The notes under the pieces: model-generated
The model's database searches: none
What the model saw: the letters and a program-made list of their open reading frames with translations, nothing else
What the model was told of the DNA's origin: nothing
Part shown: one piece after another, positions 1-64,000 of the stretch
Layout of the letters: each line of letters begins with the position of its first letter
How positions within the stretch are numbered: position 1 is the stretch's first letter
Program-made: the position numbers and the translations under genes
Source: Eledone cirrhosa
Lineage: Eukaryota
Length of the DNA: 64,000 nt
Assembly: GCA_964016885.1 (NCBI GenBank)
Contig: OZ024743.1
Coordinates: 83,762,001 to 83,826,000 of the forward strand
Reading direction: 5' to 3'

Positions 1-48
1 TGTATATATATATATATATGTATGCGTGTATGTGTATATGTGTGTAAA

Positions 49-85
<37 letters not shown>

Positions 86-441
86 TTATGTGTGTATGTG
101 TCTATGTATTTATATGTGTATATGTATGTGTCTCTATATGTATGCGTCTATGTATGTGTATGTGTATTTATATGGTATGTGTATGTATATGTATGTGTAT
201 GTATGTGTTTATATATATGTGTATGTATATGTATGTATATGTATGTGTGTGTATGCGTGTGTATTTATTTATATGTCTATATGTATGTATATCGATGTAT
301 ACTTTATATTTTACTTGTTTGTATATATATGTGTGTGTATATATGTGTATATGTATGTGTATGTATATATATATGTGTGTATATATGTGTATATATATAT
401 GTATATGTATATATATATGTGTGTGTGTGTGTGTATGTGTG

Positions 442-480
<39 letters not shown>
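1..480. repeat. Degenerate (TA/TG)n compound microsatellite
   Basis: Almost entirely alternating purine/pyrimidine dinucleotides; the overlapping ORFs are Y/I/C/V/M low-complexity artefacts. Confidence 0.95.
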
Positions 481-483
<3 letters not shown>

Positions 484-1086
484 CTTGATATATTTCTTTT
501 TTCTTTTTTCTTTTTCTTTTCTTTTTATTTCTAAGTTTATAGATACATCTATAAATAGGCAGCCTGCCGAAACCGTTGAATACTGACCTCTCCCCCCCTC
601 CCACCTAATTTCTGTATCCTGATCTAAATATGTGTGGCAGTGTTTATGTGCGTGCATTAATGTCCATATGCTTATGATAATACTATATGCACATATATAT
701 GTGTGTGGGGGTGTGTGTGTGTATGTATGTTCGTAGTTATGTGTATGTTTATGCATATACGCGCGTGTGGGTGTGAGTGTACGAATATGTGTGAGTATAT
801 GAATGTGTGTATACATTTGTTTCATACTTATGTGTCTATACGCATTTTATCTGTGGATTATAGACTTACAGAGACATTAGCCTTGAATTTTTGTATTTGC
901 ATACATCTTTTTGGCATGCGTATGCATGTGAACATATATCTTTATGTAAATATGTGTATGAAGTTAATTACATGTATATACACACACCAAACTGCATAAA
1001 ATTGTTTGTATTTTCATTGGTCAATTTGAACTCTGTTCCCAAACGGACCTGAAATTTTGAATTGTTGTTATTATCAATAAATATAT

Positions 1087-1243
1087 TTCATTATTTCTGA
1101 AGACGGCATATATATATGTGTTGGGTATGTATATTTAATTTTGATAGTTTGTATAATTTTGTATAATTTTGTACATAGATCTGTTGAATATGCATGCCAA
1201 TTCTAACACATATATATCCTAGAAACGATCGTTAAATAATGAA
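1087..1243 (+). ncRNA. Type I hammerhead ribozyme with very long stem II
   Basis: Stem I TTCATTATTT (1087-1096)/AAATAATGAA (1234-1243); core CTGAAGA (1097); stem II base ATATATATGTGTTGG/CTAACACATATATAT; GAAAC-GATC-GTT with palindromic ACGATCGT stem III. Confidence 0.7.
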
Positions 1244-1437
1244 CTTTTTTTGTTTAATATAAGGAACTGTTTCATTGTTTTATTCATTATTTTTTTAATA
1301 TTTTATCTTGACTCTGTATTCCGTTTATCTTTCACCGAAAGTGATTTTTCATTGCATCTCTTCTTTCCATGATATCCGGATTACATTGAGTTCTTCATAC
1401 GGATTGGACACTACCGTAAACTCTTGGTAGATTTATC

Positions 1438-1528
<91 letters not shown>

Positions 1529-1763
1529 ATATGAAGAAGAGAGAGATAAAGAAGAACAAATAAAGAAATAGAGAAACAGCAAAAGGGAGCGAGAGGGGGG
1601 TGGGGTGTTGTATAACGGCTCCCGTATTAATTAGTAAAATGTATTAATATATTACTAGATAAAGAACATCTTGCACAATTTGAAAAATGAACGGAAACAT
1701 TTTTTTTAAATTTCATTGAGCCAGACTATATGATTCTTTTCAAAAGCCTTCAAGACAAACCAC

Positions 1764-2022
<259 letters not shown>

Positions 2023-2123
2023 CGAAGTTTGAAAGCCACAACAATGAGGATTGGACGGAAAAATAATCAAGCCGTAAGAAACGAGGTTTGTTTTTTTTAC
2101 CTTAATTCATTCATATATACTAA

Positions 2124-2467
2124 ACTTTATATATATAAAAGCGAGGATGTGTGTGTGTGTGTACAACTTTGCATACTTAAGGCTTTTACAATTACCAACT
2201 GAATTTTCTGTGCACGTTGCACAAGTCGCTAAGATTGTCACATCACAAACATTTTTTTAAATCGACCCACGTTGAGCAATAAAAAATCGATATCAAAATT
2301 ATCGGTAGCAAAATTGATGTAAGGGAGATAACCAACTTTATTGACAATCCTTATAAAGAGACTACTTATTTTGACAGGTTGGGGACAAATAATATTCTTC
2401 TTTTACTTCCTCACTGTATATTCTTAGCATAATATAAAACCCCGAGCAACGCCGGGTAAATCTGTAG
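2124..2467 (+). mobile_element. Non-autonomous Helitron-like element
   Basis: 5' CTTTATATATATAAAAGCG; 3' hairpin CCCGAGCAACGCCGGG followed by GTAG|T. It lies between the arms of an inverted repeat (2019-2107/2471-2551). Confidence 0.7.
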
Positions 2468-2612
2468 TATAAATTAAGGTAAAAAAAACAACCCTCGTTT
2501 CTTACGACTTGCTTATTTATCCGCATTGTCGTGGCTTTCAAACTTCGAATTCTTTATACCATATACAATGCTTAAGTAAACTAAAAATTCCGCCTATATA
2601 TATATATATATA

Positions 2613-3014
2613 TATATATTGGTAAACGGAATAGAAAATGCTGACAAATTGTTCACAGTTGAAAAATGGTTTAATTAGGAATAAAAGAGTATTAGTGATT
2701 GTATGAGTTAGTATTCAGTTGTGGTTTTAAGTTTTTAAGTTTTTACCGGTTGCGCATTTCTAAATGCTTTTCAAAATAATTTTGAGATAGAGTGTCCGTG
2801 CTGTTTGCTCTGATCAGAGCAAACAGCACGGACACTCTATCTCAAAATTATTTTGAAAAGCATTTAGAAATGCGCAACCGGTAAAAACTTAAAAACTTAA
2901 AACCACAACTGAATACTAACTCATACAATCACTAATACTCTTTTATTCCTAATTAAACCATTTTTCAACTGTGAACAATTTGTCAGCATTTTCTATTCCG
3001 TTTACCAATATATA
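2613..3014. repeat. Spacerless ~400 bp palindrome with decayed HHR motif in each arm
   Basis: Symmetry centre TGATCA at 2811-2816; arms match to the flanking (TA)n. Contains TTGAAAA-GCATT-TAGA-AATGC-GCAAC-CGGTA. Confidence 0.9.
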
Positions 3015-3056
3015 ATAACTTGTGTGTTACACCTCTATTCTTTTAACTATATATAT

Positions 3057-3980
3057 ATATTATTATAAATCATGTCTACAGAATTATTAGATAAACAAAA
3101 TATATACTCCATTTCCTCTGCCAAACGGCACAATCAACCATATAAAAAATCAATTATACTAAGCCATAAGGATAAAAGCTCCTATGAAGAAATCTCCGAC
3201 AAATAAACGAGAGTGGCTTCTTCGCGGTATCCACAGCAGGTTATTTATCCAACATTTCGACAGCATGCATAAATCGACCAAGTACATAATTAACCATATG
3301 CAATTCGGTGTAAAATCAAACATACCGTAACCATCCCTATCATGGTTTCATGATTAAATTTGGCGATATTTGGCTGCGCTTTCGAGCGACAGGCCTACAC
3401 GCCGTCAACAGCCAATCACATTCTTTCCAACTTGACCACGGCCATAGTGTGATTCTTAGCCATTTTTGAATCCAATTTTGGCGCGATCGGCTTGGAATAC
3501 TAAGTGTCTATTTTTGAGTTTATCTCCTGATGATTCCGAACTCAATGGATTTCCTATTAATAGGATATCTAAAAATACGGATAAAACCATGGTAGGGATG
3601 GTTACGGTATGTACACAGTTCTTCTATGTTTGATTTTACACCGAATTGCATATGGTTAATTGTGTACTTGGTCGATTTATGCATGCTGTCGAAATGTTGG
3701 ATAAATAACCTGCTGTGGATACCGCGAAGAAGCCACTCTCGTTTATCTGTCGGAGATTTCTTCATAGGAGCTTTTATCCTTATGGCTTAGTATAATTGAT
3801 TTTTTATATGGTTGATTGTGCTGTTTGGCAGAGGAAATGGAGTATATATTTTGTTTATGTAATAATTCTGTAGACATGATTTATAATAATATATTGCTCT
3901 GAGTATTTAATTTATTAATTCTTCATAGAGCTAAAAAGTGACCGGTTGTAACATATATAAATTTATGTATATGTAAACCT
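3057..3980 (+). mobile_element. HHR-bearing non-coding element (659-bp family) with 5' fold-back inversion
   Basis: Inverted arms 3057-3348/3585-3893; HHR 3522-3599 (ATCTC CTGATGA TTCCG...CGGAT AAAAC CATG GTA GGGAT); homologous to 61751-62499. Confidence 0.75.
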
Positions 3981-3981
3981 T

Positions 3982-4007
<26 letters not shown>

Positions 4008-4012
<5 letters not shown>

Positions 4013-7000
4013 GCAAGTATGAAGAATTATTAGATAAAATATATCCAGTCTTTCCTCACCCTAGTCCGTAGAAATCAACTAGATAAATAATCATTTAAAC
4101 GGGACTATAAGTTTAAAATGTAACTATGAAGAAATAATAGACAAATGATACAGACTATTTTCCGCAATGAACAGTCAGATAAAATTTATCTAGTCTTTTC
4201 TCTTAGCCCGTAGAAATTAACTAGACAAATAATCAATTAAACGGAGCTAAGTCTAAAATATAAGTTAGAAGAAAAAATGCATATAAACTTTACCAAAATT
4301 CCTCTAGTCCCCACTATCGATAGTTTCGCTCGTCCTTTGTGGATATATCCGATCTTGGTATTATCCATGAGGCTTAGAGCTTATCAAGAGACCTCTCAGG
4401 TTTGGACTAAAAATTTCTACAGTGATCGCTGCCAGAAATGAATTCAAAAATGGCTAAGAATCATCACGTGGCTCGTGGTCAAAGTAGAAGGTTGTGAATG
4501 GTGGCCAGGTGGCAGGTAGGCTGGCTGCTAGAAAGAGCAGCCAGATACCGCCTAAAGTTTTACTCTACTGAACGGGAGTATATATTAAATTCATAGGAAT
4601 ATTTACTCTTTTACTCTTTTACCTGTTCCACCCATCCGGCTGAGGCCATGCTGGGGCACCGCCCTTGTCGCTACACATTTTATCTCCAGCCTGTATTGGT
4701 TGACCACTGGTGTAAGAGGGAGTTTGTTGCTGCTGCCCTTAGGTTTCCCTGTGGGCTCATCCGGGATCCTGGATAGCAAGGTGTCGACATGTTTCTTGAA
4801 GACATTCACCTCCACACCATGCAGATCTCTCAGATCCCTCGGCAGCTTGTTGAAGAGTTGAGGGCCCTTGAATCCCAGGCTATTGCAATATCTGCTCCTT
4901 ATTCTAGATGTGGAAGACATTTGGCACCACACAGTGACGTCCTGTTCGACTGTTGGTCCAGCTCCCAATGCCAAAGTTTGGTGCTAGTCCCTCCAGGATT
5001 TTCCACATGTAGATCACTGCGTATCTCTCCCGTCTTCGCTCCAAGGAGTAGAGGTTCAGTTCCTTCAGTCTCTCCCAGTAGCTTGTCTCCTTCATCTTGG
5101 CAATCCTCTTGGTGTAGCTTCGCTGGATTGTCTCAAGCTCCGTGGTTAGTTTGACACTATGGGGTGACCACAACTGGGAGCATTAGTCCAGGCGGCTTAG
5201 GACAGATGTCCTCCATAGTGTTAACATGGTGTCTCGGTCTCTTGTCCGGAAAGTCCTCAAGATCCAGTCAGCGAGTCGTCCGCACATTGTCGCCACTTTC
5301 ATGATGTGTGAGGAAAAAGATGCATCATCGCTCATGTCTATACCCAGGTCTCGTATCGATTTTGACACGGGGATATCGTCCCTCCTGGTCCTTCGTAACT
5401 GAGTTGTACTGTATTTGTGTTTGCAGGTTCATATTGTAGGGCTTGTAATTTGCCGGCATGTTGCTTTCTTCCGCCCATTTGTATATGGCATCCAGATCTT
5501 GTTGTAAAAGGGCAGCGTCAGCCGGGTTTTTGATTACCTGTGCTACCTTAGTGTCATTAGCATAGCTAGTGAGGGATGTTGTATTTACTACAGTGGGCAT
5601 GCCTGAGAGAGCCACCAAAAACAGTAGTGGTCCCAGGACTGTCCCTTGGGGCACCCCACTTGTTATTGATGTTTCCTTTGAGAGGGCCCATTTGCTGCGA
5701 CTGTCTGGCTTCTGTCCTTTAAGAAGTCATGCAACTACTCACCTACTTTTCCAGTTATGCCGAGTCCGTGTAGTTTGTGACATATCATTCCGTGGTCGAC
5801 CTTGTCAAAGGCCTTCGCAAAGTCAAGATATATCACGTCCACATGTGAGCTGTCTAGTAGTTGTTTCAGTACCCAGTCGTAGTGATGTAGCAGCTGTGTA
5901 ATGCATCTCCTTCCTGTGTGAAAGCCAAGCTGCGTGCTAGTCAGGCGGTCATTTTCCTCGAGGAAAGTGATCAGTTTCTTTCTGACGACTCGCTCCATGA
6001 CCTTACTGATATTCGACGTCAGGGAGACTGGCCTATAGTTTTTGGCCTCCGCTCGGCTACCTCATTTATGGATAGGGCATATTGTGCCTTCTTTCAGCTC
6101 CCTGGGTATATACCGCTAGCCAAGGAGCTTCTGAAGAGCGTCTTCAGTGGGGTTGCTAAGGCCCGCTTACATATTTTTAAGAGGACTGCTGGAAATCCAT
6201 CAGGTCCAGCAGCTGAGTCTGTTCTAATTTCATCTATGGCGTACACCACATTCTCCTCCGTTATGTCTATGTGGTTGATGGTCACCATATCTTCATGTAG
6301 TGTTGTGGCATCAAAGAACTCCTCTGGCTTTGTTATTTGCATGCGCCTCAGTGGACATGTGAACACACCTCATGTCTGTTCGTTCAGTATTTCACATATC
6401 CCTTGGGGATTCTCGGTTAATGAACCGTCTTGCAGTGTACCGAGGCAGTTTCTTTTGAAAATTTAAAGAAGGCCTTAGGGTTTGTTTTAATATTTTCTAT
6501 GGTCCTGCTTTCTTTCTTTGCCCTCTCATTTTCATGGGAAAGTTTGAGTGCAGTCTCGGTGTCAAGTAGTGCACGTTTCAAATAGGGTTCCTTCTTGTTC
6601 TTGTTTTCTTGTTGTGCATTCAACTGGTTTGAGAGCTTGGTTCTACGTCAAATGATGATTTTCCTATCTCTGGGAATAAGATTTTTGTGTCTGTTTGTCT
6701 TTTTCTCCGGGACAAACTTTTTGTATATAGTGTGTATCGTTGTCAGGAAGTGTTGGAATTGTGTGTTAGTGTCTTGTGTGGCGGTGTTTTCGCTCCATGT
6801 TTGCTTCCGAATTTCTCTCTTGATCTTTTTCCAGTTAGCCTTGTAGAAGTTAAGGCCGGATAACGTCCGGGTGCTTCTTGATGGTTGTGTCTCTGTTGGT
6901 TCTCTAGGACCACATATCATTAGTTCTACTAAGTTATGATCCGAGAATATTGTTGGTGTCACTTTTACATTGTGGATGAGCACTTCGTTGTTTGTAAAAC

Positions 7001-7861
7001 AGAGGTCCAGGACATTTTCGCCTCTTGTTGGGAAGAGTAATGCTTGTTCCATAAACAGCCTGTGTGTGAGGGCCAGCAGGGATTCCGTCTGTATCAGTTC
7101 TATTGACGTCATTCCAGGGAGGAGGTGGCCCTCAGGCCATTGGACCTTTGGCAGGTTGAAGTCTCCCAGCAGTAGAATGTTGAGACCCTGGTCCAGTTTG
7201 ACAAGGACCTCTTCTATCCTACTGAGGCTATCCTTAAATTTACCCTCATAACTGGGGGCATCGGGCGACCGATATGTGACACATATTAGTGTCTTTAGTT
7301 GCTTCATAAGTACTATCAGTGTGTCACAGACTGAGTTTGAGTGTGTCAACAGTACAATTGGTGTGACATCTTCACGGATATACAGAGCAACCCCACCGTG
7401 AGTTCTCTCCTTCCTGTCCGAACGAAATACAGTATATTTCGGTATATGTATTTCTGCATCTGCTATACTGCTTGTCATGTGCGTTTCGGTTAGTGCCATG
7501 CACAATACTTGATTGCTTATGGCTAAGTCTCCCAGGTAGGAAATTCTACTCATGTTAGTGAGTTTCACCAGGCGTCTGACATTCAGCAGCAGCACTGGTG
7601 TAACTTTAGGGGTGCCAGTAATGGCTGTCGGTATGACACCTGGCCTGGTGTCAGCGGCGGCCACTATATACGGACCTGTATATATTTAGATATATATTTA
7701 GACATAGTCACAGATACATATATGAGTGTGGCTACCTTTCACGGTGTGGCTCAATGAAAAATTTAATTAAGCAAATAATTATTAATCAGAGCTATATATG
7801 AAATTGCAAGTTTGAAGAATTATTAAATGAAATATATCCAGTCTTTCCTCACCCTAGTCCG

Positions 7862-7862
<1 letters not shown>
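4008..7862 (-). mobile_element. Diverged copy of the same HHR family, interrupted by the LINE
   Basis: Direct repeats 4008-4069/7801-7862; 4420-4550 is reverse-homologous to 3360-3490; decayed minus-strand HHR at ~4311-4390 (TTGATAA-GCTC...GAGC-GAAAC-TATCGATAG). Confidence 0.6.
4602..7664 (-). mobile_element. CR1-group LINE, ORF2 (APE endonuclease + reverse transcriptase), frameshifted and inactive
   Basis: APE motifs LGDFNLP, LDLCFTN, SDHNLV (6648-7664); RT motifs DVIYLDFAKAFDKVDH, PQGTVLGPLLFL, YANDTK (mutated YADD); CR1-type C-terminus ERLKELNLYSLERRRER; short tandem 3' tail (GAGTAAAA-like) at 4602-4621. Confidence 0.92.
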
Positions 7863-7893
<31 letters not shown>

Positions 7894-7902
7894 AAGAGAG
7901 AT

Positions 7903-8063
7903 AGATAGAGATGTAAAATCCCGATCACGGTGCCAAGCGGTTTCGGCTTGTATGTTCAGAGATAGAGAAAGAGAGATAGAGAGAATTTGCGGAGCTGAGA
8001 CTGAAGAGACGACAAGCCAAAACCGCTAGGCGCCGCGGTCGGGATTTTACATCTCTCTCTATC
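7903..8063. repeat. Fold-back inverted repeat with HHR remnant
   Basis: GAGATGTAAAATCCCGATCACGGTGCCAAGCGGTTTCGGCTTGT versus ACAAGCCAAAACCGCTAGGCGCCGCGGTCGGGATTTTACATCTC; CTGAAGA upstream of the right arm. Confidence 0.65.
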
Positions 8064-8951
8064 GCTTTCTATATTTAAATCATATATATGAAAATATTCA
8101 GGAACATACGCGTAGTTTAAGGTGGAAAAAGTCATATGTTACTTACAGAGTCGTTCAAAAAGCCGAACTGAACACTCGATCTAAGTAATCAATTCGCCAT
8201 TACCAACTATCGATTTTGGTAAAACAACGGAAAACAAAGATCTAATCAGTAGGATTGTCCTAATATAAATAAATACCTTTATATCTGTCGAGAGCAGAGA
8301 GTTTGTTTAAATCTCCACTCCATATTGTGTCAAAAATGGTTTAACGGCCAGGACAGATATAAATAGGACTGGACGTGGTATCGGCTAGAGAGAGCTCAGA
8401 AATACCAGCTACAGTTGAAGCAACTCAACAAATTAATAAATTTGGAGTAGTTATATACTATGTTAACGTATCAATACATATTTAATATATCTGAGGATCG
8501 TGTTTCTCGATAAATAAGCTCAATGGACCTTGGTTCAGAGCATCAATGATTTAAGTTAAATATATCCAGTCATATTCAGACCCAACGTGATTACACCATG
8601 TTGAATATCATATACATAGAAGGAAGTCACGAAACTAAAATAAAATAAAATAAAAGGATCTTTGGGGTCATTATCATCTAGTATTTCAATAACGTAAACG
8701 ATTTCAATGATAAATTCATCTTCTTTCCGTGCACATTCAATCGTACAATACGTGTTTACTAAATTAATGAGATATTTGTTTTAACGCTTTCCTTATTTAT
8801 TCATTCATTTTTTGTCACATATTCACATATACTTTCCCACTTCCTCATCTTTCTGTGTATGTTTGTATACATAAATATGTGCATATATACATATATTTTT
8901 GTTGGTGTGTGTGGGGGGGGGAGGGGTATGCGTGTATATATGTACACACAG

Positions 8952-8990
<39 letters not shown>

Positions 8991-9047
8991 ATTTATATAT
9001 ATCCACATATATTTAACCATATTTATATGTGAATATGTTATTGCTGT

Positions 9048-9276
<229 letters not shown>

Positions 9277-9279
9277 GTT

Positions 9280-9314
<35 letters not shown>

Positions 9315-9708
9315 TATGTATATATATATGTGTATGTGTGTATGTATATGTATATATATATATGTATATATATATGTATATATGTGTGTGTGTGTGGCTC
9401 GTCTTCGACAAACATACTGAGAATGTTTTAAACAAAGTAATTTACTGTGGACAGATAATTAGTTTGAATATTTGATATACTAGACAAGGGTTTACACAAT
9501 GACACATCAGCTACAAATGTGCATGATAGTCGCATTACATTCGACATACGACTTTGTTTGCAGTCTTTTATTTTATTTTAGCATTTCTCTTCTTTTACTC
9601 GTTTCAGTCATATCGATTCCCAGTACTTTTTTTTTCCTCAATTCGGGTACATGTATAATCGATCACTTTTTTTTTTTTCATTTTTATTTATTTTCATTAT
9701 ATATCTAA

Positions 9709-10522
9709 CTAGATGAATGACCCGGCGTTGCCAGGGTTACTGCTGTTTAGTATTCAGATTAGTAAACAATAAATATAGAGATATATTTTTTCCTCATAAT
9801 TATTTCAAAATATGTACTTTGTATTTTTTTTTAAATATCAAAATTGCAATGATAATGGAATTTAGAAATGAAAATCTGTCAATCTTGAAGTACCTCAGGG
9901 TAAACAATATTTATTGTGTAATATTTTGTTGGTGTCCAAATGAATAAATTGTTGCTGCTTCCAACTCGTGAGCAAACAGCATAGAGTTGACCGTGGGAGA
10001 AACATGTAGTAGAGAGATCAAGTCCCTTCAGTCCAACTACCTTCAGGAATTGACTCTGAGATTTGTTAATAACAAAACATAGTTTGACTGGTAACTGAAG
10101 ACTCTTAAATTCAACCTCACATACACTTTACACACATATACTTGTCAGTAATCACATATTATATGTGTGTGTTTATTCTCTGTGTATCTGATTAAATATT
10201 TATGTGAAGATGTATGTGTATGTAACTTACTGAGGCCTAACGTATGTAACGAACGCACAAACACGCACACACTCACAGACACATACACACTCATATACAA
10301 AATGTGACGTCATCGTCGTGATATAAAATGTCGTTTACTTATAGTCTATAGTAGAATATTTTAGATAAAATGTTATATTGTTTTAATCCAAATGAAAATA
10401 AAAATTACATGTCTAATATTATTACCTTGTAAAATTTGATTTGATTTGGTCGAGCTATTTGAGAATGCATAGGAAACAGATGGACAGACTGACAGAGAGA
10501 CAAAGAATTGTATATAGAGAGA
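9709..10522 (-). mobile_element. Non-autonomous Helitron-like element
   Basis: A|CTAG followed by hairpin CCCGGCGTTGCCAGGG at the left end; right end reads TCTCTCTATATACAA on the minus strand. Confidence 0.75.
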
Positions 10523-10639
10523 TTATTTATTATTATTGTTGTTTTTTTTGTTTTTTTTATTATTTTGGTCGAACTAATAATTTACAGAACATAAACACGG
10601 ACAGACCACAGGCACAGATACAAACGTAAACACATATAT

Positions 10640-10745
<106 letters not shown>

Positions 10746-11074
10746 ATGTGTGTGTTGGATCTTCGTTGGTTACGACGATGAGTCTTCCAGTTGTTTGAGC
10801 GGCCTGCTTTTGGAATTAACGTGCACAGCGCTGAGCATTCCATAATAACACGTGTAACTATAACGTAATTCTCAGGGAGATTCAGCATGACACACTATGA
10901 GGTAAGGCTAACTCTTTGAATTCGCAGATACAGCTGATTTTTTTCTTAAGTTGAAGTAAATGGAGCAACGTGAAATAAAATGTGCATTGAACTCACAATC
11001 TCGAGATTGTGAGCTGAACACCCCTAACCACTAAGTCACACGCTGCCACAAGATGATAACGAATAATGATTTCC

Positions 11075-11280
11075 ACTATAGGCACAAGACCAACATTTTG
11101 GCGGGGGTAGTCGATTAAATCGACTCCAGTGCATTGCTGGTGTTTTATTTTATCAATCCCGTAAGGATGAAAAGCAAAGCTAACCTCGGCGGGATTTGAA
11201 CTCAGAACGTAAAAGGCGGAAACTCTATGCCATGAAGTATGTTGTCCGACACTCCACCAATACTGCTAATCCACCGCCAT
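11075..11280 (-). mobile_element. Diverged tRNA-derived SINE (family A)
   Basis: Reverse complement of B-box GAGTTCAAATCCCGCCGAGG and of the TTTCATCCTTACGGG domain. Confidence 0.75.
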
Positions 11281-11669
11281 ATGATAATGAATAATGATAG
11301 GGAAACAAAATATCATTCAATCTTCTTCATGTATCCAGAGTCGTTCAACCGCAACATTTTTTTATAATAAAATGCTTCAACAGAATCGTTTAAAAACTCA
11401 GCCAAAATTATGTCCACTTGCTTACACACAAATAAAGTAGTATTGTGTTGTATTTAATGTCGAGCTGTTAAGCTGTATTCTAGGATACATAATTGTTAAT
11501 TAATAGGCATTTTAGGCCAGAGGTGATTTTGGCATTCCTTTATATCTGCAGCCGGGAGCGACTGCCCACGTACTTTTTGCCATTTTGCTACGCCGCCACT
11601 GCGTTCTTGGCCTCTTCATGCATCCCCTCCTCTCATATATGTATGTGTATGTGTGTGGAGATGTGTGTG

Positions 11670-11709
<40 letters not shown>

Positions 11710-12446
11710 GTATGGAACGTCAACTCCTTGTGTAGTCATAGGGATACCGTAGTGACATACACGTTTCAGGCATTTTAAACTTGGCGGAGCCCATACCTCT
11801 TTGATTTCTTCCAGAGTAGGAAAGGAAGTGAGTGAGAGGGGGAGGATGGAATGAGAAAAGGATATAAAGGAAGAATAGACCCTAATACAGGACTGGTATA
11901 TGCATGATGGCTGCAACTTGATTTCAAGTAATGCTATCGCTTGATGCTGAAGCATGAGCAGCGCAAACGTGGCTTCTTAGTCTTGGTAGGGACTTGTCTA
12001 TGACCAGCAATACCATGCATTGCAAAAAATGTCATATCAAACGATGCCTGTGCTTGAAGCTTTTTTTAAGCGTGGAAAGGCTTCGCACGGCGCCAATCCC
12101 ACTCTTTGAACATCGAATACATTTACCCCCAAAAGAAGAACTGGTCTACATCATTGGATGCAAACGAGCAGTGGGTTTTACATCGGGGTGACTTTCTCCT
12201 AGAGAGATGTCTTAATGAAGACTAGGAGTCTCACACTCCACAAAACAAAATACTTTTATTGGACGGCCGTTGATTCTCCTGAGTTCCTCCACCCTTTGAC
12301 GGGTTTTGTTTTTCACTCCGCAGGGTGTCAAACATCATTTTCATGACCAAGCAAGCTTGGTCGCATCACACCAAAATGGTAATAGGTTACCGGCGGCATA
12401 TCCTCATACTTGCATATCGACACCTCATTATTGTATGAACATCTGG

Positions 12447-12623
12447 TGGTGAATTGCCAGTATCAGTAGAGGGTCAGACGCCATGCTTTGCAGCATAGAG
12501 TTATGCCCCTTTGTGATCTGAGTTCAAATCCCACCGAGGTTAACTTTACCGTTCATCCTTACGGGGTCGATAAAATAAAGTACCAGTAATTTTGCTGGCC
12601 TTGTGCTAAAAGTAGAAACAATT
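12447..12623 (+). mobile_element. tRNA-derived SINE (family A) with 19-bp TSD
   Basis: A-box-like TTGCCAGTATCAG, B-box GAGTTCAAATCC; TSD ATTATTGTATGAACATCTG at 12428-12446 and 12621-12639. Confidence 0.85.
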
Positions 12624-12631
12624 ATTGTATG

Positions 12632-12710
12632 AACATCTGATGATGTCACGTGGAAACTGTTAATGATATAATCATTGCATAACCACGTCATAGAAATTTA
12701 AATAATTGTT
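12632..12710 (+). ncRNA. Type I hammerhead motif (TGTCAC...GTCAT stem II subtype)
   Basis: CTGATGA TGTCACGTGG...CCACGTCATA GAAAT TTAA ATA; stem I imperfect (AACAT/ATTGTT). Confidence 0.6.
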
Positions 12711-12745
12711 TTATTGTATTATATATAAGTAACCCTGTCTTAACA

Positions 12746-12780
<35 letters not shown>

Positions 12781-12786
<6 letters not shown>

Positions 12787-13740
12787 ATACTTTTGGAGGG
12801 TCATGTTGCCAATAAGAAACACACGCACCAGTTGCTTTCACTTCAATTTATTATAAATTAAATTTATAAATTTAAGAATTTAAGAATTTATAAATTTCCG
12901 GTTGGTTGGTTGGTTCCACAACCGGACGGTTGTTCATATATTGTCAAAGTTCTTTCGTCATACATTCTGTAACCTCTTCAGTGACTGTGGATTCTTTTCT
13001 TTGTTTTGTGCCTCTCCTTTGTTCTGTCCTACGCCATGTTGTTTTTGTGTGTGTTGTGTGCTTAGTTTGCGCATGTGTTACATCCGGGTGTCTGTGTGTG
13101 TTTTTATTTGTTTATTTATTTGTTTATTTACATGTTACTGCTTGGTTGTTTGTTCTATGTGTGTGTGTGTTTTCATTTTGTCCTTAATTGTAAGTTGTGA
13201 TGTTGCTATTCCATTCATGTTTTCTATTTAATTTTGGTTGGAGTTCATTTATGTTTGTTGCCTCTGTGATTTGTCTAAACATTGCGTCTTTTCTGTGTGT
13301 AGATTCTATTTTTATTTCTATGTTCTCTAATTTGCCCTTAAGTTCTATTTTAGCATGTTGGTGGAGTATTGATGATTCTTTTTTATCTTGAAGCTCTCGC
13401 CGGTGTTCATTTAACCATTCTCCTATACTACGAGCTGTCTCACCTATGTACACTATATTCTTATATTTACATTGTCCTTCAGTACATCTTCTGCTATATA
13501 CTACATTTCTAGTTTTACAGTTAATATGGGGTCTTAGTTTACAGATTATGCATTTCTTATCGATACAGGGGTGTTTTTGAAACGGGTATGTATTACTAAT
13601 AAGTGTTTTTATGGAGGTACTTGGTCTTTCTACTATCTTAATAAGTTTAAGTTTATCTAGGGTCCTTCTAAATTTGTAAGCTAATTCACCTTTAGGGGTT
13701 GTATCGATGAACATAATACAACCCCTAGAGGTGAATTAGC
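12781..13740 (-). mobile_element. 5'-truncated Naiad-type Penelope-like element (GIY-YIG endonuclease + 3' pLTR)
   Basis: ORF 13184-13714: CIDKKCIIC...C linker, NVVY...C...C...YIGETARS, SILHQH, RQITEA...PKLNRKHEW; HHR at 12943-12985; short terminal inversion 13680-13740; flanked by (TA)n. Confidence 0.85.
12943..12985 (-). ncRNA. Minimal hammerhead in Naiad-type pLTR
   Basis: Minus strand GTCA CTGAAGA GGTTACAGAATGTATGAC GAAAG AA CTT TGAC; homologue at 27994-28035. Confidence 0.7.
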
Positions 13741-13863
13741 GAAAATATATATACTAATATATATATATATATTAGAATGTATATACGTGTGTGTGTGTGT
13801 AGTTGAAAATAAACAAACAAAACACAGGAGGCAATTTTACACAGTTATATTGGTGGAAATATG

Positions 13864-13938
<75 letters not shown>

Positions 13939-14087
13939 CCACCAATATATATATATACTAGTAATGAAGTTATATCTGTATATACAGTATAGAGGTAAAA
14001 GAAACTGTGTAGATGTGTGTAGAAATTGATACAATCTTTGTAAACATGTCAAATATACGGATTTCACTGTAAATCGAAAGCTTTCTA

Positions 14088-14239
14088 GGCATGAAGCATA
14101 GAGTTACCTCCCTTTATGATCTGAGTTCAAATTCCGCCGAGGTTAACTTTGCCTTTCATCCTTACAGGGTCGATAAAATAAAGTACAAGTAATACACTGG
14201 GATAATTGCTGGCCTTGTGCCAAAAGTAGAAACAATTAT
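14088..14239 (+). mobile_element. SINE family A, 5'-truncated
   Basis: B-box plus central domain and 3' end GGCCTTGTGCCAAAAGTAGAAACAATTA. Confidence 0.85.
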
Positions 14240-14751
14240 ATTTATGTATGCCGGTGTGAACATAAACATCATGTTAACATTCATGCAGGAGCCATGGAGT
14301 TCCTAGTTTTACTAAAGCAATTAAAATAATTATCATAGATTTATCCTACTTAACACCCACTCTCTGGCCGCCAGATTACTAAAGACGTTTAAGTAGTTCA
14401 TGAGAATATTTCTAGACTTGGAATTGTAAATGGCGGGAGGCATTGAATTAAATGTAATTGCTAGTTCAACAATGGAATCTGTTTTCTTAAGGTTACTATT
14501 TCCTTACAACAAACAGTTAATTCGGCCATTGTATCTTTACTATTCTAATATAAAACAGGCAAACATTTTGTTGTTGCAGACGACCGTGAACAGTAATTCA
14601 AGATGAAAGCTAATATTTTCCTTTCGTTCAAGAAATTCTTATACTATCAACATTAAACAAGAAAAGGATGGGAATATTTCGTGTAGAATAAATTGAATCT
14701 TTGTTGTCTTTTATCTTATCATTGCTATGTTAATATTCTATTTCGGTCAAA

Positions 14752-14960
14752 GGTGGTGAACTGGCGGAATTGGTAGATAAAATGCTATTGCAGTATTTGT
14801 TCTGAATCTTTAAATTTTGAGTTTAATTCTGGCAGGGATCAATTTTGCCTTTTATTCTTCCGCGGTCGATGAAAATAAAGAATCAGTCAAGAACTGGGGT
14901 CGATTTAATCAACTTTGCCAAGCCCCTCAAATTTGCTGGGTTTTTGTCTAAATTAAGAAT
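14752..14960 (+). mobile_element. Old SINE family A copy
   Basis: GGTGGTGAACTGGCGGAATTGG head, GAGTTTAATTC B-box, TTTGCCTTTTATTCTTCCGCGGTCGATGAAAATAAAG domain. Confidence 0.7.
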
Positions 14961-15716
14961 CAATATCCTATTTTGGTAATTTCTATTCCGTAATCTTGTT
15001 ACGGTCAATAGAAAGGGCGTTTTTATCTTTAAAAAAAGGGGTTTTTTGTCCATAAAAATATATCAGAAGTTATTCCAAGTCAAAAATTCTAAAATTGATT
15101 AGGCTTAGATTTATTTTTGACGAATATATTTAGTTATGATTGTTTGAGAAAAGAAATAGAGTGTGGTGTTGATGACTAGTGATATTCTATACCATTCGTT
15201 GCCAACATTACATCTCCTTTCTATTGAAAAAGGGTTGGCAACCTCGAAATATCATAAGATATAAGGTAAGTGTATAAACTTTATTCTTTTTCTTATTTTG
15301 TTCTAGTTTTCTTTCTTCTGTTTCTAATTTGCATTGTACTGACTTTTCTAAAACTATCCTAACCACATATCTTACGATGTTTCATATAAGCTAAATATAT
15401 ATAGGCTTTCTGCGGATGATTGTGGTGATCCAATACGTGACATGTACTTTCTTATGCAATGCATGAGCCCATGATTCCTGACAGAGTCGTAGGGGTACCG
15501 TTATGACGCACAGCGTGTCTTGGTCATTTTAAACTTGGCAGATATCATTCCAGGTCAGAACGGAGCCAGGGGTTATCTCTGACTTATGTGGCTTTAAGCG
15601 AATGAGATTTCAATACTTTAATAGAACGACTGTCTGCTTCAAGAGCACGCGCCTTGTCCGTTCCCTGGTCGTTTCAGTTTGGATTGCCTTGGGAACGTAA
15701 CCTTATTATGTAAGAC

Positions 15717-15791
15717 GCTGTCTGATGATGTCACGGCACTGGGTACACGGAATCGTGTGACCACTGTCGTCATTGAAATATGTATCACAGC
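15717..15791 (+). ncRNA. Type I hammerhead ribozyme
   Basis: GCTGT CTGATGA TGTCACGGCA...TGTCGTCATT GAAAT ATGT ATC ACAGC; perfect 5-bp stem I; predicted cleavage after AUC (15786). Confidence 0.75.
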
Positions 15792-15849
15792 ATTATCATT
15801 AAAGGACCTTAACATCTGAAACTACTTCGCATTTTCTCATTCTCTCTCC

Positions 15850-15888
<39 letters not shown>

Positions 15889-15956
15889 GTTCCGTTTAGT
15901 GAATTTCAACACGGCCCCCTTCATTTCATGTTGTCCAGTCCACTCAGCAGTAACAG

Positions 15957-16001
<45 letters not shown>

Positions 16002-16062
16002 GTAATGTTTATTAATTACGATAGATTGCAGTAATATGAGTACGCAATGCTACTTCTTAAAC

Positions 16063-16126
<64 letters not shown>

Positions 16127-16503
16127 CAACAGCAGCTGTTACTGCTGAGTGGACTGGACAACATGAAATGAAGGGCCGTTTTGAAATTCACTAAACGGAA
16201 CTCAGGATCGAACCGATAGCCTTACAATTATGCGAAAGCCTCTCTAGCTACCAGACCGTGCATCTTCCCTAGTAACGATAATTTACTGTAATGTCCATGT
16301 AGTTTGTTATCTGTGTGTAATAGAGTAAAAAAGTGGAAATACTGGAAAGGTCTCTACGGCATTATTTATCTTATAGTTATTAGTAGGAAGTGGGTTTTGG
16401 TGCGTAAAAACATCGGTGTTATTACAGTAATCCATTCTTCTTGTTTCGATTTGTTTTTATTCATTTAGAGTCCATTCGGCTTTTGATTATTGATATGTAT
16501 ACA

Positions 16504-16639
<136 letters not shown>

Positions 16640-16744
16640 ATTCTGAAACGAAGTCATCAGATATGACAGAAAAATCTTCGATCATTTTCCCACTCACTCG
16701 ATGCTTAAAAAGAAAAAAATATATATATATATATATACACACAG

Positions 16745-16822
<78 letters not shown>

Positions 16823-16828
16823 ACCGTT

Positions 16829-17204
<376 letters not shown>

Positions 17205-17534
17205 TAAGATATGTGTAAAAACTAAAAACGAAAACCTGAAATAACTTTGGCAACTCTGATACCGACATTATAGACGAAATGCCATCCATGAATACAACTG
17301 AAAAGTTTCCATTAATATTTACCGTATTCTTTTCTGGTTCAATGAGACTTTCCTGAAGGTTAGGAATGCTGAAATTCGAACCAGGGACATCCTGCTTTAA
17401 CTACAACTTTTCATGTTCTTTCTCGCTATAAATATATTTTATCTCTGATGAGACTGTCAGTCATTTTTATTATACTTTTTATGTACTAATATGTGGTTTT
17501 TGTTGTTGTTGTTGTTGTTGTTTTCAAACTTCCT

Positions 17535-17571
<37 letters not shown>

Positions 17572-17572
17572 A

Positions 17573-17655
<83 letters not shown>

Positions 17656-17715
17656 CATCACCACCGCCGCCACTAGTACTACTACTACTCCTTTTCTTTT
17701 CTTCGTCTTCCCTTT

Positions 17716-17749
<34 letters not shown>

Positions 17750-17881
17750 CAAAGAAAATGTGGTAAGGAACCAGGTGGACCATAACGCACCAGAGTACTC
17801 GATACTTAGGGTAGTAGGAAAAGAGTCAACATCCCGACGGCTGAGCTCCGGCCGTTTCGACAGCTAGATCCGAACTCTTTT

Positions 17882-17947
<66 letters not shown>

Positions 17948-17952
<5 letters not shown>

Positions 17953-18273
17953 ATATTAAATAAATGGAAACTATATTTATAAAATCATATTTATTCTGTT
18001 ATATATATTTCAAGGGTACCAAAAACTTTGGTACGCTTTCATCAGATAAAATACAAAGTGTGTTTTATAAATGTTGACATAGCCAAGGAACATACCTTAA
18101 CGGTTGGAAAATTTCAACCGTTAAGGTATGTTCCTTGGCTATGTCAAAATTTATAAAACACACTTTGTATTTTATCTGATGAAAGCGTACCAAAGTTTTT
18201 GGTACCCTTGAAATATATATAACAGAATAAATATGATTTTATAAATATAGTTTCCATTTATTTAATATCATTG
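17948..18273. repeat. ~325 bp fold-back palindrome with HHR in each arm
   Basis: Arms of ~160 bp centred near 18110; plus-strand CTGATGA AAGCGTACCAAA GTT TTTGGTACCCTT GAAATATATA at 18176-18220. Confidence 0.85.
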
Positions 18274-18365
18274 AATACTATACTCCGGAAAACTTGTCGA
18301 GTGCTCTAAATCAGTTATAAACATTTATATTTGTTGAATTACCAACAAATTGAATATCCCTTCTG

Positions 18366-18419
<54 letters not shown>

Positions 18420-18579
18420 GACACACACACACATATCTATATATAAATTTCTGCGATTCTGTCACAACCCGTAAAGAGAGAGGAGTAGTTTGACTATCTC
18501 ATACTATTCCTCTCTCTTCACGTCAGCTGCCTGCGTGAATGTATGTATATGCACATACACATACGCGTGATGAAAAAAA

Positions 18580-18612
<33 letters not shown>

Positions 18613-18671
18613 CAAAGGAATTGTGGTAAGGAACCAGATGGACCATAAGGCACCAGAGTACTCAATACTTA

Positions 18672-18770
18672 GGGTAGTAGAGTGGGAAATAGGAAAAGTA
18701 TGACCCCCGACAGCAGAGATCAAGCCGTTTCGACGGCTATTTCTGGTCATGAACTTTTGCCTATATACAC

Positions 18771-18808
<38 letters not shown>

Positions 18809-18943
18809 GTGTATATAGGCAAAAGTTCATGACCCCAACGGCAGAGCTCAATTCAACGGCTATTCTGTAGAAATAGCCGTCGAAAAGGCTTGAGCTCTGC
18901 CGTCGGGGTCTTGAACTTTTTCCTATTACCCACTCTACTACTC
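18672..18943. repeat. Nested inverted repeats of a dispersed pLTR-like family
   Basis: Outer arms 18672-18744/18868-18943; inner palindrome 18745-18834. Family motif GACCCCGACGGCAGAGCTCAAGCCGTTTCGAC also at 17830, 32197, 49950 and 51150. Confidence 0.75.
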
Positions 18944-19000
18944 TCTATATATGCACACAAACACATATATATATAAAGATATATATATATATATACACAC

Positions 19001-19123
<123 letters not shown>

Positions 19124-19534
19124 CACATACACACGTGTGTGTGATGGAATTCGTTGGAAACTTGGTATTCAGTTAATGGCCATAAAGGAGGTGTGTGGTG
19201 GGGCTCTAGTGGGTAGAACACCAGGTAATCAATAGGATCTTGAACTACTCTCGTCTACATTTCACCTTGTTTGCGACAACAACAACAACAACAACAGCAG
19301 CAGCAGCAGCAGCAGCAGCAGTAACGGAATATACATAGAATAGAGGTGGCGGGTGGAACTGTGGAGATTTATGGATAGGAGGGAGGGAGAAGAAGAAGAA
19401 GAAGAAGAAGAAGAAGAAGAAGAAGAAGAAGAAGAAGAAGAAGAAGAAGAAGAAGAAGAAGAAGAAGAAGAAGAAGACAAATTGAAGCTTACAAAGACCA
19501 AGGGAGTCCTGCATATCCATGGGTCTTTAACTTA

Positions 19535-20621
19535 AGCACAAGGCCAGTAAGTTGAAGGAAGAGGAAGACGATTGTATCGACCCCAGTGCATGACTGGTAT
19601 TTTATTTTATCGGTTTTGAAAGTATTTGAACTCGGTGGAACTTCAGCCCAGAACGTAAAGAGCCGCAACAAATAAATACCTTGAGAGATTTTTTTTCCAA
19701 AGCTCAAACGTCTCTACCAATATATCAATAATTTTCTAATTTTCAATACATCAATGCATACATTATCCTGTAACTCGTGGGGCAGTCGTAGGGTCACCGT
19801 ATTGATATACGGCGTTTTAGAGCGTATTTCAACCTGACGGAGCTCATCTCATCTCCAGGTCTGAATACAGTAGATCGCTTCCAGAGAACTTAGAACGTTA
19901 AAGGGCCATAACTCTATGCCGTAAAGCATTTTGTCCGACGCTCTACCGACACTGCCAATCTACCACCCTTGAAATTTTTAATAATAATAATAATACAGAG
20001 AAAGATAAAGAGTGAAAGAGATGATGTGAGAAAGAGATATAGAGGGGATATCGACCTCAGTACTTGACTGGTACTTTTTTTATCGACCGCGAATTGATGA
20101 AAGAAAAAGTTGACCTCGGCGGGATTTAAACTCAGAGAGTAGAAACAAACACCGCAAAGCATTCTGACGTTCTAACGACTCTGCCACTTAATACATCAAT
20201 AATAATTATAAAAATAATTCTTTCTAACATTGGCACAAGGCCAACAATTTGGGGGAAGGGGAAAGTCGTTTATATCGCCCACAGTACTTAACAGGTGATT
20301 TATCTTCGTGACTCCTGAAGGATTAAAAGCAAATTTGACTGCGGTTTTTCAGCTTTCCGAGGTCGATAAAATAAAGTACCAGTTAAGCACAGGGTCGATA
20401 TAAATGATTTTCCGCTTTCCCCAAATTGCTGACCTTGTGGATTGGCAGTATCGGTAGAGAGTCTGACGCCATGCTTTGACGCATAGAGTTACGGCCCTTG
20501 CCATTCTGAGTTCAAATCCCGCCGAGGTTAACTTTGCCTTTCATCCTTACGGGGTCGATAAAATAAAGTACCAGTAATGCACTGGGTAATTGCTGGCCTT
20601 GTGCCAAAAGTAGAAACAATA
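19535..20621. mobile_element. Cluster of nested SINE family A copies in both orientations
   Basis: Minus-strand copies at ~19535-19720, 19770-20185 and 20230-20340; young plus-strand copy at 20439-20621. Confidence 0.75.
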
Positions 20622-20760
20622 TTAGAGAAATGCAAGCAATTTTGGAGGAAATAGGAATGGCGGTGGGGTGGAGTCGATTTATTTTGAATGGAATCTACTA
20701 TACTCACACAACTTCTACATATTAGATTACACTGTAGAAGTATATATGAAAGCATAAAGA

Positions 20761-21000
20761 TACGTTTGCTCCAAATATCGGTCGCTCTCCGACAGGTTTG
20801 CGGTCGAGCTCGTGACAGTGGAGACTTCTGGTGTCTTTAGCACTAGGACCACATCCCTACTCACCACCATTGACACAGAGTTGGCTACCCGCAGCTGTGA
20901 GCCTCACGAGCTGGAATGGCTTTTTCGGCGTGTCTGCCTCACCATCCTCCACCGGGCCCGCTGGGCGGCCAGTGCGTGGGCTCCCATTTGCTCACAATAG
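20761..21000 (+). pseudogene. C-terminal restriction-like endonuclease fragment of a CRE-like non-LTR retrotransposon
   Basis: In-frame SKYRSLSDRFAVELVTVETSGVFS...EPHELEWLFRRVCLTILHR resembles the KY..L...F.P.AVET.G...E..WL.QR.SLAI.R pattern. Confidence 0.65.
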
Positions 21001-21310
21001 TGAGAGATGGGGAGAGCGGGAGAGATGGAGGCAGGAACAGTGGAAGTTTGGTTCTTTTGTGTGGGACCTGGGGTATATATGTGTGTATTTAAATATAATT
21101 GCTTGTTGAGGTTATCCAACTGTTAACTAAAACTAGGGACACAAGCCACCCAACCAGCCAGCCTGTTGGTAAATCAGCTAAAATATCAATCAACAATATA
21201 TTTTATAACCCGATAACCCAAAACAATGAGGATACATTTATGTATAATAAATATACGAGACTTGTTATAACATGATCACAGCTTTAAAAAGATTTATAGC
21301 GAATCTCTCG

Positions 21311-21497
21311 GTGGATTGGCAGTATCGGTAGAGGGTCGGACGCCATGCTTTGCAGCAAAGAGTTACGGCCCTTTATGGTCTGATTTCAAATCTCACCGAG
21401 GTTAACTTTGCCTTTCATCCTTACGGGGTCGATAAAATAAAGTACCAGTAATACACTGGGATAATTGATGGCCTTGTGCCAAAAGTAGAAACAATTA
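21311..21497 (+). mobile_element. Full-length SINE family A
   Basis: GGTGGATTGGCAGTATCGG A-box through AAAAGTAGAAACAATTA. Confidence 0.9.
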
Positions 21498-21708
21498 TAC
21501 ATAAACATATCCTATAAGCTTTTATATACATCCCTATTACGAACCACGTTATGTTAGTACCACTTCTAATTTGATTACATTGTGTTAGTTCTACTAGTTT
21601 CAGAAGTAGGGACTTAATACATTTATTTCTCAATACATCCTTCAGTATATCTTTATATGAAAAATGTTCAATAATCAAGCGTGCGTATGATCAACCAATC
21701 ATGTACCC

Positions 21709-22030
21709 GTAACTGGTGCAGCCTTCCGATGGAGTGCCATCATAGAGACGTTTTCCTGTGTGTCCATTATGGCAAATCAGTAGGGCTTAGAAATGCTTGG
21801 TAGTGCCCATATCCTCGTAACTGGTGCAGCTAGGCGTTGGGGTGCCACTCTACAGACATTAGACTGTGTATCCTCCATGGCATATCAGAGGTCCTTAGAA
21901 ATGTTTTGTGGTGTCCCTCTCCTTGTAACTGGTGCAACAATTATTTGAGGTACTACTCTTGACGTTTAACTGTGTATCCATCATAGAATTTCAGTAGGCT
22001 TTGGAAATGCTTGGCAATTCCCATATCCTC
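21709..22030. repeat. Diverged 108-bp minisatellite, 3 units
   Basis: GTAACTGGTGCA recurs at 21709, 21817 and 21925. Confidence 0.8.
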
Positions 22031-22309
22031 TCCAAGCCTCCAGTCCTTCGCTAAGTTTAACCTACCTGCAGAAGCAATTATAAAGGTGTGGTTAAAAAAT
22101 ATCCTGGAGTTAAATGTGAGATCCCGTCCCTAAGGAGGCCGTTGTTACATATCGTAGTATTATGTCTAACTGAAAACCCCAGTTTTCAGATAATGTTTCT
22201 TCAAATCCCGGATAACGCTATGTCAGGAAATAACATTTCTTTAAATCTTTCCACCCTACTTTTGAAAAGACACTGGGTAATGGTACATCCAGTTTTGAAT
22301 CTCTCAGAG

Positions 22310-22502
22310 ATCTGAGTTCAAATCCCGGCGTGGTCAATTTTGCCTTTCATACTTTCAAGGTCGTTAAAAAGTACTAAGATCGATTCTTCCTCAATATCTC
22401 TTTCTCTCCTCCCCGCACACTCTCCCTCTCCCTCTCTCCTTCTCTCTCTCCCTTACATTCTCTTACTCTCTCTCTTTCTTTCTCTCCCCCACCCCACCTA
22501 CG

Positions 22503-22533
<31 letters not shown>

Positions 22534-24027
22534 CCCCTCTCTCTCTCTCCATCTCCCCCTCTCTCTCTCCCTCTCTCTCTCTCTCCCCCTCTCTCTCTCT
22601 CTCTCTCTCCCTCTCTCTCTAGAAGAAATCAGCTATGCTCAGACCTGGAAAGGAGATAGGCGAAGACAGGTTTAAAATATCCAAAATACGCCATATATCC
22701 CGACGGCGCCCCTACGACGCCATCAGGAGTTTCGGGCACATACATACATGATGGTTGCAAACTCTGCTAAGAGTACTGCAATTGATTGTCAGATTATAGA
22801 GTTTGGTGCACTTTTAGGCTACGGCCAGCCACACAAACCTGTAACAGACCCTGAACAAGCAATGCCTGTGCTTTGAAGGTTTTTTTAAACGGGGGAAAGG
22901 CCTTGCACTCGACCAATCCCACTCTCTGAACATCGAAAACACTATCCGAAAAGGAGAACTGGTCAACATCATCGGATGCTTCCGAAACTTCAAGGTTTTT
23001 TTCAGAGTTTCCCTCTCCTAAAAAGGTGTTGTGACAACTGGGGTCCTTTCACTCCCAGGTGAAGAAAAAAAATAAAAGTACTATTTGGATGGCCGTTGAC
23101 TGTTGAGTTCCTCCGCCCTTTCCTGGGTCTTGTATTTCATCCCGCAGGGTGTCCAAATATCACCCTCCTCACCAAGCAAGCTTGGTGGGGTTGCCAGTCT
23201 AGTCACCGACGACTCGACCATGACACAGGTTGTACTGGGATACATGTTGCCAGTAACACTCGAGCATACATACATACATACATACATACATACATACATA
23301 CATACATACATACATACATACATACATACATACATACATACATGGTGGCTGCCAACTCGTTTTCGAGTACGGCCACTACTTTATATCCATGTAGGAGAAC
23401 CCCTACCGATCCGCTGAACAAGTGTGACTTTTTAGTCCAGCCAGCGACTTGAAAACTCTGGTAAAAACACTACACTTGTGACAATTATTGACACATAGTG
23501 CTGGGCCCATGATACCATGTGACGACAAGTGCAGAGAGATCACCAGATATAAAGCAATGCCTGTGCCGTGAAGCTTTTATAGTGAGCAAAGGCACTGCAC
23601 AAAGCCAGTCCCACTCTCTTAACCAAGATGATATTTACCAAAAAGAAGAACAAGTCAACATCATTGGATACCATCAGGGTTGCAGGTGTTATATCAGAGT
23701 TTTCCTTCTCCTAGAATTCTGCCTTGACAAAGGCTAAGGGGTCATCTCTCCCGGTGATTTTGGATGGCCATTGACTCTTAAGAGCTCCTTTGCCCTTTGA
23801 CAGGTTTTGTTTTTAGTCCTGCAGGATGTCCAAAGTCACCCTCCTCACCAAGAAACCTTGGTGGGGTTGCCAGTTTAGTCGCCAACGACCCGACCATGAG
23901 ACAGGTTGTACTATGATACATGTTACCAGTAGCACCAACTGGTGACCTGCCATACATACATACATACATACATACATACATACATACATACATACATACA
24001 TACATACATACATACATACATACATAC
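22310..24027 (+). mobile_element. SINE train: A-headed SINE with (CATA)n tail followed by two RTE-related (CATA)n-tailed elements
   Basis: Units 22310-22747, 22748-23341 and 23342-24027; RTE-like CAGAGTTTTCCTTCTCCTAG...CAAAGGCTAA motif; homologues at 12040-12360, 35121-35743 and 46914-47098 (minus). Confidence 0.75.
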
Positions 24028-24299
24028 AGTGCTGATCGGAACCGACAAAGGTCCATAACATCCTTGAACATCTGCAAGATTTTGCTAGTAATTAAACAGT
24101 TAATGGTTGTGTAATGGGATCCTTAAGCCCTTAATAAAATACGACACGTCTTATGTGTATCTTCGTCTTCCTTTTATTTACAGGCTTGCCACAGACAAGA
24201 CTGTGCTGGCACCAGGAGAGAGAATTCAAGTAACACAAAAGGTTCAGAGACGGACGTATGTTTATCCTGGGTATAGTCACAGATGTGTGTCTGTGTGAG

Positions 24300-24663
24300 G
24301 CTGTGGATGTATGTTCGTATGTACGTTTGTATGTATATATGTATATATGTATATATGTATGTGTGTATGTGTGTGTGTATGTGTGTGTATGTATGTATAG
24401 ATATATATATATGTATGTGTGTATGTGTGTGTGTGTATGTATGTGTATGTATGTACGTATGTATTTATGTATGTACAGGTGTAGATGCGCATATATGTGT
24501 ATATACCTATGTATATGTGTGTATATACGTTTATATATATATATATGCGTGTATATGTGTGTGTATGTGTGTGTATGTATATGTGTATATAAGCATGTAT
24601 ACGTTTATATATAAGTGTGTAACTGTGCAGGTGTATGTGTGTGTGTGTATGTATAGACGTTTA

Positions 24664-24704
<41 letters not shown>

Positions 24705-24922
24705 GTGTGTATATGTATGTGTATGTGTTTGTATGTATGTATACACGTTTACATATATATATATATATGTGTGTGTGTATGTGTGTGTATGTATGTGTAT
24801 ATGTATGTGTATGTGTTTGTATGTACGTATGTATGTATGTATGTACGTCTGTATGTATGTACACATACATATATATATATATATGTAAACGTGTATACAT
24901 ACATACAAACACATACACATAC

Positions 24923-24955
<33 letters not shown>

Positions 24956-25570
24956 TGTATGTATGTATGTATGTATGTATGAATGTATGTATGTATGTAT
25001 ATATATATATATATATGTATGTATATATGTATGTATATGTATGTGTGTATATGTCTGTCTGTATGTATGTATATGTAAGTATGTGTGTATGTATGTAAAC
25101 ATCTGTGTGTGTATGTGTCTGTATGTATATGTAAGTATGTATGTATGTATGTATGAATGTATGTATGTATGTATGTATGTATGTATGTATATATATATAT
25201 ATGTATGTATATATGTATGTATATGTATGTGTGTATATGTCTGTCTGTATGTATGTATATGTAAGTATGTGTGTATGTATGTAAACATATGTGTGTGTAT
25301 GTGTCTGTATGTATATGTAAGTATGTGTGTATGTATGTAAACATCTGTGTGTGTATGTGTCTGTATGTATGTATGTATGTATGTATGTATGTATATGTAA
25401 GTATGTGTGTATGTATGTAAACATCTGTGTGTGTATGTGTCTGTCTGTATGTATATGTAAGTATGTGTGTATGTATGTAAACATCTGTGTGTGTATGTGT
25501 CTGTCTGTATGTATGTATGTATATGTAAGTATGTGTGTATGTATGTAGACATCTATGTGTGTATGTGTGT
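24300..25570. repeat. Compound TATG/TG minisatellite with higher-order units
   Basis: Recurrent ATGTAAGTATGTGTGTATGTATGTAAACATCTGTGTG. Confidence 0.9.
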
Positions 25571-25835
25571 AAAAGCAGGATTCTGTGACTGCACAAGGTA
25601 TTATGACTGCAGGCTGTAGGTTTGAAAACAATTTTTATGTGGTGTATATGTTCCGACAATAATAGGAAATGTTTAAGAGTATTGTTTCAAACACACACAC
25701 ACATAAAAACACACTCAAACGCACATATAATTGAATATACATACATGTTTGCATATATATATACACTAACAAGCCCTCTAATGTTTTCGCACATCAAGCT
25801 CAAACTCCCTCCCAAAACAGAAATATATATGTATG

Positions 25836-25926
<91 letters not shown>

Positions 25927-25971
25927 AAGTAAGTCAAACATGTTAAATTTGGCTTCAAACACATACTAAAA

Positions 25972-26019
<48 letters not shown>

Positions 26020-26021
<2 letters not shown>

Positions 26022-26173
26022 TCGTCATCATCGTTTAACGTCTATCTTCAATGCTAGCATGGGTTTAGACGGGAATTGTCCGACGTGAGGCAAGATTGGT
26101 TGTCTTGCTCATATAGGACTGTCTGGTGGGTTTTCTACGGCTGGATGCCCTTCCTAACACCAACTACGTTTAC

Positions 26174-26175
<2 letters not shown>
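26020..26175 (-). mobile_element. SINE 3' fragment with (GAT)n-like tail
   Basis: CATCATCGTTTAACGTC...ATGCTAGCATGGGTT...GGCTGGATGCCCTTCCTAAC, recognised from memory as a common SINE end. Confidence 0.55.
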
Positions 26176-26231
<56 letters not shown>

Positions 26232-26242
26232 ATATATTTATA

Positions 26243-26291
<49 letters not shown>

Positions 26292-26536
26292 GCATATACA
26301 TATATATACATATATACATATATACATATACATTTATATATATATATGTATTTATATACTTATATATATATATGTATACATATATATATATATACTTATA
26401 TATATGTATGTATACATATATATATACTTATATATATATATATATATAAACGGAAAAAATGAAACAAAATTTCATTTCCCACTCTTAGTACAGCTGTTAC
26501 TTATATATATATATATACGTATGTATATACACAAAC

Positions 26537-26570
<34 letters not shown>

Positions 26571-26838
26571 CAGCCCCGGTATCAGTATTCCGCTGTCCTA
26601 CCAACGTTCATTATACTTTACATTAAACACAACAAAACAGATATTTCCCACCAGAGGGCGTAACTCTGAAACTGAGATCAAATGACATTCAACACTAAAA
26701 TCAACGTGTCTGCGTGTCTGCATGTGTGTGTGCGTGCGTGTGAGTGTGTGTGTATGTCTGTGTTCGTGTTTGTATAATTATTATGCATATGTCTTTGTAC
26801 GAACGTACATAGTACATACATGTGTGTGCATGTTTCTT

Positions 26839-26885
<47 letters not shown>

Positions 26886-27009
26886 GTGAGGTTTTTTTTA
26901 CAAAATGAAAAATAACCGAGGTGTCGTACATGAGTGAAAGTATAAAGAAAAAAAGATGAAATCGAAAATGCAACTGGAGTCTTATTTAAAAAAAATATAT
27001 ATATATTAT

Positions 27010-27185
27010 ATATAGTTCAAGGAAACGACAAAACAGAGGTACAAAAAGTCTTATTAGTTTCACGCTTTATATGGAAAGGGGAAAGAAAGTTCGACGTGTC
27101 GGGCTTTAACCCTTCTTCAGGAGTACAAAAATAGAGACAGGATCACAAAGGATAGATACAGAGAATAAAAGGTAGTCAGTAGTGT
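27010..27185 (-). mobile_element. Solo pLTR fragment related to the Neptune-type PLE
   Basis: TTATTAGTTTCACGCT...CGACGTGTCGGGCTTTAACCCTTCTTCAGG matches 54202-54273 including the HHR (GAAA mutated). Confidence 0.7.
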
Positions 27186-27681
27186 ACATATATATATGTA
27201 CACTACTGGCCGAAACCTATCAAAGTTATCAAAGTTATATATATATATATACATATATATATAAATATATATAGAGAGAGGGGGTGATAGAGAGTGAGAG
27301 GGCGATTATAATGACTGTATTGCGGTATTTTGTCCGTCCCTTACACGAACGCAACTGTCTGACAACACACACACACACGCATTGAGAGAGGAGAGATTGA
27401 ATTTTATCAGTTACTCTATCTCTTCACCACGGAATCTATTGCGATAAAAATAATGTTCAGAGCCCCCCTGAATTTCCGAATTGATGCTATGGAACTCGTC
27501 GTAACATTTGTAAAGGGAAATTTCCCAATAAATTGTTGTAAAAACCTATGTTGCTTTTGCATACTTATTCTTCACTGCATATACTCCGTCTGGACAACCA
27601 GATATAATCTGGGATGCTTCAGGATGTTGAGTGATTACCTCAGGATACTTCTACATATACCTGTTACAATACCCTAACTGC

Positions 27682-28127
<446 letters not shown>

Positions 28128-28228
28128 AAAATTAGATTAAGGATGACATGTCTGAGAATGTCAGAATCATGCGCCATATCACCTGTGGAAATAAGCTCTA
28201 AGATTCCAGGTAGTAAATCCGAGCATTT

Positions 28229-28878
28229 ATATATAATTAAAAGTAAGATGACGTATGTATGTAAAATAAACACATCAAATAGTGACAGGGGATAATTTGT
28301 GAAGAGTGTAAACATACATAATTACGGAGGTAACATATTAAAGATTAACAAGAACCTAGAATATATATATACCTTTCAATAAAGATTAATCTCCTTTGTA
28401 TATATTCCATTGAAGAAATATATTTCACCATTAATCAGTGAATCATACATGTCAAATCTTGGATCATCGGCAAAGTGGCGTGAAAAGAGTTATCGGCAGC
28501 TAGAAATAACAGCCGATTCCTTTCAACATAATGAGCTCTACTAAAATATACTTAAGAGCCGGCTTGGCGGCGGAACGATGTGTATTTTTAAACTACACGT
28601 GCTTTTACGCCGTTATTCCTTGATTTGCTTGTAGTGTGTGATCATAGATGGTTAAATCTTCTCCTTTGCCGATGATCCGAGATTTGACATTAATGGGGAA
28701 ATATATGGAATATATACAAAGGAGATTAATCTTTATTGAAAGGTATCTATATATATATATTCTAGGTTCTTGTTAATTTTTAATATGTTACCTCCGTAAT
28801 TATGTTTGTTTACACTCTTCACAAATTATCCCCTGTCACTATTTGATGTGTTTATTTTACATACATACGTCATCTTAC

Positions 28879-28891
<13 letters not shown>
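28229..28891. repeat. Fold-back element with decayed HHR
   Basis: Arms 28229-28475/28664-28891; CCGATGA-TCCA...TGGT-GAAATATAT; homologous to fold-back 62988-63210. Confidence 0.8.
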
Positions 28892-28924
<33 letters not shown>

Positions 28925-30041
28925 TCAAAAACAGCCCGCATGGCTAAATCGTTAGAATATGAATTCAAAATAGGGGGACGCATAGTATAAAGGCAATGGA
29001 AAAAACAACGGAAAAACATCCCATCTCATCACTCAATCTTTGAAACTCACTATGGTTTCGGTTTATTAGGGTTTCGGTTTATTAGGGTTCATACTGTTCA
29101 TTCCAGTGCGTTTTGGGACATAACAAAACAGGTAGAGACAAAACACGATAAGTTATGCCTTTCGGCGAATTACACAGATATTCATGAAAAGGTATCCCAA
29201 GTTCGTCAACTGAAAATGAAGGAGGAGAACGGTAGGCGAGGGCTTAGCCAAAGGAGACGAAATATAGAAAGGTGAGAGAATAGAATAATATGAACTACAG
29301 TCCAACGTCAAACAAAGAAGATTGACACTGTGGTATAGAATAGGTAAGAAGGGAGAATAGAGGAAGACAGACCGGGCGGTGTGACGTCGATTATATGATG
29401 GTTTCAAACAGAGCCCTTTGGAATATAAATTCTTTAGAATATAAATTCAAAATAGGGGGCATATAGGACAAATAATGAAAAAACGGACAGTCCTATCTTC
29501 TCAGTCAACCTCTGGAAATCACTTTGTTTCGGCCCATTAAAGTTGATATAGTTCACATATATATATGTGTGTGTGTATGTATGTAAATATATGTGTGTCT
29601 GCATGTGTATATGTGTGTGTGCATGTGTATGTGTGTGCGTTTATGTGTGTGTGTGTTTGTGTATGTGTGAGTGTGTTTTTGTGTGTGTGTGTTTGTATAT
29701 GTGTGTGCATGTGTATGTGTGTGTGTGTTTGTGTGTGTATGTGTGTGTGTCCGTATGATGTTGATGAACGCAACAATGAGTACTCAATATTGAAGTAATG
29801 TTTAATAATATTCTTTCTTATGACATACTGATGAGACTTGTTATTCTGGAGTTTTACCTGTGTACCCACAGAACCATGAGACAAAACCTTTTTCATGATC
29901 CTGTGAAACTCTGAGGTAACAAGACTCACCACTCAAAATATTTGATATATTACAATTTTATGCACTTGCGGCTGTTCACTGCGGAAGTGTTTCACCATTT
30001 TGTTCACAGGATGGAGCTAAGATATTCTACACATCCTCGGG

Positions 30042-30455
30042 GGTGGATTTGCAGTATCGGTAAAGCTGCTCTAGCTTCCTTTCGCTTGGTGGATTGGCAG
30101 TATCGGTAAAGCTGCTCTAGCTTCCTTTCGCTTGGTGGATTGGCAGTATCGGTAAAGCTGCTCTAGCTTCCTTTCGCTTGGTGGATTGGCAGTATCGGTA
30201 AAGCTGCTCTAGCTTCCTTTCGCTTGGTGGATTGGCAGTATCGGTAAAGCTGCTCTAGCTTCCTTTCGCTTGGTGGATTGGCAGTATCGGTAAAGCTGCT
30301 CTAGCTTCCTTTCGCTTGGTGGATTGGCAGTATCGGTAAAGCTGCTCTAGCTTCCTTTCGCTTGGTGGATTGGCAGTATCGGTAAAGCTGCTCTAGCTTC
30401 CTTTCGCTTGGTGGATTGGCAGTATCGGTAAAGCTGCTCTAGCTTCCTTTCGCTT
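30042..30455 (+). repeat. Nine 46-bp tandem units, each carrying the SINE A-box
   Basis: GGTGGATTGGCAGTATCGGTAAAGCTGCTCTAGCTTCCTTTCGCTT with a period of 46. Confidence 0.95.
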
Positions 30456-30802
30456 GGTGGATTGGCAGTATCGGTAAAGGGTCGGACGCCATGCTTTAAC
30501 ACATAGAGTTACGGCTCTTACCATTCTAAGTTCAAATCCCGCCGAGGTTAACTTTGCCTTTCATCCTTACGGGATCGATAAAATAAAGTACCAGTAATGT
30601 ACTGGGTAATTGCTGGCCTTGTGCCAAAAGTAGAAACAATTATTTTATTTCATTCTTTCTAGCATAGTTACGTCCCTTTACAGTCTGAGTTCAAATGCCG
30701 CCGAGCTTAACTTTGCCTTTCATCCTTACGGGGGTCGATAAAATAAAGTACCAGTAATGTACTGGGTAATTGCTGGCCTTGTGCCAAAAGTAGAAACAAT
30801 TA
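30456..30802 (+). mobile_element. Two tandem SINE family A copies
   Basis: Full copy 30456-30642, truncated copy 30661-30802, both followed by ATTATTTTATTTCA. Confidence 0.9.
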
Positions 30803-30892
30803 TTTTATTTCACTTTTATTGTAAAAAGAATTATATAATTTAATTGAAATGTGTTAAAATAAAATGTCTGAAAATTAGATCTATCACCAAGT

Positions 30893-30979
<87 letters not shown>

Positions 30980-31094
30980 CAGACGTGATATACACACATG
31001 CACATCCAGTCCTTTTTTTATAATACTCCATTCTATCCACTGAGACAACGAGGCGGTTTTCGCCTAAAGTTCTGTATATATATATATATATATA

Positions 31095-31128
<34 letters not shown>

Positions 31129-31129
31129 A

Positions 31130-31456
31130 TATAGGCATTTGTGTGTGTGTGTAGGTATGTGTGCGTGTGTGTAGACATTTGTGTGTATGTGAGTGCGTCA
31201 AGGCATTTGTGTGTATGTGTGTGCGTGTGTGCGTGTATGTGCGTTAAGGCATTTGTGTGTGTGCAAGTGTTCTTCAAGGCATTTGTGTGTGTGTGTGTTT
31301 GTGTGTGCCAAGGCATTTGTGTGTATGTGTGTGTGTGCGTCATGCATTTGTGTGTATGTGTGTGTGTGTGCGTCAAGGCATTTTTGTGTGTGTGTGTGTG
31401 TGTGCGTGTGCATGTAGGCATTTGTGTGTATGTGTGTGTGTGTGTGCGTGTAGGCA

Positions 31457-31491
<35 letters not shown>

Positions 31492-31524
31492 AGGCATTTG
31501 TGAGTGTGTGTGTGTGTGTAGGCA

Positions 31525-31573
<49 letters not shown>

Positions 31574-31720
31574 ATGTAGGCATTTGTGTGTGTGTGTGCG
31601 CGTGTGGGCATTTGTGTGTGTGTGTGTGCGCGTGTAGGCATTTGTGTTTGTGTGTGTGTGTGTGTGTGCGTGTAGGCATTTGTGTGTGTGTGTGTGTGTG
31701 TGCATGTAGGCATTTGTGTA
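31130..31720. repeat. AGGCATTT-(TG)n minisatellite
   Basis: Constant AGGCATTT core separated by variable-length TG runs. Confidence 0.9.
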
Positions 31721-32110
31721 TGTTGTGTCTTCTTTCTTATTCAGTTATTTGAATTCCTCCTATAATGAAACAATTAAGTCTTAACAAAGAAACAAAGCTC
31801 TATCTCTGGAATGTAGCTCCCAACAACGCTATCAAGTTACATGCTAAACTCCTTCTATAACTATATTGCTCCTCCTATTATTTCGGCTTTCTTTCCGCAT
31901 AACCTCTTAAATCTGCTCCAGTCTTATTTTTTGCCGCAAAATAATAACGTCCCCAGTGTGAGGTATTGATTACATACACAAATATGCGTGTGTTTATGGT
32001 AACTCTGTATGTGTATGTGTATGAGTATGTGTGTATGTATGAATGTAAGGATGTGTGTAAGGATGTATTTACTCTAACATCTATGTATACACATTTACAT
32101 ACACACACAT

Positions 32111-32191
<81 letters not shown>

Positions 32192-32308
32192 TTCAGATCT
32201 AGCTGTCGAAACGGCCGGAGCTCAGCCGTCGGGGTCCTATATATATATATATATATATATATATCAGTATGTATACGAGTAAATACACTCTCTGTGTTCG
32301 CCGTAATC

Positions 32309-32402
<94 letters not shown>

Positions 32403-32406
<4 letters not shown>

Positions 32407-34446
32407 CAGCGACACTGGGTTGTATGAATAATATTTATTTAACAAGGTTGAGCTATGTAGAGCAGAATAGTTGACATGCCAAGAGAGATGAAAGGATGAA
32501 TTAAAGTTATTTGTTACCGTTTTGAAGTCATCGCGCAAGAGACCAAGAGGTCTTTACATTACCATGTTCAGCTTGCCAGAGAGTATACCCTCGGCGGAAC
32601 GCGCCTGGCCGAAGGGCCAGGCAGGTTAAAAGAGAGGTTGATACCTTTCAGCTCTCTCCTTTATAGGGTCCCTGGACGGAAGTGACAAAGAAGGTTCTGC
32701 CACCTCAGCGGGAAGTAACTCCAGCTACTTCCCGTCTAGAGAGCGCTACTGGTGATGTGATCGTCATAACAAGGGAGGCAACTCTTGCTACATTATCTCC
32801 CGACAGATTTTTAAAACATAAAAATCGAATCAACCATGTATAAAGTAAGATGGTGAGCATGTAACACCAAAGTCCAGGCATGAAAATTGCAAAAAAATAA
32901 TGTTTGCAATAAAAGCAAAACAGCAAAATATAAGCATGCAAAAATCAATGATAGATATCAAGGTAGCCAACCGCTCTTGGCCAGAGAACGACTGGACATC
33001 TATCTATCCATCACACAAAATACAGTGTAATCAACCTAAAAGAAGAGGTAAAGGGAACAAAGAAACGTTCTCGAACATAATTATTAAAAAAGGGTAGTTT
33101 CTGGACTGTGGTACAACGTAAAATTCCCAACCTCCGAAGGTGGGATTTTCTCACAGGAAGAGTGCTGCAAAAATAAATTCTCTGTTTTGTTCTGCTGGTT
33201 TTGGTTTTTGATAAAGCAAAGATGAAGCTGTGTTGTTGTCTCGCGGAGTGAGCCTATTCGATGTTATTTCTGTTCACAGTAAAAAGTTTCCCAGAAAAAA
33301 ATGAGTTGCGTAAAGTGCTAGAAATAACAGCAAAAGTTGATGGTCGATGTTGAGAACGCGTTGACTTGGATGGGTCAAGAGGCCAGCGACCAAAGAAATA
33401 AGCATTCTGAAAAAATGCGCAGTTTTCAACGGCAAATTTACGTGGTAAATTTTTAAACCGGCAAATATGAGAATATAGCTTAAGGCTGGAGAATCCTTGT
33501 CAAGAAACATTATCTATGGCGTGTGTTAGCTCAGTGAGTCGAGATGTGTGCTCCCACACGTGCCGAAACAAGGTTAAAGTCAAGTTGAAAAAAAAATATT
33601 TCTATTGCGCGAGAAAAAGGCGCGAAAATGATAGGGCAACAGGTCGTTGGCAGCCATTTTGAAAAATTTGTGTGTGAACGTAATGTGATGAAAAAGAAGG
33701 AAAAGCTATATTCACTTTGAATATGGCGAGAGTTCAATTTTTTTTTTAAAGTGATGAAAAAGTAGCGAAAAAGGCTTAGTTGAATGAGTAAGCGAGCTGT
33801 GTTATTCATCAAAATTGACATGTTGAATATAAGAATACAGGAGTCCAAGTCTTTTTGAGTGTTCGTTGTGAGACGGACGAAGGATATATCCATTGATTGA
33901 AACACATTTAAACACGTGAGGTGAAAAGCAACATTTTTTTTGTTTGTTTGCTGCTGAGGAAAAGATTACTCATATTTTTCGTTGTAGACAAAATCCATGT
34001 GGAATGTTGTAGAAAAAAATCCATGTGGAATGTTGTTAGAGGAATTTTTTTCTTTTTGAAATACTGCTAATTAATTTTCTTTTTTTCATATTCACATAAC
34101 ACCAGATCCTATTATTTTTTCTCGGGTCACCACTTATAACAAGGATACTGGATTGTATGAATAATATTTATTTAACAAGGTTGAGCTATGTAGAGCAGAA
34201 TAGTTGACATGCCAAGAGAGATGAAAGGATGAATTAAAGTTATTTGTTACAGTTTTGAAGTCATCGCGCAAGAGACCAAGAGGTCTTTACATTACCATGT
34301 TCAGCTTGCCAGAGAGTATACCCTCTATAGGGTCCCTGGACGGAAATGACAAAGAAGGTTTTGCCACCTCAACGGCAAGTAACTCCAGCTACTTCCCGTC
34401 TAGAGAGCGCTACTGGTGATGTGATCACCACATCACAAGGGAGGTA
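32403..34446 (-). mobile_element. Decayed non-autonomous Gypsy-like LTR retrotransposon
   Basis: LTRs 32403-32792 and 34135-34446; PBS TGGTGACCCGAG (tRNA-Trp-like) at 34121-34132; PPT GGGAGATAA before TGTAGC at 32793-32801; possible gag remnants (ITLKKKLNSRHIQSE). Confidence 0.7.
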
Positions 34447-34512
34447 ATAAATATATATATATATATAAATGTGTGTGTGTGTGTGTAAATAGATATATAT
34501 ATATATATATTT

Positions 34513-34582
<70 letters not shown>

Positions 34583-35007
34583 GATTACGGCGAACACAGA
34601 GAATAGAAAATAATACAGGATAGATTTGTTTGGAAGGGGGGGGGGGCTTGTCAATTCGGTGTTACCGTAACGGAAAACCATCTCCGAATGTTATCTTATA
34701 TAACTAATTCTCCAATTAACACGTAATGAAATCGCCTAAGTCTTGCATCATGATCGGATGATGAAACTGGGCAATTGAAATATTTATAGTATTTTCGCGG
34801 AATTAAAATTTTAAAGAAAGTTTCCAGTCCGGCCTTCTGTTGCCTTTAATTAAATTTTCACTCGGTTCCTGTACCATCCACGGGATTCTACATCTACGAT
34901 CGATGTTTTACATAACGTCGAGTGCTTTAATTTATTGCATCATCATTTACTAACCAGAATCACCATTTCTTCCCATTGGTATAAAATATAACATAAATGG
35001 TATATAT

Positions 35008-35743
35008 AGACCTGGAGAGAGTTGGATACCGCCAGGTTTTAAAATGCCCCAGAAACGCCGTATGTCAATACATCGCCCCTACATCTCCCTCAGGAGTTAC
35101 GGGACCATACATACATACATGATGGCTGCCTCCTCGTTATCGAGTATGACCATTGCACGATATACCATTAGTAATAATTATTAATTAATTCTATCGTGCA
35201 ATGCCTGTGCGTGAAGATATTTTTTAAAGTGAGGAAAGACTGTGCACTGAGCCAATCCCACTCTCTGAGCGACAGTAGCTATAACCCGAAAAGAAGAAGA
35301 GATCAACATCATGGGTAACTACTGAGCCACAGGTTTTATATCGGAGTTATCCCAGTTTCCTGAGTTGCCTTCTAGAAGAATGCCCTGACAAAGGCTAGGG
35401 GTCCTTCACTCCCAGTGGTTTAACCGCGCGGTACATGTCTATTTACATATTTACACACTTTTGGATGGCCGTTGACTTTTATGAGTTCTTCCGCCCTTTG
35501 TCAGGTTTTGTTTTTTGTCATGCCGGGTGTCCAAAATCAACCTCCTCATCAAGTAAACCTGGTGGGGTTGCCGGTTTAGTCGCCGACGACCCGACCATGC
35601 GGCAGGTTGTACTGGGTTACATGTTACCAGTAGCACTCAAGAGTGACCCGACATATACATACATACATACAAACAACCATACATACATACATACATACAT
35701 ACATACATACATACATACATACATACATACATACATACATACA
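35008..35743 (+). mobile_element. Second SINE train (SINE tail + RTE-related CATA-tailed element)
   Basis: Same order of modules as 22624-23341. Confidence 0.75.
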
Positions 35744-35830
35744 TGTATAAAGAGTCAAGAGCTCTTTATGCACTAAGAAACTTGCCAGCACCAATTTGAT
35801 TATATTTAATAGCCAAGTGCATATACAGTA

Positions 35831-35990
35831 GAGGCGCGTGGCCTAGTGGTAAGGGTGTTGGACTTACGATCAAAATGTCGTGGGTTCAATTCTTGGGTAG
35901 CGTGTTGTGTTCTTGAGGAAAACACTTCATTTTCCGTCGCATCAGTATACTCAGCTGAAAATGAGTACCAGAAATAGCAGGGGGTTTATG
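35831..35990 (+). mobile_element. tRNA-derived CORE-like SINE
   Basis: TGGCCTAGTGG A-box, GGTTCAATTC B-box, GTGTTGTGTTCTTGAGGAAAACACTTCA core; relatives at 60577-60700, 10950-11045 (minus) and 37550-37790 (minus). Confidence 0.7.
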
Positions 35991-36280
35991 GACTGGCGTT
36001 TGTACCCATAACTGTACACACACACACACACACACACATACACATATATATATATATATATATATAAAGGGTAAAGACCCCTTCGATCATGAATGACCAC
36101 GGGAATTGTACCTAGAAAGTTCCCTTCCAAGGCACAGATCCAGGCAAGATTGTTTGTGGAAGTCTTGTACTCGTAATCGCTCCCAGCCACAAAAATGGGA
36201 TAAGGATCGGCCTAAGGAGACTTCGGGCTTGAGACAGACTTTAGTCTTAGCCTTTTTAGCAATGCGTATATAGAACGTTA

Positions 36281-36625
36281 TAGGCGGCGAATTGGCAGAG
36301 ACGTTAGAATGTCGGTTAGAATGCTTCATGGTATTTATTTCGGTTCTCTACTCTCTGAGTTCAAATCCCGCCGAGGTCAACTTTTCCTTTCGGCTTTTTG
36401 AAGTCAATAAAAAAAAATACCAGTCTAGTACTGGGGATCGATTCTTCCTCTATTTCTCATCCTCATTTCCTTTCTCTCACTTTCTATCTTTCTCTGGAGA
36501 AATCTGTTGTACTCAGGCCTGGAGAGGGATGGACTCCGCTAGACTTAAAAATTGTCCAAGAAACGCCGTATGTCAATACGATGCCCCTTACGACTCTATC
36601 AGGGGTTATGGGACCATACATTCAT
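36281..36625 (+). mobile_element. A-headed SINE with alternative 3' tail ending in CATA repeats
   Basis: tRNA-like head + central domain + CT-rich linker + tail shared with 22624, 35008, 43470 (minus) and 19770 (minus). Confidence 0.75.
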
Positions 36626-37273
36626 ATAGAACGTTTGCACTATTAATAACGATATCACATGGCATCATTATGCTGATAAATTATTTATCTTCACTTCGTT
36701 GTATTGACAACTGAACGGTATTAATATTTGCATCCGTGTCCCACTTTCATTGTATGCAACCTTGATTAATTATTATGACCGATGGAAGAGATCTGTCTTC
36801 TGGCTCTATGATGTAAACATATACATACAGATATGCCTATACATGAATACATTCATATATATTTACATACATACATATATACTCACACACATACATACAC
36901 ATACATATATACTTAGGCACATACATACATACATATATACATACATACACATGCATGTACACTTACGCATACATACGTACATACATACACACACACACTT
37001 ACATATATGCTTACACACATATGTACTTACATACATCCGCATATACATATACTTATACTTGTATAAATACATACACATATATATTATCTTATATTATATC
37101 TATATTAACAATATGAATTAGATCTGCACTACCAACGGTTTCAAGACGAAATCACGTGATTTCGTGTTGAAACTAGCGGAAGTGTAGAATTACATCAAAC
37201 TGTTAATATAGATACTCAGCTTCTACATTATATATTAAATACTCTTTTCTTTCGTTTGTACCCATAACTGTAT

Positions 37274-37357
<84 letters not shown>

Positions 37358-39759
37358 CTATATATATATATGTGTGTTTCAGAAGATCCCGTTAAGGGTG
37401 AAAGCAGCGATTCTTTGCTTAAACTTTAATCTGTTATTTTAATAAATATTTGCTCTACGGTTCTTATATATTTGATATATATTTTCCTTATCGAGCCCTC
37501 TTTAGATTTTAGTCTTCAAGTTTATTATTATTATAATATATATATATGACCCCGGGGTTTGTACCTAGAAAGGTCCCCTCCGAGGCACAAATCCAGGCAA
37601 TGTTGTTTGTAGAAGACCTGCAGTCGCCTATTCATACCAGTTTCCTCTCATCATGTCACCGATGTTGTAATGGCAGATACAGCTTGACACCAGTGACGTC
37701 GTAAAACATTTCTACAGCTGAGTGAATTGGAGCAACGTGAAATAAAGTGTCTTGCTCACTTGCTCAAGGACACAATTCATCATCCAGTCCGAGAATTTAT
37801 ATATATATATATATATATATATTATAAAATAACAGGAGGCTGGACTGGTGTAAATCCTTGAAAGGTTTATTATACTATGATCATTTCAATGACCGGGTTC
37901 AGTATGAATCCGGTGACATCATCAGGTATTCAAAATATAACAAAGGAATATAACAGATAAAATCCATGGGGCTGAAAATCAGAGACAAGAGGACGACCGA
38001 CTATTTAGCAGCTTCTACCTCAGTCGGCCGCCCTCAAGTGTTGATTATTAAGTTTACTTATGACCATCTGGTGAGGGGGCATAAGCTTATAATGTACTTC
38101 AAAGAGAAATGTCAGCGTTGAGGTCATGCCACAATCAGGCTGATCATGCGTCTAGAAATTGCCGGGAAAAATGTTTTTTCCAAAGAACAAATATCTTCAA
38201 CAAAGACATATAAAGTAGGTGACTGTATGGTATAGTGTGTGGACAGAAATTTCGGTTAGCAATTAGAAATGTTAAACTTATGTTTAGAGTTATAGAATGA
38301 AATTCGAAAAATAAGGTTTAAGGTTTGGGTTGTGAGATTAGTTAAAGAATTTATAGAAAGAGGCTTTTATGAAGAAGTTTAAGTATATTATAGATAGTCA
38401 CGATAAGTTTTCAGGGTAGGATATAGTAAAGATTAAGCCCTTGTTTAGCAGACAATAACCAGCGACGACTGCAGATTCCGGCCAGCCCTCCCTAACCACG
38501 TACCAGCCGTTCCGAGTAATATCGTCTAGCGAAAGAAATGGAAATTAATGTTTCCGAACACTCCAGGAATGTAACTGTCTTAGGCGTCGGGTGTGTTAAC
38601 GGAAAGTCCGCCACCGCCGTTTGGCCATCGTATATACCAAACGAATACTATTAATTCACACAGGAGGGGGATTTAGTTACGTACTAGTAGAGGGAGGCAT
38701 GATACAGCTAATAGTTATGATTAAGCCTAGAATTTAAAGGTACTATTTGGCGGTCAAAGCCAGCGGCGCGGTGGGTTCCAAGTCTGACTGGGCCCCGAGG
38801 CGAAGCAGCCGTTCCGAGTAATTTCGTTTACCGAAAGAAGGGGAAATTTATTTTTCCAAGCATTCAAGGAAGGCTTATCCACCCGAGCGCCTGGCGCGCA
38901 GCCGGGAAAGCCGCCACATCCGTCGGATCATCGCGTGTTACCAAACGATTATTATATATTCACACCCGTGATGTGAGGTTGAAAGTGGTAAAACCCGATG
39001 AAATGTGCAAACAGACTATATTTAGTCCCCAGTTAGTCCGGGTTATATGTAGTGTGGTTCTTGGGTGGGTAGGGGGAGTGAATAAAGATAAACAGATATA
39101 AGGGTACAGAGAGTAATATTCTAGGGTCGTGTGCTAATGAGCACAATGATAAGTATATAATGAGAGTAAAGCGAGTAAACAAATACCTAAATAAAAGGAA
39201 TAATAAGCAAAATACATAAATAAAAAGCAAAATACATAAATAAAAATACATAAATAGAACGCCGTCATAACTAGGGTGGTGATGGAGTAAAACGGAAGGA
39301 TATAAGAACATATCGGAGGAATCAAAACACAGGGGAAATACAATATAGATGAAGGTGCAGTTTGATAATACAAGGTTAATCATATAGACATAGAGGATGG
39401 AAGAGATGGAATGGTATCAGGTGATACCTAGTGTATGTTCGAGTCTTAATATTCAATGTGAATCCCAAAGGCCCTGAAGAATTCAGTCAATACAATAGAA
39501 GTTATAGTATAATACGTAGAATTTTTTAAGGAATCTATGAGGTCTGCCGGAGTCTGAATATTCCCGACAGGGAAGCAGCAGTGGACCAGGTGGGCGGTAG
39601 ACAAAGCTCGAAGCAACCAAAATTCAAATGGTGTGTAGATTAGTTAGTCCCATGCTGGCGATAGCTGTACACTGGAGTCAGTGCCGCTGTTCATTATTAC
39701 ATCTGAAAGCGCTCGACATTTCCGGAGCAATATTTATTTAGGTTTGTTTATTGAGGGCG

Positions 39760-39946
39760 GTGGATTGGCAGTATCGATAGAGGGTCAGACACCATGCCTT
39801 GCAGCATAGAGTTACGACCCTTTATGGTCTGAGTTCAAATCCCGCCGAGGTTAACTTTGCCTTTCATCCTTACGGGGTCGATGAAATAAAGTACCAGTAA
39901 TACACTGGGATAATTGCTGGCCTTGTGCCAAAAGTAGAAACAATTA
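39760..39946 (+). mobile_element. SINE family A with ~17-bp TSD
   Basis: TSD ATTTATTTAGGTTTGTT on both sides. Confidence 0.9.
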
Positions 39947-40339
39947 TTTATTTAGGTTTGTTGGTTCACCACTGGATAGAACTGGTCATTCCGTATGGTC
40001 AATCTCGATGTAATATTAGGGAGAGCACTCAACGTAATGCAACTCACCCGTCTTCGTTAGTGTAGTTGGTGGTGCGAGTACGGAGTTGATTATTATAAAA
40101 TAACAGGAGGCTAGGCTGGTGTAAATCCTTGAAAAGTTTATTATACTATGATCATTTCAATGACCGGGTTCAGTATGAATCCGGTGACGTCATCAGGTAT
40201 TCAAAATATAACAAAGGAATATAACAGATAAAATCCATGGGACTGAAAATCAGAGGGCTGCTAAATAGTCGGTCGTCCTCTTGTCTCTGATTTTCAGCCC
40301 CATGGATTTTATCTGTTATATTCTTTTGTTATATTTTGA

Positions 40340-40397
40340 ATACCTGATGATGTCACCGGATTCATACTGAACCCGGTCATTGAAATGATCATAGTAT
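40340..40397 (+). ncRNA. Type I hammerhead ribozyme
   Basis: ATAC CTGATGA TGTCACCGGATTCA TAC TGAACCCGGTCATT GAAAT GATC ATA GTAT. Confidence 0.8.
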
Positions 40398-40669
40398 AAT
40401 AAACCTTTCAAGGATTTACACCAGTCCAGCCTCCTGTTATTTTATAATAATTAACTCCGTACTCGCACCACCAACTACACTAACGAAGACGGGTGAGTTG
40501 CATTGCGTTGAGTGCTCTCCATAATATTACATCAAGGTTGACCATACGGAATGACCAGTTCTATCCAGTGGTGAACCAACAAACCTAAATATATATATAT
40601 ATATATATATATAGGTTTACGAAGCTAGTCGAAGAGAATCGGTACAGCTTCGGCCGTCTCTTACTTACT

Positions 40670-40767
<98 letters not shown>

Positions 40768-40768
<1 letters not shown>

Positions 40769-41240
40769 TGGAAATAGCACGGAAAATATAGTTAAGGATC
40801 TGTTTTTCTTTTTTTCTTCTTTGATTCGTCAATATTGAAATAATGAGAGGAACAATTCTTTAAAAAAAAGGAGTTTTATAATGTATATAAAATATAACCG
40901 GTTTCGATGTATCAGTGTGAACCATCTTATCAAATGTTGAATATTACAATTAAAAAGAATTAAAAAGAATTAAAAAGAATTAAAAAAGCATAAAAAATTA
41001 AAAATTAAAAATTCATTTTCAGACTCTGTCTTCACATGAAAAATGAACAGACCTTTTCAAAACTTAATTTTAAATTTTAAATTTGTTATTCTTTTTTATA
41101 ATATACATTATAAAACTCCTTTTTTAAAAGAATTGTTCCTCTCATTTTTTCAAAAATGTCACTTTGACGAATCAAAGAAGTAAAAAAGAAAAACAAATCC
41201 TGAAATATATTTTCCGTGCTATTTCCAATTTCATCTTCTC
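40768..41240. repeat. Fold-back element with decayed HHR
   Basis: Arms ~40768-40890/41095-41228; minus-strand TTGATAA GATG...CATC GAAAC CG GTT; same family as 51376-51785. Confidence 0.75.
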
Positions 41241-41389
41241 TCTGTAACTGGTGTTTTCTATGGAACCTTACTCCATTTTCAAAAAAAATATCTACAAATA
41301 TAATTTCAGCGAGATCATATTTCGGCGGTGGCCAAAACAACAAAACAAAACGAGTGTGTGTGTGTGCGCGTGCGTGCTTGTGTGTGTGC

Positions 41390-41420
<31 letters not shown>

Positions 41421-41704
41421 CGCGTGCGTGCGTGCTTGTGTGTGCGCGCGGGTGCGTGCGTGCTTGTGTGTGTGCGCGCGTGCGTGCTTGTGTATGTGTG
41501 TGTGTGTGTGTGTGTGCGTGTGTGTGTGTATGTGTGTGTGTGTGTGTGTGATATATATGAGAAGAAATAGAACTCTGTTTTATGTCGGCTAACTCCCGTT
41601 TATGTAAAGTGGATATGCTGTCACAAAAAGTGGAAGAGACAGCTTACCAGTTTGTTAAGCTCGGTGTATTTCTTCGCATTTCAAGTACCCTGTTTATATT
41701 TTAT

Positions 41705-41736
<32 letters not shown>

Positions 41737-41791
41737 GTGTGTGTGTGTGTGTATATATATATGTATATATATATATGTGTGTGAGTGTGTG

Positions 41792-41873
<82 letters not shown>

Positions 41874-41911
41874 TATATATATATACATATATACACATAT
41901 ATATATATATG

Positions 41912-41983
<72 letters not shown>

Positions 41984-42406
41984 TGGGTATGTATGTTTAG
42001 AAAGCCATACAATGCAAGTGGATTTGAATTACCATGGTAACAAATCAACAAATTAGAAAGAAATTGAGGTAGAAAGTAAAACTGGGAGAAGGAAAATAAA
42101 AGAAAAGGTAGAACGACTATTAAATTGCTAAGTTACCTTAGCAATTAAATAGTCTTCAAATCTTTCGGAATAACTATCCATTATCAATGGGAGATCTGTA
42201 GGAATGTGGTGACTTCAGAGAAATCAGAGATCTCCTTCCTGGTGGCCGTTTATTTTTTGCTAAGATAAATTCATTTAAGAAATTTTATTTTTATTTTTAT
42301 TCTCCCACGTTTGCTTTCTACTTCAATTAATTCGCATCTGATTTGTTACCATGGTAATTCTAACGCACTTGCCTCGTATGACTTTCTAAACACACATGTA
42401 TGTATG

Positions 42407-42475
<69 letters not shown>

Positions 42476-42476
42476 A

Positions 42477-43275
42477 CTAGCAGCAGTACCCAGCGTTGCC
42501 TGGGTAGGTAAAATAATATCTGCTTTGATGAAAAGGTGTTGATTTTAGCGACTGCTTCTCGATGACTCATCTATGGCCACACACAGGCCATGCGGAGGAG
42601 GGTTGTGATGACCTCTATCACTGAGAAACGCGGGTGACTGACAAAGGGGCGTGCTGGGGGATGGAGTTTCAAATTTGAACGAAATCGGTTGAAAAATTTG
42701 GGAGCTAGAGCCGAAAAGGCGGAAAATTGAGCGAAAAGGTGGTATTTTCGAATATTTAAGCCGCTGCCATGTCGTTCCTGAACAAAAAATCCAAAATATA
42801 AAGCCACTTTAAGATGTGAAATAATCAGATCTAGCGTAGTGTAAAATTTGAACAAAGTAGGTTGGTTAATGTGGGAGCTAGAGCCGAAAATTTGAGTCTA
42901 AAAGTGGTATCTTTGAATATTTAAGCGGCTGCCATGCCGTCCCTGAACAACAAATGCAAAATATAAAGCCATTACAGAATGTGCAATGATAAATTCTATT
43001 AAGCTTTAAAATTTGAACGAAATCGATGGCAAAATGTGGGAGCTAGAGCCAAAAATCTTATTTTTCGATACCTAAAAAAAGGTGACCTCCCTATCGATTT
43101 TTATCTGCAGAATGACCCCGGAATAAAAAAAAAACGATACGCTGATATATAGAAAACACTCCCCGATGACTAATCTATGAGCCTGTAAAGTTTCATGAAA
43201 ATCGGACGTAAGATGTAGGCCCCTATAGGTAATACACAAACACACAGACACACACACATACTTAATTTTATACAG

Positions 43276-43276
<1 letters not shown>
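42477..43276 (-). mobile_element. Non-autonomous Helitron-like element with internal ~170-bp repeats
   Basis: A|CTAG + hairpin CCCAGCGTTGCCTGGG; AAATTTGAAC...GGGAGCTAGAGCC three times; 5' TCTGTATAAAA on the minus strand. Confidence 0.75.
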
Positions 43277-43342
<66 letters not shown>

Positions 43343-43409
43343 TGTCTGTGTGTGTGTGTCTGTGTGTGTGTGTGTCTGTGTGTGTGTGTGTCTGTGTCTG
43401 TGTGTGTCT

Positions 43410-43454
<45 letters not shown>

Positions 43455-45042
43455 GCTTTCTAAACACACCTCCTGAGGGAGTTGTAGAGGTGCCGTATTG
43501 AAATACGGCGTTTCTGGGGCATTTTAAAACCTGGCGGAATCCAATCCTCTCCAGGTCTGAATACAGCAGATTTCTCCCGAAGAAGGATAGAGAGTGAGAG
43601 AAAGGAAGTGGGAAAGAGGTTAGAGGAAAAATCGACCCCCAGTACTAGACTGGTGCTTATTTATTGAACGCCAATGGATGAAAGGTAGCTCTTTATAAAT
43701 ATATACCCCCAAAATAGCTGACAGAATACACGAGTGCTTTTTCTCCCCCCCCCCCCCTCCAAAAAAATTCTGTATCTCTCTTTTGTTACATTCTATCTTT
43801 CTTTTATTTCTTCTTTTATTTCTCATTCTATCTTCTAGTGAAAGACTAGTCTCTGAAACGTTAAGACTCTTTTCCTACTATACCAAGCGTTAAACTAATA
43901 TATTTCTTCATTGTACTGTATTGTTTACTTTGTTGTATCCGTTTACTTACATATACTCCCTCGCGGCATTTTAAATTTAATGTAACGCATCCCTCTCCAG
44001 GTTGATTTCTTCCAGAGAAATCTAAGCAGGGGTTGGGAGAGAACCAACCCCTATTTTATTTATCATCCTCGAAAGGATAATTGGTAAATTGAACCTGGGA
44101 GGAAATTAAACTAAGAACACCTTACTGTAATCAATATAACGAAGTGATGATAAATAATTGATCAGCCAAACAGTGCCGTGGGATATCGTTATTGTTAGCG
44201 TAAACGTTTTTTATGCAATTGGATGTTAGATATATTTAAATTGCCGCAGACAAGGACCTTTAATATGTAAAGGGAATTTTTAATCTAGCGGAACCCATCC
44301 CTTTTCAGGTCGAAATACAACAGCTGGTTTCTTCTATAGAGAGAAAGGGTATGGGTGTAAAAGAATGCAAGAGAGACAAAGAGAGAATGGGTGAGAGAGA
44401 GAAAGAGAGGGGGGAGAGAAAGAAAGAGAGAGAGAGGAAAAAAAGAAACGAGAGAGAGAGAAATATTCATTCCTTATTTATCGATTTCGACAGAATGAAA
44501 GGCAGTGAACTGATGTAGGAACTGAACACAGAACACAAGGGTTCGGAACAAATTTCCGGCGCTCTAACGACAATCCCAAGTCAATCCCCTTACCGTAATC
44601 AATATAACGAAGTTAAGATAAATAATTTATAATGGTGCTGTGGGATATCGCTATAAATAGTGCATATGTTGTATATACGTATTCAGCTATTAAATGTAAT
44701 CGAATTGATGTAGGCAGACTATGGTGGTGGTGGTGGTGGTGATGATGGTATTGTTGTTAGTGTGTGGATGTGGGGGTTGCTGCCGGTATTAGTCGTGGTG
44801 GTGACGGTGAAAGTTGTGGTAGTAGTGGTGATAGTGATATTGTTGTTGGTGGTGGTGGTGTTGTTGCTGGTAGTGTTGATGGTAGTGGTAGTGGTGGTGT
44901 TGGTAGTGGCGAGAGTGTTTAACTCAAGCCCAGTCTGATTATTTTTTGAAGCATGGTTTATAAGCTTCCAGATTGCTCATGGCCACCAGTTGTCACCGAA
45001 ACTCTCTGCCCTGTAATCGGTCACATCTCTCTCTCTCTCTCC

Positions 45043-45073
<31 letters not shown>

Positions 45074-45379
45074 GCGGCGATGAATTAGTTTAGCGAGGTT
45101 TTTTATATGAAATCGTGTGTCGAAACAGATATTGTTATACTTGGGGAGGGTCATATTTGCGTAATATTGCCAGAATTAATAACAGAACACACTCACTGTT
45201 TGGTTGGCTTTCGCTTCTCGCTGTCTTTTATATCTGCGATCTAACTTACTCGGTCCTCAATGTTGCCATTGACTGACCGACGGTCAAAAATAATACAGAT
45301 ACAATATAGACACAAACACATATATATAGTTTACATAATTTACATATATATATATATATATATGTAAAACGTAAACAGA

Positions 45380-45490
45380 AATAACAACACAATCGGTACA
45401 GTATGTGGAAGGTATATATTAGGTTAACGCTTGATATAGCAGGAAGAGGGTCTTAACGTTTCAGACGCTAGTCCTTCATCAGAAGAAAGA
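45380..45490 (-). mobile_element. PLE pLTR fragment with minimal HHR
   Basis: CTGATGA AGGAC TAGC GTCT GAAAC GTTAAGA; homologues at 51258-51362 (+) and 43834-43930 (+). Confidence 0.7.
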
Positions 45491-45526
45491 ATGAGAAATA
45501 ATATATATATATATATATATATATAT

Positions 45527-46490
45527 GAAGATAGACATAGAATATTCGAAAATATTCTGTATGTTTATAATAAACATTTTGAAGACCTAATCGCTATAGA
45601 ATAGAATACGTCACGTATTACAATTAGATTCTCGATAAAAGCAAGGGAAGTAACCTACGCGTTTCATTCTTATTAGAAATCTTCAGGATTACATATCCAG
45701 TGCTTTTATCGAGAATGACACAGCTAGAGACTTATAGAATACTTAGCTGTGTACAGGAACTGGTTTGAAAGAGCGGTTGCCGGTCCGGCAGAAATTAGAA
45801 ATTGGATTAAATGCTCTGAAATAGCGATATATATGTGAAGATAGACATAGAATATTCGAAAATATTCTGTATGTTTATAATAAACATTTTGAAGACCTAA
45901 TCGCTATAGAATAGAATACGTCACGTATTACAATTAGATTCTCGATAAAAGCAAGGGAAGTAACCTACGCGTTTCATTCTTATTAGAAATCTTCAGGATT
46001 ACATATCCAGTGCTTTTATCGAGAATGACACAGCTAGAGACTTATAGAATACTTAGCTGTGTACAGGAACTGGTTTGAAAGAGCGGTTGCCGGTCCGGCA
46101 GAAATTAGAAATTGGATTAAATGCTCTGAAATAGCGATATATATGTGAAGATAGACATAGAATATTCGAAAATATTCTGTATGTTTATAATAAACATTTT
46201 GAAGACCTAATCGCTATAGAATAGAATACGTCACGTATTACAATTAGATTCTCGATAAAAGCAAGGGAAGTAACCTACGCGTTTCATTCTTATTAGAAAT
46301 CTTCAGGATTACATATCCAGTGCTTTTATCGAGAATGACACAGCTAGAGACTTATAGAATACTTAGCTGTGTACAGGAACTGATTTTCGAATATTCTATG
46401 TCTATCTTCACATATATATCGCTATTTCAGAGCATTTAATCCAATTTCTAATTTCTGCCGGACCGGCAACCGCTCTTTCAAACCAGTTCC
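45527..46490 (-). mobile_element. Candidate non-LTR retrozyme: ~2.75 tandem 310-bp monomers + terminal inversion
   Basis: ATAGACATAG at 45531, 45841 and 46151; one HHR per monomer; inverted junction-spanning segment 46384-46490. Confidence 0.85.
45650..45692 (-). ncRNA. Minimal type I hammerhead (copies at 45960-46002 and 46270-46312)
   Basis: GTAATC CTGAAGA TTTCT AATA AGAAT GAAAC GC GTA GGTTAC; 6-bp stem I, palindromic ACGCGT stem III. Confidence 0.8.
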
Positions 46491-46632
46491 CTTTTTCATC
46501 CTCCCCCCCCCCCTCTCTCTAAATAAAATATTTTTCCCAATATCACACATCAATCTAAAACCACTTTTCATATGTTGATTTAAAACTGCACTATCCACAA
46601 GTGTTTTTTAGCCTTCATATCATGTTCTCCTG

Positions 46633-46699
46633 TTTTATCTGATGAAAACACAAATATTATTGCATGATGATGTTTGTTTTTGAAATGCGCATAATAAAA
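46633..46699 (+). ncRNA. Type I hammerhead ribozyme
   Basis: TTTTAT CTGATGA AAACACAAATATTA...TGATGTTTGTTTT GAAAT GCGC ATA ATAAAA. Confidence 0.75.
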
Positions 46700-46820
46700 T
46701 ACATGGAACTCCTTTAACCATCTTTTGATCTTATATTATGTATACTCCAGTCCTACAAACTGTAGAGTGCTTCTTATCCGATATCTGCATTGCTTTATTG
46801 TACTACAATAAAACTCACCT

Positions 46821-46903
<83 letters not shown>

Positions 46904-47127
46904 ACGTATGTATGTCGTCACATGGTACCATGGGCCTGCACTATGTATCAATAATTGTCACAAGTGTAGTGTTTGTACCAGAGTTTTCAAGTCGCTGGCT
47001 GGACTAAAAAGTCACACTCGTTCAGCGGATCGGTAGGGGTTCTCCTACATGGATATAAAGTAGTGGCCGTACTCGAAATCGAGTTGGCAGCCACCATGTA
47101 TATACATACATATATATATATATATGA

Positions 47128-47194
<67 letters not shown>

Positions 47195-47350
47195 GGAGAG
47201 TGAGAGAGAGAAAGAGAAAAAGAGAGAGGGTTTCACGCAGGTGGGTTTTGCAATTAAGCGAAAAATGTATCCCATACCATTAAATAGTAGAAATAACATT
47301 ATTTATTAAAAACTGAATAATGTTATTTCGCACGACTTAATGGTATGAGG

Positions 47351-47535
47351 GGATTGGCAGTATCGGTAGAAGGTCGGACGTCATGCTTTGCAGCATGGAG
47401 TTACGGCCCTTTATAGTCTGAGTTCAAATCCCGCTGAGGTTCACTTTGCCTTTCATCCTTACGGGGTCGATAAAATAAAGTACCAGTAATGTACTGAGAT
47501 AATTGCTGGCCTTGTGCTAAATGTAGAAACAATTA
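47351..47535 (+). mobile_element. SINE family A with TSD
   Basis: ATTATTTATTAAAAACTGAAT occurs at ~47298 and ~47532. Confidence 0.85.
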
Positions 47536-47607
47536 TTTATTAAAAACTGAATCGATTTGAGTCTCTAGTCAGGCGTGCCTGGCTCCTCTTAAACTCTAAA
47601 CAATATG

Positions 47608-47667
<60 letters not shown>

Positions 47668-47872
47668 TGTGTGTGTGTGTGTGCGTGTGTGTGGTTAAGC
47701 CCGGCAAGACCATTACTGAACTTAGTACATCATAGTTAAGTAGAGTGTAGATATTATTATGAGGATTCTCTGCTCTATCGGAACGTTAAAAGACTAATTG
47801 TAGGGCTGTGTATCCCTAATAGATTCATTCCATATACTGTATGTTGTTATTTCTGTTTGCCTTTTACATACA

Positions 47873-47930
<58 letters not shown>

Positions 47931-48114
47931 GATACAGGTGTTCAACTAGTGAGACCATTACTCAACACAGTACTCGATATTTGGGATATATATATATACA
48001 TATATATTGTTATACTTGGGGAGGGTTTTATATATATATATATATATATATGTTAATCCCGGGTTCAATCTATATTAAATGTATATACTGTATATACATA
48101 TATATATATATGCA

Positions 48115-48191
48115 CAGGGTGCCCCCAAAATTGTATACACACTTCGAAAGCATTCTAATAAATATGTGTATACATTTTTGGCGACACACTG
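48115..48191. mobile_element. Tiny Tc1/mariner-type MITE
   Basis: TIRs CAGGGTGCCCCCAAAATTGTATACACA / TGTGTATACATTTTTGGCGACACACTG, TA at the right flank. Confidence 0.65.
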
Positions 48192-48991
48192 TATATATAT
48201 ATATGAGACCCACCAGGCCAAAACCGATTCTAGTTCCAAAACAGCCATTTTAAAGAGTTCCTATTTAAATTGAAATCTTCCAACATAATTCCACTTTTCT
48301 TTCAAAAAAAGAAAATAATTTTAGTCAACTGCCTCGAAAACTTTAATTTCTCTACCCAGAAAATAAATTTCCGTGTGTACCGCTAATTATTGCTGCACTC
48401 TACTAGTAAATGCTAAAATAATATGTCCAGCTAACATACACTTTACAAATACAATCTGTTAGCGGGAAATTGAACTAACTCGCACTGTACGCAAACTACG
48501 AAGAAATCTGCCATTTTTCTTCTTTTTTTTGTGTGATTTAACCTTATGTTCGTTCCTGTAGTTATTTCTCCAAAGTTACTCATACAATTAATACTGAATG
48601 TCATTTGTGCCTACATGCTGAATATTTATACAATTATATCCCTAGAAATATATTATCAAAATATCACTTCCATATCTAAATAATCAACATAAACTATAGG
48701 GTTTCTCCTATACAAATCATTAATTTATCAAAACTCAAATTTCCAGATTGTATGATTGTTCATATATCCAGCAATCCTGGTATATATGACATACCAATCC
48801 TTAAATACATTCCCAAAACTTAAATACATTCAAAGTTATTACCGTCATTATTGACGGCACTGGTTCACTAGTTACTAAGAATAAAAGAATATAAAGATAT
48901 TTACGGCTGTTGTTATCAGAATTCCAGCGAAGGAGAGGTGTTTCTTTGTCCGACACTAGTTCTTACCTTACAAGAAGAATTCAATTAATTG

Positions 48992-49030
<39 letters not shown>

Positions 49031-49358
49031 AAAAAGAAAGAAAGATGTGCAGACATCTAAAGTTCCACTCTGATGCTATCTGTTTTCTTACATGAATTCT
49101 GACTGTCGGTGAAGGAAGAATTATCAGATGCTTATGTGTTGATGTAAGACAGACATTGACGGCACGCATTAATAATAATAATAACAGTAGTAGTAGTGGC
49201 AGTAGTAGTAGTAGTGGAGGCAGAGGTGGTGGTGGTGGGGGCAGAGGTGGTAATGGTGGTGGTAGTGGTAGTAACATAATTGGTGGTGAAAATATTAACG
49301 GTAACGATAACAGTTTGTTTACTAGCTACCAGGCGGGTTATATGTGTATATATATATG

Positions 49359-49433
<75 letters not shown>

Positions 49434-49522
49434 GTATAGACATACATATGAGGGAGTCCAACTAATACCGGCTTTGCTCAATGAACGAATAAAAATCAAC
49501 TTATCAGAGCATAATAAAATTA

Positions 49523-49917
49523 TATTTGGGAAAAGTAAACAAGAAAAAACATTTACCTATTTACTTTGGTGTCCTGACTGCAGTTTCGTTGAGTAATCGA
49601 AGTTTTTTTTAGTATTGTGAGAAGACTCAGCTCCTCGAGAAACTTCTCAATCAAGAAAACTTCTTCCGAGTTATCCGCTACTAGCGATAATTTCGAATGG
49701 AAAATTAACACGTGATTAACGGTCAACAGAAGGGCAGTGATAAGTGAACAATGGCAAGTAACGGGCAGCTAGAAAAAGCAGCCCGATTCAGACTTCTCAC
49801 AGTACTCAAGACTTCCTACAGTCTTAAAAAACCTACGATTACTCAACGAAACTGCAGTCTTGACATCGAAGTAAATAGGAAAAAATGTTTTCTCATCTTG
49901 TTTACTTTTCCCAAATG
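49523..49917. repeat. Fold-back element with HHR remnant
   Basis: Arms 49523-49627/49809-49917; GAAAC TGCA GTC. Confidence 0.7.
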
Positions 49918-50018
49918 CAATTTTATATGTATATAAACTGAGTTTGGAACTAGCTGTTGAAATAGCAAGAGCTCAGCCGTCGGGGTCTCGACTCTTTCAT
50001 ATATATATATATATACAA

Positions 50019-50128
<110 letters not shown>

Positions 50129-50239
50129 TGCAAGGTATGAAGTAGTTCCGCTACATATGTAATACGTAGATTCCCAAGTTGTACCCGGGAGTAACCAGAG
50201 TTAAAGAAATGTACTCAATACGTTAGTAGAGTATAGGCA

Positions 50240-50367
50240 TCTTTGTTATATAGAGAGAAATGACTTCTACGGGACTAGAACTGTTTCATCGGGAATATCC
50301 CGATCATTTCATACGAATGAAACAGTTCTAATCGTGTAGAAGTCCTTTCTCTCTATGTAACAAAGAT
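50240..50367. repeat. Short fold-back with HHR remnant
   Basis: Arms 50240-50290/50317-50367; ATCGGGA TAT TCCCGAT GAAAC. Confidence 0.65.
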
Positions 50368-50456
50368 TTTCCTCTAAGCGTGAACCTAATAGACTTTGTA
50401 TTTTTGGCATCCTTGTATTTGTTTGGTTTCATTTATCATATATATATATATGTATA

Positions 50457-51081
50457 TACAATATGTTGAAAAGGTAACACACTAGAGAGAGATACAGTGC
50501 GCTATCAATAAAACAGGGAAAAAACCACCAGTGTATGGAATCTATAACCTATGAAAGGCAGACTATAGACACGATAATTAAAAATATAAATTAAAGCGTA
50601 AATAAATACCTCTATAACTATATAACACAGGTACAAATCCAAAGAGATCTGTTTCGCCAGTAAGTTGTTGACAGAAATGGAATAACCCCGGTTCTTCAGC
50701 GTGTGTAAGGCTATACATTTCAGACAACAGAATTTTAAAATGACTGTCCAGCTACACGTGGGAGAGAGAAGTCACAGCGTGTTTAAGGGCAATGAACCAG
50801 TGGCCTCTGAGGGACGAGCTGCTAGAAAGGGCAGCCCAAAACCATTCAGCGAAGTGTGCTCAACCAAACAGAGAAAGAGGAAAGACTGTTATAAGGAGCG
50901 AAATATCACGATAAATTAACGGAGCCATAGACACTCGCCATTGTTTTATTGATAGCGCACTGTATCTCTCTCTAGTGTGTTACCTTTTCAACATATTGTA
51001 TTTTAAAGAGCTCAGGATTTCCTCTCCTTTGAGCACATTATTTACAGAGAATGGCGAGAGTCTATGGCTCCGTTAATTTAT

Positions 51082-51089
<8 letters not shown>
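50457..51089 (-). mobile_element. HHR-like element of ~530-bp monomer with junction-spanning inversion
   Basis: 50942-51000 inverts 50457-50516 and 51050-51089 inverts 50903-50941; CTGAAGA ACCGG...CTGGC GAAAC AGATCT on the minus strand (50643-50700). Confidence 0.7.
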
Positions 51090-51138
<49 letters not shown>

Positions 51139-51375
51139 AAAAGAGTCAGGACCTCGACGGCAGAGCTCAAGCTGTTTCGACGGAATATATATATATAAGA
51201 CATTTTTTCCAATTCCTATCCGCCCGTCCCTTCAATCTATCTTATTTCTCATTCTTTTTTCTGATGAAGGACTACTGTCCGAAACGTTAAAACACTCTTC
51301 CTACTATTTCAAGCGTTAAGCTAATATATTTCGTCCATATACTGTACCGATTGTGTTGTTATTTATGTTTAAAAA

Positions 51376-51785
51376 GATGAAGTTGGAAATAGAACGGGAG
51401 ATATGTTTAAGGGTCTGTTTTTCGTTTTTGATTCGTCAAAGTGACATTATTGAAAAGGTAGTGTTATTAAAAAGATAGTGTTATTAAAAAAAGATGGACA
51501 ATTCTTTTTTGAAAATTTTGTTTATGGAGTATATAAAGTGTATGGAAAAATTACCGGATTCGATGTATTAATACATCGAATACATTTTAATGCATTTTAA
51601 TACATTTTAATACATCGAATTCGGTAATTTTTCCATACACTTTATATACTCCATAAAAAAATGTTTAAAAAAGAATTGTCCCTCTTTTTTTAATAACACT
51701 ATCTTTATAATAATGTCACTTTGACGAATCAAAAAAGAAAAACAGACCCTTAAACATATCTTCCGTGCTATTTCCAACTTCATCA
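51376..51785. repeat. Fold-back element (same family as 40768-41240)
   Basis: Arms 51376-51572/51609-51785, turning within the HHR stem II remnant. Confidence 0.8.
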
Positions 51786-51829
51786 TTTCTCTATACCCAC
51801 TGTTTTGTATAGAACCTCACTTCCCTTTT

Positions 51830-54025
<2,196 letters not shown>

Positions 54026-54106
54026 GACGTAAATTAAGAAAATTATAAAAATTAACCTACTTACTAAAATTGGTAGATTACTAATATGTTGGTAGATATA
54101 CTAATT

Positions 54107-54151
<45 letters not shown>

Positions 54152-54157
<6 letters not shown>

Positions 54158-54520
54158 AAAATTGAACGGGAACAAAACAGAGAGGCAGTACGAACAAAGG
54201 TTTATTAGTTTCACGCTCTTGAGAGTGGGGTGGTGGTGGGGAACGACGTTTCGGGCATAAGCCCTTCTTCAGGTGAAAAGTGTGTGGGAAGAGAGTTCCA
54301 AGGGTGTGTAGCCGAGTGGTGGAGAGACATATAGCAAAAAGGGGGTCAGAGGAAACGGTGCAAATGGAATTAAAAATAAAGGCATGATCAAAATAAAATT
54401 AAAATGGAGTAACAGGTGGTGCAAGGGTGTAGGCGTGTAGGGATGGTGGCGCGTGGAGGGGGAGAGGAAGACGGGGTGTCCGAGCGGGGAGGGCTGAAGG
54501 TGGTGTGTGTGTGTAGGTGT

Positions 54521-54552
<32 letters not shown>

Positions 54553-57500
54553 ATGTGAAAGCAAGGGTTGGGGGAAGAACGGGGTTGCATGTTCAGAAAG
54601 AGGTGTGTGTGGGGTGGGGGTGTAGGTCGGAGTGTGTGTGCGTGTGTGGATAGAGGGGTGGGGGGAGAGGATTCCGGAGACTGAATGTGTAAATATGTGG
54701 TGGTACGCACGTGTGTGTGTGGTGTTTATGCGTGTTGTGGATGTAGGTGGCGTGTGGGGGAAAAAAATGTTTTTGGGTGTATGTCCGGGGGTGAGTCGTA
54801 AAGGTAATTCCGTAAAAGGATGTGGTGGAATGCTGAGTAAAATCCTTGGGATGCGGTAGATTCTCGGGATCAAGGTTCACATATGTGTAATCCGTGAAGA
54901 GATTGGTCGGAATAGGGGAGATGTGGGGGGCGCGCGCAACAGGAAGTGGTCAGAGGGTCAAAGCAGGAGGAGGGTTGTGTGTCTGTGTGTGCGGGGAGGT
55001 GGTCAGAGAGGCATAGCAGCAGTAGGGTAGAATGGTAAGTGAAGAAAGTCGGTGTATCAGTGTGTGCGGCGGTGCGGTGGACAGGGGAGAGGATGGGTAG
55101 GTGTGAAAGTTGGAGTGAGGAGCGGGTGTGCGTGTATTAGTAGAGTTGTTAGTGGGATGTGTGTGTGTTTGAGAAAAGGGTGTGGGTGGAGCGGGGAGAG
55201 AAGGATGTGGGGGCCGATGGAGGGAGTGTAGTGTACTGGTGTGTGTGTGCGTGTTTGGATGAGTGTGTGTGTGGTGAAGGGGGTGTTAGTGGGTGTTAGT
55301 ATACTGGAGGTGGAGAAAGGGTTGAATGCGGGTGTGAGTGGGGGTCAGTGGTGGTAGGGTGTGTAGAGTGGGTGGTGTAAGAGGGTGTGTGTGTTCGTGT
55401 GCGTAGGGTTGGGGGGTGTTAGTGGTGTTAGTTGCGTGTAGAGTTGGTGGTGTAAGTGGGTGGGTGTGTTCGCGTGCTTGGGGTCACGGGGTGTTAGTGA
55501 GGTTAGTTGCGGGGTGGTGGGATGGAGGTGTGGGGGTGAGAGGTGTGGGGGTGAGAGGTGTGGGGGTGAGGGTTAGTGGTGGTAGTAGGGTGTGTGTTTA
55601 GTGTGAGCGCGTGTATATATGTACCGGTGGGTGTGTGCGTGTGATAAGGAGGGGGAGGAGAAGAAGGGAGGGATGTTAGTATGTTAGTTGGGGAAGGGTG
55701 GTCGGATGTGGGGTGGGGGTGTTAGTATTGTTAGTTGTGGGGTGGGCGGTGAAAAGGAGGGGTGTGTTAGTGGTGTTAGTGGGGGATATGTGTGGGGGAA
55801 GAGGGCGGTCGAAGGCTAAAGGAATAAGGGTGGGGAGTTCAGGCCGGTGGGAGTGTGGGTCTGTAGGGTGAAGATGGTTCGTTGTTCGACCCTGAGGAGA
55901 GTGGCAGGTGTTCCGTGGCATTGGAGTAGGCCACAGACTGTTAGGTGGTGTGCGGAATGTCCAGGGGAACCAAAGTGGCGGACGATGGGGGAACTACCAC
56001 CGAGACGAATATCCCGGAGGTGCTCAGTAAATCTGTCCGCCAGGCGACGTCCAGTCTGTCCGACATAAGTCTCGCTGCACTCCGTGCAGCGAAGTCCGTA
56101 GACTAGGTTGGAGGAGGTGCAGCGGAAGGCATGCTGGACAGAGAGAGAGTGGCCGTTGGGACCCTGGAAGGTGGTGGTGTTGGTGATGTGGGGACAGGTG
56201 TTGCAGCGGGGCCTAGAACAGGGAAAGGAACCGGGGGGAGAGAGCGTGGGTTGGGGGTAGGGAGCTGTGGACGAGGAGGGTGCAGAGATTGTGTGCGCGT
56301 TTGAAGGAGGGAAGTGGTGGGGCTGGGAAGATGTGGGAGGTGGAGGGGTCGGACTGGAGGCGTCGGAAGAGGCGGAGGATGGTGCGGTGGGGGGTATGGT
56401 GGAGGGGTGGTAAGTGATGGGGAAGGGGAGACGGTGGGTGGGTGTGCGGTGGCGTGGGGTTGAGGGTGGTGGAGCGGTGGACAGCACGGGCGCGGGTGAG
56501 AGCGGTGTGAACGAGAGAGGGGGGGTAACCTCTGCGGATGAAATGGCTGACTAGGGAAAGGGCCTGGGACTCAAAGTCAGCATCTCGGCTACAGAGGCGG
56601 CGAATCCTGAGGAGTTGGGAGTAGGGAATAGAGTGCTTAGTGTGTGTGGGGCGGGAAGAGGTGAAGTCGAGGTAGGAGTGGGAGTCGGTGGGTTTGAAGA
56701 AGGCGGGGGTGACGAGGGAGTGGTGGGAGGGGTTGAAGGCGACGGAGATGTCTAAGAAGTGGACGTGGGTGGTGGAGATAGAGGTAGTGAAGTGGAGGGA
56801 GGGGTAGAAGGAGCAGAAGAAGGAGAGAAAGGAGTCGAGCTGTTCTCGGGTGAGGGTCGTGGCTCCGATACAGTCGTCGATGTAACGACCGTACAGTTCG
56901 GGCGTGGGGCCGGTGTACTGGGCAAAGATTTGGGCCTCAACATGGCAAAAAGGTTGGCATAGTTTGGGCCCATTCTTGTACCCATGGCTACCCCCGTGAC
57001 CTGTTGGTAAAACTCACCCGAGAAGGAGAAACAGTTGAGGGTGAGGACCAGCTCGGCGAGGCGAAGGAGGGTGGGGGTGGAGGGGATGGGGAGGGGCGAA
57101 GGTCGAGGTAGTGTTTGAGGGCGCGTAGGCCGTCGGCGTGGGGGATGACGGTATAGAGGGACTTGATGTCTAGGGTGAAGAGGAAGGGCTGTGGGCCGGG
57201 TGGGTAGGTGAAGAAGTCGAAAAGGCGCAGGGCGTGGTTGGTGTCGGAGATGTGGGAGGGGAGGGTGGTGACAAGGGGGGCGAGGATGGAGTCGAGAAAG
57301 GCGGAGATGAGTTCGGTGGGGCAGTTGCAAGCGGAGACGATGGGGCGGCCGGGGTTGTCGGGTTTGTGGAGTTTGGGGAGGAAGTAGATGGTGGGGGTGC
57401 GGGGGTGCGGACGATGAGGTGGGAAGCGGTGGGGGGAGGAGGGAGGAGGAGACAAGGTGTTGGATGGTGGAGGAAACTTGTTGTTGGTAGAGGGGTGTGG

Positions 57501-59353
57501 GATCGGAGGGTAGAGGGCGGTAGAAGAGGGGGTTGCGGAGCTGCCTGAGCGCTTCGGCCGTGTAGAGGTCCGCGCGCCACACCACCACGGCGCCTCCCTT
57601 GTCCACCGGTTTGATGACGATGTCATCTCGGCTACGGAGGGAGCGAAGAGCGAGGAGTTCGCCCCGTGTGATGTTATTCCGTTTGGAACGGTAGCGGAAG
57701 TCGAAACGATTTACGGCGCTACGGCTGGCATCGACGAACGCGTCCAGGGTGCTGGGGCCGGCGTCCAAGAAGATGGTCGTCGGCCCAGGGCGAGAAACGG
57801 GTCTGGGGCGTTCGGAGCCGGTGGCGTTCGGCCGAAATGTGTCTGTAGCTGCGTGCGTCGCACGAATCACTCGACTTCCGTTCGGGTGCGGAACTCGTCG
57901 CTGTGCGGAGTGTGGGGTATGAAGCGAAGGCCTCTACTAAGGAGTGAGCGGTCAGGTGCGGAGAGGGGGAGGTCAGGGGGTATAGTGACAACAAGTGGTG
58001 GGGTTTGGGGGTGTGCGGGGGGAAGGGAGGGTGTGGTGAGGGGTGAGGTGGAGAGTGGAGATTGGGTAGGGGTGTGGGTCGAGGGAAGGGTGGAGAGTGG
58101 TGGGGATGGTTGTGGGGGGCTCATAGGGATGGGCGGGTGGTGGTGGATGGGGGTGGTTGGGAGGAGTGAGTGTAGCTTGCGGGCGTTGGTGGAGGTGAGG
58201 AAGGAGAAGAGGTCGTGGTTGAGGTTTTGGATGAAGAGGAGGATGGAGTGGGCGAGGAGGGGGTGGCAGGTGGAGTTAAGGCGGAGGAGGGTGGGGGTCA
58301 GTTGGTGGTCAAGTTTGCGGAGGGTGGAGCGGGAGGCGCGGATGGAGTTGCGCATTAGGAGGCGTGAGGATCGGGTGAGGATACGTTGGGTGGAGGGGAA
58401 GCGGGGGGGAAGTGTGGAAGTGTAGACGGAAGCCGAGGGGGATAAGGTGGAGGCGGAGGCAGTGGCTGAGTATATGGATGTGGCTGGAGTGCCGGGTTTT
58501 GGCGAAGAGAAGGTAGGAGAGTTGAAGGGCAGAGGGGAGATAGCAGGGTGGGAGGAGGGGGTGAGGAAAAGTTTGAGGCTAGTGTGTAGTTGGTGGAGAA
58601 AGGATCTCAGGCTGGGCATGGTGGGCGTTGGGTGAAAGCAGGAGGAGGGATGAGAAAGCAGGTGTGTGAAGCGGGGTGGTGTTGAACGAAGGAGTGAGTG
58701 CGAAGGATAGGCAGAGACGGGGAAGGGAAAATGAAACAGAAAAAACGTAAGGAGGGGAGAGTATACACAGGAAAATCAAAGACCAAAAATCATAAACGTA
58801 CAAACACAGGCAATCATGGACAAAAAAATCATAGACAGAAATAAACAAGTACAGTAAATAAATAAATCAAAAAGTAATGCAAAGAAAGGAAAAAACAAGT
58901 GTGGGAAGGTGTGTGGAAAGTTCAGAGAGTGGTCACGGCGGATTAGATCGGGGTTGAGCCGGTAGTCAGGTTATATTCCAAAGGTATGGAAGCCGTGTGA
59001 GCGTGTATTGTATAGTGAAAAATTGAACGGGAACAAAACAGAGAGGCAGTACGAACAAAGGTTCATTAGTTTCACGCTCTTGAGAGTGGGGTGGTGGTGG
59101 GAAACGACGTTTCGGGCATAAGCCCTTCTTCAGGTGAAAAGTGTGTGGGAAGAGAGTTCCAAGGGTGTGTAGGGGAGTGGTGGAGAGACATATAGCAAAA
59201 AGGGGGTGAGAGGAAACGGTGCAAATGGAATTAAAAATAAAGGCATGATCAAAATAAAATTAAAATGGAGTAACAGATGGTGGAAGGTTGTGGGGCGTGT
59301 AGGGGTGGTGGCGGTGGAGTGGGGAGGGCTGAAGGTGGTGTGTGTGTAGGTGT

Positions 59354-59398
<45 letters not shown>

Positions 59399-59632
59399 CA
59401 AGTGTTGGGGGAAGAACGGGGTTGCATGTTCAGGAAGAGGTGTGTGTGGGGTGGGGTGTAGGTCGGAGTGTGTGTGCGTGTGTGGATAGAGGCGTGGGGG
59501 GAGAGGATTCCGGAGGCGGAATGTGTAAATATGTGGTGGTACGCACGTGTGTGTGTGGTGTTTATGCGTGTTGTGAATGTAGGTGGCGTGTGGGGGAAAA
59601 AAATGTTGTTGGGTGTATGTCCGGGGGTGAGT
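54152..59632 (-). mobile_element. Neptune-type Penelope-like retrotransposon with direct pLTRs
   Basis: pLTRs 54152-54796 and 59013-59632, each with CTGAAGA AGGGC TTAT GCCC GAAAC GTC; left end joined to (TA)n. Confidence 0.93.
55816..58619 (-). pseudogene. Frameshifted PLE ORF: N-terminal domain, RT, Cys linker, GIY-YIG endonuclease
   Basis: LLSRGLRFIP; DIVIKPVDKGGAVVV; YFLPKLHKPDNPGRPIVS; LDIKSLYTVIP; GVAMGTRMGPNYANLF; YGRYIDD (56875-56895); CSRPRCNTC; NLVYGLRC...YVGQTGRRLADRFTEH; PTGLN. Confidence 0.92.
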
Positions 59633-59850
59633 TGGGCACAATCGAAAGAAAAGAGCAATTAGCAAATTCGCCAGCTTCTTCATTTCAAATTTTCACTTCT
59701 CTTTTCTATCGCCTCTGAAAGATCTGAGATCTGATGGTATTTAAAACTATGAGACTATTTGGTAATGCAAAAATGAGTCAAACATACACATACATACATA
59801 CATACATACATAGATACATACATGTATACACACACACACACATACACACA

Positions 59851-59915
<65 letters not shown>

Positions 59916-60344
59916 ACATACATACATACAATGGGCGAGAACATTTCCTTATCTTCTGTGTACGCTCCACTGACCTGCTTCCAGATTCATCCGTCTGGTT
60001 GTCAATTTGATTTAGATATCAACACTGCCAACTAAGTCGGTTTCAGGGGGCTGTTTGGTGTGGAGGAAACGATATGATAGACAGACATGATAGTGGCATT
60101 TACTCTAGTTAGCTTGCTTATGTTCCCTTCATTAAAAATGTTAACACCAACTTAAATAGCTGTTTGTTTGGCTTATTGTGAGGTCATAGCATAAACCTTT
60201 GAGATTACAGAATAGATTGTGATATTCCAGCCAAGGTTGTGAGCTGACAGTGTATCATGTTAGATTAGAATATAAAATGTGACATCACTGCTGATATTGC
60301 AGCCTTGTGGTGGTGCCTTGTGTTGTGTTGCCAAGCCAGCAAGT

Positions 60345-60700
60345 TTGGGGAAGGGCAAAGATGATTAAATCAACCCCAATACCTGACTGGTAGTTTATTT
60401 TACCGACCACGTAAGAGGGAAAGACAAAGTTGACCCCGGCGGGATTTTGAATATCGAATGTAAAAAGTCGTACTAAATGCCGCAAAGCATTTTGTCTGAT
60501 TCTCTACGATACATGTCAATCCGTCGCCCTATTGCAGCCATATATTGCAGAAAGCCAGCATACTAAGAGTAAAGACAGGTGGTTTAGTGATTAGAGTGTT
60601 AGGCCCACGATCGTAAAGCCGTTCGGTCGATTCCTGGGTTGTGCGGCGCATTGTCCCTTGAGTAAGACACTTTAGTTTATGTGGCTCCAGTCAACTCATG
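60345..60700. mobile_element. Old SINEs (family A on minus, CORE-like on plus)
   Basis: AAAGTTGACCCCGGCGGGATTTGAA; TGGTTTAGTGA...GGTCGATTCC...TTGTCCCTTGAGTAAGACACTT. Confidence 0.65.
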
Positions 60701-60827
60701 CAAAAGCCACATGGCTGTGGGCAGAAACGTTTTCTACAGAGCTTCGTGATTCATGGGATCAAATGTGTATACATTGAATATATCATATAGTGTACATAGA
60801 TACCAGTATGATATATCATATGATATG

Positions 60828-60882
<55 letters not shown>

Positions 60883-61338
60883 AAATAAAAAATAAATAAA
60901 AAATTATTGTCATTTTGCAAAAAAACACATTAGTGTTGATCATATATTTTTTTTAATTATATATATATATATATATCGAGGCATACTATATGCTGGCCAA
61001 CGGACATCCAGATCCACTGCAAACACAACAGCTAGGTGCACATACGACTAGCATATGCATTTTGCAACTCGTGATGCACCTTTGCCGGAGTCCAAGAAAA
61101 GTATCGAAGATTTTTATCGATTCCTACCTGTTCGTATTTATCTTTGTTATGCCTATACACTATGGCCACATCCACATGGTCGAATTATTCATGATGTCAC
61201 ACTTTCTTAATATTTTTTTTACTCTGAACGAAAAATGTATTAACTTTTTGCACCATCGTGTGCTTTGTGACCGCCTCAAACAATTCGATTGGTATCTGCT
61301 CTACTGCGGCTGCAACTTCAATTTATGCCCATTATATA

Positions 61339-61591
61339 TATAAGAGAAAGAAATCGAAAATGCAACTGAAGTCCTTTAAGTATATTTATTTATTTACTAA
61401 ACCGGTTTCACAGTTATGCTTTTCAAAAGTAACATTGAGATGGAGGGTTTGTGTTTCTGTTGTGGTTTGTCAAACACAAACCCTCCATCTCCATTTTACT
61501 TTTGAAAAGCATAAGAACTGTGAAACCGATAAAGTAAATAAATAAATATTCTTAAAAGACTCCAGCTGCATTTTCGATTTCTTTTCCTTAT
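61339..61591. repeat. Fold-back element with HHR remnant
   Basis: Arms 61339-61455/61472-61591; TTGAAAAGCATAA...TGTGAAACCG; right flank homologous (reverse) to 26880-26985. Confidence 0.8.
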
Positions 61592-61666
61592 ACTTTCACC
61601 CATGTAAGACATCTCGCTTTTTTTTGTCTTTTTTTTTTGAAAAAAACCCTCATTTTCTTATTTATA

Positions 61667-61750
<84 letters not shown>

Positions 61751-61755
<5 letters not shown>

Positions 61756-62491
61756 TTTTTATATAGTTCATTATGCTAATTGGGAGAGGAAATAGTATAT
61801 ATTTTATCTTGTGATTCTATAGACATGTTTTATGATATATAGCTCTGATTGTTTAATTTATTAATTTTTCATTGAGCCAAAAAGTGACCAGTTGCAAAAC
61901 ACGTATATGTATGTGTATGTATATATATATGTAAACTTTTATATGTAATAATCTCCCACTAGGTTGAGATACAAATTTGGCTGTATTGTGCTGTACTTTC
62001 TAGCAAAAATGCCACCAGTCGTAAGCAACTACCACACCCCTTCCAACTTGACCGCGACTACGTCACGATTTTTAGCCATTTTGAAATGATTTCTTGGTGC
62101 GATCGTTTTGGAAAATTTAATGTCTAGATATGAGCGAGCTTCCTGAAGAATCCGGCGCTCGAGTTTATATAATTATTACATAATTATTGGATAACTCAAA
62201 ACACGGACGAAACCATGGTAGAGGCATTTAAGTGTATTCTATTTTCTCCTAGTTTATTTTAAACCTAATTCTGCTTAGTTGACTGTATCTAGGCGATTAC
62301 GCTGTCGAAATATTCGATAAATATTCCACTACGGCCGACGCGAAGCGCTAGTTTTGGTTATTTGTTGGAGATTCCTTCATAGAAGCCTCATTCATATAGC
62401 CTGGTCTATTCGATTTTTTATATAGTTAATTATGCTAATTGGGAGAGGAAATAGTATATATTTTATCTTGTGATTCTATAGACATGTTTTA

Positions 62492-62499
<8 letters not shown>
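61751..62499 (+). mobile_element. Candidate retrozyme: 659-bp monomer with ~88-bp terminal redundancy
   Basis: Direct repeats at 61751 and 62410; HHR 62138-62225 GCTTC CTGAAGA ATCCG...CGGAC GAAAC CATG GTA GAGGC; (TA)n on both sides. Confidence 0.8.
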
Positions 62500-62524
<25 letters not shown>

Positions 62525-62533
<9 letters not shown>

Positions 62534-62920
62534 TAATAACATTCGATTCGTTTGCAATTATGCAAACAAGCCTCAATTTTATAGCCATGTCAGTAGAATG
62601 AACACTTCATTCTTGCTCTTGTGTTGGTATTCTGTTCGTATGCCATCACAAGAGCAAGAATGAAGTGTTCATTCTACTGACATGGCTATAAAATTGAGGC
62701 TTGTTTGCATAATTGCAAACGAATCGAATGTTATTAGGATTGGCAGTATCGGTAGAGGGTCGGACGTCATGCTTTGACGCATAGAGTTACGGCCCTTTCC
62801 ATTCTGAGTTCAAATCCCGCCGAGATCAACCGTCCTTACGGGATCGGTAAAATAAAGTACCAGTAATGTACTGGGTTATTGCTGGCCTTGTGCCAAAAGT
62901 AGAAACAATTATTAATATTC
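62525..62920. repeat. Fold-back palindrome interrupted by SINE family A (62737-62911)
   Basis: Arms 62534-62629/62640-62736; symmetry resumes after the SINE (ATTATTAATATT). Confidence 0.8.
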
Positions 62921-62987
62921 GAAAAACTCAGATTATATTTATTGTATTCAGCCATGTAGAGCGAAATTTTCTTTTATATATATATAT

Positions 62988-63210
62988 ATATCAACTAGAA
63001 ATAGATTGACATATATATATATATATATATAAAATAAATACATGAAACAATCACAGGGAATAATTTGTAAAGAATGTAGGCACACATAGCTAGGTAGGTA
63101 ACTAATTAAAGTTTGACTAGAACTGCCTACATTCTTTACAAATTATTCCCTGTGATTGTTTCATGTATTTATTTTATATATATATATGTCAATCTATTTC
63201 TAGTTGATAT
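62988..63210. repeat. Fold-back element (family of 28229-28891)
   Basis: Arms 62988-63082/63124-63210. Confidence 0.8.
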
Positions 63211-63303
63211 GTAATGCTCGTATCTAATCTTTGAGCTTATTCTACGGTGGATATGGTGCATGTCTCTCAGATATCACAACCCTTAATTTTAATTTTGTAA
63301 TTT

Positions 63304-63380
<77 letters not shown>

Positions 63381-63630
63381 CTCATTAAAACAACAGAAGG
63401 CCGTACTGTAAAATTGATTTTAGAATTTTAATTCCGCGATAACACTATACATATTTCAATGGCCCAGCAGTAAACTACCTAACATAAATATTATATATAT
63501 ATATACATATATATATATACATATATATATGTATATGTGTAGGTTCATATAACTGTGCTATGTCACATAATGTACATAGATATAACTGTGATATATAGAT
63601 ATTGTAATATATAGATATAATTGTGGTATA

Positions 63631-63929
63631 CAGTGTACCTCCAGCTTTCGCGGTCCCGGTATTCGTGATCCCGATTATTCGCGGAATTTTCTTTAGAACC
63701 TAATAACTGTCGCGGAAACCACCGCATATTCGCGGAATCGTAAATATCTTCCGCAATTTTTTAATGGCTTTTTTCGTAGCAATATATATTTTTCCACGCT
63801 AAGTTATAACAATATACCGTATTTGTCGGCCTATATTTTACGTTATGTTTTGGCGTCCGATATTCACGGTTCTTCATTCTTCGCGGGTGCTCTAGGAACG
63901 TAACCCCCGCGAATACCGGGGGACAACTG
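63631..63929. mobile_element. pogo/Tigger-like MITE
   Basis: TA|CAGTG...CAACTG|TA termini with imperfect TIRs containing TTCGCGG/CCGCGAA. Confidence 0.65.
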
Positions 63930-64000
63930 TATACATATGTTTTACATTGGGATATATTGAGATATACACTATATATAATTGTTTCGACTTTTGTCATAAG

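What the first reader, a model, noticed from the sequence alone, without database searches (positions are those of the whole stretch)
45527..46490. Young 310-nt retrozyme multimer with one hammerhead per monomer and a highly structured body
Seen: apparently identical 310-bp units, each with a minus-strand HHR enclosed by a perfect 16-bp stem (ATTCTCGATAAAAGCA/TGCTTTTATCGAGAAT). Further hairpins include AGAATATT/AATATTCT, ATGTTTAT/ATAAACAT, AATACGT/ACGTATT, ACACAGCTA/TAGCTGTGT and TGCCGG/CCGGCA. The RNA 3' side abuts (TA)n, and the 5' side ends in an inverted segment crossing the monomer junction. Inference: rolling-circle reverse transcription of a 310-nt circRNA; the ACGCGT stem III suggests dimeric cleavage.
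Basis: partly seen in the sequence, partly recalled or inferred. Interest (0 to 1): 0.85.

Follow-up and report, generated by a model that had tools for sequence, protein, structure and literature searches.

The report
Ribozyme mini-parasite of Penelope retroelements
A 310-base non-coding unit with a predicted self-cutting hammerhead RNA sits here in 2.8 copies and in about 15,000 copies genome-wide, and its insertions carry the two-ended signature of Penelope-like jumping genes, so it is likely a small RNA circle that those elements copy into DNA from both sides at once.

Summary
Real. 45517-46382 is 2.79 identical 310-nt units, each with a minus-strand type I hammerhead (predicted cut 45656), plus a 108-nt inverted piece. 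It belongs to a young, no-ORF family of about 15,000 units and at least about 1,400 insertions in (AT)n of a 3-Gb genome: a non-LTR retrozyme, a known kind; this scan has noted similar elements in other genomes. What the copies add is mechanism. cDNA starts at two fixed sites 26 nt apart, not at variable sites and not at the ribozyme cut. Two-armed head-to-head insertions pair one site with the other (53 of 56; 53 of 53), the Penelope-like 'tail on one end' mark, which an autonomous Hydra-type element in this genome also shows (9 of 9). Both arms share one haplotype (23 of 24), locus-private variants are fixed in up to 24 units, and 5' ends ignore the cut site. Best reading: two Penelope RTs roll round one RNA circle. 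Array-fixed changes are enriched for A>G in stems, a hint of A-to-I editing. Cleavage, expression, circles and the helper element are not shown.

The parts
45501..45526 (.). (AT)n target; overlaps the element's last 10 bases
   Evidence: TRF; T at monomer position 131 occurs in 47 of 87 terminal units but 2 of 624 internal units, so these bases likely come from the target primer
45517..46382 (-). Main arm: 2.79 identical 310-nt units, monomer positions 204 to 139, ending at RT start site A (139)
45650..45692 (-). Hammerhead 1 (type I; helix I 6 bp, helix II 3 bp closed by U.U, palindromic 2-bp helix III); predicted cut after 45656
45960..46002 (-). Hammerhead 2; predicted cut after 45966
46270..46312 (-). 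Hammerhead 3; predicted cut after 46276
45628..45716 (-). 16-bp stem (45628-45643 with 45701-45716) enclosing the hammerhead; repeats in each unit
   Evidence: 9 of 16 pairs change on both sides across sister families
45801..45826 (-). 26-nt 'tail' between RT start site A (45827) and start site B (45801); internal here, terminal on the second arm of two-armed copies elsewhere
46383..46490 (+). Inverted 108-nt piece, monomer positions 103 to 210; a fold-back or internal second-priming product, not a B-type arm
46491..46822 (+). Neighbour joined head-to-head: 5'-truncated 3' end of another hammerhead-bearing repeat (likely Hydra-type Penelope-like element), with that family's long, tailed end at (AT)n 46823; its hammerhead motif starts at 46633
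   Evidence: in L115 the same sequence lies downstream of an ORF with CxCx5C, CxxC and CxH motifs

Best explanation
This is a non-coding tandem retroelement (non-LTR retrozyme) that is likely mobilised by a Penelope-like element (PLE) protein acting on a 310-nt RNA circle. Inferred steps: arrays are transcribed; paired hammerheads cut out monomers; a host ligase closes them; a PLE protein, probably a dimer, nicks both strands of an (AT)n tract; one nick primes at site A by pairing with the RNA's own AU run and the other at site B, 26 nt further 3'; both RTs run round the same circle and stop at random; the two cDNA ends join through a few matching bases. Shown by the genome: fixed A and B ends, A+B pairing, (AT)n targets, one haplotype per insertion, random stop points. 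The window copy is a one-armed variant: an A arm, a short fold-back, and a junction to a neighbouring PLE fragment. The longest arrays (27 and 45 units) were likely lengthened later by unequal exchange.
For: Ends: of 186 arm ends next to AT-rich flank, 86 fall at 139 and 79 at 165; exact junction patterns give 1,372 A and 1,143 B ends genome-wide, controls 0. Pairing: 53 of 56 two-armed loci among 74 are A+B, none A+A or B+B, 3 have a short fold-back arm; among the first 100 A and 77 B ends listed on C1, all 53 head-to-head neighbours within 20 kb are A+B (partly the same loci). An autonomous Hydra-type PLE in this genome obeys the same rule, 9 of 9. The literature describes an inverted 5'-truncated arm and a tail on one end only for PLEs, and two internal RT start sites flanking the tail, with both strands cut and extended by a predicted dimer. 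One template: arms agree in haplotype in 23 of 24 informative pairs, against a shuffled mean of 4.3 and maximum of 10. Monomer bottleneck: 26 haplotypes in 51 loci; 11 of 51 have a private variant fixed in every unit (up to 24 units), matching the 0.22 unit-specific variants per unit, while only 7 of 94 unit-specific events recur at the matching unit of the other arm. Continuity across the cut: 357 read-throughs; 130 5' ends uniform (Rayleigh p 0.84), 4 within 5 nt of the cut against 4.2 expected. Selection on the RNA: with four sister families, 22 of 49 pairs change on both sides, 0 of 500 shuffles as high; sisters found by the tail motif alone still carry a hammerhead core, several with the U3-A8 swap of C3-G8.
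Against: No cleavage, transcript or circle was observed. The hammerhead lacks G10.1-C11.1 (U.U here, A-U in some haplotypes) and the monomer is predicted to pair its core otherwise (helix II probability about 0.06). Only 1 of 9 Xenopus retrozyme dimers cleaved in vitro, and the anole PLE used uncut RNA and did not need its ribozyme in vitro. In 14 of 106 loci some variants recur in some but not all units, in several cases across both arms (L039, L051, L053, L064), which a monomer circle does not predict. L041 has an 11-nt second arm that looks like B+B. No helper was found: none of 75 PLE-selected loci carries the unit body as its own terminal repeat, and the one PLE with a similar hammerhead has a different, 68-nt tail. 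The tail is 26 nt, shorter than the 30-40 nt reported. Locus sets were chosen by best hits, exact patterns or length, so they are not random samples.
Confidence: 0.65

Rival explanations
1. Same PLE-driven, two-site insertion, but the template is usually an uncut linear multimer (a read-through transcript, or a multimer amplified at RNA level), or RT jumps repeatedly on one linear monomer; closed circles are rare or absent.
For: Uncut RNA was the main substrate in vitro for the anole PLE. The hammerhead looks weak. A few loci share a unit-specific variant between arms at matching units (L051, L053, L039).
Against: Copying genomic arrays linearly cannot fix a new variant in all units; private fixed variants occur at about the rate expected if each insertion passes through one unit (11 of 51 loci against 0.22 per unit), and 87 of 94 unit-specific events are not shared between arms. 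No excess of 5' ends at the cut.
Confidence: 0.22
2. The unit is the terminal repeat of a coding PLE; single ends were inserted and then grew locally into satellites by unequal exchange.
For: Proposed for vertebrate retrozymes. The 27- and 45-unit arms show irregular interspersed variants typical of local exchange. The hammerhead resembles that of a Hydra PLE.
Against: No copy seen leads into an ORF as its own element. Both inverted arms are multimeric and share private variants. Most arrays up to about 24 units are clonal with almost no partial variants.
Confidence: 0.07
3. A DNA-level rolling circle (extrachromosomal circle or Helitron-like route) spreads the arrays; the ribozyme is a passenger.
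For: It would also give clonal tandem arrays and random breakpoints.
Against: It does not explain two fixed starts on one strand paired A+B, the same rule in a coding PLE, covariation in the RNA fold, or A>G enrichment on the hammerhead strand.
Confidence: 0.04
4. Assembly artefact: collapsed or polished repeats create identical units and inversions.
For: Tandem and inverted repeats are hard to assemble.
Against: Locus-specific haplotypes, nested variants, target duplications at L100 and L109, and the same 310-nt cycle in contigs of other public runs.
Confidence: 0.02

Closest known systems
Metazoan non-LTR retrozymes (Cervera and de la Pena 2020, PMC7229834: coral 220-240 nt, mussel 350-390 nt, axolotl 330-350 nt)
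   Same: Tandem units of about 300 nt, low GC, one type I hammerhead per unit, no coding capacity; short palindromic helix III like the amphibian dimer-dependent motifs; circle-templated RT proposed there.
   Different: Expression and circles were shown there and not here. In the passages read, that paper does not describe insertion ends (0 hits for 'inverted') and names PLEs only as candidates. The hammerhead here lacks G10.1-C11.1.
Animal retrozymes as non-autonomous PLE sequences (Li, Clavereau, Pollet, bioRxiv 10.64898/2026.07.22.740005)
   Same: Concludes retrozymes derive from and are moved by PLEs.
   Different: Its evidence is co-occurrence and similarity to PLE terminal repeats, and it favours local tandem growth after insertion. 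Here the evidence is junction anatomy and haplotype clonality, and the unit body matched no PLE terminal repeat examined.
EN+ Penelope-like elements: tail and inverted arm (Craig et al. 2021, PMC8557442; Arkhipova et al. 2013, PMC3846280) and two internal RT starts of Poseidon PAc (Frangieh et al. 2024, PMC11167929)
   Same: Head-to-head 5'-truncated arms, tail on one end only, AT-rich targets, two fixed internal RT starts downstream of the hammerhead.
   Different: No ORF; 26-nt tail; both arms multimeric; site A shows pairing with the target, whereas PAc starts were reported as not homologous to the cut DNA.
Hydra-clade PLE of this genome (L305, 712 aa from the first Met; 16,398 exact hits of its hammerhead 3' half)
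   Same: (TA)n target, A+B rule (9 of 9), and a hammerhead with 25 of 28 aligned columns identical (12 of them universal core; score 40 against shuffle maximum 32).
   Different: 68-nt tail of different sequence, long helix III, no similarity outside the hammerhead. A likely donor of the ribozyme module; only a candidate helper.
Nonautonomous Chlamys elements such as MRC1 (PMC8557442)
   Same: Non-coding PLE parasites forming multicopy head-to-tail insertions.
   Different: They resemble their helpers at the 3' end and belong to a clade reported to lack hammerheads.

Membership tests
Non-LTR retrozyme | Tandem 150-450-bp units, each with a type I hammerhead; at least two consecutive complete motifs | tested here: met
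   310-nt units, three consecutive motifs; arrays to 48 units
Non-LTR retrozyme | Low GC, no protein-coding frame, no LTR organisation | tested here: met
   GC 34%; no stop-free frame of 120 aa or more in the array; PBS and PPT were not searched for separately
Non-LTR retrozyme | Canonical hammerhead with G10.1-C11.1 pair | tested here: not met
   U.U in the window unit, A-U in some haplotypes, other pairs in sisters; loop-loop contacts not tested
Non-LTR retrozyme | Hammerhead fold stable enough to count as active (MFE below -5 kcal/mol in Li et al.) | tested here: inconclusive
   The 43-nt motif folds at -6.1 but in a non-hammerhead pairing; the hammerhead fold without helix III scores -1.1; the intermolecular helix III duplex scores -7.5
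Non-LTR retrozyme | Self-cleavage in vitro | not testable with these tools
   needs transcription assay
Non-LTR retrozyme | Expressed as linear and circular monomers | not testable with these tools
   no RNA holder listed; only contigs could be laid
Penelope-like element (autonomous) | ORF with RT and GIY-YIG endonuclease | tested here: not met
   none in or attached to the arrays examined
PLE-mobilised element | Inverted 5'-truncated arm joined head-to-head | tested here: met
   56 of 74 loci two-armed
PLE-mobilised element | Tail present at one end only (two RT start sites) | tested here: met
   53 of 56 and 53 of 53 A+B; 26 nt, shorter than the reported 30-40
PLE-mobilised element | (TA)n or AT-rich target | tested here: met
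   72 of 81 two-armed loci AT-rich on both sides; target duplications visible at L100 and L109
PLE-mobilised element | Sequence shared with the 3' end of an autonomous partner | tested here: inconclusive
   only the hammerhead matches a Hydra PLE; 75 PLE-selected loci examined against 10,596 GIY-YIG candidates

The most novel reading that the evidence does not exclude
Penelope-type integration is a twin-primed rolling circle: one RT dimer nicks both strands of (AT)n and both subunits roll round a single ribozyme-made RNA circle from two starts, which explains at once the tail on one end, the inverted arm and the tandems. In this family the circle is edited A-to-I in its stems before copying, so host RNA editing is written into whole genomic arrays and drives the element's sequence evolution; and the ribozyme is a swappable module taken from a co-resident Hydra element.
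Probability: 0.3. Interest if true: 0.8.

Novelty: new member of a known kind. Interest (0 to 1): 0.58.

Why it matters
How Penelope-like elements make their tandem, inverted and tailed insertions is described as unresolved in the papers read, and the idea that retrozymes move through circles using PLE proteins rests on RNA blots, co-occurrence and sequence likeness. This very young, very abundant family gives a junction-level record: a strict A+B rule, one template per insertion and a one-unit bottleneck. It turns the circle model into a simple in vitro test with a 310-nt RNA and the existing purified-PLE assay. The element class itself is known.

Tried and rejected
Expression: no RNA holder listed. 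The four runs laid were contigs of unknown kind; three hold one 340-nt contig each (310 + 30, a closed cycle), which tandem DNA gives as well as a circle, so it is not used for or against expression. Rfam over 44000-48000 gave only microsatellite noise. No tRNA gene in the window. My first locus set (34 best hits) showed no array-fixed variants and briefly favoured linear templates; that was a selection artefact of taking 100% hits, corrected with genome-order loci. Conservation of the hammerhead core inside the family is circular for sets found by a hammerhead pattern and is not used. The 78 A+B of 81 includes 20 loci picked as A+B pairs and is not used. Helper search: flanks, 20 tail-motif places, 50 GIY-YIG loci and 25 Hydra loci gave no PLE whose terminal repeat is the unit. 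Co-insertion with a helper RNA was considered because the window arm and three other one-armed copies join PLE fragments head-to-head; the partners belong to different families, so deletion into a neighbour is as likely. Strand asymmetry A>G against T>C alone is not significant (10 against 4, p 0.06). L120 and L121 were dropped, and L197, because of neighbouring sister copies or indels; arms over 9% divergent were left out of all counts. The homolog search for the L305 protein gave no informative names; its clade rests on motifs.

Full report
Observation. The array is as described. Period 310 holds from 45517 to 46382 with one mismatch at 45525, i.e. 2.79 units. Each unit has a minus-strand type I hammerhead with residue 17 at 45656, 45966 and 46276, inside a 16-bp stem with high pair probability; the other hairpins also form. 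The circular monomer folds far below shuffles (z -5.1; linear z -3.7). A 108-nt inverted piece follows. Positions below are counted from the predicted cut on the RNA strand.

The family. The genome is 3.0 Gb in 1,796 contigs; I did not identify the organism. The exact hammerhead occurs 943 times and a relaxed version with U at position 7 another 14,192 times, controls 0; all 100 listed relaxed hits had the family's helix II. A 13-nt motif of the tail occurs 29,193 times, control 4; the extra places fetched were family copies or sister families about 60% identical over the unit. Copies are young: 0.2-0.8 unit-specific variants per unit.

Fixed starts and the A+B rule. RNA 3' ends, where RT starts, fall at 139 (site A, 86) or 165 (site B, 79) among 186 ends next to AT-rich flank. 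Exact junction patterns count 1,372 A and 1,143 B ends. Of 74 loci, 56 have two arms joined head-to-head; 53 are A+B, none A+A or B+B, and 3, the window among them, have a short fold-back arm. From listed coordinates alone, all 53 head-to-head neighbours among 100 A and 77 B ends are A+B (partly the same loci). One possible B+B exception is an 11-nt arm at L041. Arms usually join through 0-6 shared bases, or about 16 where the unit's own inverted repeats meet. At site A the base at 131 is T in 47 of 87 terminal units and 2 of 624 internal units, so the (AT)n primer likely pairs with the RNA's AU run. Both flanks are AT-rich in 72 of 81 two-armed loci, and target duplications show where the target is imperfect.

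This is the PLE signature. Craig et al. describe an inverted 5'-truncated copy and a 30-40-bp tail usually on one end only (passages); Arkhipova et al. the same (passages). Frangieh et al. show that the tail lies between two internal RT starts and that the protein cuts and extends both strands and is predicted to be a dimer (parts 1-2 of 4). In this genome an intact coding PLE (L305) with RWR, DKT, CxCx5C, CxxC and CxH motifs, matching the Hydra clade description (section read), shows one short and one long end in 9 of 9 two-armed loci.

One template, one unit. My first set, the 34 best hits, was biased to one sequence. In loci taken by pattern in genome order, each insertion is clonal: arms agree in 23 of 24 informative pairs, against 4.3 on shuffling. 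There are 26 haplotypes in 51 loci, and 11 loci carry a variant seen nowhere else and fixed in every unit, up to 24 units over both arms. That rate (0.22 per locus) equals the rate of unit-specific variants (0.22 per unit), as expected if each insertion is amplified from a single unit; only 7 of 94 unit-specific events recur at the matching unit of the other arm. RT crosses the cut site 357 times and its 130 stop points are uniform around the unit. A closed monomer copied by two RTs explains all of this. Against it: 14 of 106 loci have variants in some but not all units. In the 27- and 45-unit arms these look like later unequal exchange; in L051, L053 and L039 they fit a multimeric template.

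Is the ribozyme under selection? Four sister units keep the body and tail but have different hammerheads and enclosing stems; 22 of 49 pairs change on both sides, 0 of 500 shuffles reach that, and slid controls give 1-3 (eight related sequences, structure taken from the same alignment, so not a probability). Sisters found by the tail motif carry cores with C3-G8 or U3-A8 (that this pair is a known tertiary contact is recalled). Helix III is palindromic, as in motifs that work as dimers (passages). Activity is still open: no G10.1-C11.1, a monomer fold that buries the core, low activity of PLE hammerheads, and 1 of 9 dimers cleaving in Xenopus (parts 1-3 of 5). The 310-nt family's hammerhead matches that of the Hydra element in 25 of 28 columns while its body matches the sisters, so the module was likely exchanged.

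A>G. Among array-fixed substitutions, leaving out eight subfamily-defining ones, 8 of 24 are A>G on the RNA strand, against 13 of 181 single-unit changes (Fisher p 0.0008). All 7 fixed changes that keep a pair are A>G, none C>U, with 43 and 28 sites available; several recur on 2-5 backgrounds and none has a 5' G. A-to-I editing of the template would give this (neighbour preference recalled); selection for G.U pairs, recombination between haplotypes and uncertain polarity are alternatives. It is a lead only.

The window copy. It is an A arm, then a piece 103-210 that ends near where the arm stops (204), then a truncated 3' end of another, likely Hydra-type, family in head-to-head orientation with that family's long end. 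It could be a mixed A+B insertion, but other one-armed copies abut different PLE families, so deletion into a neighbour is as likely.

Novelty. Non-LTR retrozymes, the circle model and PLEs as candidate helpers are in print (Discussion read). I found no paper giving junction or haplotype evidence of this kind, or editing of retrozymes, in searches (listings only, open-access library). Earlier scan notes report retrozyme-like or PLE-type tandem elements in other genomes; none for this sequence or genome. Verdict: real; a new member of a known kind, with unusually clear evidence on mechanism; interest 0.58.

Noticed in passing
window 52500-54100; L036 3900-6000: A second hammerhead family (unit about 505 nt in L036, palindromic helix III, internal (AT)n) in an inverted pair at 52917 (-) and 53628 (+); weak profile likeness to the 310-nt superfamily in L258 (E 0.002).
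   Followed up: partly
L104, L109, L113, L120, L121, L152, L164-L182: Sister retrozyme families of 314-324 nt with the same tail motif and the same two kinds of end, several with a U3-A8 hammerhead core.
   Followed up: partly
L305:4365-6500 (-): Intact Hydra-type PLE, 712 aa from the first Met, with a 3' region of over 3 kb made largely of TA/TG repeats; 16,398 exact hits of its hammerhead 3' half, many as short palindromic A+B insertions.
   Followed up: partly
L264, L265, L267: PLEs with a CX2-5CxxC linker and long open frames (938, 844, 636 aa); L264 carries a U3-A8 hammerhead-like motif in direct terminal repeats. Candidate helpers, untested.
   Followed up: partly
window 55816-58775 (-), 13184-13735 (-), 6648-7685 (-): A frameshifted PLE with RT and GIY-YIG pieces (explains the G-rich skew at 54-60 kb), a second GIY-YIG-like fragment, and an APE endonuclease piece of a LINE.
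   Followed up: partly
window 30042-30479 and 30507-30812: A 46-bp unit repeated 9.5 times at 99% identity next to a 160-bp dimer, both resembling the dispersed repeat at 47350-47530.
   Followed up: no
G000: The window's exact hammerhead occurs 319 times forward and 624 reverse, while other patterns are balanced; this suggests one very large array of this haplotype somewhere.
   Followed up: no
L214+L215, L216: Arms of 45 and 27 units with irregularly interspersed shared variants: retrozyme insertions turning into satellites.
   Followed up: partly
L059: Both arms are followed by (AT)n and the same 8 bases, i.e. an inverted rather than direct duplication of the flank.
   Followed up: no
runs X4, X5, X6: Three runs labelled as other organisms each hold the unit as one 340-nt contig with 6-7 differences, most matching the commonest haplotypes of this genome; relatives, mixed samples or transfer were not told apart.
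   Followed up: no

Follow-up and report, generated by a model that had tools for sequence, protein, structure and literature searches.

A high-copy, non-coding repeat of Eledone cirrhosa with a predicted long-stem-II hammerhead and the insertion footprint of Penelope-like elements

The described systems closest to the repeat family reported here are the endonuclease-bearing (EN+) Penelope-like elements (PLEs) and the animal retrozymes; what we say of them is drawn from the accessible parts of the papers cited. EN+ PLEs leave a footprint of partial tandems, an inverted 5'-truncated copy, a one-sided tail and a bias for (TA)n (PMC8557442), and Neptune, Hydra and Naiad PLEs are all reported to have a (TA)n or microsatellite bias (PMC4209133; PMC8557442; PMC11167929). 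For the anole, a purified PLE protein has been seen to cleave AT-rich DNA on both strands and to initiate at two sites within the RNA, the distance between which sets the tail (PMC11167929), and the idea that PLEs copy a circle for more than one unit dates from 2014 (PMC4209133). Retrozyme circles of mussel, coral and axolotl measure 200-400 nt (PMC7229834). A 2026 preprint, in which no mollusc was sampled, argues that animal retrozymes derive from the partial tandem repeats (pLTRs) of PLEs, gives them consensus lengths of 51-972 bp (with a mean of 650 bp in ray-finned fish) and defines an active element by at least two tandem hammerhead-bearing units (bioRxiv 10.64898/2026.07.22.740005). For cephalopods, the paper on the giant squid genome goes no further than a count of 235 Rfam hammerheads. 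In the literature searched, which did not cover subscription papers, Repbase or Dfam, we found no description of cephalopod families of the kind reported here or of their long-stem-II build.

We analysed a stretch of 64,000 nucleotides of Eledone cirrhosa (GenBank assembly GCA_964016885.1, contig OZ024743.1, positions 83,762,001 to 83,826,000 of the forward strand), hereafter the window, in which positions are counted from the first letter. It contains copies of a real family: a highly repeated, non-coding mobile element with a predicted self-cutting RNA that has an unusually long and likely knotted arm. With moderate confidence, we read the family as a repeat of high copy number that codes for no protein, contains a predicted type I hammerhead and is likely a non-autonomous PLE of the retrozyme type, probably copied from circular RNA.

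One member, copy 1, occupies 61751-62499 on the plus strand and consists of a 659-nt unit (61751-62409; numbered u1 to u659 from 61751) followed by a 90-nt partial second lap (62410-62499). In a self-comparison, 61751-61840 and 62410-62499 are identical at 89 of 90 positions at an offset of 659, which bears out the terminal redundancy of about 88 bp and the period given in the initial annotation of this locus. Copy 1 lies within a (TA)n target, with a left flank at 61661-61750 and a right flank at 62500-62526, the latter continuing the element's own internal ATATATA; judged by its sequence, it reads as a PLE-type partial tandem. Its GC content is 35% and its longest stop-free frame 54 amino acids. 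A tblastn search with 46 PLE and LINE queries detected no coding remnant in the unit (best E 0.06). Since the frame scan and tblastn also revealed no open reading frame (ORF) for RT and GIY-YIG in it, the unit is not an autonomous PLE. In public data, 1,340 contigs from one run fall on 61766-62430, as do 2,162 of 12.5 million and 1,603 of 12.8 million raw reads from two DNA runs, so that the unit is highly repeated; exact-pattern scans for the family returned 0 loci in metagenome contigs and 0 in viral contigs. In an alignment of the copies, the best-conserved block 5' of the hammerhead is TTGACC ... TTAGCCATTTT (62040-62085, plus strand), a candidate promoter or protein-binding site; within it, GCCATTTT resembles what we take to be a YY1 site.

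The initial annotation had recognized three copies, all of which are real, and we add a distant fourth. Copies 2 and 3 are about 61-69% identical to copy 1 (362/523 aligned columns for copies 1 and 2, 325/539 for copies 1 and 3), and copies 1 to 3 diverge by 31-40% from one another; in all three the unit joins up with itself and leaves no room for an ORF. Copy 2, previously placed at 3057-3980 with an inversion, spans 3055 to about 3985 and is indeed arranged head-to-head, with 99% complementarity between 3055-3324 and 3625-3894. Its short, inverted arm (3055-3349, minus strand) runs from about u457 to a site that we term site A, where it ends in (TA)n; its long arm (3350-3985, plus strand) carries a hammerhead at 3522-3599 and runs from about u223 across the lap junction to about u190, at a site that we term site B. 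Copy 3 lies on the minus strand from 7862 to 4008, extends from about u24 to u90 of a second lap and, as had been annotated, is interrupted by a LINE. Its 5' part (7675-7862, minus strand, about u24-193) includes roughly 65-70 nt of redundancy, and its 3' part (4008-4610, minus strand) ends at site A in (TA)n and contains a decayed hammerhead (4392-4307) and an internal duplication of about 145 nt. The redundancy of copy 3, first given as about 60 bp, aligns over 71 columns, of which 66 are identical, a few TA bases among them. The intervening LINE, which lies outside the family (4615-7672, minus strand, boundaries approximate), has broken frames; a domain search identified AP endonuclease (E 8e-12) and RT (E 1e-6) domains in it, and the closest named relative of its protein is from Octopus sinensis (55% identity). 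Copy 4 (49432-49926) is a shorter, distant relative, found by its similarity to copy 3 (BLAST E 1.6e-8; 230/408 aligned columns identical), and is again head-to-head, with a minus arm at 49791-49432, a plus arm at about 49793-49926 and a decayed hammerhead with a CTGCAG palindrome at 49643-49571. The designation of a 659-nt family thus holds for copy 1, but the period is limited to that copy; an internal duplication as the cause of the unit size was considered and set aside, the duplication being present in copy 3 only.

Copies 2 and 3 adjoin tail to tail within one (TA)n tract (3985-4008), from which it follows that one of them probably inserted into the flank of the other. We also observed that the long arms of copies 2 and 4 begin at near-identical unit positions, 223 and 231 (3350-3356 and 49791), and that the short arms of both begin within hammerhead stem II, upstream of the cut site (two cases).

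The hammerhead of copy 1 (62138-62225, plus strand) was predicted by motif descriptor and folding. It is of type I and comprises stem I (62138-42/62221-25), CUGAAGA (62143-49), a stem II domain of 59 nt (62150-62208), GAAA (62209-12) and a palindrome (62212-19), with the predicted cut after the GUA at 62220 (u470). The same layout of a 5-bp stem I, CUGANGA, a long stem II, GAAA, a palindrome and UH is found in all four copies, the stem II domain measuring 59, 49, 53 and 44 nt in copies 1 to 4; the 50-60 nt originally estimated was close for the first three. Stem I is GCTTC/GAGGC at 62138/62221 and ATCTC/GGGAT at 3522, as had been reported, and 19 of 20 of its pairs are kept over the four copies despite their different sequences. 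The change had been called compensatory, and the pairing does hold; however, C62225 is private to copy 1, a T standing there in 184 of 185 and 97 of 98 plus-mate reads. Likewise, the CCATGG of stem III, described as conserved, is shared by copies 1 and 2 but is replaced by CTATCGATAG in copy 3 and by CTGCAG in copy 4. Different subfamilies thus have different palindromes, which suggests that self-complementarity, through which two such ribozymes can cut as a dimer (PMC4209133), is under selection. The proximal stem II helices are also of three different kinds across the copies. Such pairing, kept across about 40% divergence, suggests selection on what is predicted to be a working ribozyme and so favours the explanation that we prefer.

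The core is without mismatch in copy 1, lacks G12 in the forward arm of copy 2 and is damaged in copies 3 and 4; none of the window copies has a fully canonical core. The 10.1-11.1 pair is A.C in copy 1, U.U in copy 2 (whose inverted arm retains G12) and G-C in copies 3 and 4, while among the relatives represented in the loose-end rows listed the consensus base at 10.1 is G for one read run but A for the second. Natural hammerheads with U10.1-U11.1 are known (PMC3088659, accessible part), and U.U at this position also occurs in two other hammerhead families within the window. The predicted fold of the stem II domain has a helix of 4-5 bp, then an internal loop and then a distal hairpin; for copies 1 to 3, 492-499 of 500 shuffles fold less well. 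Once the motif is trimmed, the minimum-energy fold is more stable than the active one by 0.7, 3.6 and 1.7 kcal/mol in copies 1, 2 and 3, and local folding of 62125-62240 gave a non-hammerhead hairpin (z -0.87). A distal extension of stem I was considered and rejected, as the helices are present but out of register between copies, and a scrambled-order (type-SGC-like) hammerhead was ruled out by the order of the elements, which is that of canonical type I.

Applied to the window, our descriptor matched 11 motifs, against 0 in any one of six block-wise dinucleotide shuffles; three of the 11 come from this family, copy 4 being too decayed to be matched, and the others include those at 46639 and 61429. 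Rfam, in contrast, yielded no hammerhead match up to E 10 at 61900-62420, where it returned six chance-level rows, and the best 150 of its 321 matches over the whole window were microRNA-like matches to simple repeats or palindromes and two weak matches to viral UTRs. The long stem II is the likely reason for this miss. Similarly, the core descriptor of PMC8557442 uses, in the part of that paper seen, a spacer of 7-17 nt, which the long stem II of the present hammerheads could not match. The initial annotation had suspected that minimal hammerhead searches could overlook this build, and the descriptor, Rfam and tblastn results together support the reading of a hammerhead-bearing, non-coding retroposed family missed by standard models.

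Just upstream of stem I in copy 1, GAGCG (62132-62136, plus strand) is complementary to CGCTC (62156-62160, plus strand) on the 5' side of the stem II internal loop, and we consider the two to be the strands of a candidate pseudoknot. The corresponding segments are TTGAGTT/AACTCAA in copy 2 and TGAGAA/TTCTCA in copy 4, so that 5-7 bp can form in three of the four copies; copy 3 offers only 4 bp. Two positions change on both sides (CG:CG, TT:AA, AA:TT), i.e. the candidate helix covaries, and in three of the four copies the best partner of the loop is its own upstream strand, the exception being that the upstream strand of copy 4 also pairs over 6 bp with the loop of copy 2. The summed helix length of 22 was reached in 16 of 20,000 shuffles, a figure that overstates the case because the copies are related and the windows were picked after the match had been seen. 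Pseudoknots between stems I and II have been predicted in about 40% of hammerheads, across all three types (PMC3088659, accessible part). Modelled in this way, the present one would be a known type of contact in a build of which we found no description in the literature searched. It differs from known pseudoknotted hammerheads in the position of the partner strand, immediately 5' of an open 5-bp stem I, and in the pairing of that strand with the internal loop of a long stem II that has a variable cap hairpin; this arrangement, together with a dimer-type stem III, was not encountered in the accessible part of PMC3088659. We regard this contact as the most testable new piece of the system.

When the copies are mapped on a doubled unit, their ends follow a simple rule. 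Four of the six arms (copy 1, the inverted arm of copy 2, copy 3 and the plus arm of copy 4) end at site A, the internal ATATATA at u85-91 (61835-61841, plus strand), whose second-lap counterpart ends copy 1 at 62499. Site A is one of eight TA-rich sites in the unit and the one at which genomic (TA)n takes over, and we infer that it is the priming site. A second TA-rich 3' end, the site B region (61920-61945, plus strand), lies about 80-100 nt past site A and is used by two arms only, the forward arm of copy 2 and, approximately, the minus arm of copy 4; it would correspond to the 'tail' end. The one-sided extension in these two arms is thus 80-100 nt, as against the published PLE tail of 30-40 bp. 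The 5' ends, on the other hand, vary (u1, about u24, u223 and about u457). Raw reads are consistent with a fixed 3' end: in two DNA runs, 151 and 159 loose-end reads lie behind 61841 (about 37% and 42% of the depth just upstream, which averages about 404 and 375); their consensus is (TA)n, followed by mixed sequence, and these are the largest piles among the 18 loose-end rows listed (with 262 further rows). Among the same 18 of these rows, no pile of 5' ends is seen at the predicted cut site. Summed contig depth, which is not a copy number and is confounded by RAD reads ending at AATT sites, reaches its highest value, 290k, immediately before site A, drops to 127k behind it (61858-61880) and to 29k across site B (61950-61972), a stretch that the read tables skip, and amounts to 5-34k around and before the hammerhead; a further depth profile had the same shape. 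This profile is as expected from fixed 3' ends combined with 5' truncation.

These ends bear directly on the suggestion of the initial annotation that different start points indicate circularity, i.e. that a circular RNA is reverse-transcribed from arbitrary points and the genomic copies are its free circular permutations. The 5' ends do differ, as had been said, and two copies exceed one lap; however, the 3' ends are common, at the TATATA of u85-91, and fixed in the window as well as in the reads, and the 5' ends are ordinary truncations. Free permutation is therefore largely refuted, and we give it very little weight. The initial annotation had itself named fixed ends as an observation that would count against its proposal: they are found on the 3' side, in four of six arms and in the raw reads, and the 5' ends remain variable.

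Fixed ends, partial tandems, head-to-head arms and (TA)n targets together make up the PLE footprint, and the family is thus most likely a non-autonomous, PLE-mobilized element of the retrozyme type; that a Penelope-like enzyme mobilizes it we consider highly probable. Several characters of the EN+ group are represented, namely a partial tandem (pLTR), variable 5' truncation with a fixed 3' end, an inverted 5'-truncated copy joined head-to-head (copies 2 and 4) and a bias for a microsatellite (TA)n target. Suitable machinery exists in the genome, to judge from a full-layout PLE within the window itself (54150-59660, minus strand), which comprises RT, a C-x4-C-x2-C linker (Neptune-like), GIY-YIG and pLTRs. 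Its frames are broken by shifts and stops and its sense strand is very C-rich; its GIY-YIG domain scores E 0.0025 in Pfam, below the curated cut-off, and has 28 relatives. The pLTRs, of about 620-650 bp, are identical at 597 of 617 positions, with a minimal hammerhead near 54265 and 59125, and the element ends at an internal TATA, by the same rule as the family. We do not identify it as the family's partner: the unit has no likeness to its pLTR (score 25, against 22-27 for shuffles), and our comparison, in which this PLE was the candidate, found no autonomous partner.

Two accounts would dispense with a self-propagating family of this kind. According to one, an autonomous PLE gave rise to the copies, either as its 3' ends or by independent deletions; a 5' truncation that leaves a solo terminal repeat is seen in most PLE insertions (bioRxiv 10.64898/2026.07.22.740005, accessible part), and the pLTRs of the window PLE are similar in size to the unit. 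We judge this improbable, in that the unit closes without an ORF gap in three copies that are 31-40% diverged and none of the 18 loose-end rows listed (262 further rows) looks coding by eye. According to the other, slippage, unequal crossover or fold-back repair at (TA)n produced the copies at the level of DNA, without an RNA step, in a window where (TA)n (183 runs, 6.9% of bases) and palindromes are frequent. Such an origin leaves unexplained why dispersed copies share one end, why their strand polarity matches that of the hammerhead and why the same end rule holds in a PLE of intact layout, and it seems to us most improbable.

For mobilization by a Penelope-like enzyme, the form of the template is a separate question. 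Copies 1 and 3 are longer than one lap, and all six arms that extend as far as the predicted cut site at u470 continue past it; a circular RNA is possible on these grounds, although a linear, uncut transcript gives the same pattern. Given PLE mobilization, we lean slightly towards a circular template. In its favour, a 310-nt sister hammerhead family in the window is identical across successive laps at 545 of 545 positions, circles are known from related elements of coral, mussel and axolotl (PMC7229834, accessible part), and the long arms of copies 2 and 4, if counted from site B, stop about 35-40 nt short of a full lap (two cases). Against it, the circular fold of the copy 1 unit (-137 kcal/mol; z -0.26 against 40 shuffles) is no better than that of shuffles, whereas extensive self-pairing is predicted for the retrozyme circles in the literature (PMC7761336, accessible part).

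The alternative is that the PLE machinery works from linear RNA, either a transcript of a tandem master locus that stays uncut or linear monomers combined with jumps between templates, with the hammerhead as a passenger or acting late; we take this to be a possible but less probable course. Cleavage by a monomer with a single hammerhead is not to be expected where stem III is palindromic (PMC4209133), and for the anole PLE, in the part of the study available, unprocessed RNA was the main template in vitro and hammerhead mutants did not affect insertion (PMC11167929). Furthermore, no copy of this family in the window is longer than 1.14 laps, and the start of the long arms of copies 2 and 4 at u223-231 could mark a start of transcription. 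Copies 1 and 3, however, extend about 200 nt upstream of u223, where the step in contig depth is small (29k to 34k); the arms together require at least 1.29 contiguous laps of template; and the retained pairing described above, suggestive of selection on a working ribozyme, sits poorly with a passenger role.

We hypothesize that, with a circular template, the cycle would run as follows. A tandem master locus would be transcribed, and two hammerheads, each docked by its stem II pseudoknot, would pair through the palindromic stem III and cut out a monomer, which would then be ligated. A borrowed Penelope-like RT and GIY-YIG endonuclease would nick (TA)n; reverse transcription would start at the internal TATATA of site A, and that of the other strand at site B, about 100 nt downstream. 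Stopping at variable points, the cDNAs would produce 5'-truncated arms, head-to-head pairs and copies of just over one lap. A bolder version, which is unlikely though worth stating, posits an old and still-spreading octopus-type superfamily of circular RNAs of 450-730 nt that combine a pseudoknotted long stem II with a palindromic stem III restricting activity to dimers, and from which PLEs copy the circle from two fixed sites, the long arm stopping on return to its start. If this were true, the genome would preserve, in these copies, the traces of a circular PLE template, together with a ribozyme class hidden from current searches.

The window holds further elements of related appearance. The young 310-nt hammerhead family (45527-46490) consists of about 2.76 identical laps on the minus strand (310/310 and 235/235 identity between laps) that end, by the same rule, at an internal TATATAT in (TA)n; its 108-nt inverted arm runs about 75 nt past the TATATAT end, and its stem II is short, with U.U at the base. 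A third family (51970-53990) has cores at 52272 and 52911 on the minus and 53634 on the plus strand, a CTAG palindrome and U.U at the base of stem II, in a nested direct and head-to-head arrangement between (TA)n tracts. An isolated descriptor match at 46634-46700, with an intact core, a 36-nt stem II, a TGCGCA palindrome and AT-only stems, may be due to chance or represent another family. There are also many palindromes of 150-650 bp of non-simple sequence, most of them flanked by (TA)n (2613-3014, 17944-18277, 28225-28896, 39945-40595, 51372-51788, 61347-61584, 62534-62736 and 63032-63174); that at 2613-3014 is perfect and looks related by eye to the one at 61347-61584. These may be short two-armed PLE insertions. 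Finally, 62737-62880 is a very high-copy SINE-like repeat with a summed contig depth, not a copy number, in the millions; it resembles what we take to be octopus tRNA-derived SINEs.

In comparison with known systems, the family works like a non-autonomous PLE or an animal retrozyme, and retrozyme membership is likely. We stress that this membership is incomplete, since none of the four window copies, of at most 1.14 laps, has two hammerheads in tandem and the circle is here only proposed. Like animal non-LTR retrozymes, the family is non-coding, has a GC content under 50%, a type I hammerhead, a repeated unit and a proposed PLE partner, and monomer-like dispersed copies such as those found here are described for them, too (PMC7229834; bioRxiv 10.64898/2026.07.22.740005; PMC7761336, accessible parts). 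The 659-nt unit is longer than the characterized circles of coral, mussel and axolotl, which measure 200-400 nt (PMC7229834); its size, which the initial annotation set above metazoan retrozymes of a few hundred nt, is not exceptional, as it lies within the 51-972 bp of the preprint's consensus lengths (bioRxiv 10.64898/2026.07.22.740005). Its stem II of 44-59 nt contrasts with about 4 bp in animal non-LTR retrozymes and a helix II of 6-8 bp in published minimal PLE hammerheads, as far as the accessible texts describe them. With the hammerheads of EN+ PLE pLTRs it has in common a short stem I and a palindromic stem III suited to dimer cleavage (PMC4209133), and with EN+ PLEs themselves the fixed internal start sites (PMC11167929). 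It differs from them in having no ORF and in a tail that would be 80-100 nt; moreover, the start site of the anole PLE is not homologous to its target (PMC11167929, accessible part), whereas site A matches the target. Chlamys PLEs such as MRC1 similarly include non-autonomous derivatives that form pLTRs and head-to-tail insertions, but are algal and mostly lack a canonical hammerhead (PMC8557442, accessible part). Since the class, the footprint and the rolling-circle model are already published, the surprise is modest. What the family adds is a cephalopod-type case that links retrozymes and PLEs; as Rfam and short-spacer descriptors miss its build, counts of animal hammerheads are probably low, and its fixed start sites and copies of just over one lap lead to clear predictions on whether PLEs copy a circular or a linear template.
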